Shown piece by piece: positions 1 through 64,000 of a DNA stretch of 64,000 nt. Below the pieces are notes generated by a model. That model was given only the letters and a program-made list of their open reading frames with translations. It searched no databases and had not been told where the DNA came from. Positions within the stretch are counted from its first letter, which is position 1. The number at the start of each line of letters is the position of its first letter. The stretch is taken from assembly GCA_963764715.1 (NCBI GenBank), contig CAVXTP010000022.1, forward strand, positions 608,001 through 672,000. Reading direction: 5' to 3'. Origin of the DNA: an uncultured Acidobacteriota bacterium (GTDB taxonomy: Bacteria; Acidobacteriota; Thermoanaerobaculia; UBA5066; Gp7-AA6). The position numbers were made by a program, and so were the translations under genes.

Positions 1-597
1 CTCCTTTCGCGCCGAATCCTTGAGGTGCGCGATGATTTCCGTGTCCACGAGGCCGGGCGCCACGGCGTTGACGGTGATCGCCCGGGGCGCGAGCTCCAGC
101 GCCAGCGCCTTGGTGAACGCGATCAACCCTCCCTTGGCGGCCGAGTAGTTGGCCTGGCCGGCGTGGCCCGAGATCCCGCTGACCGAGACGATGTTGACGA
201 TGCGGCCGGAGGTCTTGTGGAGCATGCCCCGGATGAGCGCCCGCGTCACGCGGAAGGCGCCTTTGAGGTCGACGTCGAGGACGTAGTCCCAGTCCTCTTC
301 CTTCATGAAGGGGAAGAGAGCGTCCTTGATGACGCCGGCGTTGTTGACCAGGATGTCCGTCCCGCCGAAATCGGCGGCGACGCGGTCGGCGAGGGCCGCG
401 ACGTCGTCGGGCTTCCGGACGTCGACCTTCATGGCCACGGCTTCCCCGCCGCCGCGGCGAATCTCGGCCGCGGTCTCCTCGGCGCGGGCGAGGTCCTGGA
501 GGCAGGTCAACACGATGCGGGCGCCCCCCGCCGCGAGCTCCTGCGAGATGGCCTTCCCGATGCCCCGCGAGCCTCCGGTCACGACCGCGGTCTTCAT
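1..597 (-). CDS. fabG: 3-oxoacyl-ACP reductase (SDR), 3' end runs off the window
   Basis: Minus strand reads MKTAVVTGGSRGIGKA...LVNNAG...NYSAAKGG: TGxxxGIG, NNAG and YxxxK motifs; ATG at 597 overlaps the upstream stop. Confidence 0.85.
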   Translation of the reverse strand, partial: MKTAVVTGGSRGIGKAISQELAAGGARIVLTCLQDLARAEETAAEIRRGGGEAVAMKVDVRKPDDVAALADRVAADFGGTDILVNNAGVIKDALFPFMKEEDWDYVLDVDLKGAFRVTRALIRGMLHKTSGRIVNIVSVSGISGHAGQANYSAAKGGLIAFTKALALELAPRAITVNAVAPGLVDTEIIAHLKDSARKE

Positions 598-1529
598 CCG
601 GCCGCGACTATATCCACGGCCGCCCGGATCGACCGCACCGAACCCGCCGGCACGCAGCGGGTCGACCGATCGATCCAGCGCACCATCTTCGACAGCATCT
701 CGCCCGGCCCGGCCTCGAGGAAGAGGCGGTGCGAGCCTGCGACCATCGCCTCGAACGTCTCCTTCCAGAGCGTCGGGAAGCAGAAGGCCGTGCCGAGGAG
801 GCGGCGGACGTCCTCCCCGCCGGCGACGGCGCGGCCCTCCGGGCCGTAGTACGGCACCCGCGGGTCCCGGATGGTCCGCAGAGCCGCGATCCGGGGCGCG
901 ATCGCGTCGGCCACCGGGCGCATCAGCTCGCTGTGAATCGGCCAGCTCATGGTCAGCGGGAGGACCGAGAGCGCCCGCGGGCGGATGCCCTCGATCGCCG
1001 CGGCGACGCCCTCGGCCGAGCCCGTCAGGACGAACTGGGTCGACGCGTTCACGTTGCCGATCCAGACCTGGAGCCCGCGCTCGCGCTGGGCCAGGCACTC
1101 GGCGTCCACGACCTCGCGGCGCGCGCCGATCACTGCCGCCATCCGGCCGCGGATCCCGAGACGCTCGGTTTCCTGCCACACGGCGACGAGCACCTCCAGG
1201 GCCTCCTCGTAGTCGATCGCCCCGGCCGCCACCATCGCGGCGTAGTTGCCGAGGCTGTACCCCGCGGTCGCCGCGGCGGCGACTCCCTGCCGCTCGAGCG
1301 ACCGGGCGGCGAGCGTCGAGACGAGGTACACGCTCGCCTGGGCGGCGAGGTTCTCCCGGAGCGCGTCCTCGGGGCCTTCGAGCATCAGGCGGCGAAGGTC
1401 GCGGCCGCAGCGCTCGGACGTCAGGGCGCAGAGGTCCCGCGCCTCGCGGTCGGCGTCGAGGAAGTCCTGGCCCATGCCGATCCACTCGGAGAGCTGACCC
1501 GGGAAGAGGAAGGCGGCCCGGCCGCTCAT
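594..1529 (-). CDS. fabD: FabD-like acyltransferase with atypical active site
   Basis: MSGRAAFLFPGQ, GYSLG nucleophile elbow, PIHS, FLEAGPG; start at ATG 1529 within the longer track ORF. Confidence 0.8.
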   Translation of the reverse strand: MSGRAAFLFPGQLSEWIGMGQDFLDADREARDLCALTSERCGRDLRRLMLEGPEDALRENLAAQASVYLVSTLAARSLERQGVAAAATAGYSLGNYAAMVAAGAIDYEEALEVLVAVWQETERLGIRGRMAAVIGARREVVDAECLAQRERGLQVWIGNVNASTQFVLTGSAEGVAAAIEGIRPRALSVLPLTMSWPIHSELMRPVADAIAPRIAALRTIRDPRVPYYGPEGRAVAGGEDVRRLLGTAFCFPTLWKETFEAMVAGSHRLFLEAGPGEMLSKMVRWIDRSTRCVPAGSVRSIRAAVDIVAAG

Positions 1530-2401
1530 GCCGGCGCCAGCCCCGCCAGCGCATCCTCGAGCGCGACGCACCGGTCGCCCGCGAGCCAGCGCGAGAACCG
1601 CTCCGGCAGCGTGGCGAGCCCCAGGAAGTGGACCGTCCGCTGGATCGGCGAAAGGCCCGGCATGGGCGGGTGCGCCCGGTCGAACTCCCACGGGTGAAAG
1701 GTGAAGACCGCCGGCTCGCCGCGGTCGCGGGCCGCGCGCTCGGCCTCCGCCAGGCGGCGGACCGGAAGGATGCGGAAGGGCCAGGCGCCCCCGAGCGGCA
1801 GCGGCAGGCCCAGCACCGAGCCCGAGAGCGGCGGGACCTCCGTCAGGGACCAGCCCTCGCCCTCGATCCGGTGGGGCCCGCGGAGGTTCGTCCGGCGGCC
1901 GAGCGGCGGCACGGGCATCATCGAGGCGTCGCAGCGGAAGCCGGCCGCGGCGAGCGCCGGCAGGGCCTCGGACCCCGGATGACGGATCGACCACTCCGCA
2001 GCGCGGTGCGTCTTCGCCCCCGTCCCTCCCGCGGCCTCGATGGCGTCGCGCGCGCGGGAAAGGTCGTCGCGGAACTCGGACGGAGTCATCTCGTCGGCCC
2101 GGCGGTGCGCGTGGCCGTGCACCCCGATCTCGTGGCCGCGCCGCGCCGCCTCGCGCACGAGCTGCGGGTGGCGCTCCGCGATCCAGCCGAGAAAGAAGAT
2201 CGTGGCGCGGTGACGTCCCGCGGCGAGCGCGTCGAAGAGCCAGCCGAGCGTCGTCTCGATGCGGGAGACGTAGCCGTCCCACCGGCGCGGGTCCGAGTAC
2301 TGGTCGTGCCCGCAGACGTGAAACCAGTCCTCGGCGTCGATCGTGAGCACGCGAGGGCCTCGGCCGGCGGAACGGAGCGGCGTAATCGTCGGTTGGGGCA
2401 C
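1526..2401 (-). CDS. Polysaccharide deacetylase (CE4/NodB, DUF3473-type)
   Basis: TIDAEDW, ATIFFLG, HEIGVHGHAH, FTFHPWEFD motifs. Confidence 0.85.
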   Translation of the reverse strand: MPQPTITPLRSAGRGPRVLTIDAEDWFHVCGHDQYSDPRRWDGYVSRIETTLGWLFDALAAGRHRATIFFLGWIAERHPQLVREAARRGHEIGVHGHAHRRADEMTPSEFRDDLSRARDAIEAAGGTGAKTHRAAEWSIRHPGSEALPALAAAGFRCDASMMPVPPLGRRTNLRGPHRIEGEGWSLTEVPPLSGSVLGLPLPLGGAWPFRILPVRRLAEAERAARDRGEPAVFTFHPWEFDRAHPPMPGLSPIQRTVHFLGLATLPERFSRWLAGDRCVALEDALAGLAPA

Positions 2402-2514
2402 GGACTGGCGATTCTAGCGGCTGCCGCGCTTTCCGCCACGGGATGTCGCCATGCGGCCTCCCGCTCCCGTTCGGCGGCGTCGAGCCGCCGCTTCAAGTAA
2501 CCCGCCGCTTCAAG

Positions 2515-3192
2515 CTAGTCCAGCTCGAACACCTTGTAGTAGACCGCCCCCCAGGAAATGATCCAGGTGTCGCGAAACGGCCGGTAGTGCGACGGGCCGC
2601 CGTAGATCGCGCGCACCGGCACGTGGCGGAACCGCTTCAAGTGCGGCGCCGCCTTCAGCAGCATCTCGGTCTCGATGATGTACCCCCGCGCGTTGAGCGC
2701 GAGCCGCCGGAGAAGGTCCGCGGAGACCACGCGATATCCCGACTGGGCGTCCTCGACGTCGAGCCCCGTCATCCGCGACAGAACCTGGCTTCCGATCTCG
2801 TTGGTCCGGTATCGATAGCGCGGGATCGCGTCCGGGTCGGCCATCCGCGAGCCGATCACGAAATCGTCCCCCGCCCGCGCGGCCGCGAGGAGGGCCGGAA
2901 GATCGTCGGGATCATGCTGCCCGTCGGCGTCGACGAACGCAACGTGAGTCGCCGGCGACGCGAGGATCCACTCGAGGCCCGTCCGGATCGCCGCACCCTT
3001 CCCGCCGTTCTGCGGTCGACGCAGGACGTCAGCCCCGGCGGCCGCGGCCGCTTCCGCCGTGCCGTCCGAGGATCCGTCGTCGACGACGACCACGCGGTCG
3101 ACGGCCTCCTTGAGGCCCCGGACCACGGCGCCGACCGTGGCCTCCGCGTTGAACGCGGGCACCAGCGCGAGGGGATCGAAGGCCTTCGGCAC
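2515..3192 (-). CDS. Glycosyltransferase family 2 (DPM1-like)
   Basis: VPAFN, VVDDGSSD, NGGKG, DADGQH, DAQSGYR; GTG at 3192 lies 6 nt after TACCAT. Confidence 0.88.
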   Translation of the reverse strand: MPKAFDPLALVPAFNAEATVGAVVRGLKEAVDRVVVVDDGSSDGTAEAAAAAGADVLRRPQNGGKGAAIRTGLEWILASPATHVAFVDADGQHDPDDLPALLAAARAGDDFVIGSRMADPDAIPRYRYRTNEIGSQVLSRMTGLDVEDAQSGYRVVSADLLRRLALNARGYIIETEMLLKAAPHLKRFRHVPVRAIYGGPSHYRPFRDTWIISWGAVYYKVFELD

Positions 3193-3292
3193 GGGCGGAT
3201 GGTAACGCGACGGAGGCACCCGCTAGGCCCTTTGGGCTCTTCGACATGCGTTGACTCGCTCCGGCCCTTGTGAAAAAGTTGCCACCGCTCCA

Positions 3293-3646
3293 ATGCCTCT
3301 CTCATTCGCTCCGATTCTCATTCTGCTGGGTGTCGCCGCGGGCATGGCGGCCGTCATCCAGATCCTCAACGTCGTCCTCGGCAAGAAGCTGCGGACGAAG
3401 CAGAAGGGCTCGACCTACGAGAGCGGCGTCCCCCTGATCGACTCGTCGCACAAGCGCGTCTCGATCCAGTTCTTCGTCATCGCGATGGTCTTCATCCTGT
3501 TCGACGTCGAAATCGCGTTCATCTACCCCTGGGCGCTCGTGTTCAAGTCGATCGGCTGGCCTCTCTTCCTCGAGATGCTGGCCTTCCTCGCCATCCTGGC
3601 GGTCGGATACGCCTACATCTGGAAGAAGGGAGCGTTCGACTGGTGA
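3293..3646 (+). CDS. nuoA: NADH-quinone oxidoreductase subunit A
   Basis: YESG, FILFDVEIAFIYPW, WKKGAFDW. Confidence 0.95.
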   Translation: MPLSFAPILILLGVAAGMAAVIQILNVVLGKKLRTKQKGSTYESGVPLIDSSHKRVSIQFFVIAMVFILFDVEIAFIYPWALVFKSIGWPLFLEMLAFLAILAVGYAYIWKKGAFDW

Positions 3647-4161
3647 GCCACACCCGTTACCGGGTGGAGGCGGCCGGCGAGCCCCGCCCGTTCCCGCCCG
3701 CGGCGCTGGCCCGGATCGAAGGCATCCTGAAGCGTTACCCCACCAAGCAGGCGGCGCTCCTGCCGGTCCTCTGGCTGGCGCAGGAGACGTACGGCTGGAT
3801 CTCGAAGGAGTCGGCCGAGGAGGTGGCGCGGATCCTGGAGCTGCCGGTCTCGCACGTCGACGGCGTCCTGACCTTCTACACGATGTTCAACCTGCGCCCG
3901 ATGGGGAAGAACCTGCTCCAGGTCTGCACCTCGATCTCCTGCCACCTCCTGGGGGCGGAGAGGCTCGTCGAGCGCTGCCGCCGCAAGCTCGGCATCGACC
4001 TCGAGGAGACCAGCAAGGACGGGAAGTTCACTCTGGTCGAAGTCGAGTGCATCGCGGGGTGCGATCGCGCGCCCTCGATGATGGTCAACGACAAGTACTA
4101 CGAGCCGATGGACGAGGCGAAGCTGGATCAGCTCCTCGACCGGCTCGCCCGGGAGTCCTGA
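3643..4161 (+). CDS. nuoE: NADH-quinone oxidoreductase subunit E
   Basis: TFYTMF, CTSISC, ECIAGCDRAP 2Fe-2S ligands. Confidence 0.95.
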   Translation: MSHTRYRVEAAGEPRPFPPAALARIEGILKRYPTKQAALLPVLWLAQETYGWISKESAEEVARILELPVSHVDGVLTFYTMFNLRPMGKNLLQVCTSISCHLLGAERLVERCRRKLGIDLEETSKDGKFTLVEVECIAGCDRAPSMMVNDKYYEPMDEAKLDQLLDRLARES

Positions 4162-4162
4162 C

Positions 4163-5541
<1,379 letters not shown>

Positions 5542-5545
<4 letters not shown>

Positions 5546-7215
5546 GCGCCGAACCGAAGCCTCCTACGCCGCCTCCGCCGGCGTCTCCCGCGAAGGACAC
5601 CTTCACGGTGGTCTTCGACGGCCGGCCCGTCGAGGTGCCGAAGAACCTCAACCTGATCGACGCCGCGAAGCTCGCCGGCGTCGACATTCCCCACTTCTGC
5701 TATCACCCGCGCCTCTCGGTCGTGGGCCAGTGCCGGATGTGCCTCGTCGAGATCGAGGGCATCCCCAAGATCCAGGCCGCGTGCACGACGCCGCTGAAGG
5801 ACGGCCTCTCGGTCAAGACCACGACCGACAAGGTCAAGAGCTCCCGCGCCGCCACGATGGAGTTCCTCCTCATCAACCACCCCCTCGACTGCCCGATCTG
5901 CGACCAGGCCGGCGAGTGCACGCTCCAGGACAACTCCTTCGGCTACGGGCAGCAGCTCTCCAACTACGACGAGCAGAAGCGCCAGTACCCGACCTTCGAT
6001 CGCACGATGATCGGGCCCCACGTCATCGCCGACATGACGCGCTGCATCCAGTGCACGCGCTGCATCCGGTTCACGCACGAGATCGCCGGGACGAGCGAGC
6101 TGACGTTCCTCGACCGCGGCGGCCGCACGCTCGTGTGGACGCACGCGGGCCAGGCCCTCGACAACGACTGGTCCGGGTGCGCCGCGGACGTCTGCCCGGT
6201 CGGCGCCCTGACGACGCGCGAGTTCCGGTTCCGCAGCCGCGTCTGGTACCTGAAGAAGACGCCCTCGGTCTGCCCCGGCTGCAACGTCGGCTGCAACACG
6301 TCGGTCGAATCGAAGGAGGACGTCGTCTACCGCTTCCTCCCGCGCCTGAACCCGAACGTCAACGACTACTGGCTCTGCGACCACGGCCGCTTCCTCTCCG
6401 AGAGCCTCAACGCCCGCGACGTCCACAAGGCGACGCTCCGCGAGGGCAACGCGGTGCAGGAAACGATCGTCCCGGCGGCCGTCGAACGGATCTCGCGCGA
6501 GATCCGAAAGACGGTCGAGTCGGCCGGCCCGCCGGGGCTCTTCTTCCTGGGCTCGGCTCACATCTCCAACGAAGAGAACTTCCTGCTCCGCAAGATCGCC
6601 GACCACCTCGCCTGCCCCAACCGCGACGTCGTCGTCGACGAGTCCCGGGTGCGGAAGATCAAGTCGCAGAAGGAATGGATCGAGGGCGACGAGGCCGCGG
6701 CGAATTTCCGCGGCGCGCGCGACATGGGCCTCTCCCCGGGCCAGGGCGGTTACGGCCTCGAGGCCGTGCTGTCCGGCAAAGCGACGCCCGAGGTGATCGT
6801 GATCGCGGACGCCGACTTCTCGGCGATCGCCGACGATTCCGCGAAGGTCGGCGAGCTCCGCAAGGCGCGGTTCCTGGCCGTCGCGGCCCGCACCTCGAAC
6901 GCCCTGACGCGCGCCGCGGACGTCGTGCTCCCGGCCGCCTCGCTCGCCGAGAAGGAAGGCACCTTCACGAACGTCCAGGGGCGCGTGCAGAAGTTCGAGC
7001 AGGCGTTCCTTCCGAAGCCGCCCGTGCGCGCGCACTGGGAGCTCCTCCTCCAGCTCGCCGTCGCCCTCGGGTACGGGGACCGGAACTGGACTCCGCAGGA
7101 CATCCTCGCCGCGATCGCCCGCGAGGTGCCGGCCTACGCGGGGATCGACCCGAAGGACCTCGAGGGCGGGAAGCTTCTGAAGAAGGGCGACTTCGTCTGG
7201 GCGGGGACCCTGTGA
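5542..7215 (+). CDS. nuoG: NADH-quinone oxidoreductase subunit G (short, 557 aa)
   Basis: IPHFCYH, CRMCLVE, HPLDCPICDQAGEC, RCIQCTRC, CPGCNVGC, EKEGTFTN. Confidence 0.92.
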
Positions 7216-8252
7216 CGGCCGTCGACTGGCTGATCGTCACGCTGCGCGTCGCCCTGCCGGCGCTCATCTTCCCGGTCCTCGTCATTCCTCTGACCTGGAT
7301 CGAGCGCCGCGGCGCCGCTTTCATCCAGGACCGGCTCGGCCCCAACCGCGTCGGCCCCTTCGGCCTCTTCCAGGCCGTGGCCGACATGGTCAAGATGTTC
7401 ACCAAGGAGGCCGTCACGCCGGCCGCGGCGGACAGGCCCCTGTTTCTGCTCGCCCCGGTGATCGCGGCCTTCGCCGCGCTCTCGACCTTCGCCGTGGTCC
7501 CGTACGGCGCGACGCTGCCGATCGGCGACCGCCAGATCCCCCTGATCGGCGCGGACGTCTCGATCGGCGTCCTCTACGTCTTCGCGATCACGTCGCTCTC
7601 GGTCTACGCGATCGTTCTCGCGGGCTGGTCGTCGAACAACAAGTTCTCGCTGATGGGCGGCATCCGCTCGAGCGCGCAGATCATTTCCTACGAGCTCGCC
7701 ATGACGACGGCGGCCGCGGGCGTGATCCTCGCCGCGAGCTCCTTCCGCCTGAACGACGTCGTCGCGCTGCAGCAGGGAGTCTGGCTGGGGTTCATCCCCC
7801 GCTGGAACGTCTTCATCCAGCCGCTCGGCTTCCTGATCTTCTTCGTCTCCGCCTTCGCCGAGACGAACAGGCTTCCGTTCGACCTGCCGGAGGCCGAGCC
7901 CGAGCTCGTGGCGGGGTACCACACCGAATACTCGGCGATGCGGTTCGGCGCCTTCCAGATGGCCGAGTACGTCAACGTCGTCGTCGCTTCGGCGATGACC
8001 GTGACCCTCTACCTCGGCGGCTGGTCCCTCCCGGGCTTCACTCCCACGAGCCTCTGGGGCGCCATCGCCTCGATCCTGATCTTCGCCGCCAAGACGGCCG
8101 TTCTCGTCCTGGTCTTCGTCTGGGTCCGCTGGACGCTGCCCCGCTTCCGCTACGACCAGCTCATGCGCCTCGGCTGGAAGGCCCTCCTGCCGCTCGCCCT
8201 CCTGAACCTCTTCTGGGTGGCGGCGGTCGAGATGTGGAGGATCGGCCGGTGA
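7212..8252 (+). CDS. nuoH: NADH-quinone oxidoreductase subunit H
   Basis: QDRLGPNRVGP, ETNRLPFDLPEAE, LPRFRYDQLM; GTGA overlap with nuoG. Confidence 0.95.
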   Translation: MTAVDWLIVTLRVALPALIFPVLVIPLTWIERRGAAFIQDRLGPNRVGPFGLFQAVADMVKMFTKEAVTPAAADRPLFLLAPVIAAFAALSTFAVVPYGATLPIGDRQIPLIGADVSIGVLYVFAITSLSVYAIVLAGWSSNNKFSLMGGIRSSAQIISYELAMTTAAAGVILAASSFRLNDVVALQQGVWLGFIPRWNVFIQPLGFLIFFVSAFAETNRLPFDLPEAEPELVAGYHTEYSAMRFGAFQMAEYVNVVVASAMTVTLYLGGWSLPGFTPTSLWGAIASILIFAAKTAVLVLVFVWVRWTLPRFRYDQLMRLGWKALLPLALLNLFWVAAVEMWRIGR

Positions 8253-8764
8253 CGGCGGCGCGGATCGTCTTCGACGCGGCGGCGGCGGTCGCGATCCTCT
8301 TCGGCGGCCTCATGGTCGTGACGAAGAACCCGGTGCGGAGCGTCCTGACGCTCGTCGTCGCGTTCTTCGGCCTGGCGGCGTCCTACGTCATGCTGCTGTC
8401 GCCCTTCATCGCGGTGATCCAGGTCATCGTCTACGCCGGGGCGATCCTCGTCCTCTTCCTCTTCGTCCTCATGCTCCTGAACATCGGTCACCGCCCGGGC
8501 GAAGGAAGCCGCCGGCCGATCCAGACCCTTCTCGGGGGGCTCGCCGTCGTCGCATTCGCGTTCCTGCTGCTCGCGACGCTGCGCGGCTCGGGCTCCAACA
8601 TCCCCGGGACCTCCGGCGAGGACCCGACCGCGTTCGCCGACCCGTCCGCCCTGGCCCGCCTCCTGTATTCGGGCTACCTCCTCCACTTCGAGGCGGTCTC
8701 GGTCCTGCTGCTCTCGGCCCTCGTCGGGGCCTTCGTTCTGGCCCGCCGGGAGAAGCGCCCGTGA
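8249..8764 (+). CDS. nuoJ: NADH-quinone oxidoreductase subunit J
   Basis: NPVRS, QVIVYAGAILVLFLFVLML, FEAVSVLLL. Confidence 0.93.
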   Translation: MTAARIVFDAAAAVAILFGGLMVVTKNPVRSVLTLVVAFFGLAASYVMLLSPFIAVIQVIVYAGAILVLFLFVLMLLNIGHRPGEGSRRPIQTLLGGLAVVAFAFLLLATLRGSGSNIPGTSGEDPTAFADPSALARLLYSGYLLHFEAVSVLLLSALVGAFVLARREKRP

Positions 8765-9072
8765 TCGGCACGATCCCCCTCTCCGACGTCCTGCTCGCCT
8801 CGGGCGCGCTGTTCTGCATCGGCATCGCCGGGGCGCTGCTGCGCCGAAACGCCATCCAGATCTTCCTGTCGATCGAGCTCATGATGAACGCGGCGAACCT
8901 GGCCCTCCTCGGCTACGGCGCCGCCATGGGGTCGCGCGAAGGCCAGATCGTCGTCTTCTTCGTCATCGCGATCGCCGCCGCCGAGGCGGCCGTGGGCCTC
9001 GCGATCTTCGTCGCCCTGTTCCGCCACACCGAAACGATCGACGTGAACAAGATCAACCTGCTGAAGTGGTGA
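8761..9072 (+). CDS. nuoK: NADH-quinone oxidoreductase subunit K
   Basis: SIELMMNAANL, AAAEAAVGLA. Confidence 0.95.
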   Translation: MIGTIPLSDVLLASGALFCIGIAGALLRRNAIQIFLSIELMMNAANLALLGYGAAMGSREGQIVVFFVIAIAAAEAAVGLAIFVALFRHTETIDVNKINLLKW

Positions 9073-9082
9073 CGGGAGAGCG

Positions 9083-11023
9083 ATGACCGTTCCCCTGTGG
9101 CTCATCCCGATCATCCCGCTCGCGGGCTTCGCGGTGAACGCGCTCGCCGGGACGCGGCTCGGCAAGTCCTTCGTCTCGGCCGTCGGCGTCGGCGCGGTCG
9201 GCCTGACGACCCTGGCGGCGTACTCGCGCCTCATCCCCTACCTCCGGGGCGATCACGGGGTCGTCCTCGAGACCTACGCAAGCTGGATCGTCTCGGGCAA
9301 CCTGACGCTCGACCTGGCCTTCCGCCTCGATCCCCTCTCGGCCCTGATGCTGTCGTTCGTGACGTTCGTCGGCTTCCTCATCCACGTCTACGCGATCGGG
9401 TACATGCACCACGAGGCGACCGACGCCGGGTATGCGCGCTTCTTCTCCTACCTGAACCTCTTCCTCTTCGCGATGCTCGTCCTCGTTCTGGCCGAGAGCT
9501 ACGCGCTGCTCTTCGTGGGCTGGGAAGGGGTCGGTCTCTGCTCCTACCTTCTCATCGGCTACTACTTCGACAAGGAGTACGCCGCCGCGGCCGGCAAGAA
9601 GGCCTTCGTCGTCAACCGGATCGGCGACTACGGCTTCCTCCTCGGCATGTTCGGCGTCTTCACGGCGTTCGGCTCGCTGAACTTCACCGAGGTCTTCGGC
9701 AAGGCGGCCGCCGACCCGTCCCGCTACGCGCCGGCGCTCTCGCTCATCTGTCTCTGCCTCTTCGTCGGCGCCGTCGGCAAGAGCGCCCAGTTCCCGCTCT
9801 ACGTCTGGCTGCCGGACGCCATGGCCGGCCCGACGCCCGTGTCCGCGCTCATCCACGCGGCCACGATGGTCACGGCGGGCGTCTACATGATCGCCCGCTC
9901 GAACGTGCTCTTCCGGCTGGCGCCGGACACGATGCTCGTCGTCGCCGTCATCGGCTGCTTCACCGCGATCTTCGCGGCCGTGATCGCGCTCGCCCAGAAC
10001 GACCTGAAGAAGGTGCTCGCCTACTCGACGATGTCGCAGCTCGGCTACATGGTCCTCGCCTGCGGCGTGGGGGCCTTCACCGTCGGCATGTTCCACGTCA
10101 TGACGCACGCCTTCTTCAAGGCCTGCCTCTTCCTCGGCGCCGGGTCCGTCATGCACGCGATGAGCGGCGACCTCGACATCCGGCACATGGGCGGCCTGAA
10201 GTCCCGGCTGCCGATCACCTACTGGACCTTCCTGATCTCGACCTTCGCGATCGCAGGCATCCCGCCCTTCGCGGGCTTCTTCTCCAAGGACGCGATCCTC
10301 GCGAGCGCCTTCGAGACGCACCAGCCGCTCGGCAAGGTCTTCTGGTTCGTCGGCCTCCTCACGGCCGGCCTGACGGCCTTCTACATGCTGCGCGCCGTCT
10401 CGATGACCTTCTACGGGAAGTTCCGCGGCACCCACGAGCAGGACCACCACGTGCACGAGTCCCCGACGTCGATGACGCTGCCCCTCGTCGTCCTCGCGAT
10501 CCTGGCGACGGTCGGGGGCTTCGTCGGGCTGCCGGCGGTCTTCGGCGAGAACGCGAACGTCCTCGGCCGTTTCCTCGCGCCGATCATCACGCCCATCGCG
10601 GGCCACGAGGCCGGTCACGAGGCCCTCCCCCACGCCACGGAATGGCTCCTGATGGCCGTCTCGGTCGCCGTCGCGGCGTCGGGCATCTACCTCGGGTGGC
10701 GCTGGTACGCGAAGGACGAGGGCCGGGTCCCGGCCCGGATCGCCGCCGGGATGCCGGGCGTCTACGGCCTGGTCGCCGACAAGTTCCGCGTCGACGAGCT
10801 CTACGACGTCCTCCTCGTCCGCCCGTTCGAGTGGCTCGCGCGGATCCTGTGGAAGGTCGTCGACGTCCTGGTGATCGACGGCATCCTGAACGCTTCCGCG
10901 TTTCTCGTCGAGCTCGCCGGCGATTTCCTGCGCTTCCTGCAGACCGGCAACGTCCGCAACTACGCCCTGAGCTTCCTGCTCGGCCTCGTCGCGCTCCTCG
11001 CGTTCGTCGTGGGGGCCATGTGA
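9083..11023 (+). CDS. nuoL: NADH-quinone oxidoreductase subunit L
   Basis: [48 protein letters not shown]. Confidence 0.96.
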
Positions 11024-12540
11024 CGGGCCTTCTCGGCGCGCACCTTCTGTCCGTCCTCGTCTTCCTGCCGGCCGCGGGCGCCGCCCTGCTGCTCTTCTTT
11101 CCGCGCTCCATGGAGCGGGAGGCGAAGGTCTTCGCCCTGGTCGTGGCCGCCGCCGACGCCGTCCTGTCGCTGCCGCTCTGGACCCGGTTCGACATCGCCC
11201 AGCGAGGCTTCCAGTTCCGCGAAAAGATCGACTGGATCCCCGCGCTGGGCATCTCGTACTCGGTCGGCATCGACGGGATCTCCCTCCTGATCATTCTCCT
11301 GACGACCATCCTGACGCCGGTGGCCCTCCTCTTCTCGCTCACCCACGTCGAGAAGGAGGTCCGGGGCTACTCGATCGCCTTCCTGATGCTCGAGACGGGC
11401 ATGCTCGGGAGCCTCGTCGCGCTCGACCTCGCGCTCTTCTACGTGTTCTGGGAGGTCATGCTCGTCCCGATGTACTTCATCATCGGGATCTGGGGCGGGG
11501 CCCGGCGGATCTACGCGGCCATGAAGTTCTTCCTCTTCACGATGGCGGGAAGCCTCCTGATGTTCCTGGCCATCCTCTTCATCGCCATCCGACACCACGC
11601 GGCCACGGGGACCTGGTCCTTCGCCCTCGAAGACCTCTACCGCCTGACGTTCACGGGCCGCATCGAGGCCCTCCTCTTCGGCGCGTTCGCCCTCGCGTTC
11701 GCGATCAAGGTGCCGGTCTTCCCGCTCCACACCTGGCTGCCCGACGCCCACACCGAGGCGCCGACGGCCGGCTCGATCATCCTCGCGGGAGTCCTGCTGA
11801 AGCTCGGCGTGTACGGCTATCTCCGGTTTGCGCTCCCGCTCTTTCCCGGGGCGGCCGTGCACTACGCCCCGTGGGTCGGCGTTCTCGGCGTCATCGGCGT
11901 CGTATACGGCGCGTTCGTCGCCTATCCCCAGCACGACATGAAGCGCCTGGTGGCCTACTCCTCGGTGTCCCACCTCGGCCTCGTCGTCATGGGGATCGGC
12001 GCCTTCACGACGATGTCGCTCCAGGGCTCGATCCTCCAGATGATCAACCACGGCCTCTCGACCGGCGCGCTCTTCCTTCTCGTGGGCGTGCTCTACGAGC
12101 GCACGCACACGCGCGAGATCTCGGCCTACGGCGGCATCGCGGGCGTCGTCCCGGTGACGACCGCCCTCTTCCTGATCGCGACGCTCTCGTCGATCGGGCT
12201 GCCGGGCCTCAACGGGTTCGTGGGCGAGTTCCTGATCCTGATCGGGACGTGGGCCTCGGCCCACCGCTGGTGGGCGGTGGTCGCCGCGACCGGCGTCATC
12301 CTTTCGGCGATCTACATGCTGTCGCTCGTCCAGCGGGTCTTCTGGAATCCCATGACCCACGAAGAGAACAAGACGTTGAAGGACATCCGGCCGAGCGAGT
12401 TCATCGCGGCGGCGATCCTCGTCGCGCTGATGGTGTGGATCGGCGTGCGGCCCAACGACTTCCTGGACAAGCTCCGAACCTCCGTCGAGTCCCTCCAGGA
12501 GACCGTCGCGTCCAAGCAGATCGCGAGCGCCCGGCCATGA
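11020..12540 (+). CDS. nuoM: NADH-quinone oxidoreductase subunit M
   Basis: [47 protein letters not shown]; GTGA overlap with nuoL. Confidence 0.95.
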
Positions 12541-13992
12541 CGCCTCTCATCCCGTTCAGCCCGGCGGACCTCGCGTCGATCCTGCCCGAGATCGTCCTCG
12601 CGGGAACGGGCTGCGTCATCCTGCTCCTCGAGGCCTTCGCGCCGGCCCTTCGCCGCTGGTTCGCCACGCTCGCGCTCGCCGGAATCGCCGGCTCGCTCTA
12701 CGCCCTCGCCGTCGCGCCCATGGGAACGACCTTCGGCGGCCGCTTCGAGACGTCCCCGCTGACGCTCCTCGTCGGCCTCTTCGCCGGGGCCTGCGTCGGC
12801 CTCGCGGTCCTCGTCGCGAAGCCCTACCTCGAGCGCGCCGGCGACGAAAAGGGGCGAGTTCTACGCGCTCCTCCTCTGGGGGCATCTCGGCGTCTCGCTG
12901 ATGACGCGGGGGCTCGACCTCCTGCTCATCTTCATCGGCCTCGAGATGCTGTCGCTGTCCTTCTACGTGCTCGCGGCGTACTTCCGCGGCGTCGAGGCTT
13001 CCTCCGAGGCCGGCCTCAAGTACTTCCTGACGGGGGCCTTCGGCTCGGCGTTCACGCTCTACGGGGTCGTGCTCCTCTACGGTGCGAGCGGCGGCACGAA
13101 GATCGAGGGACTGGCCAGGGCCGGTCTGGCGTCCAGCCCCTCCGTGGCGTTCGGCCTGCTGCTGCTCCTGGTCGGGTTCGGGTTCAAGATGTCGCTCGCG
13201 CCCTTCCACGCCTGGGCGCCCGACGTCTACCAGGGCATGCCGACGCCGGCCGTTCTCTACCTCTCGATCGCCCCCAAGGCCGCGAGCGTCTTCGTTCTCT
13301 ACCGCGTCTTCGGCGCCGTCTTCGAGTCGGGGATGCCCGACCGCTTCCGCACCGCGATCGCGGCCCTCGCCATTCTCTCGATGACCCTCGGCAACGTGGT
13401 CGCGCTCGCCCAGCGGGACATCAAGCGACTGCTCGCGTACTCCGGCATCGCGCACATGGGCTACGTCACGATCGCGCTCGTCGTCTTCGGGCGGGATGCG
13501 CTGGCGGCCGTCATCGTCTACTTCTTCGCCTACCTCGTCTCCAACGCCGGAGCCTTCGCGGCCGTTTCGGCGCTCTACCGCGACGAGACCAAGGCCCATC
13601 CCATCGCGATGCTCGCGGGCGACGGACGGCGGGCCCCCTTCGCGGCGGCGATCATGGCCCTGTGCTTCTTCTCGCTCGCCGGGATCCCGGCCACGGCCGG
13701 CTTCATCGGAAAGTTTTTCGTGTTCAAGGCCGCCCTCGAGAAAGGCCTCTACGCCCTGGCCCTGATCGGCGTCGCCAACAGCCTCGTGTCCGTCGGGTAC
13801 TACCTCAAGGTCGTCTACATCCTCTACATGCGCGAGCCCGTCGAGGCCGAGCCGCCCCCGGCGCTCGCCGCCGCCGACCGCCTCGCGCTCGCGCTCTGCG
13901 CCGCGGGCATCCTCGCCCTCGGCGTCTTCCCCTCCGGCCTGTGGCAGCTCGCCCGGCAGGCGGCCGCGACGATCCCCCTGTCCGGTCCCTGA
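12537..13992 (+). CDS. nuoN: NADH-quinone oxidoreductase subunit N with an apparent 1-nt frameshift near 12850
   Basis: N-terminus MTPLIPFS...EKG is in one frame; [40 protein letters not shown] continue in another; one extra base in aaaagggg. Confidence 0.88.
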
Positions 13993-14042
13993 TCGACGTC
14001 GCTCATCCCCTCCCAACTGCGCCTGGCGCGAAGGAGAGACGA

Positions 14043-15357
<1,315 letters not shown>

Positions 15358-15363
15358 GCGGGC

Positions 15364-15960
15364 TCAGGTCTCGATGAGGATGGCCCGGACGGGCGAGGCG
15401 TCGAGGTCCCGGAACCGCAGCGGCAGGGCGACGAGCTCGTAGTCGCCGTCCGGCACGGCCGACAGGTCCAGGTCCTCGAGGAGCGCGACGCCCCGGGACA
15501 GGAGCGCGCGGTGAGCCGGGAGGTCCTCGGCGTCCTCGGGGTCGATCGATGCGCCGTCGGTTCCGACGAGCATGGCGCCGGCCTCCGCCAGCCGGATCGC
15601 CGCGAGAGGCGAAAGCGAAGCCTTCGCGAAGCTCCGAAACAGCACTCGGGACGGCCCGATGCTCCGCCGCGGGAGGGCATCCGGCCCGACCTCGCCGACC
15701 CCCGGCAGCGCCAGGACGCGGGCCGGTCCCACGTAGGCCGCGAGAGGCGCCTCGGCGATGGCCACTCCGTCCTCGAAGAGATGGCTCGGTGCGTCGGCGT
15801 GCGTCCCGCAGTGCGCGCTCATCGTGAAGCAGGTCGAGCCCCAGGGCGCGCCCACGCCGGCACCCGCGCGCGCCGTCTCCCGCCACGAGAAGGCGACGTC
15901 CCCCGGCCAGACCGCCGTCTCTTCCGAGATCGGCCGCGAGATATCGTAGATCTTCCTCAC
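15364..15960 (-). CDS. Cyclase family protein (kynurenine formamidase-like)
   Basis: [35 protein letters not shown]. Confidence 0.8.
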
Positions 15961-16415
15961 CGCATTCGCCGCACCGTCTTTCGCTCGGCGTATCGCTCGG
16001 CGATGTGCGGATCGTAGCCTTTGTGGCTCGGGTTGACGGGCACGTCGCGGTACTCCGCGTCGCACCGGTAGCAGATCGTCACCGGGCGGATGCGGGTGGC
16101 CACGATCCAGTCCACGACGACGCTCACCAGGAGCACGGGCGTGAACCAGATCCAGCCGACTTTCCAGCCGACGACGAGCGCGGCGGCGAGCGACGTGGCC
16201 ATGATCAGGCACCCGAGCCGCTGGTCGAAGTCCTTCTGGAGGAAGAGCGCGCGGTTGTCGCAGAACCCGCATTGCTCGATCCCCGCGGCGCCCGTCGCGC
16301 CGGGGAGGTTCACCTGATATGTCCGGCCGCACTTCGCACATGCGAAGGAGCCGGCGTCGCTCTCGGCATGCTCCCGCGCCGTCAGGCAATCGGGGCAGTA
16401 ATACCTCGCCCGCAT
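15957..16415 (-). CDS. Hypothetical membrane protein with multiple CxxC zinc-ribbon motifs
   Basis: CPDC, CAKC, CGFC, CYRC around two hydrophobic helices; GC-skewed codon use. Confidence 0.7.
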   Translation of the reverse strand: MRARYYCPDCLTAREHAESDAGSFACAKCGRTYQVNLPGATGAAGIEQCGFCDNRALFLQKDFDQRLGCLIMATSLAAALVVGWKVGWIWFTPVLLVSVVVDWIVATRIRPVTICYRCDAEYRDVPVNPSHKGYDPHIAERYAERKTVRRMR

Positions 16416-16431
16416 CGAGACGCCGCCGGCC

Positions 16432-17190
16432 CTAGGCCGGGAACCCCGTCGCGACCGTCAGGTACGAGGACAGGAGCTCGCCGATCAGGACGAACACGAG
16501 GGCGACGTAGAGGAGACCGGTCGCCGCCTGGTTCGACTTCAGCTCGGCCGTCCGCCAGATGAAGTAGGAGAGCGCCAGCGGACCGGCGATGCCCCAGAGC
16601 ACGCGGAAGAGGAAGAAGAGCGCGTCCCGCTCGAGGGAGACCAGCGTCTGCACGCCCTCCGAGTGCCGCTGGACGGTCACGGCGACCGCGAGGTACGCGG
16701 TCCGAAAGATCGCGAGCCCGGCGAAGAGCGCGGCGCCGCGCGCCAGCAGCTCGAAGGGCAGCGAGCGGGAAACGAGGTACCAGTGGCCGAGGTTCATCAC
16801 CACGAGCACGGAGCCGAAAAACAGTCCGCCCGCCACCGCGCCAACGACCGTCCACGCGTCGCCCGAGTCCCGCGGCGCGACCAGAGCGACCCGCGCCAGG
16901 GCCCAGCCCGCGCAGCCCGCTCCGGCGAGCAGAAGGATCCTCGCCCGGCCGGCCTCTCCCCCGTTCGCCAGAATCGTATAGGCCGCCAGGAACCCCGTCG
17001 CCGCGGCCGTCAGCGCGAACGGCAGCCCCGCCGGGCGGACGGCGAGAGCCAGACCGCAGAAGATCGTGGCCAGCGCGCCGTGAAGGGAGAAGAAGCCGCG
17101 GCCCAGGACTTTTGGAGGGAAGAACAACAGCAGGAAGGCCGTGCCCGTGCAGGCCTCCAGCAGGAAGAGCCCCAGACCCGATAGCGCCAT
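16432..17190 (-). CDS. Hypothetical polytopic membrane protein
   Basis: About 8 hydrophobic segments, LGHWYL and ATGLLY motifs; TAGAAT 9 nt upstream of the ATG. Confidence 0.75.
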   Translation of the reverse strand: MALSGLGLFLLEACTGTAFLLLFFPPKVLGRGFFSLHGALATIFCGLALAVRPAGLPFALTAAATGFLAAYTILANGGEAGRARILLLAGAGCAGWALARVALVAPRDSGDAWTVVGAVAGGLFFGSVLVVMNLGHWYLVSRSLPFELLARGAALFAGLAIFRTAYLAVAVTVQRHSEGVQTLVSLERDALFFLFRVLWGIAGPLALSYFIWRTAELKSNQAATGLLYVALVFVLIGELLSSYLTVATGFPA

Positions 17191-17234
17191 GAGGCGCCGA
17201 TTCTATCCGGTGAAGGCCCGCTGCCCTCCCATTC

Positions 17235-17867
17235 TCACCGTGCCTCCGACACGGCGCGAATCGCTCGAGTGATCTGCGGAACGAAGTCGACCAGCCCGTG
17301 ATCGCCCTCCGGAATCGGGACGAACCTGGACCCCGGAGCGAGTCGGCCGCTCTCCTCCCAGCGCTTCCAGGTCGTCTTCACACCTTCGAACGGCACGCTC
17401 TCGTCCCGCTCCCCCATGAGCACCGTGACGCGCTGAGGAGGAGGATCCCGGTCGACGTCGAGCGCCGCCATCTCCTCGAAGAAGCGCCGATGGATCTCGA
17501 GCTCCTGCCCCTGCCCGTGGTGGAAGAACCGCACCGGATCGCCGGGAGCGAGCTTGTCGATCCACCGCGAGCCGAATGCCAGCGCCGGTGCGATGAGGAC
17601 GAGCGGGGCACTCATCCCCCTCTTCGCCGCCGCGAGCGCCGCGAGGGCCCCGAGCGAGCTGCCAACGACGACGGAGGGCGATTCGGACGAAGCCGCGCGC
17701 ACGGCCTCCTCCACGATCGCGTCGAAGCTCAGATATCGGAACGAGGGCCGGTTCAGGTCCGGCGCGACGACCCGATCGCCGAGCGGCTCGAGCGCCTCGC
17801 GAAGGAGCGCGATCTTGCGCCCGTTCGGCGAGGAGGCGAAGCCGTGCAGGTACAGGATCGTTCCCAC
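17235..17867 (-). CDS. YqiA/YcfP-family alpha/beta hydrolase (esterase)
   Basis: LYLHGFASSP, GSSLG, DESVP, GDH catalytic triad. Confidence 0.88.
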   Translation of the reverse strand: MGTILYLHGFASSPNGRKIALLREALEPLGDRVVAPDLNRPSFRYLSFDAIVEEAVRAASSESPSVVVGSSLGALAALAAAKRGMSAPLVLIAPALAFGSRWIDKLAPGDPVRFFHHGQGQELEIHRRFFEEMAALDVDRDPPPQRVTVLMGERDESVPFEGVKTTWKRWEESGRLAPGSRFVPIPEGDHGLVDFVPQITRAIRAVSEAR

Positions 17868-18003
17868 GCGGGAACAATATCGTCGAGGGCCGATCAGAAC
17901 CCGAAGGGCACCATCCGGTCTCGCGGTGGGATCGGGGGCGGAGGAGGAGGACCAGGCGGGCGGCGCGACCGTCGGAACAGTGCGAGGAGGCGACGCCAGA
18001 GAG

Positions 18004-19524
18004 TCAGAGGCGGCCCTCGGCCTGCATGTTTCTCAACTCTGCACGCAGCTGACGTACGGCATCCGCCCCAGGCTGTTGCCGTCGTACTGCTTCTCGAAGA
18101 ATACCGATTGCCGCAGCTGCCTCTTGAGTCAAGTCTTGCTTCTCGATTATCGGCAGAGCCGTGAGAATTTCGACTACAGCTCGTGACGGGAGGTTAACCA
18201 TCAGCAAAACTTCAGCAAGCACTATCCGGGTGTAGGCAGCCAAGAATCGCATTTCGAGCGCTTCGTAAGACCGAACACTTGCGGAGTACGCCTCTATGGA
18301 TGCAGGAATCTGACCGTTGTCCCGCAAGATTTCACCGAGCGTCCCCTGAACGTTGGCCACAACCCACCTGCAGCCGGATCTGTCAGCAAGATCGATGGCT
18401 TCGTTCCATGCGGCCATGGTTTGCGCTAGAGCGCCTCGGCTGTTCAGCATTTCTGCTCGGTCGCACAATGCCAGAGCTGCGGTCAGGAAGTCACCGTTCT
18501 TCAGACAGTCGGCGTGGACTCGCTGAAGCACGCGAAGCCCTTCCTCATGCTCACCACACTCCTTTAGTGTGCGACCATGAAGAAGACTCGCTCTCACCGC
18601 TTTGTCGTGCATACCGAGAGTACAGAGCTCATTTATCAGAGCAGGGATCCTCAACTTGACCTCCGCGTACGCCCGATCTTGGTAGAGATTGATAAGTTGT
18701 ACTTGCTCGATCGAAGCACGGAAAGGGCCGGATCCACTGCAGAGCTGCGCGTGGTTCGTGGCCAGAGCAAGCAACTCCTGCCGGCTCCTGTCGCGACCCA
18801 GTTGGCTCTCTGCAACAGCCGCAGAAATGGCCGTTCCGGAGGCCAAGAAGTGCATCAACTCTTCGCGTAGACCACTCGCGACGCCATCTTCGATCAACCA
18901 CCTGTAAAGAGCTTCAGCTTCACGTCTGACCACCGCCGGCTCGCGATTAGTCCGTTCGCCCGTTACGCTTGCGTAAACGGTGAGAAGGACCGGCTCGTCG
19001 CTGAGGAATCGTCTGTCTACTGCGGCCGTTCTTACCTGGGTGCCAAGATTCAAGTAGTCACGGGTGTGCTCTTGCTGCAAAACGTGGCTAACGCAACGAG
19101 TCTGCCACTCTTTCGCGTCGCGGTACGCCCCCCTCCTTCGCCAGTGGTCCCAAGATAGGAAGGCGAGGCGGGCCAAGATCTGATGCTTCTCTCCGACCTC
19201 ATCGTCCCACGCTACGGCGGCTGCAACCTCATAGGTTCGGTTTAGCTCGGTTGCTCTTCCCGGGCAGCCGGAGTCCCGATCGCGATCGAGAAGCTCGGCG
19301 AGAGCGTGATAGATGTCCGGTGGGTGACAGGCCGCCTCCACCACGAGCTCCGCCATCGCGTAGGGATCGCCCTCGTTAAGGCCTCGAATGCGATCCTTGA
19401 GAGTCGCCGCTCTGCGCAACCAATCTTCAGGCGACGACGAGTCGGCTACATCCGAGGCCTGGGCTATGGTCACCCAACGTTGAATCCTGTTCAGTAAGTC
19501 CCGGCTAGGAATCGTCGACTTCAT
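18004..19524 (-). CDS. TPR-like helical repeat protein (module 2, 506 aa)
   Basis: Repeating LxxxG...EA helical pattern; C-terminal half clearly paralogous to 19996-21135. Confidence 0.8.
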   Translation of the reverse strand: MKSTIPSRDLLNRIQRWVTIAQASDVADSSSPEDWLRRAATLKDRIRGLNEGDPYAMAELVVEAACHPPDIYHALAELLDRDRDSGCPGRATELNRTYEVAAAVAWDDEVGEKHQILARLAFLSWDHWRRRGAYRDAKEWQTRCVSHVLQQEHTRDYLNLGTQVRTAAVDRRFLSDEPVLLTVYASVTGERTNREPAVVRREAEALYRWLIEDGVASGLREELMHFLASGTAISAAVAESQLGRDRSRQELLALATNHAQLCSGSGPFRASIEQVQLINLYQDRAYAEVKLRIPALINELCTLGMHDKAVRASLLHGRTLKECGEHEEGLRVLQRVHADCLKNGDFLTAALALCDRAEMLNSRGALAQTMAAWNEAIDLADRSGCRWVVANVQGTLGEILRDNGQIPASIEAYSASVRSYEALEMRFLAAYTRIVLAEVLLMVNLPSRAVVEILTALPIIEKQDLTQEAAAAIGILREAVRRQQPGADAVRQLRAELRNMQAEGRL

Positions 19525-19864
19525 CTTCTTTCTCTCTCGACTCAGCCTGCGTCCCCCACTTCCTACTTAGTGTCGCTCGCCGAACCGTCTTCCTGCGGTA
19601 GTTAAGTGAGAGGTGGTCAACAACTTGAATTAGCCAAGCCTTCGGGTTTCCGGTACCACGCAGTCTAGTCAGGGCTAGCACAAACGCATCTTGAACAATG
19701 TCTCTAGCGTCTTCGGGCGGAAGGCGATGTTTCCATATCGCTCGGCGAACCAGCGGCTGAAAAATCCCTCGGTAGAAACCGTCCAACTCCTGATCGGACA
19801 CCGGCTCGCGCGGGTTGGCTACTCCCTCTTCAGGGGACGCCTTTCGGCCGTGACGCACAGACAT
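19505..19864 (-). CDS. Sigma70/ECF region-2-only protein (module 2)
   Basis: DARDIVQDAFV...NPKAWLIQVVDHLSLNYRRK matches ECF region 2; stops about 25 aa later with no region 4; SD GAGGGG before ATG 19864. Confidence 0.8.
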   Translation of the reverse strand: MSVRHGRKASPEEGVANPREPVSDQELDGFYRGIFQPLVRRAIWKHRLPPEDARDIVQDAFVLALTRLRGTGNPKAWLIQVVDHLSLNYRRKTVRRATLSRKWGTQAESREKEDEVDDS

Positions 19865-19995
19865 CCGAGCCCCCTCTTTGCACACTCCAGGAGCCTCTAA
19901 CTACATATTGTCACCAGAGGTTCGAGGTAGCGACAAAACCAGTGCGGACCCGGGACGGGGGCCTGGCGGCCAGGCCTATCTTGCTGAAATTATAG

Positions 19996-21135
19996 CTACT
20001 TGATATTCCTGAGGGCGATACGCAGGTTGGTGAGCGCCGTGAGATCGGTTTCCCGCGACCTTACAGATTCCCGTAGGAGACCGATAGCCACAGCTGCTTC
20101 TGGAGCCATTTCCTGCTCTTCGATTGTTGGGAGAGCTTTCAGGATCTGCCACTCGGCCTCTCTCGGCCGGCCAGCTTGCAACAGGGCCTGAGCCATCACC
20201 ACGCGGAGATAAGCAACCCAAGTGGCCATCCCCAGGTCCTCGTACGACGAAGCAGCAGATGCGTATGCCTCAACCGCCGCCGCGATCTTCCCTTGTCTCT
20301 GAAGGATTTCGCCGATCGTTGCCTTCAGATGAGCCAGGGCCGCAGGCTTGTTGGCCTTCCGAAGGAGCGGAAGGGCCTTGGAGCAATACTCGTTCGCCAG
20401 ATCGTCTCGCCCTTCAGCAGCTTCCAGCTCCGCAGCGCTAACCAGGGCAAACCCTACTAGTCCGGGTTCCGATTCGAGCACCTCGACCCTAGCCAAGGAC
20501 ACGAAGACGGCGAGCGCCGCGTCGGAGCGACCGAGTTCTTTCAAGGAAACACCGTGAAGAAAGACACACTTCGCCTCGTCGCGAACCATGCCCAGACGGG
20601 AAAAAGTTGCGGCCAACATTGGTGCGAGTTCGGCCACTTCCTCGTAACGTCCCGACTCACAGCGCGAGGACAGCCTTTGATAGGTAACCCTGGAGAGGAG
20701 CGGAGCGGGATTAACCGTCTGGCGGAAACCGGCCTCTGCCCGATCCAACCAAAGCTCGGACTCCCCTCGTCTGCCGATTATTCTGCTTGCTGTTCCGGCC
20801 AGCAGTGCCAGCTCGCCCAAGAAAAAATCTCTCTCGTCGAATCCGCCGATCCGTTCCGTCGAATTAGCAATCGCTCGATAGAGTTCCTGCGCTTCAGCAC
20901 TCACCACCGCCGCGCAAGCATCAATTTTCTCTCGCAGTAGTCCGCAAACTGCGAGCAGCACGTCCGGCGCGCGAAGCAGATTGCGACGGCCCTCGGCCGA
21001 GATGCCAGACTCCAGAGCCAGCAAGTATTCATTGGCCCGCTCACACGCTTCTGCCCGGCTCATCCCAAGCGGGGATTGCGGCCGCGGGAAGTTGAGAATT
21101 CTCGCCGTCTCAGGCATCTGAACGTCGGAAGTCAT
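19996..21135 (-). CDS. TPR-like helical repeat protein (module 1, 379 aa)
   Basis: Helical repeats e.g. LHGVSLKELGRSDAALAVF, TIGEILQRQGKIAAAVEAY; alternative start at 21117. Confidence 0.82.
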   Translation of the reverse strand: MTSDVQMPETARILNFPRPQSPLGMSRAEACERANEYLLALESGISAEGRRNLLRAPDVLLAVCGLLREKIDACAAVVSAEAQELYRAIANSTERIGGFDERDFFLGELALLAGTASRIIGRRGESELWLDRAEAGFRQTVNPAPLLSRVTYQRLSSRCESGRYEEVAELAPMLAATFSRLGMVRDEAKCVFLHGVSLKELGRSDAALAVFVSLARVEVLESEPGLVGFALVSAAELEAAEGRDDLANEYCSKALPLLRKANKPAALAHLKATIGEILQRQGKIAAAVEAYASAASSYEDLGMATWVAYLRVVMAQALLQAGRPREAEWQILKALPTIEEQEMAPEAAVAIGLLRESVRSRETDLTALTNLRIALRNIK

Positions 21136-21508
21136 AAAGCTTCAGACTGCGAGAAAAGTCGTGCGCCACGTCTGCAGGCTCTCCGCTAGGAGGATCTGCG
21201 AGCTTCTGGTCGGAGTCACGTACGCCAGTGCCAACGATGTACTTTTGATATTCGCGCGCAAATTGACAGCACGCCACGAGCAGGAAGGGCCGGTTTTCTC
21301 GGGGAGAGGCACCAGGCCGATAGCAGAAGCGACGGAACCAAACGAAGAGGTCCTTCTCAAGTTCAGTTGCTTCTTGTTCAACCAGGCGATAGTGGGAGAC
21401 CAGCGCGATATGAATGAGTCCGAGCGTTTCTTGGAAGACCGCTTGCACGTCTCGCTCGAACAGATTCTCGGCTGACTCCGCGCCACTGACTTCGTCCGAT
21501 ATTTCCAT
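21110..21508 (-). CDS. Degenerate sigma70 region-2-like small protein (module 1)
   Basis: HYRLVEQEATELEKDLFV...RPFLLVACCQFAREYQK aligns by eye to KHRLPPEDARDIVQDAFV...KAWLIQVVDHLSLNYRRK; SD AGGAG upstream. Confidence 0.65.
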   Translation of the reverse strand: MEISDEVSGAESAENLFERDVQAVFQETLGLIHIALVSHYRLVEQEATELEKDLFVWFRRFCYRPGASPRENRPFLLVACCQFAREYQKYIVGTGVRDSDQKLADPPSGEPADVAHDFSRSLKLYDFRRSDA

Positions 21509-21536
21509 TTTGCCCGCTCCTGCTTGTGTCTTGGCA

Positions 21537-21564
21537 ATCTTAGTCCGCCATGAAAATAAAGCAA
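21537..21564 (-). promoter_or_regulatory. Putative sigma70 promoter for the island operon
   Basis: Minus strand TTGCTT-N16-TAAGAT, about 28 nt before ATG 21508; adjacent upstream hairpin ctgccc-aaac-gggcag. Confidence 0.4.
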
Positions 21565-21907
21565 GAGCTATCTGCCCAAACGGGCAGTAGCTAACAAGTC
21601 ACGTAGATTCAGCTGGTTAGGCCTGTGTTAGCAGGGAATGTGACCAGTGAACGAGTTCAAGCAAGCCACCTTTCGCCAAATGACCAGGGCAAATCGCCCG
21701 GGTCGAAAACCTGCACCTGAGGTCAGCGCCCACCGCACGAAAGCTCGCCAAAGCGAAGCTCCGCCGGTACGCCAGCTCCAACATCAGGATTCCCACCTAC
21801 TTGAGCGGACCGCCGCGCGGTCCGGTAAACGAATCAATGTGTATTTGATCACACCCGCGGCGAGGGGTGTCAAGGGATTTTGTCGCCCCGGGAGGGCGGC
21901 CGGCCGG

Positions 21908-23389
21908 TTACCCCTTCTGGATCAGGGTCCGGACGAGGCGGTCCTGGTAGGCGTGCCCACGGGACTCGCTGACGCCGGGCCCGTTGAGCAGGATGGCGAA
22001 GGCGTAGGTTTTCCCGGAGCCCGCCTGGGCATAGCCGGCGAGGGTCGAGACGCCGTTGAGGGTGCCCGTCTTGGCCGTCACCTGGCCCCGGCTGCGGCTG
22101 TCGAGCAGGCGGCCCCGGAGGGACCCGTCGGCCTCGCCCGAGATGGCCAGGGTCGACCGCCAGAGCGCCCCCTGGGGGTGGCTGTTCATGGCCTTGAGGA
22201 AGCTGACGAGGTCCCCGGCCGAGACCCGGTTGTTCGCAGAGAGGCCCGACCCGTCGCGCAGCTCGAACCGCTCGGCGTCGAGGCCGAGGCCGGCCAGGAA
22301 CTGTTTCTCGAGGGACAGGGCGCCGGTCCAGCTCCCCTTCCCCGTCTTCTCGTAGGCGAGAGTCTTGAAGATCTGCTCGGCGTAGAAGCTCTGGCTGCGC
22401 TTGTTGGCGATCGAGAGCGTCGGGAGGATGTCGGACTCGGTCGTCGCCACCAGCAGCCAGGCGTTGTCGGCCGGCACGGCGCGCTCGACGACGTTGCCCG
22501 TCAGCTCGATTCCCGCCGCGCGCAGGCGGCTGCGCAGCGCCGCTCCGAAGAACTTCGGCGGATCGTCGATGGCGAGCGGCGCGGCCCAGCGGAAGTAGCG
22601 GGCGGGCACGGTCCCCGAGACCGTCACCACGTCCGAGCCGCTCGGGCGCGCGACGGCGATTCGCACCTTGCCGCCCTTGCCGACCGTGCGCGCCCGGGCG
22701 AGCGCCTGCACGATGTCGGTGTCGGGATCGATCGTGACGCTCGCCGGAGCGCCCGGAATGGCGCCGCGGCCGACCGAGACCACGACCACGTTGTCGTTGT
22801 ACGAGAGGGCCGAGATCGGGGCCTGGTACCAGCGCGAATCCCGCTCCGGCGGCCAGTCCGGATGGCGGTATTCCTCGTCGAACGAGCTCGCGTTGAGGAT
22901 CAGGTCGCCCGTGACCCGCATGATGCCGGCCTGGCGCAGTCCCGCGGCCCACTTGTCGAAGATGGCGAACGAATCATCGTCGTAGAAGCGCCCGGAGATG
23001 TTGGGGTCTCCGCCGCCGACGACGAGGAGCGAGCCGAGCAGGTTTCCGTCCTTGATGTCGCCGCGGCGCCAGAAGGTCGTCCGGAACTTGTAGCTCGGCC
23101 CGAGATAGTGCAGCGCCGTCGCGGTCGAAATCATCTTCGTGACCGAGGCGATCGTTTCCGGCGTCGACGGGTTGCGCTCGAAGACGATCTCGCCCGTCGC
23201 GAGATCCGCGACGGCGATCGAGACGCCCGACTTCCTTGCCGGCGGACGGAAGGCGGCGCTCTCGAGCGCCGAGCGCAGCGACGGGGCTTCCTTCGTCGTG
23301 CGAGTCCGCGCCGAAAGCGGCGAAACGAGGAGCAGGAGGACGGCGTGGAGCGCCGCAACGCGGACGTATCTGCGCGCAGCGCTCGTCAC
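21908..23389 (-). CDS. dacB: D-Ala-D-Ala carboxypeptidase/endopeptidase PBP4 (peptidase S13)
   Basis: Signal peptide, ASVTK (SxxK), GGGDP, DGSGLS, KTGT; SxN appears as SQS. Confidence 0.88.
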   Translation of the reverse strand: MTSAARRYVRVAALHAVLLLLVSPLSARTRTTKEAPSLRSALESAAFRPPARKSGVSIAVADLATGEIVFERNPSTPETIASVTKMISTATALHYLGPSYKFRTTFWRRGDIKDGNLLGSLLVVGGGDPNISGRFYDDDSFAIFDKWAAGLRQAGIMRVTGDLILNASSFDEEYRHPDWPPERDSRWYQAPISALSYNDNVVVVSVGRGAIPGAPASVTIDPDTDIVQALARARTVGKGGKVRIAVARPSGSDVVTVSGTVPARYFRWAAPLAIDDPPKFFGAALRSRLRAAGIELTGNVVERAVPADNAWLLVATTESDILPTLSIANKRSQSFYAEQIFKTLAYEKTGKGSWTGALSLEKQFLAGLGLDAERFELRDGSGLSANNRVSAGDLVSFLKAMNSHPQGALWRSTLAISGEADGSLRGRLLDSRSRGQVTAKTGTLNGVSTLAGYAQAGSGKTYAFAILLNGPGVSESRGHAYQDRLVRTLIQKG

Positions 23390-23395
23390 TCTGAA

Positions 23396-23403
23396 ATTAT
23401 AAT
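23396..23403. promoter_or_regulatory. Overlapping back-to-back -10 boxes (ATTATAAT) between dacB and the helicase
   Basis: TATAAT on + at 23398-23403 and on - at 23401-23396, each 6-7 nt from a start codon. Confidence 0.6.
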
Positions 23404-23410
23404 CGACAGG

Positions 23411-25804
23411 TTGCGCTTTGACGAGGAATCCCGCGTCTTCGAAATCTCCGTGCGAGAGCTGGCGGAAGACGAGGGATTCCGCCGGGTCGGGTTCGACCGC
23501 GGCGACGGCTGGCGGCGCCTCGGTCTCGGCAGCCAGATCCACAGCCGTGTCCTCGCCGAGAGACAGGTCATTCACCCGTCCTACCGCTGCGAGGTCCACC
23601 TCGAGGCCCGGATCCCGGTCGAGGAGTGGACCGCCGTCCTGACCGGCCGCCTCGACGGCTGCATCGAGCGTGAGCCGGGTCACTGGCTGATCGAAGAGCT
23701 CAAGTCGACGAACCTCTCGGTCGACGGCGTCCGGCCCCAGGGCTACGCCTTCGAGCGCGACCGGCGGCAGCTCCTCGGCTACTGCTACCTCTGGAAGCGG
23801 CTGGGTCACGGACGGGTCGCCGGGGCGGTCGTCTACGTCGACATCGAGACGGGCGAGGAGCTTTCGCTGCAGGTCCCCTTCGACGAGGACGTCGAGCGGG
23901 AGGTCGAGCGCCGGCTCGCGCGGGCCCTCGGCATCTGGCGGGGGCAACAGGTCGTCCGCCAGCGCAAGGCGGCGGCGGCCGAGAGGCTCCCCTTCCCGCA
24001 CGCGGCGCCGCGGCCCGGCCAGGAACGGATGATCGAAGCCGTGCGCCGGGCGGTGCAGAACCGGGAGCACCTCCTGGCCGAGGCCCCGACGGGCTCGGGC
24101 AAGACCGCGGCGGCGCTCCACCCGGCGCTCGCGGAAGGCCTCGCGAGCGGCCGGCAGGTCGTGTTCCTCACGTCGAAGACGCTGCAGCAGAAGATGGCGG
24201 TCTCCGCGCTCGTGTCCATGAACGAACGGGCGTTTCACACCGTCCAGATCCGCGCCAAGGAACGAATGTGCGCCAACGACCGGATCATCTGCCATGAGGA
24301 CTTCTGCCGTTTCGCCCGGGGCTACCCCGAGAAGATGGAGCGCTCGAATCTCCTCGGGCGCCTTCGCGAGACCTACTCCCACCACGAGCCGGACGTCGTC
24401 TTCGAGGAGGCGCGCCGGGAGGAGGTCTGCCCCTTCGAGGTCCAGCTCGAGCTCGCCCACCGCGCCGACGCGATCGTGGCCGACTACAACTACGTGTTCG
24501 AGCCGGCCGCCGCCCTGCGGCACCTGACGGGCGAGGACCTGCGCGAAGCGATCCTCCTCGTCGACGAGGCCCACAACCTCCCGGACCGGGCGCGGCAGAT
24601 CTTTTCGCCCGAGATCCTCGAGTCCGACCTCGCCACGCTCCGCAACCGGCTGGTTCTCCAGCCCGGAGAGCTCTTCGCCGACATCGTGGCCTCGATCGAC
24701 GACCTCGCCGCCATCCTCGCCGAGTGCGCCGAGGACCTGCCCGAGGGCGAGGCGATCGCCGAGGTCGACCCGCCCCGCGAGGCGTTGCTCGAGCTGCGCG
24801 CGGCCTGGGAGCAGAAGCTGATGCGCTACCTCGCGTGGAAGCGCGAGACGCGCCTGGCGCTCGTCGACGACCCGGTCCTGGATTTCCACTTCACCCTGCA
24901 GCGGTTCGTCGCCGTCCTCTCGATGCTCGGCCCGGACTTTTCGACCGTCGTCGAGCGGCGCTCCTCCGGCATCCGGCTCGCCCTCGTCTGTCTCGACCCG
25001 GCGCGGCCTCTCTCCTCGATCTTCCGGGAAACCTCCTCCGCGGTCCTCCTCTCGGCGACGCTGACGCCCCCCGAGAACATCCGCCGCGTCCTGGGCCTCG
25101 AGGCCGACCGCACGTCCTCGATCTCGCTGCCGCCGCCCTTCCCGCCCGAGAACCGCAAGGTGATGATCGTGCCCTGGGTCCGCACGACCTACACCGCGCG
25201 CGAGCGCAATTACGGCCGGATCGCGACGCTCCTCGGCGAGATGTCCGACGCGCACGGCGGAAACGACCTCGTGCTCTTTCCGTCCTACCGGTTTCTGACC
25301 GAGGTCGCCTCGCGGATGCCCCCGACCCGCTCGTGTCTCCTGGTCCAGCGCCCCGACCTGACGGACTTCGAGCGCCAGCAGCTGCTCGGGGCGCTCGCCT
25401 CGCCGCCGCCGGGCGGCACGCTTCTCTTCGCGGTCTCGGGTGGAATGTACGCCGAGGGCGTCGACTATCCGGGGGACCTGCTCTCGGCCGTCTTCGTCGT
25501 CTCGCCCGCCCTCCCCCAGGTTTCGTTCGAGCGGGAGCTCCTTCGCCGCTACTTCGAGGACCAGGAGGAGGCGGGCTTCGACTACGCCTACCTGCAGCCC
25601 GGGATGACGCGCGTCGTGCAGGCCGCCGGCCGCCTGATCCGCAGCGAGACCGACCGCGGCGTCATCGCGCTCGTGTGCGCGCGCTTCATGGAGGAGCCTT
25701 ACGTGAGCCGGCTTCCCCGCGACTGGTACGACGAGACTCCCTCCGAGCTCGTCACGCGGCGGCCCGCCGAAGAGATCCGGGAGTTTTTCGAGAGGTACGG
25801 ATGA
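23411..25804 (+). CDS. Rad3/XPD/DinG-family Fe-S helicase with N-terminal PD-(D/E)xK nuclease domain
   Basis: GSQIH, GRLDG, EELKS, QLLGY nuclease motifs; APTGSGKT, four Fe-S Cys, DEAH, SATL, EGVD, QAAGRLIR; TTG start inferred. Confidence 0.88.
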   Translation: MRFDEESRVFEISVRELAEDEGFRRVGFDRGDGWRRLGLGSQIHSRVLAERQVIHPSYRCEVHLEARIPVEEWTAVLTGRLDGCIEREPGHWLIEELKSTNLSVDGVRPQGYAFERDRRQLLGYCYLWKRLGHGRVAGAVVYVDIETGEELSLQVPFDEDVEREVERRLARALGIWRGQQVVRQRKAAAAERLPFPHAAPRPGQERMIEAVRRAVQNREHLLAEAPTGSGKTAAALHPALAEGLASGRQVVFLTSKTLQQKMAVSALVSMNERAFHTVQIRAKERMCANDRIICHEDFCRFARGYPEKMERSNLLGRLRETYSHHEPDVVFEEARREEVCPFEVQLELAHRADAIVADYNYVFEPAAALRHLTGEDLREAILLVDEAHNLPDRARQIFSPEILESDLATLRNRLVLQPGELFADIVASIDDLAAILAECAEDLPEGEAIAEVDPPREALLELRAAWEQKLMRYLAWKRETRLALVDDPVLDFHFTLQRFVAVLSMLGPDFSTVVERRSSGIRLALVCLDPARPLSSIFRETSSAVLLSATLTPPENIRRVLGLEADRTSSISLPPPFPPENRKVMIVPWVRTTYTARERNYGRIATLLGEMSDAHGGNDLVLFPSYRFLTEVASRMPPTRSCLLVQRPDLTDFERQQLLGALASPPPGGTLLFAVSGGMYAEGVDYPGDLLSAVFVVSPALPQVSFERELLRRYFEDQEEAGFDYAYLQPGMTRVVQAAGRLIRSETDRGVIALVCARFMEEPYVSRLPRDWYDETPSELVTRRPAEEIREFFERYG

Positions 25805-26247
25805 CGAACCCTTACACGAAGAAGCGCATGCCCCGCCTCACGGTCGACTCCTGGATCCGCGACCGACGCGGCCGGGTCCTGCTCGTCCAGCGAGGCCGGC
25901 CGCCTTTCCAGGGACGCTGGGGCCTGCCCGGCGGATTCTGCGAGTGGAAGGAGACGACGGAACAGTGCTGCGCGCGCGAGACGCTCGAGGAGACGGGCCT
26001 GCGCGTCCGGGTCGGCGAGCTCCTCGGCGTCTACTCCCGTCCCGACCGCGATCCCCGCGGCCACAACGTCACGGTCCTCTACCGCGCCACGCCGCGCTCG
26101 GGCCGGGCCAAAGGGGGCGACGACGCCGCCGACGCCCGCTGGTTCACGCCGCGCGAGATTTCCCGCGTGAAGTTCGCCTTCGACCATCGCCAGATCGTGC
26201 GGGAGCAGCTCGCCCGCGACCGCCGGCGAAAGCGCCGCCGCTCCTAG
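25801..26247 (+). CDS. NUDIX hydrolase
   Basis: WGLPGGF...ETTEQCCARETLEETGL Nudix box, RDPRGH, AFDH. Confidence 0.88.
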   Translation: MTNPYTKKRMPRLTVDSWIRDRRGRVLLVQRGRPPFQGRWGLPGGFCEWKETTEQCCARETLEETGLRVRVGELLGVYSRPDRDPRGHNVTVLYRATPRSGRAKGGDDAADARWFTPREISRVKFAFDHRQIVREQLARDRRRKRRRS

Positions 26248-26263
26248 GGCCGCGCCGGGGGGA

Positions 26264-27337
26264 TCAGTCGCGCCGGAGCCGGCCGGTGTCGAGCGTGGCG
26301 GAGAAGGCTTTCGCGAGCACGCCTTCGTCGGTGACGGCCCAGACGGTGTACCGGTAGAACGTGTCCGGCGCGGCCGCGGTGTCGACGAAGGCGTAGCCGA
26401 AGGAGTCGGGCGCTCTCTCGGAGGACGGCACGAGCTCGGGCCCCGTCCGCGCGACGCGGCCGTCCGCCAGGACCTCCTCGCGGAACACGGCCCAGCCCCA
26501 GATTCCGTCGTGGGAGGCCGTGGTCCACGTCAGCCGGGGACCTCCGCTACCCGCCGTGGCGCGGGCCTCGAGCCGCGAGAACGGCGCGCTGGCGTCGCGC
26601 ACGCAGTCGACCGGCGCCCGCAGGCCCACCACCCCCTGGTCGCTGCCCGCGACGACGAAATCGACGCGCGCGACTCCCGAGAGGGGAATCGTCCGCCGGT
26701 CCCCGCCGGCGAAGAAGACGACGTCCGGCGGCAGCGCCCGGTCCACGTACCGCACGACGGCCGCCGCGTCGGCCCCGTCCGGCGGCCAGGCGAGAACCAG
26801 CGAGTCGGTTTCACCGTCGGGGAGGATCGAGCGGTGGCGCACCGAGAGCGCGGGGGGAGGCGCGGCATCGAGCGCCCCGGCCTCGACGTCGGCGAGCTTC
26901 AGGCGCGAGGGTGACGCCTCGGGCTCGAGCGACACGAAGAGACGCGTGGCCGCGCGGAGAAGAAGGCGCGCGTCGTTTCGCGCGAAATCCGTGACCAGCC
27001 GCGCCAGTGCGTCCTTCGGCTTCTCTCCGCCGGAAGCCGCCTCTTCGCGCGCGCGACGCCAGAGGCCGCCGCCGCCGGCCGAGAGCGCCGCCTCCTGGAC
27101 CCAGAGCCGCCCGAGCGCCGCCGGGTGGGCCCGGAAATCGATGAGAGGCGCCGCGGCGAGCGTCCAGAGGTCGTCGCCGGAGGCGGCGCGTGAAGACGCG
27201 TCGCCCACGAAAGCCTCGACCGCCTGGTCGACGAAGGCCGGATCGGGATCGGCCGGCGCCGGGGTGACGGCCCGAGCGGCCTCGCATCCCAGGAGGACGC
27301 CGGCGAGGAAGAGGCCGGACGGGCGCAATCGGACCAT
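26264..27337 (-). CDS. Hypothetical secreted protein with C-terminal Fn3/Ig-like domain
   Basis: Signal-like N-terminus; LTWTT...GWAVFRE...YAFVD...YRYTVWAV pattern. Confidence 0.6.
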   Translation of the reverse strand: MVRLRPSGLFLAGVLLGCEAARAVTPAPADPDPAFVDQAVEAFVGDASSRAASGDDLWTLAAAPLIDFRAHPAALGRLWVQEAALSAGGGGLWRRAREEAASGGEKPKDALARLVTDFARNDARLLLRAATRLFVSLEPEASPSRLKLADVEAGALDAAPPPALSVRHRSILPDGETDSLVLAWPPDGADAAAVVRYVDRALPPDVVFFAGGDRRTIPLSGVARVDFVVAGSDQGVVGLRAPVDCVRDASAPFSRLEARATAGSGGPRLTWTTASHDGIWGWAVFREEVLADGRVARTGPELVPSSERAPDSFGYAFVDTAAAPDTFYRYTVWAVTDEGVLAKAFSATLDTGRLRRD

Positions 27338-27406
27338 TTCCTGAGGGTAGCCCCCGGACGAGAGATCGTCAACCGTTGTACGGATTTGCGGGCGGAGGCG
27401 TCGCCT

Positions 27407-28249
27407 CTACTTCAGGACCTTCTCCGAAACGTCCGCCTTGACGACTTTCTGCACGCGGTCGACCTTCTCGAGGGTCGCGCGGCCGGGGATGCGGACGTAG
27501 ACCACCGTGATGTTGTCGACCCCGCCCTTCTCGTTGGCGAGATCCACGAGGCCCTGGCACAGCGCCTCCGCCGTCCGCGTCTCGTCGACGGCGATCGAGT
27601 CGCGGATCTCCTCGTCGGAGAGCATCGTCGTCAGTCCGTCGGAGCAGAACAGGAAGGCGTCCCCGCGCGAGAACTCCATCTCGCGCAGGTCGGGGGCGAC
27701 CGACGGGCCGCCGCCGAGCGCCCGCGTCACCACGTTCTTGAGCGGATGGGTCTTCGCTTCCTCCTCCGTGAGGATGCCGGCGGAAACCTGCTCGTGGACC
27801 CAGGAGTGGTCGTCGGTCAGGCGCGTCAGCTCGCCGGCGCGGTAGAGGTACGCGCGGCTGTCGCCGACGTGCGCGAGCGACAGGATCTTTTCGTTGAGGA
27901 GGCCCGCGACCACGGTCGTGCCCATCCCCTTGAGCCAGGGCTGGGCGGCGACGGCCGACATCACGCGCTCGTTCGCCTTCTCGATCGCGATCGCCAGCCG
28001 GTTACTGTTGAAGTGAAGCTCGTGGTTGTACTTGAACGGCCACGTCGCCTCTTCCTTCTGGCGCGTGGCGGCGATGAACTCCCCGATCGTCTCGACGGTG
28101 ATCTTCGCGGCGACTTCGCCGGCGGCGTGGCCGCCCATGCCGTCGGCCACGATGAAGAGGCCCTCGCTTTCGTCGAGCGCGTAGGCGTCCTCGTTGTGCT
28201 TGCGCTTCTTGCCGACGTCCGTCAGGCCATACGCGTCGATCTGGGCCAT
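27407..28249 (-). CDS. PP2C-type Ser/Thr protein phosphatase (Stp1/PrpC family)
   Basis: NED, VADGMGGH, MGTT, HVGDSRAY, CSDGL, DNIT. Confidence 0.93.
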   Translation of the reverse strand: MAQIDAYGLTDVGKKRKHNEDAYALDESEGLFIVADGMGGHAAGEVAAKITVETIGEFIAATRQKEEATWPFKYNHELHFNSNRLAIAIEKANERVMSAVAAQPWLKGMGTTVVAGLLNEKILSLAHVGDSRAYLYRAGELTRLTDDHSWVHEQVSAGILTEEEAKTHPLKNVVTRALGGGPSVAPDLREMEFSRGDAFLFCSDGLTTMLSDEEIRDSIAVDETRTAEALCQGLVDLANEKGGVDNITVVYVRIPGRATLEKVDRVQKVVKADVSEKVLK

Positions 28250-28257
28250 CGTCGGCA

Positions 28258-28881
28258 CTACCCTTTGCCTGCCCGCTGCACGCGAACCTCTTCGAGCGCC
28301 TTGCGCGCGTCGCCCGCCGACGGGTCCCATCGCAGGGCCTCCTGGTAGGCCTTCTCGGCCTTCAGGAGCAGGCCTGCCTGGCGGAAGATCGCCCCCGCGT
28401 CCTTGAGCATCCCGCCATTGTGAGGCTCGATCGACAGGGCGGTCTCGATCGCCTTGACCGCCGCCCGCATGTCGCCGGCGCGGGCCGAAGCCAGCCCGAG
28501 GTAATGCTGGGCCTTCACGTCCCGGGGATTGCGGTGCACGGCGAGCTGGAAGTTGCCCGCCGCCTCCGCGAACTTGCGCTCCTTGTAGGCGGCGATGCCC
28601 TGGGAAACGTAGTTCTGCGACACGGCGTCGCCCCCGATCTCCGGCGCGCTTCGCGCGGCCGCGAGGTCGAAGTCGTAGGCTTTTCGTCTTTCGGGGCTCG
28701 TCAGCACGTTCACTGCCTCGGTCAGATCCTGAAACTTGGCTTCCGCCTCGGCCTTTCGCGCCGCCGGTGCCCGGTCCGGATGGGCCTCTCTCGCCAGCGA
28801 CCGAAACCGTTCCCGGATTTCGGCTTCACTGGCGTCCCTCGGTACACCGAGGAGCGCGTAATAATCAGCTTCTCGCGACAT
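28258..28881 (-). CDS. J-domain (DnaJ) plus TPR protein
   Basis: DYYALLGV, HPD motif, followed by TPRs. Confidence 0.88.
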   Translation of the reverse strand: MSREADYYALLGVPRDASEAEIRERFRSLAREAHPDRAPAARKAEAEAKFQDLTEAVNVLTSPERRKAYDFDLAAARSAPEIGGDAVSQNYVSQGIAAYKERKFAEAAGNFQLAVHRNPRDVKAQHYLGLASARAGDMRAAVKAIETALSIEPHNGGMLKDAGAIFRQAGLLLKAEKAYQEALRWDPSAGDARKALEEVRVQRAGKG

Positions 28882-28990
28882 CGTGGGAGCCCTTCAAGCG
28901 CGCGACGGAAATTTTCAACGAAGGTTAACATACGGGAAAGACGGCCCCCCCGGCAAGCGCCGGCGGCCCGGCGCGCCTCGCCGATCCGCT

Positions 28991-30082
28991 TCACCCTCTC
29001 TTTTCGAACAGGATTTTTCGTGCCGCCAGCCGGATCCCCTCGGGGAGGTTGCGGTCCCGGCCGATGTTCCGCAGGTCGCGCATGCCGAGGAACTTGACCA
29101 GCGGAAGGGTGATCGAGAGAGGAACGGCGGGGTTCATGACGAGGGCGAGCTGAATGCGGGGCTTCTTGACCCACTCCCGCGTCGTCGCCACCTCGTGGAA
29201 GATCTCGGTGGCGAGGTGGCGCATCGAGCAGAACGTCTCGATTTCGGCCTGCGACAGCGACTCGCAGTTCAGGACGGCCATGCTCACGATCTTGTTGGCG
29301 TCGCCGATCAGGATCCGCCGCTCCTCCTTGTTGCCTTTCTGGGCGAGTTCGACCTTCTCCTTCACGGTCATCATGGAGATGCGCCTGTAGATGGCGCCCA
29401 GTCCCGCGTCCTCCTCCGGAGCGGGCTCCGCGGACTCCCCGGGCTCCGCCGCGCCGGCGACGGGCTCCTCCTCCGCCTCGTCGAAGACGATTCCCTGCTC
29501 CTCCTGGCGTGCCCGGCGCTCTTCCTCCTCGCGCCGGCGTCGCTCCTGCTCGCGCCGGCGCTCCTCCTTTTCGAAGAACTCCTCGCGCATCTCGGCGAGC
29601 CGACGCCGGCCGTCCGCGGTCAGGCCCGGGTTGGCGAGGAGGGCGTCGATCAGCGCCGGCTGACGGATCAGCCGCACGTGGTTGACGATCAGCGCCTCCT
29701 GCGGGTCACCGCTGAGGGTCGCGGCGAGCCGGAGGAGAGTCGCGTCCGCGGTGTCCGGGTGGCGGACGATCTCCTCGAGGACGAACGGGTCATCGCTGAT
29801 GCGGCTGACGGTGTCGAGCTCGGTTTCCGTCGGATGCGACTCGTCGAGGAACCGGACGATGTCGTCCGGCGGGAGCGAAGCGAAGGTCTCGATCGCCGGG
29901 GCGCCGATGCCGGGGTCTTCGTCCGTCACGACTGCCAGCAGCGCGCGGAGTCGGTCGTCGCGCTCGAGCGGCAGCAGGCCGCGGGCGGCGAAGATCCGGA
30001 GGTCCCGGGGCGCGTCGGGCGAACGGACGAGGGAGACGAGGTCCTGGGGCTCGGCCGCGGGTGGGGGCTCGGGTTCGGCCAA
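28991..30082 (-). CDS. Hypothetical HEAT/LRV-like helical protein with charged linker
   Basis: AARGLLPL, LLANP, KVELAQKGNKEERRILI, LVMNP repeats; Glu/Arg-rich coil. Confidence 0.7.
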   Translation of the reverse strand: MAEPEPPPAAEPQDLVSLVRSPDAPRDLRIFAARGLLPLERDDRLRALLAVVTDEDPGIGAPAIETFASLPPDDIVRFLDESHPTETELDTVSRISDDPFVLEEIVRHPDTADATLLRLAATLSGDPQEALIVNHVRLIRQPALIDALLANPGLTADGRRRLAEMREEFFEKEERRREQERRRREEEERRARQEEQGIVFDEAEEEPVAGAAEPGESAEPAPEEDAGLGAIYRRISMMTVKEKVELAQKGNKEERRILIGDANKIVSMAVLNCESLSQAEIETFCSMRHLATEIFHEVATTREWVKKPRIQLALVMNPAVPLSITLPLVKFLGMRDLRNIGRDRNLPEGIRLAARKILFEKRG

Positions 30083-30097
30083 GCGGGAGCCGGAGAG

Positions 30098-30880
30098 CTA
30101 GCTCTGCAGCCGCGGGTCGGGCACGGGCCGATTCCGGACGACCTGGCCCGCCGCTCCGAGCGGCTCGAGAGCGCGGCCGTCGACCGTGACGCGGACGCCG
30201 CCGGCGTTGCCGAGCGTCAGCCGGAATCCCTCGCGCGCCTCGAACTCGCGCCGGGTGCCGCGGCGAATCAGGCCGGCGAAGACCGGCGTGCCGTCGGCGG
30301 ATACCTCGGTCCACGAGTCCTCGGAGAACTCGAGCGTCATCTTCACGCCCGACGACGTCGGAGCGGGCTCCGCGGGAGCCGGGGATTCGTCCTGGATCCG
30401 CGGCGCCGGACCCGGCGACACGGCCACGTTCTTGAAGCTGACGGGCGCGACGGTCCGCGCCGCCGTCACCGAGCTGGGCGTGCCGCGGCGCTCGGGGCGG
30501 GCGATCAATCCGAGGAGAAGCAGAATTCCCGTGACGCTGACGACGAGCGTGCCGGCGGCTCCGCGGCGCCCGCGGAAGAAGCGGGAGCGCCGGATGCCCT
30601 TCTTCGCTCCCGCGCCGTCGCGGGCCTTGTCCGGAGCGAGGTCCGCCCGATACGCGTTGACCATCTCCTCGGGGTCGAGACCGAGGTGGCGGGAGTAGGA
30701 CCGGATGAACCCGCGGGTGAAGACCGGCGCGGGAAGCTTCTTGACGTCGCTCGACTCGAGGGCCGTCAGGAGGCGGACCGAGATCTTGGTCGCCGAGGAG
30801 ATTTCCTCCAGGGAAACCTCGCGAATGAGCCTCTCCCGGCGGAGTTCTTCTCCGAACGTCAGGATTGGTGTCTCGCCCAT
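30098..30880 (-). CDS. rodZ: RodZ-like protein (HTH, TM, DUF4115)
   Basis: FGEELRRER, TKIS..L.ALE, RGFIRSY, TM helix, LGNAGGV. Confidence 0.8.
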   Translation of the reverse strand: MGETPILTFGEELRRERLIREVSLEEISSATKISVRLLTALESSDVKKLPAPVFTRGFIRSYSRHLGLDPEEMVNAYRADLAPDKARDGAGAKKGIRRSRFFRGRRGAAGTLVVSVTGILLLLGLIARPERRGTPSSVTAARTVAPVSFKNVAVSPGPAPRIQDESPAPAEPAPTSSGVKMTLEFSEDSWTEVSADGTPVFAGLIRRGTRREFEAREGFRLTLGNAGGVRVTVDGRALEPLGAAGQVVRNRPVPDPRLQS

Positions 30881-30911
30881 TCGCTTCTCTCCGGACTGTG
30901 GATCTTTGATG

Positions 30912-31586
30912 CTAGACCTGCGCGGCCCGCTCCGCAAGGACTCTTTCCGCGCAGGCCCGCAGGAGCCGGGACCGTCGCGGCGAATCACGAATTCCCCGAA
31001 GGTCGTCGAGGCTCGCCCGGGAAAGCAGGGTCAGCGCGAGCGCGTCCGGCAGGTTCGGGCTCCGGAGCACGGCGCTTCGAACCCCCGGACGGGCGCCCCA
31101 TCGGGGGTGCCGGACGATCAGATCGAGCGATTCGGCCCTCGCGGAGGGCTGCACGGCGGCCTGGATCACATCCGCCTCGATCGTGAAGCGATTGTCGAGG
31201 ACCGAGGCGAGAACCCTCGGGTCCGGATCCAGGCGCAGCAGGAGAAGCGAGCCGCGGCCGACGTTGCGGGCCAGGTCGACCCTCTCCGCGATCGCCATCT
31301 CGGGGACTCTTCGGAGGATGTCCTGGTCGGCGGCCCGCCGGATGGCGGGATGCACCCGGGCGTCGGCCGAGAGGTGAGCCAGGTCACGCCAGAAGAGGGT
31401 CGAGACGAGCGCGAGGGCCTGCGTGCGGGGCGTGCGGGGGTGGGCCGCCAGGGCCGTTCGCACCGCGTGATGTTTGCGGGCGGCCCGGTCCCCCAGGATG
31501 CTTTCGAGGATCTCCTGCGGAAGGTCGGGCCGGCGCAGGAGCTTCAGCCACTCCCCTTCGGTCCGCATCAGCTCTTCCGGCGGCAC
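30912..31586 (-). CDS. Hypothetical HEAT/LRV-like helical protein
   Basis: ALAAHPRTP, LDNRF, LRSPNLP repeats; overlaps the trpA stop. Confidence 0.65.
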   Translation of the reverse strand: MPPEELMRTEGEWLKLLRRPDLPQEILESILGDRAARKHHAVRTALAAHPRTPRTQALALVSTLFWRDLAHLSADARVHPAIRRAADQDILRRVPEMAIAERVDLARNVGRGSLLLLRLDPDPRVLASVLDNRFTIEADVIQAAVQPSARAESLDLIVRHPRWGARPGVRSAVLRSPNLPDALALTLLSRASLDDLRGIRDSPRRSRLLRACAERVLAERAAQV

Positions 31587-32368
31587 GCCTGCGCCAGACG
31601 GCGCGCCAGTCCGCCCACGGCCGCGTCGCGGGCTCGTCCGGCCGCTTCGGCGGCGGCGACGAGGGCCGACCCGACGACCACGCCGTCGGCGAGGGCGGCG
31701 GCCCGAGCGGCCGATGCCGGCGTCGAGATTCCGAAGCCGATCGCGAGGGGAAGCCGGCCCGAAACGCGCCGCGCGCGGCGCACCGTGGCCGCGAGGTCCC
31801 GGGGCAGCTGCGCGCGCGCCCCCGTCGTGCCGCGGCGCGACACGACGTAGAGGAACCCGGTCGAGAGCCGGGCGGCCTCGCGCATCCGCTCGAGCGGCGA
31901 GGTCGGCGAGACGAGGAAGATCGTGTCGAGCCGCGCGCGGCGCAAGCCGGGGACGACCGTGCGGGCCTCCTCGGGCGGAACGTCCGTCAGGAGGACGCCG
32001 TCGAACCCGGCGTCACGCGCTCCGGCCGCAGCCCGGTCGAAGCCCATGCGGTGAAGCGGGTTGGCGTACGAGAAGAGGACCAGCGCGAGGCCGGTTTCCG
32101 CGCGGATGCGTCGCGCCAGGTCGAAGACCGTCGCGAGCGTCGTCCCGGCCTCGAGGGCCCGCGAGGCCGACCGCTGCAGCACGGGACCGTCGGCGATCGG
32201 GTCGGAGAAGGGCACGCCGAGCTCGAGGATGTCCGCGCCCGCCTTCTCGAGCGCGCGGGCGAGCCCCAGGGTCGCCTCCGGCGACGGGTCGCCCGCCGTC
32301 AGATACGCGATGAACGCGGCCCGGCCCTGCCGCTTCGCGCGGCCGAAGGCCTCGGAGATCCGGCTCAT
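31568..32368 (-). CDS. trpA: Tryptophan synthase alpha
   Basis: [36 protein letters not shown]. Confidence 0.95.
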
Positions 32369-33549
32369 GCCGGCCCGTCGCCCCGCAGGCGGAGCACCTC
32401 GTCGAGGTCCTTGTCGCCGCGCCCGGAGAGGTTGACGAGAATCCACTTCGAGCGCGGCGACTTGCGCGCCAGGCGCGACGCGAAGGCGATCGCGTGCGCG
32501 GACTCGAGCGCGGGGAGGATCCCTTCGGTCGACGAGAGAAGCGCGAACGCCCCGAGCGCTTCCTCGTCCGAAACTTTCGTGTAGGAGACGCGTCCGCTCG
32601 CGTGCAGCAGAGCGTGCTCGGGGCCGACGGCCGGGTAGTCGAGCCCCGCCGAGACCGAGTGCGTCGCGAGCGTCTGGCCCGCGGCGTCCTGCAGGAGCAT
32701 GGTGCGGGTCCCGTGGAGGATGCCGGGCGAGCCTCCCGCGAACCGCGCGGCGTGCTCCCCTTCGCCGGTCCCCCGTCCCCCGGCCTCGACGCCGTAGAGG
32801 GGCACGCGCGTGCCGAGGTAGGCGGAGAAGATGCCGATGGCGTTCGATCCGCCGCCGACGCAGGCCACGACCGCGTGCGGATCCCGGCCCGCGAGCCGGC
32901 GAAACTGCGCCCTCGCCTCCCGCCCGATGACCGCCTGGAACTCGCGAACGATCGTCGGGTAGGGATGCGGGCCGAGCGCGGACCCGAGCACGTAGTGCGT
33001 CGTGGCCACGTTCTCCGTCCAGTCCCGCATCGCCTCGTTGATGGCGTCCTTCAGCGTCTTCGAGCCGGAGTCGACGCCGCAGACCTCGGCGCCGAGCAGC
33101 CGCATCCGCGACACGTTCGGGGCCTGACGCGCCATGTCGGTCACGCCCATGTAGACACGGCAGGCGACCCCGAGCTTGGCGGCCGCGGCCGCCGTCGCGA
33201 CGCCGTGCTGGCCCGCTCCGGTCTCCGCGACGACCCGGGACTTCCCCATCCGCCGCGCGAGGAGGACCTGGCCGAGCGCGTTGTTGAGCTTGTGCGCCCC
33301 GGTGTGCAGGAGGTCCTCGCGCTTCAACGCGATCCGCGCACCGGCGAGGCGCCCGGTCAGCCGATCGGCGAACGTGACGGGGGTGGGCCGCCCGGCGTAG
33401 CTGTGGAGCAGGTCGGCGAGCTCCGCGCGAAACCGCCGGTCCCGGCGCCACTTCTCGAAGCCGCGCTCGAGCTCGTCGAGCGGAGCCATGAGCGTTTCGG
33501 GCGCGAAGCGGCCGCCGTACTCGCCGAAGTAGCCGCGCCGCCTAGCCAC
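32365..33549 (-). CDS. trpB: Tryptophan synthase beta
   Basis: [39 protein letters not shown]. Confidence 0.97.
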
Positions 33550-34156
33550 GGTCGGCCTCCCGCACGGCCTCGAAGAAGCGCTCGAGCCGTCCGCGGTCCT
33601 TGATGCCGGGCGCGCGTTCGACGCCCGAGGCCACGTCGACGCCGGCCGGGCGGAGACGCCGGATGACGTCGCCGACGTTGTCCGGGTCGAGACCGCCCGC
33701 GACGAAGACGGGAACCGGAAGGGGGCCCGCGGCTTCGACGAGCCCCCAGTCGGGCACGCGTCCCCGGCCGGCGCTCGAGTCCCAGAGGAGACCGCGGCAC
33801 CTTTCGAGGACGTCGGACGGCGGAAGCCCTGTCGGCCCCGCCTCGAGGCGGACCGCGGGCACGATTCCGGCGCCGAGGGTCTCGACGTCGTCCCGCGTCA
33901 CGGTGCGATGAAGCTGCACGACCTGGAGGCCGACCTCCGCGATCGTTCGCCCGACCTCGGTCCGGTCGGCCTCGGCGAAGACCCCGGCGCGCAGGATTCC
34001 CGCGGGCACCGAACCGGCGAGCTCCCGGGCGAGCGCCATCGAGACCCGACGGGGCGACGCCTCGACGAAGTTGAACCCGAGGATCGCCGCCCCGAGCTCG
34101 GCCGCGGCCGCGACGTCCTCCGCCCGCGTCAGCCCGCAGACCTTGACGGCCGTCAT
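33542..34156 (-). CDS. trpF: Phosphoribosylanthranilate isomerase
   Basis: [27 protein letters not shown]. Confidence 0.92.
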
Positions 34157-34920
34157 CCGCGGAGGGCCCTCAGGTCGTCCTCCGGGTCCTCGGAGCGCAG
34201 CAGCGCCTCACCCACGAGAATCGCCCTGTACCCCGCGGCCGACAGGCGCTCCACGTCGGCCCGGCCCCGCACGCCGCTCTCGGCCATCGGCACGGGGCCC
34301 GGCGGGATCGAGGGCGCCAGGGCGACGAGCCCCTCGAGGTCCGTCTCGAAGCTCGCGAGATTCCGGGCGTTGACCCCGAGCACGTCGGGCGCGACCGCCG
34401 CGGCGCGCGACACCTCGGCGGGACCGTGCGCCTCGGCGACGACCGCGAGCCCGCGCTGTCGCGCCCCGGCCGCAAGCGCCGCGAGATCCTCCTCCTCGAG
34501 GGCCCGGACGATGAGCAGCACCGCGTCCGCTCCGAGCGAGACCGCGAAATCGAGCTGCCGCTCGGAGACGACGAAGTCCTTCATCAGCACGGGCAGGCCC
34601 GAGATGCTCTTGGCGCGCGGGATCCAGTCGGGCCTCCCGCCGAAGTGATCCTCCTCGACGACGACGGAAATGGCCGCGGCGTGGCCCCGCCGGTAATGGA
34701 GCGCGAACGTCTCGATCCGGCCGTCGGCGCCGGCGAGGATTTCCCCGGCCGACGGCGACTTCGCCTTGATCTCCGCGACGATCCGCGTCCCGGGCTCCCG
34801 AAGCGCGGCCGCGAAAGAGGCGCCGTCGGTCGGCCGGTCGGGCGTTCCGCGCGGCGCATACTCGCCCCGCGCGAGGCGCGCCCGCTTGTCGGCCAGGATC
34901 CGCTCGAGGATGTCGCTCAT
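34153..34920 (-). CDS. trpC: Indole-3-glycerol phosphate synthase
   Basis: AEIKAKSPSAG, LMKDF, GADAVLLI, GVNARNL, AESG. Confidence 0.92.
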   Translation of the reverse strand: MSDILERILADKRARLARGEYAPRGTPDRPTDGASFAAALREPGTRIVAEIKAKSPSAGEILAGADGRIETFALHYRRGHAAAISVVVEEDHFGGRPDWIPRAKSISGLPVLMKDFVVSERQLDFAVSLGADAVLLIVRALEEEDLAALAAGARQRGLAVVAEAHGPAEVSRAAAVAPDVLGVNARNLASFETDLEGLVALAPSIPPGPVPMAESGVRGRADVERLSAAGYRAILVGEALLRSEDPEDDLRALRG

Positions 34921-35933
34921 GCCGCGGCCCTCCGCAGCGATTTGAACCGGTCCCGGGCGGCCCCCGAGTCGATCGCCGCGCGCGCCCGCTCATACCCCTC
35001 TCCGACGCCCGGCGCCCGGCCTTCCACGACGAGCGCCACGGCCGCGTTGACGAGCACCGCCTCGCGCCGCGCGCCGGGCTCGCCCTCGAGGAGCCGCGAG
35101 AGCATTCCGGCATTTTCGGCCGCATTACCCCCGGCCAGGTCGTCGAGCCCCAGGGGCGCCTGCCGGAGCGCGTCTCCCGCGAGCCGCCACGGCCGCGTCG
35201 AGCCGCCCTCGACCTCGACGCCGGCCGCCCCGACCCCTGGCGTCAGCTCGTCGAGGCCATTGTCCGAGTGGAAGACGATCGCGCGTTCGCTGCCGAGCGT
35301 CGCGAGCGCGTCGGCGAGGAGCCGGGTCAGCTCCGGCCGGCCGACGCCGATGAGCTGCCTCGTGGCGCCGGCCGGATTGGCGAGCGGACCGAGCGAGTTG
35401 AAGATCGTCCGGATGCCGAGCTCGCGGCGCACCGTGCCGAGCTCTTTCATCGCCGGGTGGAACGCCGGGGCGAAGAGGAACACGAGGCCGGTCTCGTCGA
35501 GGATCCGTCCGGCGCGCTCGGGTTCGAGGTCGACGGCGATGCCGGCCGCCGCGAGCACGTCGGCCGACCCGACCCGCGAAGAGATCGAGCGGTTGCCGTG
35601 CTTGGCGACGATCGCTCCGGCTCCCGACGCGACGATCGCCGCGGCCGTCGAGAGGTTGAAGAGGTCGCGCCCCAGCCCCCCCGGACCGCACGTGTCGAGG
35701 ATCGGCGCGCAGCGCGTCGGGACGCGGCGCATCCGGGAACGCAGGGCGGACACGGCGCCGGCGATCTCCTCGGCGGTTTCTCCGCGGGTTGCGATTCCGA
35801 GGAGCAGGGCGCCCTTCTGTGCCTCCGTGGCGCGGCCGTCCATCAGGTCACCGAACGCGGATTCCGCGAGGGCCCGGGAGAGCGTCTTCCGGGCGGCTAC
35901 GGTCTTCAGGGCGGCGGCGACCTCGGGCGTCAC
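34917..35933 (-). CDS. trpD: Anthranilate phosphoribosyltransferase
   Basis: KHGNRSISS, GSADVL, FHPAMK, RTIFNSLGPLANP, GLDEL. Confidence 0.93.
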   Translation of the reverse strand: MTPEVAAALKTVAARKTLSRALAESAFGDLMDGRATEAQKGALLLGIATRGETAEEIAGAVSALRSRMRRVPTRCAPILDTCGPGGLGRDLFNLSTAAAIVASGAGAIVAKHGNRSISSRVGSADVLAAAGIAVDLEPERAGRILDETGLVFLFAPAFHPAMKELGTVRRELGIRTIFNSLGPLANPAGATRQLIGVGRPELTRLLADALATLGSERAIVFHSDNGLDELTPGVGAAGVEVEGGSTRPWRLAGDALRQAPLGLDDLAGGNAAENAGMLSRLLEGEPGARREAVLVNAAVALVVEGRAPGVGEGYERARAAIDSGAARDRFKSLRRAAA

Positions 35934-36103
35934 GACGCGAGCCTCACGGTCCGTCGTAGGGGCGGCGTTACCGCCGTGCTGCGCACGGCGTTCCCTGACG
36001 CCGGGAGATTGCCTCTGGTGGCCGGGTGCGGCCGCCCGAGGGAGGGGACAAGCCCCTCCCCTACAACCGAGCCAGATTGCGGCGTCACGACGCGAGCCTC
36101 ACG
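35926..36103. mobile_element. GTAG-type REP doublet flanked by a 23-bp direct repeat
   Basis: ggcgtcacgacgcgagcctcacg at 35926-35948 and 36081-36103; gtaggggcggc at 35956 and gggaggggacaagcccctcccctac ending at 36064; similar units at 62149-62237. Confidence 0.75.
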
Positions 36104-36657
36104 AAATTCTCGAGGATCCGCTCCCCCTCGGGCGTCAGGACCGACTCCGGGTGAAACTGGACGCCGAAGACCGGGAGCGACCGGTGCGCGACCGCCATGA
36201 CGAGGCCGTCCTCGCTTCGGCCGGTGACGACGAGATCCGCCGGCAGCCCGTCCTCCCTGACCACGAGCGAATGGTATCGCCCGGCCTCGAACGGGCGCGG
36301 CAGCCCGTCGAAGAGTCCCGATCCATCGTGATCGACCCGCGAGCTCTTTCCATGCCGCGGCTCGGGCGCCCGCTCGACGACTCCGCCGTGGTGCGCGGCG
36401 ATCGCCTGGTGGCCGAGGCAGACCCCGAGCAGCGGCACCCGTTCGCGCTCGGCGGCGGCGATCATCGCGATCGACCGGCCGGCGTTCTCGGGCCGGCCCG
36501 GGCCGGGCGAGATCACGACCGCGCGCGGCTTCGCCGCGAGGACCTCGTCCGGATCGAAGCGGTCGTTGCGGGCGACGACGACGTCCGCGTCGAGCTTCCC
36601 CAGCGCCTGCACCAGGTTGTAGGTGAAGGAGTCGTAGTTGTCGACGACGAAGATCAT
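36085..36657 (-). CDS. trpG: Anthranilate synthase component II (glutamine amidotransferase)
   Basis: DNYDSFTYNL, SPGPG, GVCLGHQ, RYHSL, QFHPES. Confidence 0.95.
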   Translation of the reverse strand: MIFVVDNYDSFTYNLVQALGKLDADVVVARNDRFDPDEVLAAKPRAVVISPGPGRPENAGRSIAMIAAAERERVPLLGVCLGHQAIAAHHGGVVERAPEPRHGKSSRVDHDGSGLFDGLPRPFEAGRYHSLVVREDGLPADLVVTGRSEDGLVMAVAHRSLPVFGVQFHPESVLTPEGERILENFVRLAS

Positions 36658-38129
36658 GCGAACCACTCCCGCGCGAGCTCGATCGAGCGGAAGAGCGCTG
36701 CCGCCTTCGCCTCGGCCTCGGCGTATTCCTTCTCGGCGACGGAGTCGGCGACGATCCCGGCCCCGGCCTGGATGCGCCAGAGGCCCTTCTCGACGACGGC
36801 CGTCCGGATCGCGATCGCGAGATCGCAGTTCCCCGAGGAATCGAAGTACCCGACCGCGCCTCCGTAGACCCCGCGTCGCGCCGACTCGAGCGCGTCGATC
36901 AGCTCCATGGCCCGGATCTTGGGCGCGCCCGTCAGCGTCCCCGCCGGGAAGCACGCGGCGAGAGCCTCGCCCGCGCCCGCACCCGCCCGGAGCCGGCCGC
37001 GGACCTCGGAGACGAGGTGCTGGACGTGCGAGAACTTCTCGACGGCCGCGTAGCGCGCCACCCGGACGCTGCCGATCTCGCAGACCCGCCCGAGATCGTT
37101 GCGGGCGAGGTCGACGAGCATGACATGCTCGGCGCGCTCCTTCGGGTCCGCCAGGAGGGCCGCGGCGAGGCGGTCGTCCTCGGCCGGCGTCTTCCCGCGA
37201 GGCGCGGTGCCCGCGATCGGCCGCGTTTCGACCTCGCGGTTGCGGCAGCGAACGAGCATCTCGGGCGAGGAGCCAAGGATGCTCGCCTCGCGCGTCTCGA
37301 GGTAGTAGAGGTAGGGCGACGGATTGAGCGTGCGCAGCGCCCGGTACACGTCGAACGGATCGACGCCGAGGCGCGCCGTCCACCGCTGCGACACGACCGC
37401 CTGGTAGACCTCCCCCGCTGCGATGGCCTCGCGGGTGGCGGCCACGGCCGAGAGGAAGCGGTCTCGCGGCATCGCCGTCTCGAAGCGCCCGCCGTCCGGA
37501 GGCGTCGGCGGCGCGGCGACGGGATCGGGGGCCCGCAGCCGGGCCTCCAGCCGGTCCAGCCGGTCGATCGCCGCGGCGACCGCGCCGTCGACGGAGCCGG
37601 CGGCGGCGTCGACGGTCGTGAGGAGGAGCACGCTCTGCCGCGGATGGTCGAAGGCGATCACCGCCTCGAAGAGAAGGAAGAGCGCGTCCGGAATCTCGCT
37701 GTCGCGCGCGTGGCGGTCCGGGATCGCCTCGAAGAGGCGGACCGCGTCGTAGGTCAGGTACCCGACCGCGCCGCGCGCGAGCGGCGGAAGCTCAGGATCC
37801 GGCACGAAATCCTCGCGGCGGACCATCCGCTCCAGCGCCTCGAGCGCCGCCCCCTCGACGGCCTCGACCCGCCCCGCGCGCTCCACCGCCGTCCGGCCGT
37901 CGCGGACCGTCAACCGGGCGGACGGATCGACGCCGAGGAAGGTGTATCGCGCGACCGACTCGCCGCCCTCGACGCTTTCCAGGAGGAACGCCTCCGCGCC
38001 GGCGCGGCGCAGGCGGCGAAAGACCATGACGGGCGTCAGGCAGTCCGAGGGCAGGATCCGCGCGACCGGGACGCATCGGCCGGCCTGCGCTCGGGAACGG
38101 AAGTCCCGGAGCTCCTCTTCGCGCCTCAT
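36654..38129 (-). CDS. trpE: Anthranilate synthase component I
   Basis: LLES, NPSPY, SSPE, PIAGT, EHVMLVDLARND, GAPKIRAM, AGAGIVADS. Confidence 0.95.
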   Translation of the reverse strand: MRREEELRDFRSRAQAGRCVPVARILPSDCLTPVMVFRRLRRAGAEAFLLESVEGGESVARYTFLGVDPSARLTVRDGRTAVERAGRVEAVEGAALEALERMVRREDFVPDPELPPLARGAVGYLTYDAVRLFEAIPDRHARDSEIPDALFLLFEAVIAFDHPRQSVLLLTTVDAAAGSVDGAVAAAIDRLDRLEARLRAPDPVAAPPTPPDGGRFETAMPRDRFLSAVAATREAIAAGEVYQAVVSQRWTARLGVDPFDVYRALRTLNPSPYLYYLETREASILGSSPEMLVRCRNREVETRPIAGTAPRGKTPAEDDRLAAALLADPKERAEHVMLVDLARNDLGRVCEIGSVRVARYAAVEKFSHVQHLVSEVRGRLRAGAGAGEALAACFPAGTLTGAPKIRAMELIDALESARRGVYGGAVGYFDSSGNCDLAIAIRTAVVEKGLWRIQAGAGIVADSVAEKEYAEAEAKAAALFRSIELAREWFA

Positions 38130-39604
38130 GACGCCAGGACCTTCCGGAGGATCGCGGCCACTTCTTCGACGGTTACGCCTTCGACGCCGAAGAGCTGGGC
38201 CTGCCGGGCGGCCTGCGTCGCGAACATCTGCAGCCCTTCGACCGTCGGGCACTTCGCCGCCCGCGCCGCGCGGATCGTGGAGGTTTCGCGGCCGTCGCGC
38301 CGGTAGACGCAGTCGAAGACGAGCGGCCGGGCCTCGAAGAGGTTCGCCGGAATCGCGGGCGGGTCGTCGTCTCGCCAGCCGACGGGCGTGGCATTCACGT
38401 AGAGGTCCGCCTCGCTCGCCGGAAGGTCCGCCCAGGCGAGCGAGTCGACGCCCATCGCCTCCGCGAGGCGGTCGGCCTCGGCGTCCCTCCGCGCCGTCAC
38501 CGTCACCTCGTAGCCCAGCCGCCGCGCCGCGACGATGACGGCCCGCGCCGCGCCGCCCGCCCCGACGACGACCGCGGTCCGGCCCTCGCCGGTGCCGTGA
38601 TCCGCGAGCGGATCGAAGACCCCGTCGACGTCCGTGTTCTCCGCCCGCCAGCCCTTACGGTCCCGGACGAGCGTGTTCGACGCGCCGATCAACCGGACGT
38701 CTTCCGACGGCCGCCCGGCGCGCGCCGCCGCGAGCTTCCAGGGCTGCGTGACGGCGAACCCCCGAAACGGCGGATCGAAAACGATCGCGTGGGGCTTCTC
38801 GCGCTCGAAGTCCGAGACCTGCAGCGGCAAATAGAGGTACGGCAGGTCCCGCGAACGGAAGATCGCGTTGTGGAGCGACGGCGAAAGCGACCGCGCCGTG
38901 CTCCCGGCCACGACGCCGAAGAGCGCCTCGATCGAGCGCGGACGGTCCACGCCGTAGACCTCGAGCAGGTCGCCGATCGGAACCTGGCCCGCCGCCGTCT
39001 CGCGCTCCACCGGCCCGTAGACGAGCGCGCACCCGAAGAGCGCCGAGAGCACACGGCCGGGAGCGCTCGTGGGCCCCATCGGGAAGAGCGCCACGCCGGG
39101 CGAATCCTGACGCCGCTGCAGCTCGGCGAGGTGAAGGCTCCCGGCGAGGTCCGCGACCCCCGCCACGAGCTTGACCGCTCGCGCTGCGGCCTCGCGCATC
39201 GCCGCGAGCCTCGTCTTCCAGTCCTCCGGAAGGCCGAAGGGCGAGTGATGCGACACGATCACGCGCTCGCGGCCCGGAAACCGCTCGCGGTCGGCGAGAA
39301 GGCCGCGGGCGTGCTCCACGTCCACCGTCGCCCCCGACACATACGCCTCCTCAACGAGTCGCGCGTACTCTTCGGGAGAGCCGCTGAAGTCGCCGCCCTC
39401 CGCGAGCGAGCGCCAGGTCAGGATCGCAGGGCGGGAGTCGAGCGCCACGAGGGCCGCCGGGGGGATCGGCCGATCCGCCAGGTCCATCCGGAACTCGATC
39501 GCGCTCGCGTTCGCCGGTACGCGCGCGATCAGGCGTTTCGCGTCCTCGGCGTCCTTCGGCGCGAGCGAGGCGACGTACGCCGGAATCGGAACGACCTTTT
39601 CCAT
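38126..39604 (-). CDS. aroDE: Bifunctional type I dehydroquinate dehydratase / shikimate dehydrogenase (AroD-AroE fusion)
   Basis: N-terminal EFRMD, EGG, SHH, VKL, MG, GQ; C-terminal SLSPSLHN, VTQPWK, NTDVDG, GAGGAARA, NATPVG. Confidence 0.85.
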   Translation of the reverse strand: MEKVVPIPAYVASLAPKDAEDAKRLIARVPANASAIEFRMDLADRPIPPAALVALDSRPAILTWRSLAEGGDFSGSPEEYARLVEEAYVSGATVDVEHARGLLADRERFPGRERVIVSHHSPFGLPEDWKTRLAAMREAAARAVKLVAGVADLAGSLHLAELQRRQDSPGVALFPMGPTSAPGRVLSALFGCALVYGPVERETAAGQVPIGDLLEVYGVDRPRSIEALFGVVAGSTARSLSPSLHNAIFRSRDLPYLYLPLQVSDFEREKPHAIVFDPPFRGFAVTQPWKLAAARAGRPSEDVRLIGASNTLVRDRKGWRAENTDVDGVFDPLADHGTGEGRTAVVVGAGGAARAVIVAARRLGYEVTVTARRDAEADRLAEAMGVDSLAWADLPASEADLYVNATPVGWRDDDPPAIPANLFEARPLVFDCVYRRDGRETSTIRAARAAKCPTVEGLQMFATQAARQAQLFGVEGVTVEEVAAILRKVLAS

Positions 39605-39615
39605 CTTTGCCGTCA

Positions 39616-39654
39616 AAATCAAAAACCCCCGGGCCCATCGGGCCGGGGGTTTCT
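39616..39654 (-). terminator. Attenuator terminator of the aroDE-trp leader
   Basis: Minus strand aaacccccggcccgatgggcccgggggtttttgatttt: GC hairpin plus U-tract just upstream of aroDE. Confidence 0.8.
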
Positions 39655-39710
39655 ATTCTCTCGTCGGAACGCGCCCCGGCCGATGGTCTTCGGCAGGGCG
39701 CAGGTGCGCT

Positions 39711-39761
39711 CTACCGGATTGTCTCCCGCCACCACCAGTTCTGCCGGGCCGAGCGCGTCAT
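39711..39761 (-). CDS. trpL: Trp operon leader peptide MTRSARQNWWWRETIR
   Basis: Three consecutive TGG codons in a 16-aa ORF between the promoter and the terminator hairpin. Confidence 0.85.
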   Translation of the reverse strand: MTRSARQNWWWRETIR

Positions 39762-41011
39762 GGCGGGGCGATCATCCCGCCCCCGGGGGTGGGTGTCAAG
39801 GCAGGAGGGCCGAGTGTGGGAGTTCCTTTCGCCTTCTTCCGAGGATACTGGCTCCCGAAAGTCAGAGGCAGGACCGATCCGGCGGGCGGATCGACGATGG
39901 AGCCCTCGAAGCGGATCTCCATCCCCTCCGCGTCGGACCGGTAGGCATAGGAAGCACCCGGGCAGATCGTCGAGATTGGATTCGCCATCCGCTCCGGCCA
40001 GCGCCCGTCCGGATGGCCGGACTGTTCGAGCCTGAGCTGGAGAATCTGAAGAGTCAGCTCCCGATCGACGGAAAGACGCGCCACGCGGCGGACCACCCCG
40101 AGCATGAGGGGCATGGAGTTCTCTTTGTACATGCGCCGAATCTCGGCGGCATACGCAGCCGATGAAGTCGGGACCTCCCTGTCGGCGAACTGCCAGACCT
40201 CCTCGTCGTCCAGGGCCGCGGCGTCACAGGGCGGGAGTTTGGCGAGGCCTTCTGCGATCGCCTCGGGCGCCTTTCGATTGAGCTCGGCGAACGGATCGGA
40301 GCCGGGAAGGGATCCCGAGTCATTCCGCCATTCGGACTCGCCCGTTACGCTCCTCAGGACACGTTGCCACGGGTCGCTGTTGCCGAGGCGGCCCAGCCAC
40401 TGGAGTGGCGGCTGCGCCATTTTGCGCAACGCGCCCACCTGCCACATCTGAGCACTGGTCGAGACCATCTGGTGAATGAGCAGCGCGCGCTCCGCGAGCG
40501 GCCGATCCAGGGACCACGAAGCCTCGAGCGCGCGGCTCGCGCCGATCCGATTGCCGTCCCGCTCTTCGACGAGCGCAACGGCGAGCAGCACCTTCTGGAG
40601 GATGACCGACGGCAGAATGTACGGGAACGGCATCACCGCCCGGTCCTTCGGCTCGACCCACGCCGGTGGTTGCTTCTCGAGAGCCGCGATGATCGCCCAG
40701 ATCGCTTCCCTGCGCGTTTGCAGGTACTCGCGCAGCGCCTCCGGCGGCTCCCCGATCGACTCGTCAGGCACCTGAATCTGGGCATCCAGCCAACCCCCGG
40801 GATTGGCCGCGCCCCGCGCCTTCTGGTCGACCGACAGGGCCTCGGGCTCCTCGGGGCCCCGGGCCGGCGCCCGGAAGGCGATTCCTAGAGAAGGAATTCG
40901 CTCGACGAGCACGCTCGCCGTTGCGTTTCCGGCGATCGTGCGCGATTCGAGCGGTCCATCGGACGGATCGCCGAGGAACGAGGCGAGCAGGAGAACGGCC
41001 AGGAGGGCCAC
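39758..41011 (-). CDS. Hypothetical secreted helical protein (paralog 1)
   Basis: Hydrophobic N-terminus; shares LQKVL, EA.W, ELT, WP, ST.CPG motifs with the next gene. Confidence 0.7.
   Translation of the reverse strand: MALLAVLLLASFLGDPSDGPLESRTIAGNATASVLVERIPSLGIAFRAPARGPEEPEALSVDQKARGAANPGGWLDAQIQVPDESIGEPPEALREYLQTRREAIWAIIAALEKQPPAWVEPKDRAVMPFPYILPSVILQKVLLAVALVEERDGNRIGASRALEASWSLDRPLAERALLIHQMVSTSAQMWQVGALRKMAQPPLQWLGRLGNSDPWQRVLRSVTGESEWRNDSGSLPGSDPFAELNRKAPEAIAEGLAKLPPCDAAALDDEEVWQFADREVPTSSAAYAAEIRRMYKENSMPLMLGVVRRVARLSVDRELTLQILQLRLEQSGHPDGRWPERMANPISTICPGASYAYRSDAEGMEIRFEGSIVDPPAGSVLPLTFGSQYPRKKAKGTPTLGPPALTPTPGGGMIAPP
39771..39799 (-). promoter_or_regulatory. sigma70 promoter of the trp leader
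   Basis: TTGACA-N17-GATGAT, 9 nt before the leader ATG. Confidence 0.6.
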
Positions 41012-41031
41012 GCGGAAACTCTACGCCCTCC

Positions 41032-42285
41032 CTACGGGCTCGGCGCGGGTGTCGGCCTCCGTGCCGCCGCGCGGGCGGGCGTCGGGGTCGGCGGCGCCGC
41101 GCCCTGGAACTTGAGCGGAAGCGTGAAGCCCCCCGAATCGTCGGCGGGAGCGCTTCCCCCGAACGCGAGGGTGATCCCGCCGCCGCGCCGAAACGCGTAG
41201 AACCGGCCGGGACAGACCGTCGACTCGAGGTTCGGGAGCCGGGCCGGCCACTCGTCGTCCCGGGAGGCCGCGCGTTCGGCCCGGGCATCCAGGACGAGCG
41301 CGGTCAGCTCCGAATCGAGGAGCAGCCGGTAGGACCGCATTAGCATGTTGATGACCGAGCCGGAGGCGATCAGCTGCGCGGGGTCTTCCTCGCCGCTGAT
41401 CGCCACGTCCCATGAATGCTGCAGGTCGTCCCGCGTCCAGTCGCACGCGCCCTTTTCGATCAGGCCCTGCGCGAAGCGGCGGTAGATGCGGATCAGGGTC
41501 TCGACGTGTTTCGTCAATTCGGGATTGCTCGCGGCGGGCCATGGGTCGTTCTGGAACGCGGCGAGGAACCCCTGGTAGAACTCGCCGTCGCGCAGTCGCG
41601 TCTCCCAGCCGTAAGCAGGTACCCGGACCTTCCGGAGGAGCCCCACGGCCAGGCGCGCCTGCGGGATCGCCGTCAACTGGGACAGCAGCTCCGGCCTCGC
41701 CGCGAGGCTCCGCGCGATTCGCCAGATGGCCTCGATCGCCTCCAGCGCCGACGCCGAATCCCCGCGGCGCAGGTCGAGCAGCGCCCGGGCCGCAAGCACC
41801 TTCTGGAGGCTCGTCAGGCCGACCCAGTTCGGAACCGGCGACTCCGCCCCTCCGGCCACGTCGAGATCCCAGATGATCTCCCGCGGACCCGAGGCCGCCG
41901 CGACGATCGACGCCACGGCCGCGTCGTTCTCTTCCATGAAGCGGGCCGCCACCGCCGGCGGAGCCGATACCGCCTCGCCCGACTTTTCGAGCTCGCGCGT
42001 CACGTAGCTCGAAACGACCGCACGGGCCCGCTCCGACGGCGCCATCCTTTCGGCCTTGTCGCAGCTCTCCGCGCGGATGTCCTGCCTCGCGTCGATCCCG
42101 ATCGCCGATGCCAGCTCTTCGATTTCCAGAGCCGCCGCCGAGGCCGATTGCCTGGGGTACTGCGCTTCGAAGGCCCCGAGCGACATCGCCGCCTCCGGCG
42201 GCTTCCAGTCCTCGGCGACGACGCCGCCGGCGCTGACACAGAGCGACGTCAGACCGACGAGGACCCTCGATCGGCACCGCCTCAT
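41032..42285 (-). CDS. Hypothetical secreted helical protein (paralog 2)
   Basis: Signal-like MRRCRSRVLVGLTSL...VVA; paralogous to 39758-41011; start inferred. Confidence 0.7.
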   Translation of the reverse strand: MRRCRSRVLVGLTSLCVSAGGVVAEDWKPPEAAMSLGAFEAQYPRQSASAAALEIEELASAIGIDARQDIRAESCDKAERMAPSERARAVVSSYVTRELEKSGEAVSAPPAVAARFMEENDAAVASIVAAASGPREIIWDLDVAGGAESPVPNWVGLTSLQKVLAARALLDLRRGDSASALEAIEAIWRIARSLAARPELLSQLTAIPQARLAVGLLRKVRVPAYGWETRLRDGEFYQGFLAAFQNDPWPAASNPELTKHVETLIRIYRRFAQGLIEKGACDWTRDDLQHSWDVAISGEEDPAQLIASGSVINMLMRSYRLLLDSELTALVLDARAERAASRDDEWPARLPNLESTVCPGRFYAFRRGGGITLAFGGSAPADDSGGFTLPLKFQGAAPPTPTPARAAARRPTPAPSP

Positions 42286-42347
42286 CGAAGCCTCTCTGCG
42301 CGCATTCCTACGCGCAGCGAAGTCGGTTCGTCGGCGCGATATTCCCG

Positions 42348-43748
42348 TCAGGCGCGTTTCCACCGCGTACCGCCCGGCCCGTCCTCGAGCACGATCCCCC
42401 GCGCCGCCAGGTCCTTGCGGATGCGGTCGGCCTCGGCGAAGTCGCGGCGGCCGCGCGCTTCGTTGCGGGCGGCGATCTGGGCCTCGATCTCGGCCGGGAG
42501 GGCTTCGTCCTTCGCGGGAAGCACGCCGAGCACCCTGTCCGCGCCCCGGATCGCGGCCGCGGCCGCCGCGGCGCCCCGGGCGTCGAGCGCGCCCTCGACC
42601 TGCGCGGCGTTGAGATCGCGCAGGAACGTGAAGAGGACGCCCAAAGCCTCTGCCGTGTTCAGGTCGTCGTCGAGGGCCGCCGCGAAGTCGGCCGAGAACT
42701 TCGACGCCCGGTCGGCGGCCGGGAACGCGCCGGCCTTATCCCCGCCGCCCCGGGCCGCGTCGTCGAGGCGCGCCACGGCCGACTTGATGCGCTCGACGGC
42801 CGAGGCCGCCCCGGTCAGCGCGTCCCAGGTGAAGTTCAGCTTCTTGCGGTACGGCACCGACAGCAGGAGATAGCGCACCGCCACGGGGTCGTTCCGGCGC
42901 GCCAGGACGTCGTCGAGCGTGAAGAAGTTGCCCTTCGACTTCGCCATCTTCTCGCCGTCGACGATGAGGTGCTCGGCATGAAGCCAGAGGTCGACGAAGG
43001 GCTCCCCCGTCGCGGCCTCGCTCTGCGCGATCTCGTTCTCGTGGTGCGGAAAGATGTTGTCGACGGCTCCGGTGTGGATGTCGAAGTGGTTGCCGAGGTA
43101 CTTCATGCTCATCGCGGAGCACTCGACGTGCCAGCCGGGCCGGCCGGGGCCCCAGGGCGAGGGCCAGGAAGGCTCGCCGGGCTTGGCAGCCTTCCAGAGG
43201 ACGAAGTCCTTGACGTCCTCCTTCTCGTACTCGTCGTCGGCCACGCGCTCGCCGCGCCTCGCCTTCTCGAGATCGATGCCCGAGAGCTTGCCGTAGCCGG
43301 GGAAGGTCGAGATCCGGAAATACACCGACCCTTCCGACTCGTAGGCATGGCCGCGCTCGAGGAGCTTCGCCGTGAGGTCCTGCATCTCGGGGATGTGCTC
43401 GGTCGCGCGCGGGTAGCGTTCGGCGCGCTCGAGCCCCAGCCGGTCGATGTCTCGGAAGAAGAGGTCGGAGTACTTCGCGGTGAAGTGGTTCAACGACAGC
43501 CCCGCCTCGTTCGCGCCGCGGATCGTCTTGTCGTCGACGTCGGTCAGATTCATGATCTGCGTGACCCGCAGGCCCTGCGAGCGCAGGTGGCGCCGCAGCA
43601 CGTCCTCCCACAGGAACGTCCGGAGGTTCCCGATGTGGACGACGTTGTAGACCGTGGGCCCGCACGTGTAGAGCCGCACGTGGCCGGGCTCGATCGGCGT
43701 GAGGACCGTCGGCTTGCGTCCGAGCGTGTTGAACGCGGTCAGGCTCAC
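42348..43748 (-). CDS. cysS: Cysteine-tRNA ligase
   Basis: YTCGPTVY, HIGN, GRPGWHVECSAM, FPHHENE, KMAKS. Confidence 0.96.
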   Translation of the reverse strand: MSLTAFNTLGRKPTVLTPIEPGHVRLYTCGPTVYNVVHIGNLRTFLWEDVLRRHLRSQGLRVTQIMNLTDVDDKTIRGANEAGLSLNHFTAKYSDLFFRDIDRLGLERAERYPRATEHIPEMQDLTAKLLERGHAYESEGSVYFRISTFPGYGKLSGIDLEKARRGERVADDEYEKEDVKDFVLWKAAKPGEPSWPSPWGPGRPGWHVECSAMSMKYLGNHFDIHTGAVDNIFPHHENEIAQSEAATGEPFVDLWLHAEHLIVDGEKMAKSKGNFFTLDDVLARRNDPVAVRYLLLSVPYRKKLNFTWDALTGAASAVERIKSAVARLDDAARGGGDKAGAFPAADRASKFSADFAAALDDDLNTAEALGVLFTFLRDLNAAQVEGALDARGAAAAAAAIRGADRVLGVLPAKDEALPAEIEAQIAARNEARGRRDFAEADRIRKDLAARGIVLEDGPGGTRWKRA

Positions 43749-44254
43749 CAGAGACCCTTCCCTTTCTGCCGGTGGATCTTTCGCCAGGTGAGCTCCCGCT
43801 TCAAGCCCCGGAGGCGATCCACGAAGAGCGTGCCGTTCAGGTGGTCGGTCTCGTGGCAGAGAGCCCGGGCGAGGAGTCCCGTGCCTTCGATCTCCCGGAC
43901 CACGCCGCTCGCGTCGGCGGCCCGGACGCGGGCCCGCTCCGGTCGAACGACCTTTTCGGCGATGTCCGGCACCGAGAGGCACCCCTCCTCTTCCTTCTGC
44001 TCTCCGCTCGATTCGAGGAGGACCGGGTTGACGAGGACGATGACCGCCCCCGGGTCGGCGCCGACCGACAGGTCGATGATCGCGATCCGCTTGTTGATCC
44101 CGATCTGGGGAGCGGCGAGGCCGACGCCCGGCGCCGCGTGGCAGGTTTCCACCATGTCGGCGACGAGCCCCGCGATGTCCTCGGCGCGGGGGTCGACCTC
44201 GGCGTTGGCGGCGGTCAGCCGCTCGTCGCCGTAACGGACGATGTCCCGAATCAA
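43745..44254 (-). CDS. def: Peptide deformylase
   Basis: GVGLAAPQIG, EGCLS, HETDHLNG; TTG start with GAGGGG SD. Confidence 0.93.
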   Translation of the reverse strand: MIRDIVRYGDERLTAANAEVDPRAEDIAGLVADMVETCHAAPGVGLAAPQIGINKRIAIIDLSVGADPGAVIVLVNPVLLESSGEQKEEEGCLSVPDIAEKVVRPERARVRAADASGVVREIEGTGLLARALCHETDHLNGTLFVDRLRGLKRELTWRKIHRQKGKGLW

Positions 44255-44419
44255 GCGGACGAACCCCTCGTCCGGGGTGCCCGAAGGCCCCGGGACATGT
44301 CCTCCGGACCCCGCCGCCTGTCTCCGCGGCATGACAGGACCGGATCGCCCCCTCGCGGCGCTTCTGGCATAAGTGCTGAGTTTAAAGCACATTCTTCGCG
44401 TTCCGGCAAGCGGCGTCCG

Positions 44420-44435
44420 TGGCACGTGGCTCGCT
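44420..44435 (+). promoter_or_regulatory. Possible sigma54 (-24/-12) promoter
   Basis: TGGCAC-N5-TCGC about 20 nt upstream of ATG 44454. Confidence 0.4.
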
Positions 44436-44453
44436 ACCTCCCCGTGCGGGAGC

Positions 44454-46691
44454 ATGACGAAAACGATGAACGCAAAGCGGTTCGCACTTCTGGCAGCGTT
44501 CGCGGCTTTCCTGGCGGCCGGGTCGGCCGCGGCCCAGAACGCTCGGAGCGCCTACACGTACGTCCGTGAAACCAACGGCGAGGTGGTCGTGATCTCGCCG
44601 ACGAACGGCGAGGTCCAGGCCCGCCGCAACCTTCCGATCACCGCCGGCGACGAGATGAAGACCGAGGACCCGGCCCGCGCCGAGGTGGCGCTCGCCGACG
44701 GGAACCTCCTGCACGTCGGCGGCGGCACGAAGGTTCGCTTCGCGTCCCTCAATTCGCAGCAGGGCTCCGAGGACGACGTGTCCGCGATCGACCTCTCCGA
44801 GGGCTCGGTGATTCTGTCGGCCCTGGGCTCCGACGAGCGGGCCCTTCCGCGGATCGACACCGCGGACGCGTCGGTCTACGCCGGCTCGGGCGCGCGCGTG
44901 CGCGTCAATTCGGACGTGCGGCGCGGAACCTCGGTCGTCGTGCGCGCCGGCTCGGTCGAGGTGAAGACGCCCGCGGGCTCGTACACGGTCCGCGCGGGCA
45001 ATTACCTGCTCGTGCAGGGCGACCAGGAGCCGGAGGTCGCGCGCGGCAGCTTTTCGCGCGATCGGTTCGACCTGTGGGCGGCGGACCGTCTCGAAACGAC
45101 CGTCGACGCTCCGCAGAGCGCGTCGAGCACGTACGTGGACGAGGAGTACGCCGGCGACGTCCAGTCGCTCGACGGCTACGGCGACTGGGACTACAACTCG
45201 ACCTACTCGAGCTACGTCTGGCGGCCGCACGTCGAGATCGGCTGGCAGCCTTACTCCTACGGATCCTGGTACTCGACGCCGATCGGCTTGAGCTGGTGGT
45301 CGTGGGATCCGTGGGGCTGGTACCCGTACCACTACGGCAACTGGTTCTTCGACGTCGGCTGGAACAGCTGGTGCTGGTCCCCCGGCTACGTCTATTCCCC
45401 GGCCTGGGTGTACTGGGGTTACACCGACGGATACTTCGGCTGGTGCCCGACGGGCTGGTACGGCGGCTACTCGCCCTGGTGGGACAACTATTACAAGAAC
45501 ATCGGCTGGGGCCGGAGCTCGCTCGCGTTCGCGATCAACGGCCGTTTCTCCACCCGCCAGGTCGACGTGCGCGGCTGGAACTTCACCCCCGTTCACAACC
45601 TCGGCACCCGCGGCCGCCTCGAGGTGGTCCCGGGATCGCGCGTCGTCGACCGTCTCGGAAGCAAGATCGCGATTTCGTCGCGCCCGATCGTCCTGCCGGC
45701 CCGCGGCGGCAACACGCGGGACGCCCTTCGTGACCACGTCCGCGAAGCCCCGGGCGTCATCGAGCGCACCACGTCGCCCCGCGACACGGAACGCCTGGCG
45801 CCGGTCGTCGGACGGCAGCGGACGCTCCCGCCCGACACGGTCGAGGCGCTCATCCAGCGCGCGGTCGTGGCCGACCGGGGCCGCATCGGCGGCCCGGGAG
45901 CGAACGAGATGGCGCCGCGCGGAGGCACCGCGGTCATCGAACGCGGCCGAACGACGCTCTCCCCGGAGGCCCGGCGAGGCGACGCGGCCTCGCCGCGGAC
46001 GATCACCGGACGGCCGGCGGAGCGTCCCCGGACGAACCTGGAGACCTGGGACCGGTCGCGCGGGACGACGCAGCGCAACGAAACCGGAACGCGGCCGGAC
46101 TCGGGCCGCAACGTGACTCGGCCCGACAGCCAGGACTCGTGGCGCGGCCGGACGAGCGGCGGTACGCCCACGCGGTCCAACGACGGTCCGCGAACGCTGA
46201 CCGGTCGGCCGGCGGACGAGGGATGGCGCGGCCGTACCGCTCCCCTGGGCTCGACGGGGCAGCGGCCGGACTCGGTCGAACCCGGGAACCAGCCGAGCTG
46301 GAGATCGCGTCCGGACGTTCCGCCGGCGCGGCGCGTCATCGAAGGCTCCGTGCCCGGACGCCGGTCGCCGGATTATCCGGACAACGGGTCGCGGTCGCGC
46401 GGACGCGACGGAACGGCCGCGCCACGCGACATGGGTCCGCGCGATGGCTACGTCCCGCGCGACTCGGGGCCGCGCAGCTACGCGCCGCCCGACCGCGGTT
46501 ACTCCCGCCAGGCGCCCGCCCCGCGCGGCGACTCGCCCCGCTCGATCGAACGCTCCGCGCCCGCGCCCCGCTCGGCGCCCGCGCCGCAGGCCGCGCCCCC
46601 GCGCTCGGCCCCGGCCCCTTCGGCGCCGCCGCCCTCGTCCCGCAGCGCTCCGGCTCCGCCGAGCTCCGGCGGGCACCGGGGCCGCCCATAG
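44454..46691 (+). CDS. Secreted FecR-like + DUF6600-type protein with long Pro/Arg-rich disordered tail
   Basis: Signal peptide; N.PI..GD...T...RAEV FecR pattern; LDGYGDW, WQPYSYGSW, PWGWYPYHYGNW, W.PG..YSPAWV. Confidence 0.8.
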   Translation: MTKTMNAKRFALLAAFAAFLAAGSAAAQNARSAYTYVRETNGEVVVISPTNGEVQARRNLPITAGDEMKTEDPARAEVALADGNLLHVGGGTKVRFASLNSQQGSEDDVSAIDLSEGSVILSALGSDERALPRIDTADASVYAGSGARVRVNSDVRRGTSVVVRAGSVEVKTPAGSYTVRAGNYLLVQGDQEPEVARGSFSRDRFDLWAADRLETTVDAPQSASSTYVDEEYAGDVQSLDGYGDWDYNSTYSSYVWRPHVEIGWQPYSYGSWYSTPIGLSWWSWDPWGWYPYHYGNWFFDVGWNSWCWSPGYVYSPAWVYWGYTDGYFGWCPTGWYGGYSPWWDNYYKNIGWGRSSLAFAINGRFSTRQVDVRGWNFTPVHNLGTRGRLEVVPGSRVVDRLGSKIAISSRPIVLPARGGNTRDALRDHVREAPGVIERTTSPRDTERLAPVVGRQRTLPPDTVEALIQRAVVADRGRIGGPGANEMAPRGGTAVIERGRTTLSPEARRGDAASPRTITGRPAERPRTNLETWDRSRGTTQRNETGTRPDSGRNVTRPDSQDSWRGRTSGGTPTRSNDGPRTLTGRPADEGWRGRTAPLGSTGQRPDSVEPGNQPSWRSRPDVPPARRVIEGSVPGRRSPDYPDNGSRSRGRDGTAAPRDMGPRDGYVPRDSGPRSYAPPDRGYSRQAPAPRGDSPRSIERSAPAPRSAPAPQAAPPRSAPAPSAPPPSSRSAPAPPSSGGHRGRP

Positions 46692-46722
46692 ACAGTTCGC
46701 CCTGAGATCTCCCCTTCTCTCC

Positions 46723-46750
46723 GCCGCGCCTTCGGGCGCGGCTCTTTTTT
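46723..46750 (+). terminator. Rho-independent terminator
   Basis: gccgcgcc-ttcg-ggcgcggc followed by tctttttt. Confidence 0.85.
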
Positions 46751-46815
46751 GCCCGGTCGGACGCCGGCAGGAAAGGCGCGGGGTGCGGACCCGACCGCAA
46801 TTAGAATCCCGGCAG

Positions 46816-47058
46816 GTGCGCCGCGCTCTCGCGTTCCTGGGAAGTGCGTTCTTCGTCTTCTACTGCACGGCAGTGGGGGTCTACCTCGTCCTGCGCCCGT
46901 GGACGGGACGGGCCGCCCATCCCGGCATCTTCGGCTCGGGCTTCTTCCGCGGCTTCGTCTCGGGGCTCGGCCTCCTCCACCTGGCGGCCGGCGCGGCGGA
47001 CCTGAAGGCCCTGTCGCGCACGCTGCAGGGCGACCCGCCGCCGGGGGCGTCCGAATGA
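46816..47058 (+). CDS. Small two-TM membrane protein
   Basis: GTG 8 nt after TAGAAT; L.PW, RGFVSGLGL; ATGA overlap with the next gene. Confidence 0.65.
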   Translation: MRRALAFLGSAFFVFYCTAVGVYLVLRPWTGRAAHPGIFGSGFFRGFVSGLGLLHLAAGAADLKALSRTLQGDPPPGASE

Positions 47059-47663
47059 AGGTCCTCTACGTGACCGACCGCGCCGCCGTCGGGGACCGCC
47101 GCTTCTTCGAGATCCTCGAGTCGCTCGCCGGCGCCCCGGTCTCCGTCGAGCTCCGGGAAAAGGGGACGGACGACCGGCAGACCCTGCAGCTCGCCCGCGA
47201 AGCGAAGGTTCGCCTCGGCCCCGGGGTCCGCCTCACCGTGAACCGGCGTTTCGACGTCGCGCTCGCCGCCGGCGCCGACGGAGTCCATCTTCCGGCCGAC
47301 GGGCTGCCGCTTTCGCGGGTCCGAGCGAACACCCCGCGCGGCTTCCGCGTCGGGGCCTCGACGCACTCCCCCGAAGAGGCCCGGGCCGCGATCGACGCGG
47401 GCGCCGACGCCGTCGTCATCGGCCCCGTGTTCGACACGCCGTCCAAGCGCGCCTTGGGGCCGCCGCTCGGTCCCGAAGCCCTCGGCCGCCTCCCCGACGC
47501 GCGGGAGCACGCGTGCGAGGTGTACGCCATCGGCGGCGTCGACGAGGGCAACCTCGCGGCGCTCGACCCCTGGCGCGACCGGATCTCCGGCATCGCGGCA
47601 ATCCGTCTCATCCAGGAGTCGGCCGACCCCCGGGCCGTGGTCGAGAGGCTTTCCGCCCGATGA
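47055..47663 (+). CDS. Thiamine phosphate synthase / TenI family protein
   Basis: LYVTDR, LREK, DGVHL, STHS, GPVFDTPSK, AIGG. Confidence 0.85.
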   Translation: MKVLYVTDRAAVGDRRFFEILESLAGAPVSVELREKGTDDRQTLQLAREAKVRLGPGVRLTVNRRFDVALAAGADGVHLPADGLPLSRVRANTPRGFRVGASTHSPEEARAAIDAGADAVVIGPVFDTPSKRALGPPLGPEALGRLPDAREHACEVYAIGGVDEGNLAALDPWRDRISGIAAIRLIQESADPRAVVERLSAR

Positions 47664-49093
47664 GCGTGCGCCTGCGAACCCTCGTGTCCTCGCTCGCCCG
47701 GGGCGTGCTGCCGGCGGCCGTGATCTTCGCGCTGGTTTCCGGAGCGGTCCTGCTCCTGTCGAGCTTCCACGTTCCCCTGACCGACGCGCGCGCCCACGAT
47801 TACGGCGCCTTCGCGATCGGGCTCGCCGGCGCGCTGCTCTTGACCCGCATCGCCGACTTCCTGTTCTTCGACGTCGCCTACGAGCTCCGCCGCGGCATAG
47901 CCGCGCCCGCGCTCGTCCGGCAGATCGTCAGCCTCCTGATCTTCGGCGTCGCCCTCGGCGCGCTCTTTCAGATCGTCCTTGCCGCGAGCCTCCCGGCCCT
48001 CCTCGCCACCTCCGCGATCATCACGGCCGTCGTCGGCCTCGCGCTCCAGGAGACCCTCGGCAACCTCTTTTCGGGCATCGCCCTCGCCTTCGAGCGGACC
48101 GTCCAGGTCGGCGACATGGTGCGGGCGGGCGAGGAGCTCGGACTGGTCGAGCAGCTCTCCTGGCGCGCCATCAAGGTCCGCACCATGCAGGGGCACGTCG
48201 TCCTGATCCCGAACATCCTGGCGAGCCGCGAACGCCTGGAGGTCTTCCGGCGCGGCGGACCGCCCATGGCGCGCATCCTCCGGGTCAACCTCGACTACGA
48301 GCTTTCGCCGGCGCGCGCGCGCGCCGCCCTCGAAGCGGCGCTCCGAAACCTGGCCGGCGTCGCGCCCCACCCGGCGCCGCGGGCGTTCCTCCACTCGTTC
48401 GCGGACTGGTCCGTGATCTACGAGCTGCGCTACTGGCTCGAAGACTACGCGCGGTACCTCGAGGTCGACTCGGCGGTCCGTGAGCGCGTCTGGTACGAGC
48501 TCGAGCGGGAAGGCTTCCCCTTCGCCTATCCGCTCATCCGCCAGCACCAGTACTCGGGCGGGCCGCTTCCCCGCCTCGACCGGTCTTCGACGGTCGCCGC
48601 GGCGATCGACGGGAGCGAGATCTTCGCGCCCCTGTCCGCGGCCGAGCGCGCCCAGCTCGCGGCCGGGGCGCGCGCGTTGCCGTTCACGGCCGGGGAGACG
48701 ATCGTGCGCGAGGGCGAGGCCACGTCGTCGATGTTCCTCATCGCGTCCGGGCGGGCGGCCGTCTCCGTCGCGTCCGGGACGCAGGCGAGCCAGAAGCTCG
48801 CCCTGCTCGAACCGGGCTCGGCGTTCGGGGAGATCAGTCTTCTGACCGGCGAACCGAGGACGGCGAGCGTGCGCGCGATCGAGGAGTCGCTCCTCGTCGA
48901 GATCGACAAGGCGACCCTCGCTCCGATTCTTCGGGCCAACCCCTCCCTCGTCGAGAAGCTCGATGCCATCATTCTCGAACGGCGCCGGCAGACGGCCGGC
49001 CGGCTCGGCAGCGCCCGGGGCGGCGCCGAGGAGGAGCCCGAGCCGCTGCGGGTCCGCATCGCTCGGTTCTTCGGGTTGAAGGGCCTCGCCTGA
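47660..49093 (+). CDS. MscS mechanosensitive channel with C-terminal cyclic-nucleotide-binding domain
   Basis: GLALQETLGNLFSG, GD, IPN; FGEISLLTGEPRTASVRA cNMP cassette. Confidence 0.88.
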   Translation: MSVRLRTLVSSLARGVLPAAVIFALVSGAVLLLSSFHVPLTDARAHDYGAFAIGLAGALLLTRIADFLFFDVAYELRRGIAAPALVRQIVSLLIFGVALGALFQIVLAASLPALLATSAIITAVVGLALQETLGNLFSGIALAFERTVQVGDMVRAGEELGLVEQLSWRAIKVRTMQGHVVLIPNILASRERLEVFRRGGPPMARILRVNLDYELSPARARAALEAALRNLAGVAPHPAPRAFLHSFADWSVIYELRYWLEDYARYLEVDSAVRERVWYELEREGFPFAYPLIRQHQYSGGPLPRLDRSSTVAAAIDGSEIFAPLSAAERAQLAAGARALPFTAGETIVREGEATSSMFLIASGRAAVSVASGTQASQKLALLEPGSAFGEISLLTGEPRTASVRAIEESLLVEIDKATLAPILRANPSLVEKLDAIILERRRQTAGRLGSARGGAEEEPEPLRVRIARFFGLKGLA

Positions 49094-49497
49094 TGCCGGC
49101 CGCCGTGGGCATTCTTCTCGGCCTCGACCTGACGGAGATCGATCGGGTCGCCGGCGTTCTCGAGCGGCACGGGGAACGGTTCCTCGCGCGGGTGTTTCGC
49201 GAGGGAGAGATCCGGCGCCAGCGCCGGCACCCTCGGGCCTTCGCCGAGCACGTGGCCGGCCGCTTTGCCGCGAAGGAAGCCGCGATGAAGGCCCTGGGGC
49301 TCGGCTGGCGCGGCCTGGCGTTCCGCGACATCGAGGTCGGGCGCGACCTGCGCGGCAAGCCCCTTCTCTCCTTCCACGGGAAGGCCCTCGTCCGCGCGCG
49401 CTCGCTCAAGGTGCTCTCGGCGGAGGTGACGATCACGCACGGCAAGGACATCGCCGCCGCCGTGGTCGCGCTCCTGACCTCGACCGGCCGGCGGTAG
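49093..49497 (+). CDS. acpS: Holo-ACP synthase
   Basis: GLDLTEI, AGRFAAKEAAMKALG, GKP, ITH. Confidence 0.92.
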   Translation: MPAAVGILLGLDLTEIDRVAGVLERHGERFLARVFREGEIRRQRRHPRAFAEHVAGRFAAKEAAMKALGLGWRGLAFRDIEVGRDLRGKPLLSFHGKALVRARSLKVLSAEVTITHGKDIAAAVVALLTSTGRR

Positions 49498-49540
49498 AGG
49501 GCCGGGGGCGCCCCCGCCCGTACGCTAAACTTCGCCCCCG

Positions 49541-52420
49541 ATGACGGACGCTCCCGACTACAAGAGCACGCTCAACCTGCCGCGGACCGACTTCCCGATG
49601 AAGGCGGACCTCGCGCGGCGCGAGCCCCGGCAGCTCGAGGCCTGGACGGCGTCGGCGCTGGAGGCGAAGCTCCGGGCGAAGGCGGCCGGGCGGCCGCAAT
49701 TCATCCTCCACGACGGCCCCCCGTACGCCAACGGGAACATCCACATCGGGCACGCCCTGAACAAGATCCTGAAGGACCTCGTCGTGCGCAGCCGTTCGAT
49801 GATGGGGTTCGACGCGCCGTACGTTCCGGGCTGGGACTGCCACGGCCTGCCGATCGAGCAGAAGGTCGACAAGGCGCTCGGCTCGAAGAAGAAGGACATG
49901 ACCGCGGTCGAGATCCGCCGCGCCTGCCGTGCCTACGCCGAGGAGTACATCGGGATCCAGCGCGACGAGTTCCGCCGGCTCGGCGTCGGCGGCCTCTGGG
50001 ACCGCCCCTACATGACCATGGACTATGCCTATCAGGCCGAGATCGCCCGGGCGTTCGGCGGCTTCTACGGAAAGAACCTCGTCTACCAGGCGCTGAAGTC
50101 CGTCCGATGGTGCTTCACCGACCGGACCGCCCTCGCCGAGGCGGAGCTCGAGTACGAAGAGCGGGCGGACCCGGCGATCTACGTCGCGTTCCCGACGGAG
50201 GCGTGGATCGGCGGCGCGTCCCTCGCGAACGCCTCCTTCCTGATCTGGACGACGACTCCCTGGACGATCCCGTCGAACCTCGCGATCGCGGTCCATCCCG
50301 ACGAAACGTACGCCTGGATCGACGCGGGCAACGGCAACCACTATCTCGTCGCCGAGCGGCTCGCCGAGCGCGTCGCGGGGGATCTCGGCTGGAGCGGCTG
50401 GAAGCGCGTCGCGTCGGTCCCCGGCACCTCGCTCGCGGGAGCCGTCTACGCCCACCCGCTTCACGCCGAGTGCCGGGGCGAGCTGACGGCCGAGGAGGAC
50501 GCGCGCTCCTTCCGCGTCGTGCTCGGCGAGCACGTCACGATGGACGCCGGCACGGGCCTGGTGCACACGGCCCCGGGGCACGGCGAAGACGACTTCCTCA
50601 TCGGCCAGCGCGAGAAGCTTCCGATCCTTTCGCCGGTCGACGAGGCCGGCCGCTTCACCACGGTCGCGAAGTACCGCGGACAGAAGGTCCTCGACGCCAA
50701 CGCCGCGATCGTCGAGGACCTGAAGTCCGTGGGGGCGCTCGCCGGCTACGATCCCAAGTTCCGCCACGAGTACCCGCACTGCTGGCGGTGCAAGAATCCC
50801 GTGATCTTCCGCGCCACGATCCAGTGGTTCGCGCGCCTCGACGCGGAGTCGACCGACGTCCGCGGAGGCTCGCTCGCCGCGATCTCCCGGGTCCAGTGGA
50901 CGCCCCCCTGGGGCGAGGCCCGCATCACCGGCATGGTCGAGAACCGGCGCGAGTGGGTCATCTCGCGGCAGCGCCGCTGGGGCTCCCCCATCACGCTCCT
51001 CTACGCCATGAAGGCGGGCGAGCGCGCCGGCGTCTACCCCTGGAGCGACGCGCCGGCGGAACAGACGAAGTTCTTCGAGCACGTCGCGACGATCTTCCGC
51101 GCCGAGGGCGCCGACGCCTGGTATGCCCGGCCGGCCACCGACTTCCTGCCGCCCGGCGCCGACCTCCGGGGATTCGCGGGAGGCGACTTCCAGGCCGAGA
51201 CCGACATCCTCGACGTCTGGTTCGACTCCGGCGTCTCGCACATCGCCGTGCTCCGCTCCGGAAAGTGGCCCGAGCTCGTCCGGAAGGGCGCCGGCCGGCC
51301 GGCGGACCTCTACGTCGAGGGGCACGACCAGTACCGCGGCTGGTTCCAGTCCTCCCTCCTGACCTCGGTCGCCCTCTACGGCGACGCGCCGTACGACGGC
51401 GTGATCACGCACGGCTTCGCGGTCGACGGCCAGGGGCGCAAGATGTCGAAGTCGCTCGGCAACGTCGTCGCCCCCCAGGACCTCATCAAGAAGTACGGCG
51501 CCGACATCGTGCGCCTGTGGGTGGCGAGCCTCGACTACCGGGACGACGATCCGATCTCCGAGGAGATCCTGGCGCGCTGCGCCGAGGCGTACCGCAAGAT
51601 CCGCAACACCGCCCGCTACCTCATCTCGAACCTCTACGACTTCGAGCCCGGGCGGGACGCCGTCGCCCTGAAGGATCTTCTCCCCCTCGATCGGTGGGCG
51701 CTCGCGGAGACCCGGAAGGCCTTGCGGCGGGTCTACGCCGCGTACGAGGCCTACGAGTTCCACGTGATCTACCATCAACTCGTGACTTTTTGCGCCACCA
51801 CCCTGTCGGCGTTCTACTGCGACATCCTCAAGGACCGCCTGTACGCCTCGGCGGCGGCCTCGACCGAGCGCCGCTCGGCGCAGACGGCCCTCCACCGGAT
51901 CGCCCGCGCCCTGGCGGCGGCCGCGGCGCCCGTGCTGCCGTTCACGGCCGAGGAGATCTGGGGCGCGCTCCCCGGAAAAGAGGAAGAATCGGTCCACCTG
52001 ACGGGTTTCGACGGGCTGGACGACGTGCCGGTAAACTCCGTTCCTGAGGCCGCATGGGAACGGCTGACGAAATTGAGGGAAGAAGCCTCGGTGATCCTGG
52101 AGCAAGCCCGCCGCGACAAGGTGATCGGATCGTCCCTGGAGGGGACGATCGTCTTTTCGACCACCCCTGAGCTCGAAGCCGACCGGCGTTCCACCGGCAC
52201 CGACGGCGCCGGCCTCGCCGAGCTCTTCATCGTCTCGGACACCGTCGAAGGCGGCGAGATGCCCGACGGCGGCCGGGATTCGCAGGCCTACCCGGGCGTG
52301 CGCCTGGCCTTTCGGAAGGCTTCGGGCCGGCGCTGCGACCGTTGCTGGAAAGTGACGCCGGAGGCCGAGGCGAACGGCCTGTGTGCGCGTTGCCGTCGGG
52401 TCCTGGAGACCGGGCGATGA
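49541..52420 (+). CDS. ileS: Isoleucine-tRNA ligase (type 1)
   Basis: [27 protein letters not shown]-terminal CDRCW...CARC zinc finger. Confidence 0.97.
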
Positions 52421-52953
52421 AACCGGTCGTCCTCCGGGAATCGACGCTCTACCGCGGCGCCTATCTCGCCGTCTCGCTCGCCGTGCTCTTTCTCGACCAG
52501 TGGACCAAGGGAATCATCACCCGCACGATGGAGGTCCACCAGTCGAAGACGGTCGTCGCCGACGTCTTCGACCTGACCTACGTGCGCAACAGCGGAGCCG
52601 CCTTTGGTCTCTTCGCCTCGGTCGATTCCGCGATCAAGGCCGTCGTCCTGAACAGCGTCGCCGTCATCGTGTTCCTGATCGTCTCGGCCTACGCCCTGCG
52701 CTCGTCGCACAAGAGCGTGCGGCTCCAGGTCGGGCTCGCCCTGATCCTCGGCGGCGCCGTCGGCAACCTGCTCGACCGGGTGCGCTTCGGGTACGTCGTC
52801 GACTTCCTCGACTTCTCCGTCTCCGGCCACCACTGGCCGGCGTTCAACGTCGCCGATTCGGCCATCTGCATCGGCGTCGCCGTGCTCTTCCTCGACATGC
52901 TCGGCCACGAGGACGAACCGGCGCCGCGGCCCGACGCCGCACCGGGGGGATAG
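52417..52953 (+). CDS. lspA: Lipoprotein signal peptidase
   Basis: DQWTK, NSGAAFG, GNLLDR, VVDF, FNVADS. Confidence 0.95.
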
Positions 52954-52957
52954 CCTC

Positions 52958-53743
52958 ATTTTCCCGCGCCTCGTCCACATCGGGCAGTTCTACCTTCCGA
53001 CGTACGGCGTCGTGCTGGCGATCGCCTACCTGACGGGCATCTGGCTGCTGCGCCGCAAGGCCCTGGCCGAGGACCTCCCCGACCAGAAGATCCTGGACCT
53101 CGCGCTCTACATCCTGGCGTCCGCGATCCTCGGCGCGAAGCTCCTGCTCATCCTCGTCGAGTGGAAGCGATACGCCGCCAATCCGAAGGACCTGATCGAG
53201 GTCGTGCGCTCCGGCGGCGTCTTCTACGGCGGGCTGATCGCCGCGACCGTCGTCGCCGTCTGGTACATGAAGAAGAACGACCTCCCGGCCTGGCGGATCG
53301 CCGACATGGGAGCGCCCTCGATCGCGCTCGGCGAGGCGATCGGGCGCTGGGGCTGCTTCGCGGCCGGCTGCTGCTACGGCAAGGAGACCCACGGTCCGTT
53401 CGGGGTCACGTTCACGGATCCCTTCGCCGCCGAGCAGGTCGGGACGCCGCTCAACGTCCCGCTCCACCCCACGCAGATCTACCTGTCCTTGAACGCGTTC
53501 CTGATGTTCCTGATCCTGCAGTGGGCCTACCGGCGCCGGACGTTCGACGGCGAGGTCTTCTGGCTCTACGTGCTCCTCTACGCCATCACGCGCGGGATCC
53601 TGGAGACCTGGCGCGGCGACCTCGTCCGCGGGTTCGTGATCCCGGGCATCCTCTCGACCTCGCAGGCGATCGGGCTCGTGACCGCAGCCGTCGCCGGCGG
53701 GATGCTCTTCTACCTCTCGCGCCGCAGCCGCGCCGAGGCGTAG
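52958..53743 (+). CDS. lgt: Prolipoprotein diacylglyceryl transferase (probable ATT start)
   Basis: (M)FPRLVHIG..LPTYG N-terminus, FYGG, IGRWGCF, HPTQIY. Confidence 0.88.
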   Translation: MFPRLVHIGQFYLPTYGVVLAIAYLTGIWLLRRKALAEDLPDQKILDLALYILASAILGAKLLLILVEWKRYAANPKDLIEVVRSGGVFYGGLIAATVVAVWYMKKNDLPAWRIADMGAPSIALGEAIGRWGCFAAGCCYGKETHGPFGVTFTDPFAAEQVGTPLNVPLHPTQIYLSLNAFLMFLILQWAYRRRTFDGEVFWLYVLLYAITRGILETWRGDLVRGFVIPGILSTSQAIGLVTAAVAGGMLFYLSRRSRAEA

Positions 53744-53749
53744 CCGCAG

Positions 53750-54727
53750 GTGATCCGGCGGTTTCGGGTCGGCTCCCCGTCCGCCGGCACGCGGCTCGAC
53801 CTCTTCCTCGTGGCGGCCTGCTCGGACCTCTCCCGGTCCCGCATCCAGAAGCTGATCGCCGATGGTTCCGTCCAGGTCGGCGGCTCGCCGGCCCGGCGCG
53901 CGCACGTCGTCCACGCCGGCGAAGAGATCTCGATCGAGGTGCCGGAGCCGCGCGAGACGGAGCTCGAGCCCGAGGACATTCCCCTGGCGATCCTGTACGA
54001 GGACGACGAGCTCCTCGCGATCGACAAGCCGCCCGGCCTCGTCGTCCACCCGGCGCCCGGGCATCCGTCGGGCACGCTCGTCAACGCCCTGCTCCACCAC
54101 GTCCGCGACCTCGCCGGGATCGGCGGGGAGCGAAGGCCCGGGATCGTCCACCGGCTCGACCGCGACACGTCGGGCGTGCTCCTCGTGGCCAAGACCGACC
54201 GCGCGCACCAGCTCCTGTCCCGGCAGATGCGCCGCCGAACGCTCCGCAAGGAGTACCTCGCGCTCGCCGCGGGCGTGCCGCGCGTCCGCAAGGGCGAGGT
54301 CACGCTCGCGATCGGCCGCGACCCGCGGGACCGCAAGAGGATGAAGGCGTTTCACCCCCTCGACGACGCGATGCCCTCGGGCGCCCGCGAGGCCCGAACG
54401 CTCTACGCGATCGAGAAAGAGTGGCCGGCGCTCGGCCTGACGCTCCTGCGCTGCCGGCTCGTCACCGGCCGCACCCACCAGATCCGCGTTCACCTGGCGG
54501 CCTCCGGCCTCCCGATCGTCGGCGATCCCGTCTACGGCCGGGCGCGCTTCCCGAAGGTCCGCGACGAGAACCTCCGCCGCCGCCTCGCGGAGTTCCCCCG
54601 CCAGGCCCTCCACGCCGAGCGCGTCGCCTTCCACCATCCCGCGACCCAGGATCTCGTCGAGATCGTGGCACCGGTCCCTGCCGACCTCCAGGGGCTCCTC
54701 GACGCCATCGAAGCCGCGGCGGGATAG
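53750..54727 (+). CDS. rluD: RluA/RluD-family pseudouridine synthase
   Basis: S4 domain RLD...SRS, KPPGLVVHP, HRLDRDTSG, GRTHQIRVH. Confidence 0.9.
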   Translation: MIRRFRVGSPSAGTRLDLFLVAACSDLSRSRIQKLIADGSVQVGGSPARRAHVVHAGEEISIEVPEPRETELEPEDIPLAILYEDDELLAIDKPPGLVVHPAPGHPSGTLVNALLHHVRDLAGIGGERRPGIVHRLDRDTSGVLLVAKTDRAHQLLSRQMRRRTLRKEYLALAAGVPRVRKGEVTLAIGRDPRDRKRMKAFHPLDDAMPSGAREARTLYAIEKEWPALGLTLLRCRLVTGRTHQIRVHLAASGLPIVGDPVYGRARFPKVRDENLRRRLAEFPRQALHAERVAFHHPATQDLVEIVAPVPADLQGLLDAIEAAAG

Positions 54728-54736
54728 CCTGTCGCC

Positions 54737-55252
54737 ATGGCGAACGACTCCCGCATCCTCTACGAGGGCCGCCACCTGCTCCTCCTCGACCGCAACGGCT
54801 GGGAATTCGTGGAGCACCGCACGGCGCCCGAGGCGGCGATGATCGTGGCCCTGACGGCCTCGGGCGACATCGTCCTCGCCGAAGAGTTCCGTCCGCCGAT
54901 GGGCGCCCCGGTCGTATCGCTTCCCTCCGGCCTCATCGGGGACGAGGGGCCGGAGGAAGCCATCGACGCCGCCCGGCGGGAGCTCGCCGAGGAGACCGGC
55001 CACGCGGCCGAGCGCTGGGAGCTTCTCGCCCGCGGGCCCGGCTCCGCCGGCCAGAGCTCCGAGATGATCACGTTCTTCCTGGCGCGGCCCGCGGTCCGGT
55101 CGGGCGCGCAGGCGGACCACGACGTCGGCAGGATCCGCGTGCACGTCGTTCCGGTGGCGGACCTTCGCGACTGGGCGAAGCGGCGCGAGACCGAGGGGGC
55201 CGTCATCGATCCGAAGATCTGGGCGGGCCTCTACCTGGCGCACGGCCGGTGA
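54737..55252 (+). CDS. NUDIX hydrolase (ADP-ribose pyrophosphatase-like)
   Basis: LPSGL...AARRELAEETG Nudix box. Confidence 0.85.
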   Translation: MANDSRILYEGRHLLLLDRNGWEFVEHRTAPEAAMIVALTASGDIVLAEEFRPPMGAPVVSLPSGLIGDEGPEEAIDAARRELAEETGHAAERWELLARGPGSAGQSSEMITFFLARPAVRSGAQADHDVGRIRVHVVPVADLRDWAKRRETEGAVIDPKIWAGLYLAHGR

Positions 55253-55282
55253 CGCGGCCGCTCCCTCGCGGACGGGCCGGAC

Positions 55283-55921
55283 CTACTTCAGCGAAATCGA
55301 GATCGTCGTCCCGTCCTTCTCGAGCACGACGCGGCCTTCCTCGATCTTCGAGACCGTGAATCCCTCGACGTAGGCGCCGGTCCCCACGATCCGGTCGTTC
55401 AGGAGCGCCCGCGGCTCTTCTTCCGACCAGGCGATTCCGCCGAGCTCGATCCGGGCGCCGTCCGGCAACTGGACGGAACCGACGTAGTTGCGCCCGTGGG
55501 CGGGAGGCGGCGGCGGCGCCGCTTCCGTCGCCTCGGGCGTGGTCTCCGCGAACGAGACGCCTTCGGGCAGCGCGCTTCGTGTCGGCCGGGGCGCGCGGGG
55601 GACGGCGGCCGGCGGAGCCAGCGGCGTCGTCACGACCGTCTCCGAGAGCGTCGGCTCGGGCGCGGGCATCGTCGGCGCCGGCGCCGCGGCCGGCCGCGAC
55701 GCGGGAGCGGCGGCATTCCAGACTGCCCGGACTCCCACCGCGGCCACGACCAGAGCCGCCGCGATCGAGACCGACCAGAGGAGCACGCGCAGGATGCGCC
55801 GACGGCGCGCGAGGCCCGCGTCCGGCAGCGGGGCGGGCGTCCACGGCCGCTTCTCGGGCGACGCGCCCTCCTTGCGGGCCGCTTCCTGGGCGCGCTTGAG
55901 CGCCTCGTCGATGAGGCTCAC
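55283..55921 (-). CDS. ExeB/GspB-like bitopic protein
   Basis: MSLIDEALKRA N-terminus, TM, Pro-rich linker, C-terminal GIAW...ALLND...G..V.G..V.KI; downstream of exeA. Confidence 0.7.
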   Translation of the reverse strand: MSLIDEALKRAQEAARKEGASPEKRPWTPAPLPDAGLARRRRILRVLLWSVSIAAALVVAAVGVRAVWNAAAPASRPAAAPAPTMPAPEPTLSETVVTTPLAPPAAVPRAPRPTRSALPEGVSFAETTPEATEAAPPPPPAHGRNYVGSVQLPDGARIELGGIAWSEEEPRALLNDRIVGTGAYVEGFTVSKIEEGRVVLEKDGTTISISLK

Positions 55922-56730
55922 GCGACCTCTCCCTCGAGCTCGCGGATCGCCTGGCCGACGGCCCGGCTCTTGAGCTCGTAGGTTCCGTTGACGTAGCCGT
56001 AGAGGAGGGCCTTGTCGCAGACCGCGTTGATCAGGCGCGGGACCCCTCCGGCATAGCGGTGGATCTTCCGGATCGCCCACGGACTGAACGTCGGCCGCCC
56101 GTCGCCGCCCGCCACACGGATGCGGTGGTCGATGTACCGGGCGGTTTCGTCGCGATCGAGCGGCGCGAGGTGGTACCGGACGGTGATGCGCTGCCGGAGC
56201 TGCCGCAGCCCGCGCTCGTTCAGCTTCTCGCGGAGCTCCGGCTGCCCGATCAGGACGATCTGGAGGAGCTTGCGCTGGTCGGTCTCCAGGTTCGAGAGGA
56301 GCCGGATCTGCTCGAGGAGCTCCGGGTCGAGGTCCTGCGCCTCGTCGATCAGGAGCACGACGTCGTTGCCGGCCCCGGCCTGCTCCAGCAGGAAGCGGTT
56401 GAGAAGCTCGAGGTACGCCGTCCGATCGACCTTCCGCGGCTCGAGGCCGAGCTCCGTCAGCACCATCCGCATCAGTTGCGTGGCCGTGACCATGGGGTTG
56501 AGGATGAGCGCCGTCTTGTAGGAGGCCCCGAGCTCCGCGAGGATCGCCCGGCAGACCGTGGTCTTTCCGGCGCCGACCTCGCCCGTGATCTGGATGAAGC
56601 CCTTGCGCTCCCGGATGCCGAAGAGTACGTGGTTGAAGGCCTCGCGGTGCTTGTCGGAGAAAAAGAGGAAGCGGGGATCGGGGGTGATGTTGAACGGCGC
56701 CTCCCGGAAGCCGTAGAAGTCGTTGTACAC
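55918..56730 (-). CDS. ExeA/GspA-family AAA ATPase
   Basis: MYNDFYGF..PF..TPDP, GEVGAGKTT, IDEAQ, GQPEL, GVPRLIN. Confidence 0.9.
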   Translation of the reverse strand: MYNDFYGFREAPFNITPDPRFLFFSDKHREAFNHVLFGIRERKGFIQITGEVGAGKTTVCRAILAELGASYKTALILNPMVTATQLMRMVLTELGLEPRKVDRTAYLELLNRFLLEQAGAGNDVVLLIDEAQDLDPELLEQIRLLSNLETDQRKLLQIVLIGQPELREKLNERGLRQLRQRITVRYHLAPLDRDETARYIDHRIRVAGGDGRPTFSPWAIRKIHRYAGGVPRLINAVCDKALLYGYVNGTYELKSRAVGQAIRELEGEVA

Positions 56731-56779
56731 CGCCCCCGAGCTTAGTCCAATCCCCGCCCCCGACGCTCCGCGCCCGCCG

Positions 56780-57580
56780 TCAGGACGCCTTCGCGAGCGG
56801 CCGGCAGTCCCCGCACGGGTGATAGCCGGCGGCGAGGGCCTCCTCGTCCGAGTGGAAGGCGACCTGGTTGGACTCGAGCAGCGTCTGGATCCCGCCGCAC
56901 GTCGGGTAGCAGTAATGCATCCCCTTCGAGTTGCCGAGGTACCGCACGTGCGAGGCCGCGAGCTTCTCGAGCGTCTCGGGCTGGGCCCCCTCGAGCGCCA
57001 GGAGTGTGCGCTTGTTGCGCGCCCCGCCCAGGGAGTACTTGCCGATGTGCCCGTCGCTTCGCACCACGCGGTGGCACGGGATCAGGAGCGGCACCGGGTT
57101 CTTCGCCAGCGCCGTGCCGGCGGCCCGCACCGCGCCCGGGTGCCCGATCTCCTTGGCGATCCAGCTGTACGGCCGCACCTCCCCCGTCGGGATCTCGAGG
57201 GCCTTCAGCAGCACCGCCCGCTCGAACTCGGACAGCCCGCGCAGGTCGTACCGCAGCTCCCGCCGGCGCTCCCCCTTGAGCCGCCCGACGAGCGCCCGCA
57301 CGGCCGCCGGCGGAACCGCCTTCTCCCGGTAGGCCGTCCGGCCGAACCGACGGCGGAACGCCCGCTCGAAGTCGGCTTCCGACTTCGCCCGCGTGACCAT
57401 CGAGATCCCCGCCTTGCTGTGCGCCACGAACACCGGCCCCACCGGCGACTCCAGCCGCCAGTAGTGGTCCGCGAGCCCGACGCGGCGCAGGACGGCCGGC
57501 AGCAACGTGGCCGGCGCCTTTTCCACGGAGAAGCTCCGCAGGGCCTGCGTGATCTCGAGTCCCTTGTGCATTCTCTTCAC
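56780..57580 (-). CDS. ogt: Methylated-DNA-protein-cysteine methyltransferase with C-terminal Ada-type Zn domain
   Basis: IPCHRVV active site; C-terminal YCYPTC...GYHPCGDCRP; GTGA overlap with the sigma stop (alternative ATG 57571). Confidence 0.88.
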   Translation of the reverse strand: MKRMHKGLEITQALRSFSVEKAPATLLPAVLRRVGLADHYWRLESPVGPVFVAHSKAGISMVTRAKSEADFERAFRRRFGRTAYREKAVPPAAVRALVGRLKGERRRELRYDLRGLSEFERAVLLKALEIPTGEVRPYSWIAKEIGHPGAVRAAGTALAKNPVPLLIPCHRVVRSDGHIGKYSLGGARNKRTLLALEGAQPETLEKLAASHVRYLGNSKGMHYCYPTCGGIQTLLESNQVAFHSDEEALAAGYHPCGDCRPLAKAS

Positions 57581-58281
57581 GACCTCACCCCCTCCCGGCG
57601 CGAGATCGACAGGGCCTCGCGCAGGGCGTTGATTCCGCGATGGACGTTCGACTTGGTCGTTCCCAGGGGCTGCCGCAGGACCGTGGCGACCTCCTCGAGC
57701 CGGAGGCCCTCCACGTAGCGAAGCTGCAGCGGCGCCCGGTAACGCTCCGGCAGCGCGGCCATCAGGTCCGCGATGTCGCGCCGCTCCCGCGCGCGCTCGT
57801 ACGCGCGGTCGGGCCCGTCGGCGTGGTCCGCCGGCTCCCACCTCTGGTCGCTGTCGGCCGAGACGGGCTGGTCGAGCGAGACCGTGCGGAGCTTCTTGCC
57901 GCGGAACCGGTTCCGCGCCACGTTGAGCGTGATCCGGTAGAGCCAGGGACGCAGGGCGAGCGCCCGGATGCGTTCGGCCGGGTACGTCGCGAGCGCCCGG
58001 TACGCCCGGACGAAGGCGTCCTGCGCGACCTCCTCCGCGTCCTCGCGCCGCCCCGTCAGCCGGAGGGCATACGAGAACAGCCGGTCCTGGTAGACCCGGA
58101 CCAGCTCCTCGAACGCGCCGTCGAGGTCCTCCGCGACCGATTCCCGGAGTCTTTCTTCCTGCGACATCGGCGACCGACCGCCTCTCTGCTCGTCCGGCTG
58201 ACCCATCACCAGCCGGAAATCCGATCTCCCCGCGACCGGCCAGGGGACGCGCCCCGTGTCCGGCGCGCATTCGCTCGTCAT
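57577..58281 (-). CDS. ECF RNA polymerase sigma factor
   Basis: DAEEVAQDAF, WLYRITLN (region 2); LPERYR, GTTKSNVHRG (region 4); GGAGG SD before ATG 58281 (alternative 58167). Confidence 0.9.
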   Translation of the reverse strand: MTSECAPDTGRVPWPVAGRSDFRLVMGQPDEQRGGRSPMSQEERLRESVAEDLDGAFEELVRVYQDRLFSYALRLTGRREDAEEVAQDAFVRAYRALATYPAERIRALALRPWLYRITLNVARNRFRGKKLRTVSLDQPVSADSDQRWEPADHADGPDRAYERARERRDIADLMAALPERYRAPLQLRYVEGLRLEEVATVLRQPLGTTKSNVHRGINALREALSISRREGVRS

Positions 58282-58303
58282 GGTGCCCTCCGCTCGCCTC
58301 CAG

Positions 58304-58330
58304 AACACGCGCGGAGGGCCCGGGGTTGCA
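58304..58330 (-). promoter_or_regulatory. ECF-type promoter (possibly autoregulatory)
   Basis: TGCAAC...CGTGT with about 15-16 nt spacer upstream of the sigma gene. Confidence 0.45.
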
Positions 58331-58343
58331 GCCTCCCCGGCTC

Positions 58344-59339
58344 CTAGACGGGCGCCGCCTGACGCTTGCGCTTGCGTTCGATCCCCGCGGCGATCCGGGC
58401 CGCGTGGTGGCGGCTGTTCTCGATGAAGATGCGGCCGGTCTCCCGGCCGCCGAGGATCGCCCCGGCCAGGTACAGGTCGGGCACGTTCGACTCGAGCGTC
58501 TCCGGGTCGTGGGCCGGCACCCGCGCGGGGCCCTCGAGCCGGATGCCGCAGCGCTCGAAGAGGGCGAAGTCCGGCTCATAGCCGATCAGCGGAAAGACGG
58601 CCTCGGCCGGGATCGACCGCTCCCCTCCGGGACCGGCGACGCGGACCGCGTCCGCCTCGATCGCGAGGACCCGGGTCTCGAAGAGCGCCCGGATCGCCCC
58701 CGCGGCGATCCGGTTCTCGAGGTCCGGCCTGATCCAGTACTTGATCCGGTCCGAGAGGGCCGCCGCCCGCACGACGAGCGTCACGCGCGCCCCGTGCCGG
58801 TACAGGTCGAGGGCGGCCTCGGCCGCCGAGTTCTTTCCGCCGACCACGACGACGTCCCGTCCGTGGAACGGGTATCCCGAGACGTACCGGGAATGGACCT
58901 GCGGACGCTCCTCGCCCGGCACGGACAGCTTCCGCGGGTTGTGGAAGAACCCCGTCGCGAGGATCGCGGCCGGGGCCTCGACCCGCTCCCGGCCCCCCCG
59001 GCTCAGGACGGTCGCGGCGACTCCGCCCCCGGGGAGCGGCTCGACCTTCTCGACCGGGGTCTCCGCTCGGACGGCGACGCCGAACTGCTCGGCCACGCTG
59101 CGGTAGTAGCCGAGCGTCTCGAGGCGCGTCGGGTGCGCTTCGGGCGAGCCGAACGGGACCCCCGCGATGTCGAGGAGATCGCGCGTCGAGAACCAGCGCA
59201 TCTCCTCGGGAAACCCGGAGATCGAGTCGAGGAGCCCGCCGCGGTCGAAGCACACGGCGGGGATGCCGCGCCGGAGGAGCTCGACGGCGCAGGCGATCCC
59301 GGTCGGGCCGGCGCCGACGATGGCGACGGGCGTTTCCAC
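58344..59339 (-). CDS. YpdA-family FAD/NAD(P)H oxidoreductase (putative bacillithiol disulfide reductase)
   Basis: GAGPTG, PTRLETLGYY, GGKNSA, IRPDLENRI, IFIENSR. Confidence 0.85.
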   Translation of the reverse strand: METPVAIVGAGPTGIACAVELLRRGIPAVCFDRGGLLDSISGFPEEMRWFSTRDLLDIAGVPFGSPEAHPTRLETLGYYRSVAEQFGVAVRAETPVEKVEPLPGGGVAATVLSRGGRERVEAPAAILATGFFHNPRKLSVPGEERPQVHSRYVSGYPFHGRDVVVVGGKNSAAEAALDLYRHGARVTLVVRAAALSDRIKYWIRPDLENRIAAGAIRALFETRVLAIEADAVRVAGPGGERSIPAEAVFPLIGYEPDFALFERCGIRLEGPARVPAHDPETLESNVPDLYLAGAILGGRETGRIFIENSRHHAARIAAGIERKRKRQAAPV

Positions 59340-59374
59340 CCGGCCATTCTATCGGCGCCCGGTTCGACGGCCGC

Positions 59375-60337
59375 TCAGAGCGACTGGATGCGGACGGACC
59401 CGCCGCTCGTATGGAGGCGCAGCATGTTCCCGCCCTTGCCGAGCGTGCCCGAGAGGCTGCCCCGCGAGATCTCGCCGCGCACGGCGAGCGGCAGGTCGGT
59501 CCGGACGGCGTTGCCGGAGGCTTCGATGGCGAGATCCGCGCCCGGATCGAGCGAGACCTCGATGCCGCCGCCCGAGGTCGAGAGCGTTCCGCCGTGCGAG
59601 TTGCCGCGCACGAAAGTCGCTTCGATGCCGCCGCCCGACGTGTCGGCCACGACCCGGCCCCCCGCCTCGAGGATCCGGATGCCGCCGCCCGAGGTGTCCG
59701 CGTCGATGTCGCCCGAGACGCGCTCGAGCTCGATCGAGCCGCCGGAGCTCTCGGCCTTCACCGAGCCCGTGACCCCGGTGGCCTCGACGCCGCCCCCGGA
59801 CGTATCCGCCCGGACGTTGCCCTGGATGTTCTTGAGCGTGATGCCGCCCCCCGAGGTGTCCGCGTCGACGTCGCCCTGAACGTCCGTGACGCTGATTCCT
59901 CCCCCGGAGGTGTCCGTCTTGACCTCGCCATGGATGCCCGAGACGGTGATCCCGCCCCCCGACGTGTCGACCCACACCCGGGTCTCGGTCGGGACGCGGA
60001 CCTCGTACTGGACGTTCGTGTTCGAGCTCGAGAACCAGTCGAACTTGTGGCGCTTGCGCGCCGTGATCGAGACGCCGCCCGGGTTCTCGTCGAAGCGGAA
60101 GGTCATGAGCTCGTCGAGGTCCTTCCGGCGGGAGGTGATGACGACATGGGCGTCGGCGTCGGGCGATCCCACGAGCGTCACCTTGCCCATGTCGGTGTCC
60201 AGCCGGAACTCGCCGCCGGGCGCGAGCTTGAGGGTCTTCTCGATCCGCATTTCGGCGACGGAGACGGCCGGCAGCGCGGCCAGGCCCAGGACGGCGAAAC
60301 TCAGCGCAAGGCGGGCGGTCTTCGGGTACGGCCTCAC
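59375..60337 (-). CDS. Secreted DUF4097 (adhesin-like beta-repeat) protein
   Basis: Signal peptide; about 9 repeats of (D)TSGGGI. Confidence 0.85.
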   Translation of the reverse strand: MRPYPKTARLALSFAVLGLAALPAVSVAEMRIEKTLKLAPGGEFRLDTDMGKVTLVGSPDADAHVVITSRRKDLDELMTFRFDENPGGVSITARKRHKFDWFSSSNTNVQYEVRVPTETRVWVDTSGGGITVSGIHGEVKTDTSGGGISVTDVQGDVDADTSGGGITLKNIQGNVRADTSGGGVEATGVTGSVKAESSGGSIELERVSGDIDADTSGGGIRILEAGGRVVADTSGGGIEATFVRGNSHGGTLSTSGGGIEVSLDPGADLAIEASGNAVRTDLPLAVRGEISRGSLSGTLGKGGNMLRLHTSGGSVRIQSL

Positions 60338-60380
60338 GGATACCTCCTCGTCAGGCCCGACGAGGGCCCTTCACCAACCG

Positions 60381-60407
60381 GATACGCAGGCCGCGCCGCG
60401 AGGTTCC
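60381..60407 (-). promoter_or_regulatory. ECF-type promoter of the DUF4097 gene
   Basis: GGAAC-N16-CGTA on the minus strand. Confidence 0.5.
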
Positions 60408-60418
60408 CGGGTATCGGA

Positions 60419-60982
60419 TCAGTCCGAGGCTCGTGCGAACCGGCCGATCCAGGCTTCCAGGGCCGCCAGGAACCGGCCGAGGTGGCGGCGGGTCGCCTCG
60501 TCCGTCAGCCGGCCGGCGGCGTCGAACCGCTCCCCGGCGCGGGCGACGAGGACTTCGGGCTTGCCCATGACGTAGGCGTCGGACGCGAGCGACATCCGCA
60601 GGGCGACCTGGGCGCGGATCGTCCCGCCCATGCCCGGCGTCGCCCCCATGATGCCGATCGGCCTGTCGGCGAAGGCCGCCGAGCCGGCCGGGCGCGAGGC
60701 CCAGTCGATGGCGTTCTTGAGGACGCCGGGAACGCCGTGGTTGTACTCGGGAGTCGCGATCAGGATCCCGTCCGCCTCGCGCATCGAGGCCTTCAGGGCC
60801 AGGACCGGGTCGGGCACCCCGGCCGCCTCCGCGTCGGCGTCGTAGGGCGGGATCTCCCCGAGGCGCTCGAAGGGACGGATCTCGAGCCCGGCGGGCGCGA
60901 GCTCGATGGCGGCCCCGAGGAGTCCCCGGTTGTACGAGCCCGCGCGGAGGCTTCCGGCGATTCCGAGGACCCGGAACGCCAT
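60419..60982 (-). CDS. NADPH-dependent FMN reductase (ChrR/SsuE family)
   Basis: [24 protein letters not shown]. Confidence 0.92.
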
Positions 60983-60989
60983 CGGCCGG

Positions 60990-62105
<1,116 letters not shown>

Positions 62106-62148
62106 TCGCGCTCCCTCTGCAATCCGAGACTCCGTCGCGTTTCGCTGC

Positions 62149-62237
62149 GGGCGGCCGCAAGGGCCGCCCCTACACCCCGGAGCCCCAAACGATCGAAATT
62201 GGGGGCCCGGTCGTAGGGGCGGGGCTTGTCCCCGCCC
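62149..62237. repeat. GTAG-type REP doublet
   Basis: gggcggccgcaagggccgcccctac (62149-62173) and gtaggggcggggcttgtccccgccc (62213-62237). Confidence 0.75.
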
Positions 62238-62249
62238 TCCTCGAATCTC

Positions 62250-63749
62250 TCAGTGCGTGTCGATCTGCGCCTTCTGGAGCTTGCCCGAGAAATCCACGTA
62301 AATCGACTTCCACTCGGTGAAGACGTCGAGACCGGCGATGCCGGCCTCGCGGTGCCCGTTGCCCGTGTCCTTGATGCCGCCGAACGGCAGGTGCACCTCG
62401 GCGCCGATCGTCGAGGAGTTGACGTAGAAGATGCCGGTCTCGAAGTCGCGCATCGCCGTGAACGCCTTGTTGACGTCCTGGGTGTAGATCGAGCCCGAGA
62501 GCCCGTACGCCACGGAGTTGGCGACGCGGATGCCCTCCTCCAACGACCCGATCGGCACGACCGTCGTCACCGGCCCGAAGATCTCCTCGACCGCCACGCG
62601 CATCGTCGCGTCGGCGTCGGCGAAGACCGTCGGCGCGTGGAACCAGCCCTTCGCCAGGTCCCCCGTCGCGAGCTTCTCGCCGCCCGTCGCGAGCTTCGCG
62701 CCCTCGGCCTTCCCGATCTCGACGTACTTCGCGACCGTCTCGCGCTGCTTCTCCGAGACGCAGGGGCCCATGTCGATCATTTCGTCGAGGCCGTTGCCGA
62801 CCCGGAGCTTCTGGACGCGCCCGACGAGCTTGTCGAGGAACTCCTTGTACACGCCGCGCTGGACCAGCAGCCGCGAGGACGCCGTGCAGCGCTGGCCCGT
62901 CGTGCCGAAGGCCCCCCAGACGGCGCCGTCGACCGCGAGGTCCACGTCGGCGTCGTCCATGACCAGGATCGCGTTCTTTCCGCCCATCTCCAGGTGCAGC
63001 CGCTTGAAGGTCGGCGCGCAGGCCTGCGAGATCCGCCGGCCGACCTCGGTCGAGCCGGTGTACGAGACGACCTTGACGTCCGGGTGCTGGACGAGCGGAT
63101 CGCCGACCTCTCCGCCCGAGCCCATGACGACATTGAAGACGCCGGGCGGAAGCCCCGCCTCCTCGAAGACGCGCGCGAGCGCCACGACCGAGGCCGGGGT
63201 GTCGGTCGCCGGCTTGATGACGATGGTGTTGCCGGCGATCAGCGCCGCCATGGACTTCCACGCCGGGATCGCCATCGGGAAGTTCCACGGGGTCACGAAC
63301 GCGCAGACGCCGACCGGTTGCCGGATGCACATCGCGAACTTGTTCGAGAGCTCCGAGGGAGTCGTGAAGCCGAAGAGCCGCCGGCCTTCGCCCGCGGCGA
63401 GGAACGCCATGTCGATCGCTTCCTGGACGTCACCCCGCGTCTCGGCGAGGACCTTGCCCATCTCGCGCGTCATGAGGCGCGCCAGCTTCTCCTTGTCCCG
63501 CTTCAGGATCTCGCCCGCGGCATAGAGGACCTCGGCGCGCCGCGGCGCCGGGGTGTTCTTCCAGCCCGGGAACGCCTTCTTCGCGGCCGCGACGGCGGCA
63601 TCCACGTCCGCCTTGCCGCTCTTCGGATAAAGACCGATCAGGTCGTTCTTGTCGGCGGGGTTCCGGTTCTCGAAGGTCTGCCCCGAGGAGGCCGGCACCC
63701 ACTTTCCGCCGATCAGGTTGTGTGTCTCGACTGCGATCTCCGTGGCCAT
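62250..63749 (-). CDS. Aldehyde dehydrogenase family protein
   Basis: TPWNFP, YTGS, LEMGGKN, GQRCT, EEIFGP, PFGG. Confidence 0.95.
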
Positions 63750-63789
63750 CTCGTTACTCCTCCGCTGTATTGGTTTTCCCGGCGCCGTT

Positions 63790-64000
63790 CTAGCCGCCGC
63801 CCGGCGTGGCCATGGCCACCTTTCCCTGAAGCTGAGCTCCCTCCGCGATCACGATCTTGGGAGCATGGACGTTTCCCTGCACGTCGGCCGACGCGAGCAG
63901 CTCCGCCCGCTCGTCGGCCCGGATCTCGCCGATCACCCGGCCGGCCACGACGACCGCGCGGCCGTGGAGGTTCCCCTGAACATCTCCGGAGGTCGCGACG
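63790..64000 (-). CDS. Bactofilin (polymer-forming cytoskeletal protein), 5' end outside the window
   Basis: ...[24 protein letters not shown]...[26 protein letters not shown]. Confidence 0.85.

Follow-up and report, generated by a model that had tools for sequence, protein, structure and literature searches.

Paired sigma-2-type and TPR genes at a fixed chromosomal site in Acidobacteriota: a candidate mode of transcription control

Introduction

What might two small genes, at least one of which encodes a sigma factor domain 2 with no domain 4 after it, be doing in tandem with two genes for helical-repeat proteins? The question arises from a 64,000-nt stretch of DNA from an uncultured Acidobacteriota bacterium, hereafter the window, in which a sequence-only reading had pointed to two tandem units, each a short frame overlapping the start of a large helical-repeat gene. 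It suggested that both short frames were sigma-2-only proteins held, released or complemented by their partners, which would sense a ligand or peptide, or else acting as RNA polymerase decoys. In whole sigma factors, domain 2 attaches to the beta-prime clamp helices of RNA polymerase and also recognises the −10 element. To our knowledge, a lone sigma-2 domain has been shown to have a cellular function of its own only within two-subunit sigma factors. We found no published description of a half-sigma with a separate TPR partner in tandem pairs.

Results

The open reading frame listing gives four co-oriented genes on the minus strand, arranged as two pairs of a small protein and a helical-repeat (TPR) protein, SA-TA and SB-TB. 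SA (21110–21508) encodes 132 aa with a sigma-2-like predicted fold and no Pfam family, and its stop overlaps the start of TA (19996–21135) by 8 or 26 nt, depending on the start of the latter. TA is a cytoplasmic TPR protein with a 379-aa frame; the cluster representative (P0121, 373 aa) agrees with the start MPETARI at 21117, which gives a 373-aa form. SB (19505–19864) encodes a stand-alone ECF-type sigma region 2 of 119 aa; its longest frame extends to a GTG start (19505–19885), and because the homologues begin MS.R.., the ATG at 19864 fits as the start. The stop of SB overlaps by 20 nt the start of TB (18004–19524; 506 aa), which consists of an N-terminal domain (ND) of about 150 residues (19075–19524; motif W.DD.FGEK in alignment A3) and a TA-like body. 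TA and TB are paralogous proteins, 31% identical across 351 residues (E 4e-28), so that both the two overlapping units and the kinship of the large proteins were read correctly at the outset. The arrangement is best read as a single operon in which SA is cognate to TA and SB to TB.

Searches of Pfam and NCBIfam at E up to 1 gave no CHAT, kinase, HTH or zf-HC2 match in the four proteins, nor did these libraries return a receiver or STAS domain. Neither TA nor TB matched an anti-sigma domain family (Pfam and NCBIfam, E up to 1), their translations lack the zinc motif HxxxCxxC, and the highest 19-residue hydropathy in the cassette is 1.72, at TB residue 427 within the TPR region. The earlier remark that no CHAT protease, kinase, HTH or transmembrane anti-sigma is visible here thus stands. 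Examined for ORFs of at least 60 aa, the intergenic gaps (110 and 136 nt) contain none. Several features had been overlooked: the four genes are a single conserved unit at a fixed site, their GC is persistently low, hypervariability and reshuffling among relatives mark the TPR genes, TB carries the extra ND, and SB is of ECF41-type origin.

Judged by its sequence, SB is a true ECF region 2 and derives from an ECF41-type sigma factor. It matches Sigma70_r2 (PF04542) with E 5.8e-9 and a score of 36.1 bits, where the cut-off is 24, whereas none of the four proteins matches region 4 (PF08281, PF04545) in Pfam at E up to 1, as had been claimed for the frame at 19505–19864. A PDB profile search with SB led to region 2 of SigJ and SigR. 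Of the full-length relatives found, the nearest to SB are of the ECF41 type (41% identity); the C-terminus of SB lies about 20 residues past region 2, at the W of the sigma2-sigma4 linker. Region 2 of SB is almost invariant (28 invariant columns in 26 sequences), and its region 2.2 core-binding helix reads DARDIVQDAF, with R at the third position of what the accessible text of PMC8999054 gives as the canonical DAED motif. Could SB be a truncated copy of a full-length ECF factor, a possibility that would have told against the original idea? Its best 120 homologues are all 83–147 aa long and carry PF04542 alone, so that SB is no truncation but one of a conserved family of short forms. Complete ECF sigma factors number more than 20 in the same genome, and 23 of its 27 Sigma70_r2 matches adjoin a Sigma70_r4_2 match; SB adjoins none, and a genome-wide PF08281 scan gave no match at the cassette locus.

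The case of SA is different in kind. SA has no Pfam or NCBIfam match, and it resembles SB weakly (BLASTP E 0.045; hhalign probability 28%, E 6e-4, in the same register). When its AF2 model (pLDDT 85.3) was submitted to a wide VIA-align search, 14 of the 16 top rows were, by title, ECF sigma-2 chains or sigma complexes, with Z scores of 9.2–7.4 (SigR 9.2, SigH 9.2, SigK 8.9), a range that VIA-align calls common for helical bundles; Foldseek returned nothing at E<=0.001. By predicted fold, therefore, SA appears to resemble ECF sigma-2 domains. The claim that both small proteins are sigma2-only is accordingly borne out by sequence for SB; for SA the sequence gave no such result and the predicted fold is what suggests it. 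The SA family comprises 77 representatives among 1.84 billion proteins, and the acidic residues equivalent to DAED are not retained across it. One SA-like protein (P0223, 193 aa) combines an SA-like part with a C-terminal GerE HTH, a relative of sigma-4, and in another (P0203) the SA-like part runs into a receiver-GerE regulator, which may be a gene-calling fusion.

TA and TB belong to no characterised family by Pfam, NCBIfam and PADLOC-type profile searches, a point on which the original proposal might have failed; TA gave TPR, MalT-TPR and SNAP matches in Pfam, all of them sub-threshold, and for TA and TB alike the families matched in Pfam and NCBIfam are solely of TPR type. TA has 74 homologues, and a word-based search found three others for TB and no more. 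Within TA, alignment A4 contains an invariant FDE motif at residues 93–95 and nearly invariant N136, P137 and P139. The strongest conservation in both TA and TB lies in the C-terminal 80 or so residues, a feature that an anti-sigma-like model does not explain. The AF2 model of ND (pLDDT 90.4) has exclusively TPR-type structural neighbours (Z up to 9.6) and no Foldseek match at E<=0.001. ND and an SA-like domain are fused in other proteins, and at one locus (L009) such an ND-SA fusion adjoins an SB-like gene.

Do the partners bind each other? Structure prediction of the pairs had been suggested as a check, and when it was run on SA and TA the co-fold reached an ipSAE of 0.77 (runs 0.79, 0.75 and 0.77) against 0.00 for the best of three controls. 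Of 80 solved complexes 58 attain this mark, as do 2 of 110 mismatched pairs, a calibration that holds only roughly here because the alignments were our own. At least 50% of the contacts are common to the runs, and the partner pLDDT is at least 73. In the model, the N-terminal half of TA lies over the SA face equivalent to sigma regions 2.2–2.4: SA residues 53–67 and 72–86, which correspond to the latter half of the 2.2-like helix, a loop and the 2.3/2.4-like helix, are contacted by a part of TA (residues 17–180 of the 373-aa form, 20578–21069) whose contacts include FDE 93–95, N136, P137 and P139. Among syntenic orthologues, the predicted TA interface is conserved at 0.50 and the rest of the protein at 0.43, a difference short of significance (permutation p 0.12). 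The model supports direct binding of SA by TA; SB and TB may bind as well, through ND. Hence the suggestion that a TPR protein holds a half-sigma gains support from prediction where SA and TA are concerned.

How old is this arrangement, and how is it kept? In its own genome and in 14 relatives, 15 genomes in all, the cassette occupies one chromosomal spot, flanked by the same pair of housekeeping genes. The order PBP4-SA-TA-SB-TB-esterase is present in two relatives (G389, G286), that from PBP4 through TB in a third (G024), and 11 further MAG loci, of which two are truncated at the PBP4 end, have the same order; a sixteenth genome (G357) has SA-TA alone. Neither the 14 SB-carrying loci of relatives nor this SA-TA-only locus contains an extra gene inside the cassette. 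Both flanks, PBP4 and esterase, are visible in 11 of those 14 loci and leave no space for one; the other three (G024, L029, L031) have one flank unseen or set apart. Within the phylum Acidobacteriota, which was the one sampled, the cassette was seen in one family only. Pairing, whose absence would have weakened the proposal, is kept in 15 of 15 SB-carrying loci, and at paralogous TPR loci an SA-like ORF lies directly upstream of the TPR gene in six of eight. The cassette has a GC content of about 58% against about 70% in the flanks, some 12 points lower, and because this holds in every genome examined we consider that it is not a recent import. It carries no marks of a mobile element in the form of a tRNA or flanking repeats.

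At this constant address the genes diverge very unequally. SA, with 61–87% identity among syntenic relatives, is the most conserved gene of the cassette and behaves like a housekeeping gene, whereas TA retains 32–54% and TB 25–39%. In genome pairs with flanks 93–95% identical, TA is 28–58% and TB 35–56% identical, and the Spearman correlation with flank identity is 0.22 for TA against 0.80–0.84 for the esterase and SA, although these pairwise comparisons are not independent and some MAG loci contain frame breaks. One genome pair has TA 89% identical between flanks at 84%. Hypervariability and reshuffling from relative to relative thus characterise both TPR genes. Because a third module of native GC evolves at the rate of its flanks, the hypervariability is specific to the cassette. 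The cassette is an unusual evolutionary object, in which a conserved gene shares a fixed, persistently GC-poor address with two genes that are hypervariable and reshuffled.

Upstream of SA we found a candidate sigma-70-type promoter (21843–21873, minus strand), supported by conservation in alignment A6 and unlisted by a simple promoter scan. It consists of TTGACA (21873–21868), a 19-nt spacer ending in TGA, with an extended −10 TG at 21851–21850, and TCAAAT (21848–21843). TTGACA is exact in 11 of 15 sequences, and in the motif TGTGnTnnAAT the letters G, T, G, T, A, A and T are invariant in all 15. The stretch that follows (21553–21824) is a putative structured leader RNA with three hairpins, judged by its folding across relatives. 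The first (21824–21806) folds in 12 of 15 genomes; the central one (21703–21683), followed by conserved TTTGGCGAAAGG, folds in 15 of 15, with compensatory changes in seven pairs; and a terminator-like hairpin (21592–21566), trailed by a T-rich run that reaches 21553 some 45 nt ahead of the SA start, folds in 13 of 15. The leader has no Rfam match. Across 15 genomes, its 400 nt contain no conserved small ORF, the frames and their lengths varying between close relatives.

Discussion

Which known system does the cassette resemble? An ECF (group 4) sigma/anti-sigma operon, in which the anti-sigma gene is co-transcribed and coupled in translation, likewise has a small sigma-type gene followed by an overlapping partner, SB is an ECF region 2, and the predicted contact covers the region 2.2–2.4 face. 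However, the cassette has two tandem pairs, its sigma proteins lack domain 4, and its partners are soluble TPR proteins in which an anti-sigma domain, a zinc motif and a membrane span are all lacking; compared with class I anti-sigma factors (zf-HC2), TA and TB have neither a family match at E up to 1 nor HxxxCxxC. Region 2 of SB is closest to that of ECF41 factors of the SigJ type, and SB ends at the W of the WLPEP linker motif, an ECF41 hallmark according to the portion of PMC3426412 available to us. ECF42 offers a precedent for TPRs that control a sigma factor, as described in the accessible parts of PMC7826278 and PMC8999054. In both ECF41 and ECF42, however, one polypeptide carries regions 2 and 4 together with a C-terminal SnoaL-like or TPR extension, whereas in the cassette region 4 is missing, the TPR protein is separate, and TA and TB match no ECF42-extension family in Pfam; ECF42 had been rightly set apart for this reason. 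The large ECF census, insofar as the accessible text of PMC7826278 describes it, retained only two-domain proteins, so that single-domain forms fell outside it. In two-subunit sigma factors (B. subtilis SigO-RsoA, Tn916 Sig7-8, T4 gp55-gp33), a region-2-only polypeptide is encoded beside a partner gene, but there the partner contributes region 4 or makes a beta-flap/clamp contact; in the cassette no region-4 subunit was found and ND is TPR-like, which agrees with the initial view that SigO-RsoA has another layout.

We propose, tentatively and with a probability of about 0.45, that TPR proteins acting as anti-sigma-like sensors sequester sigma-2-only proteins which, once released, act on RNA polymerase. 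SA and SB would each be a stand-alone sigma domain 2, and TA and TB would each serve as a soluble, cytoplasmic anti-sigma whose N-terminal half wraps the region 2.2–2.4 face of the small protein; with this face covered, the bound protein would be blocked from RNA polymerase. The hypervariable repeat surfaces (TA residues ~21–100 and ~201–300, and most of TB) may be the input side, where binding of a ligand or protein by the repeats would let the half-sigma go. The freed half-sigma would presumably bind core RNA polymerase and, lacking domain 4, compete with complete sigma factors and brake transcription, or else support initiation only where a promoter requires no −35 contact. Signal-dependent release, polymerase binding and output are the steps that we infer. 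The conservation of SA, in contrast to TA and TB, fits an SA bound to an invariant partner such as RNA polymerase and a sensor that tracks something variable.

Might the small proteins instead be one subunit of a split sigma factor? SA, SB or both could supply region 2 while a distant region-4-like HTH protein, for example of the GerE/LuxR type, recognised the −35 element and the TPR proteins served as assembly factors or regulators. Two-subunit factors exist (SigO-RsoA, T4 gp55-gp33, SPO1 gp33-gp34 and Tn916 Sig7-8, as listed in the accessible text of PMC7826278 and bioRxiv 10.64898/2026.10.01.756105), GerE parts accompany the SA-like parts of P0223 and P0203, and the genome has about 15 Sigma70_r4_2 matches without an adjoining region 2. 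All of these orphans, however, are distant from the cassette, the P0203 fusion may be an artefact of gene calling, region 4, GerE and other HTH domains gave no match to SA, TA, SB or TB at E up to 1, ND is TPR-like rather than an HTH, and 11 of 14 relatives' loci have no room for a further gene; we therefore regard this arrangement as unlikely. Sigma mimicry seems a little less likely again. PhyR, which has both sigma-like domains and a receiver, titrates NepR through its sigma-like domain in the PhyR-NepR-EcfG partner switch. By analogy, SA and SB might be decoys that draw the TPR proteins off complete ECF sigma factors or other proteins and never touch RNA polymerase. The degenerate sequence of SA, its predicted binding to an anti-sigma-like partner over the very face used by anti-sigma factors, and the more than 20 complete ECF factors as possible real targets would suit such a role. 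The cassette, however, contains nothing by which a decoy might be switched, be it a receiver or phosphorylation module, a STAS domain or a kinase, SA is far better conserved than its TPR partner, which a purely co-evolving decoy would not need, and region 2 of SB is nearly invariant.

Two further explanations concern what the TPR proteins sense. A fixed site, low GC and hypervariable genes usually mark recognition or conflict genes, and the TPR proteins may sense foreign (for example, phage) or strain-specific proteins, upon which the half-sigmas would shut down or redirect transcription. This would be a statement about biological role, and it is compatible with the sequestration mechanism. 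It is favoured by the divergence of TA and TB between nearly identical flanks, the uncoupling of TA from those flanks, the persistently low GC and the restriction of hypervariability to the cassette when set against the third module. Nevertheless we hold it to be improbable, for PADLOC-DB 2.0 (2023 library) gave one weak match (TA to PDC-M16B, E 0.093), no toxic effector is recognisable, a tRNA and flanking repeats are absent, the position is fixed across the family, which is unlike most defence islands, TPR scaffolds also drift fast under weak constraint, and the identity pairs are those qualified above for non-independence and frame breaks. Much the least probable, in our estimation, is peptide quorum sensing of the RRNPP kind (Rap, NprR, PlcR, PrgX, Rgg), with the TPR proteins as receptors of exported peptides and the small proteins as output domains in trans. 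The receptors of that group are likewise cytoplasmic TPR proteins of ~300–450 aa whose alleles diversify among close strains, the allele diversification here recalls pherotypes, and PlcR, RapH and Rgg2 look similar to both ND and the TPR bodies. Yet many other TPR proteins do so too, at Z up to 9.6, a likeness generic to the TPR fold; the cassette has no HTH, phosphatase or Rap-type match in Pfam, the leader has no conserved small ORF, and among frames of at least 60 aa the 110- and 136-nt gaps offer no peptide gene.

Returning to sequestration by TPR sensors, we may carry the idea one step further, into a version that we consider rather doubtful. Lone sigma-2 proteins would form a distinct class of effectors that target RNA polymerase and are kept inactive by hypervariable, recombining TPR sensors; a possibly foreign or strain-specific ligand would release the half-sigma onto the clamp helices, turning transcription off or redirecting it, and the leader RNA would add a second layer of control. 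If this were true, an immune-like sensor-effector logic would have been built of sigma/anti-sigma parts.

The half-sigma/TPR layout looks like an undescribed mode of transcription control. Should a lone domain 2 with a TPR holder work in the manner proposed, it would supply synthetic circuits with a compact protein pair and represent a new form of RNA polymerase control, either as a competitor or as a minimal initiation factor in place of a full sigma, in uncultured or little-studied soil Acidobacteriota, bacteria whose regulatory biology is almost unknown.

Gene organization of the cassette

Between a gene for a PBP4-type D-alanyl-D-alanine carboxypeptidase (stop at 21908) and an alpha/beta-hydrolase (esterase) gene (start at 17867), the window carries four genes on the minus strand. 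They encode, in order, a small protein SA (21110-21508, 132 aa), its TPR partner TA (19996-21135, 379 aa), a second small protein SB (19505-19864, 119 aa) and a second TPR partner TB (18004-19524, 506 aa). The stop of SA overlaps the start of TA, and the stop of SB overlaps the start of TB. P0121, the cluster representative for TA in the protein database, has 373 aa and fits a TA start at 21117; the SB homologues begin MS.R.., which agrees with the ATG at 19864. TA and TB are paralogues (31% identity, E 4e-28), and their TPR-type matches in Pfam and NCBIfam are all sub-threshold. SB has Sigma70_r2 as its sole match (Pfam, E 5.8e-9, above Pfam's cut-off), and SA has zero Pfam or NCBIfam matches. 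Hydropathy revealed no apparent membrane span in any stretch of the cassette proteins, and PADLOC (defence) and PHROGs (phage families) gave nothing usable for them. The anatomy of the cassette is established by these data. A sequence-only reading had described two units, each pairing a small protein with one of two paralogous large TPR proteins, and this observation was correct, because the ORFs, overlaps, paralogy, domain matches and lack of a membrane span all agree. One amendment to it is that, by sequence, SB alone of the two small proteins is recognizable as sigma-2.

SB is a stand-alone region 2

Could SB be a truncated gene or the product of an assembly error? A search of 5.8 billion proteins returned 421 matches, and the best 120 of these are all short (83-147 aa) and contain PF04542 alone; moreover, 14 relatives keep SB at the same site. 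These observations rule out truncation or misassembly, and the possibility that the homologues are normally full-length ECF sigma factors, which had been named as grounds for rejecting the idea, is contradicted by the same best 120 of the 421. When 26 of the short SB homologues are aligned, 28 columns are invariant, with the core of the conservation at FLPLVRRATWKH..EDARDIVQDAF and NPKAWLIQVVDHL. Sigma70_r2 matches the window's genome at 27 places. At 23 of these a Sigma70_r4_2 match follows just downstream; the remaining four comprise SB itself, one match at the end of a contig, a 219-aa frame and a frame of 569 aa, probably the primary sigma. An ordinary full-length ECF sigma with regions 2 and 4 also lies in the window (~57625-58104, minus strand; G000:C22:665625-666104 in genome coordinates) and is, as far as seen, unrelated to the cassette.

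Among 185,579 species genomes, the closest full-length relatives found for SB are actinobacterial proteins of the ECF41 type (41% identity to SB), in which regions 2 and 4 are joined by a SnoaL_2 extension. A hallmark of ECF41 is the WLPEP motif in the linker (PMC3426412), and the alignment of SB reaches the W of the ...DWLPEP linker of these relatives. Therefore, to judge from the alignment, SB appears to correspond to the first half of a sigma of ECF41/42-like type that was cut within the linker and then long retained.

SA probably has a degenerate sigma-2 fold

An exhaustive HMMER search of 1.84 billion representatives found only 77 relatives of SA, most of them 115-145 aa in length. An AF2 model built from 35 of these 77 had a pLDDT of 85, and its best neighbours among 48,161 PDB representatives were ECF sigma-2 domains (SigR, Z 9.2; SigH, 9.2; SigK, 8.9), although, as the tool warns, such Z values can be common among helical bundles. 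Further neighbours included RpoE, CnrH, SigW, SigL, AlgU, sigma-E region 2 and BldN, among others, and sigma chains or sigma-containing complexes, judged by title, made up 14 of the 16 top rows. Foldseek found no match of the SA model in the PDB at E<=0.001. A profile-profile comparison of SA with SB (hhalign) gave the right register but was weak (probability 28%, E 6e-4). The model suggests that SA likely has a sigma-2 fold.

Two metagenomic proteins carry an SA-like domain in a longer chain: P0223 (193 aa) is a fusion with a GerE HTH, and in P0203 (344 aa) the domain runs into a receiver-GerE response regulator, a fusion that may be a gene-calling artefact. Together, they hint at ties between SA and region-4-like HTH domains. 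The named ESM Atlas cluster closest to SA comprises 110-aa proteins (114 members, most commonly from Candidatus Cryosericota), and Sigma70_r2 is present in 58% of them; therefore, as a lead, short sigma-2-only proteins may also exist outside the phylum Acidobacteriota.

Predicted binding of SA by TA

SA and TA were co-folded using a 56-row alignment for TA and 35 rows for SA. The ipSAE was 0.77 (runs of 0.79, 0.75 and 0.77) versus 0.00 for the best of three controls; at least half of the contacts were common to the runs, and the partner pLDDT was at least 73. Of 80 solved complexes, 58 reach this ipSAE mark, as do 2 of 110 mismatched pairs; these counts hold only roughly here because the alignments were our own. 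The confident contacts of SA with TA are residues 14, 18, 53-67 and 72-86, which in the hhalign register fall in the latter half of the region-2.2-like helix, in the loop after it and in the 2.3/2.4-like helix. On the side of TA, residues 17-22, 51-55, 91-98, 135-143 and 175-180 make contact with SA, including the invariant FDE at 93-95 and the nearly invariant N136, P137 and P139; the conservation of the predicted interface was 0.50 versus 0.43 for the rest of TA, a difference that was not significant (p 0.12). Direct binding between SA and TA is supported by this modelling. It is through the region 2.2-2.4 face that whole sigma factors engage the beta-prime clamp helices and the -10 element; the role of the DAED motif is described in PMC8999054. 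By covering the corresponding face of SA, TA would bar SA from RNA polymerase.

Related modules and the partner of SB

A third TPR paralogue is encoded in the window's genome (C22:500607-501680) at native GC, with an SA-like gene directly upstream, so that the module spans G000:C22:500607-502033 on the minus strand (L002 1471-2942). Its neighbours, named by their translations alone, are an NmrA/DUF2867-like gene and a type II NADH dehydrogenase-like gene, and the module has 92-93% identity to its counterpart in the closest relative. An SA-like ORF is likewise found directly upstream of the paralogous TPR genes at six of eight loci in relatives, with none at L010 and L016.

The N-terminal ~150 residues of TB (ND, with the motif W.DD.FGEK) also occur in proteins of 245-271 aa, where they form the N-terminal half and are followed by an SA-like C-terminal half. 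We considered that this extension might hide a region-4 or HTH part, and this was ruled out, since the neighbours of the ND model (pLDDT 90) are exclusively TPR-type; Foldseek found no match of this model in the PDB at E<=0.001. At one locus in a family relative (L009; G357:C3:317592-321632), SA-like, SB-like and ND-TPR genes follow one another on one strand, and on the opposite strand an ND-SA fusion follows an SB-like gene whose DAED motif is canonical. With the single protein P0221 as query, no ND-SA fusion locus was found in the genome contigs, and L009 is the one genomic example seen. Every SB-type gene seen is thus followed by an ND-bearing gene, which suggests that ND may be the part of TB that contacts SB.

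Distribution and age of the cassette

Of 401 genomes sampled from the phylum, five matched the TA query (E<=1e-15), namely the window's genome and all four others of its family, with no match at this threshold in the other 396; the SA profile found the same five. The order PBP4-SA-TA-SB-TB-esterase is present in G389 and G286, PBP4-SA-TA-SB-TB in G024, and PBP4-SA-TA only in G357. G024 is an unpublished genome, on which the family count of 4/4 and the L021 rows partly rest. Through SB, we found 11 further Acidobacteriota/Thermoanaerobaculia MAG loci with the cassette order of G389, of which the contig of L029 begins inside TA and that of L031 shows only the end of PBP4. The gene order at these loci shows the SA-TA and SB-TB pairing to be conserved among the relatives that carry SB. 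Among sequencing runs listed as containing parts of the window, none was of RNA, and two soil-metagenome DNA runs from one study contained small shares (0.07 and 0.06).

SB of G389 is split over two frames (L018 7984-8305), and the reading frames of SA, TA, TB or the flanking genes are interrupted at several MAG loci (L022, L023, L026, L027, L028 and L032); these could be either pseudogenes or assembly errors.

The four cassette genes of the window have a GC content of 55-59% (GC3 57-63%) versus about 70% in the flanks. How might this difference have arisen? That a low-GC island was acquired horizontally in recent times is ruled out by the same site and the same dip in relatives, about 12 points below the flanks in every genome examined (the window, the four relatives profiled and the 11 MAG loci), together with the absence at the cassette of flanking repeats and a tRNA as marks of insertion. 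The low GC thus persists at this locus, and the cassette is an old unit with a fixed position that is specific to the family.

A conserved leader

The gap between PBP4 and SA (window 21509-21907, minus strand; the same gap in loci L018-L032) is ~400 nt long and conserved in 15 genomes. It contains a candidate sigma-70-type promoter, in which TTGACA and TCAAAT are separated by a 19-nt spacer whose last letters, TGA, provide the extended -10 TG; the -10 letters are invariant in 15/15. Compensatory changes are seen in three hairpins. The central hairpin folds in 15/15 and is followed by an invariant TTTGGCGAAAGG block; the last, which folds in 13 of the 15 and has a T-rich run after it, lies about 45 nt upstream of the SA start and is terminator-like, resembling an attenuator. 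The leader gave no support for a small peptide gene, as no small ORF is conserved in frame or length, and Rfam gave no match at E up to 1 over 17000-23000; so the leader may act as an attenuator or encode a small RNA.

Rapid change of the TPR proteins

Query-anchored pairwise identities were compared among 16 genomes; these pairs lack independence, and frame breaks occur at some of the MAG loci. The median identity was 78% for SA, 69% for the esterase, 60% for SB, 43% for TA and 30% for TB, and the Spearman correlation with PBP4 identity was 0.84, 0.80, 0.59, 0.22 and 0.62, respectively. The alleles of TA and TB are reshuffled relative to the flanks: near-identical flanks accompany TA identities of 28-58% (L019/L024: PBP4 95%, TA 58%, TB 35%; L026/L028: PBP4 93%, TA 28%, TB 56%), and more distant flanks accompany a TA identity of 89% (L019/L025: PBP4 84%, TB 26%). 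Within TA, residues ~21-100 and ~201-300 are variable, and ~101-200 and the last ~80 are conserved. The third module keeps pace with its flanks, with neither GC dip nor hypervariability (G000 versus G389: small protein 93%, TPR 92%, flanks 89-90%; G000 versus G286: 74%, 66% and 74%). These patterns point to diversifying selection on TA and TB and/or allele exchange, and we speculate that suppression of homologous recombination could account for the low GC of such a locus.

Relation to known systems

In its working, the cassette most resembles a sigma/anti-sigma pair. It does not fit the definition of an ECF sigma, as it lacks region 4, or that of a split sigma, as the operon contains no region-4 partner; nor does it fit those of the class I anti-sigma factors, the ECF42 sigmas or the RRNPP systems. 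The two-subunit sigmas listed as known are SigO-RsoA, T4 gp55-gp33, SPO1 gp33-gp34 and Tn916 Sig7-8 (bioRxiv 10.64898/2026.10.01.756105). A large ECF census kept only proteins with both domains and named split sigmas as still to be explored (PMC7826278). In full-text searches of the literature, we found no description of a sigma-2-only plus TPR layout. The cassette is real and conserved and is a candidate for a hitherto undescribed form of sigma/anti-sigma regulation, in which TA is predicted to bind SA and from which we infer a regulatory output.
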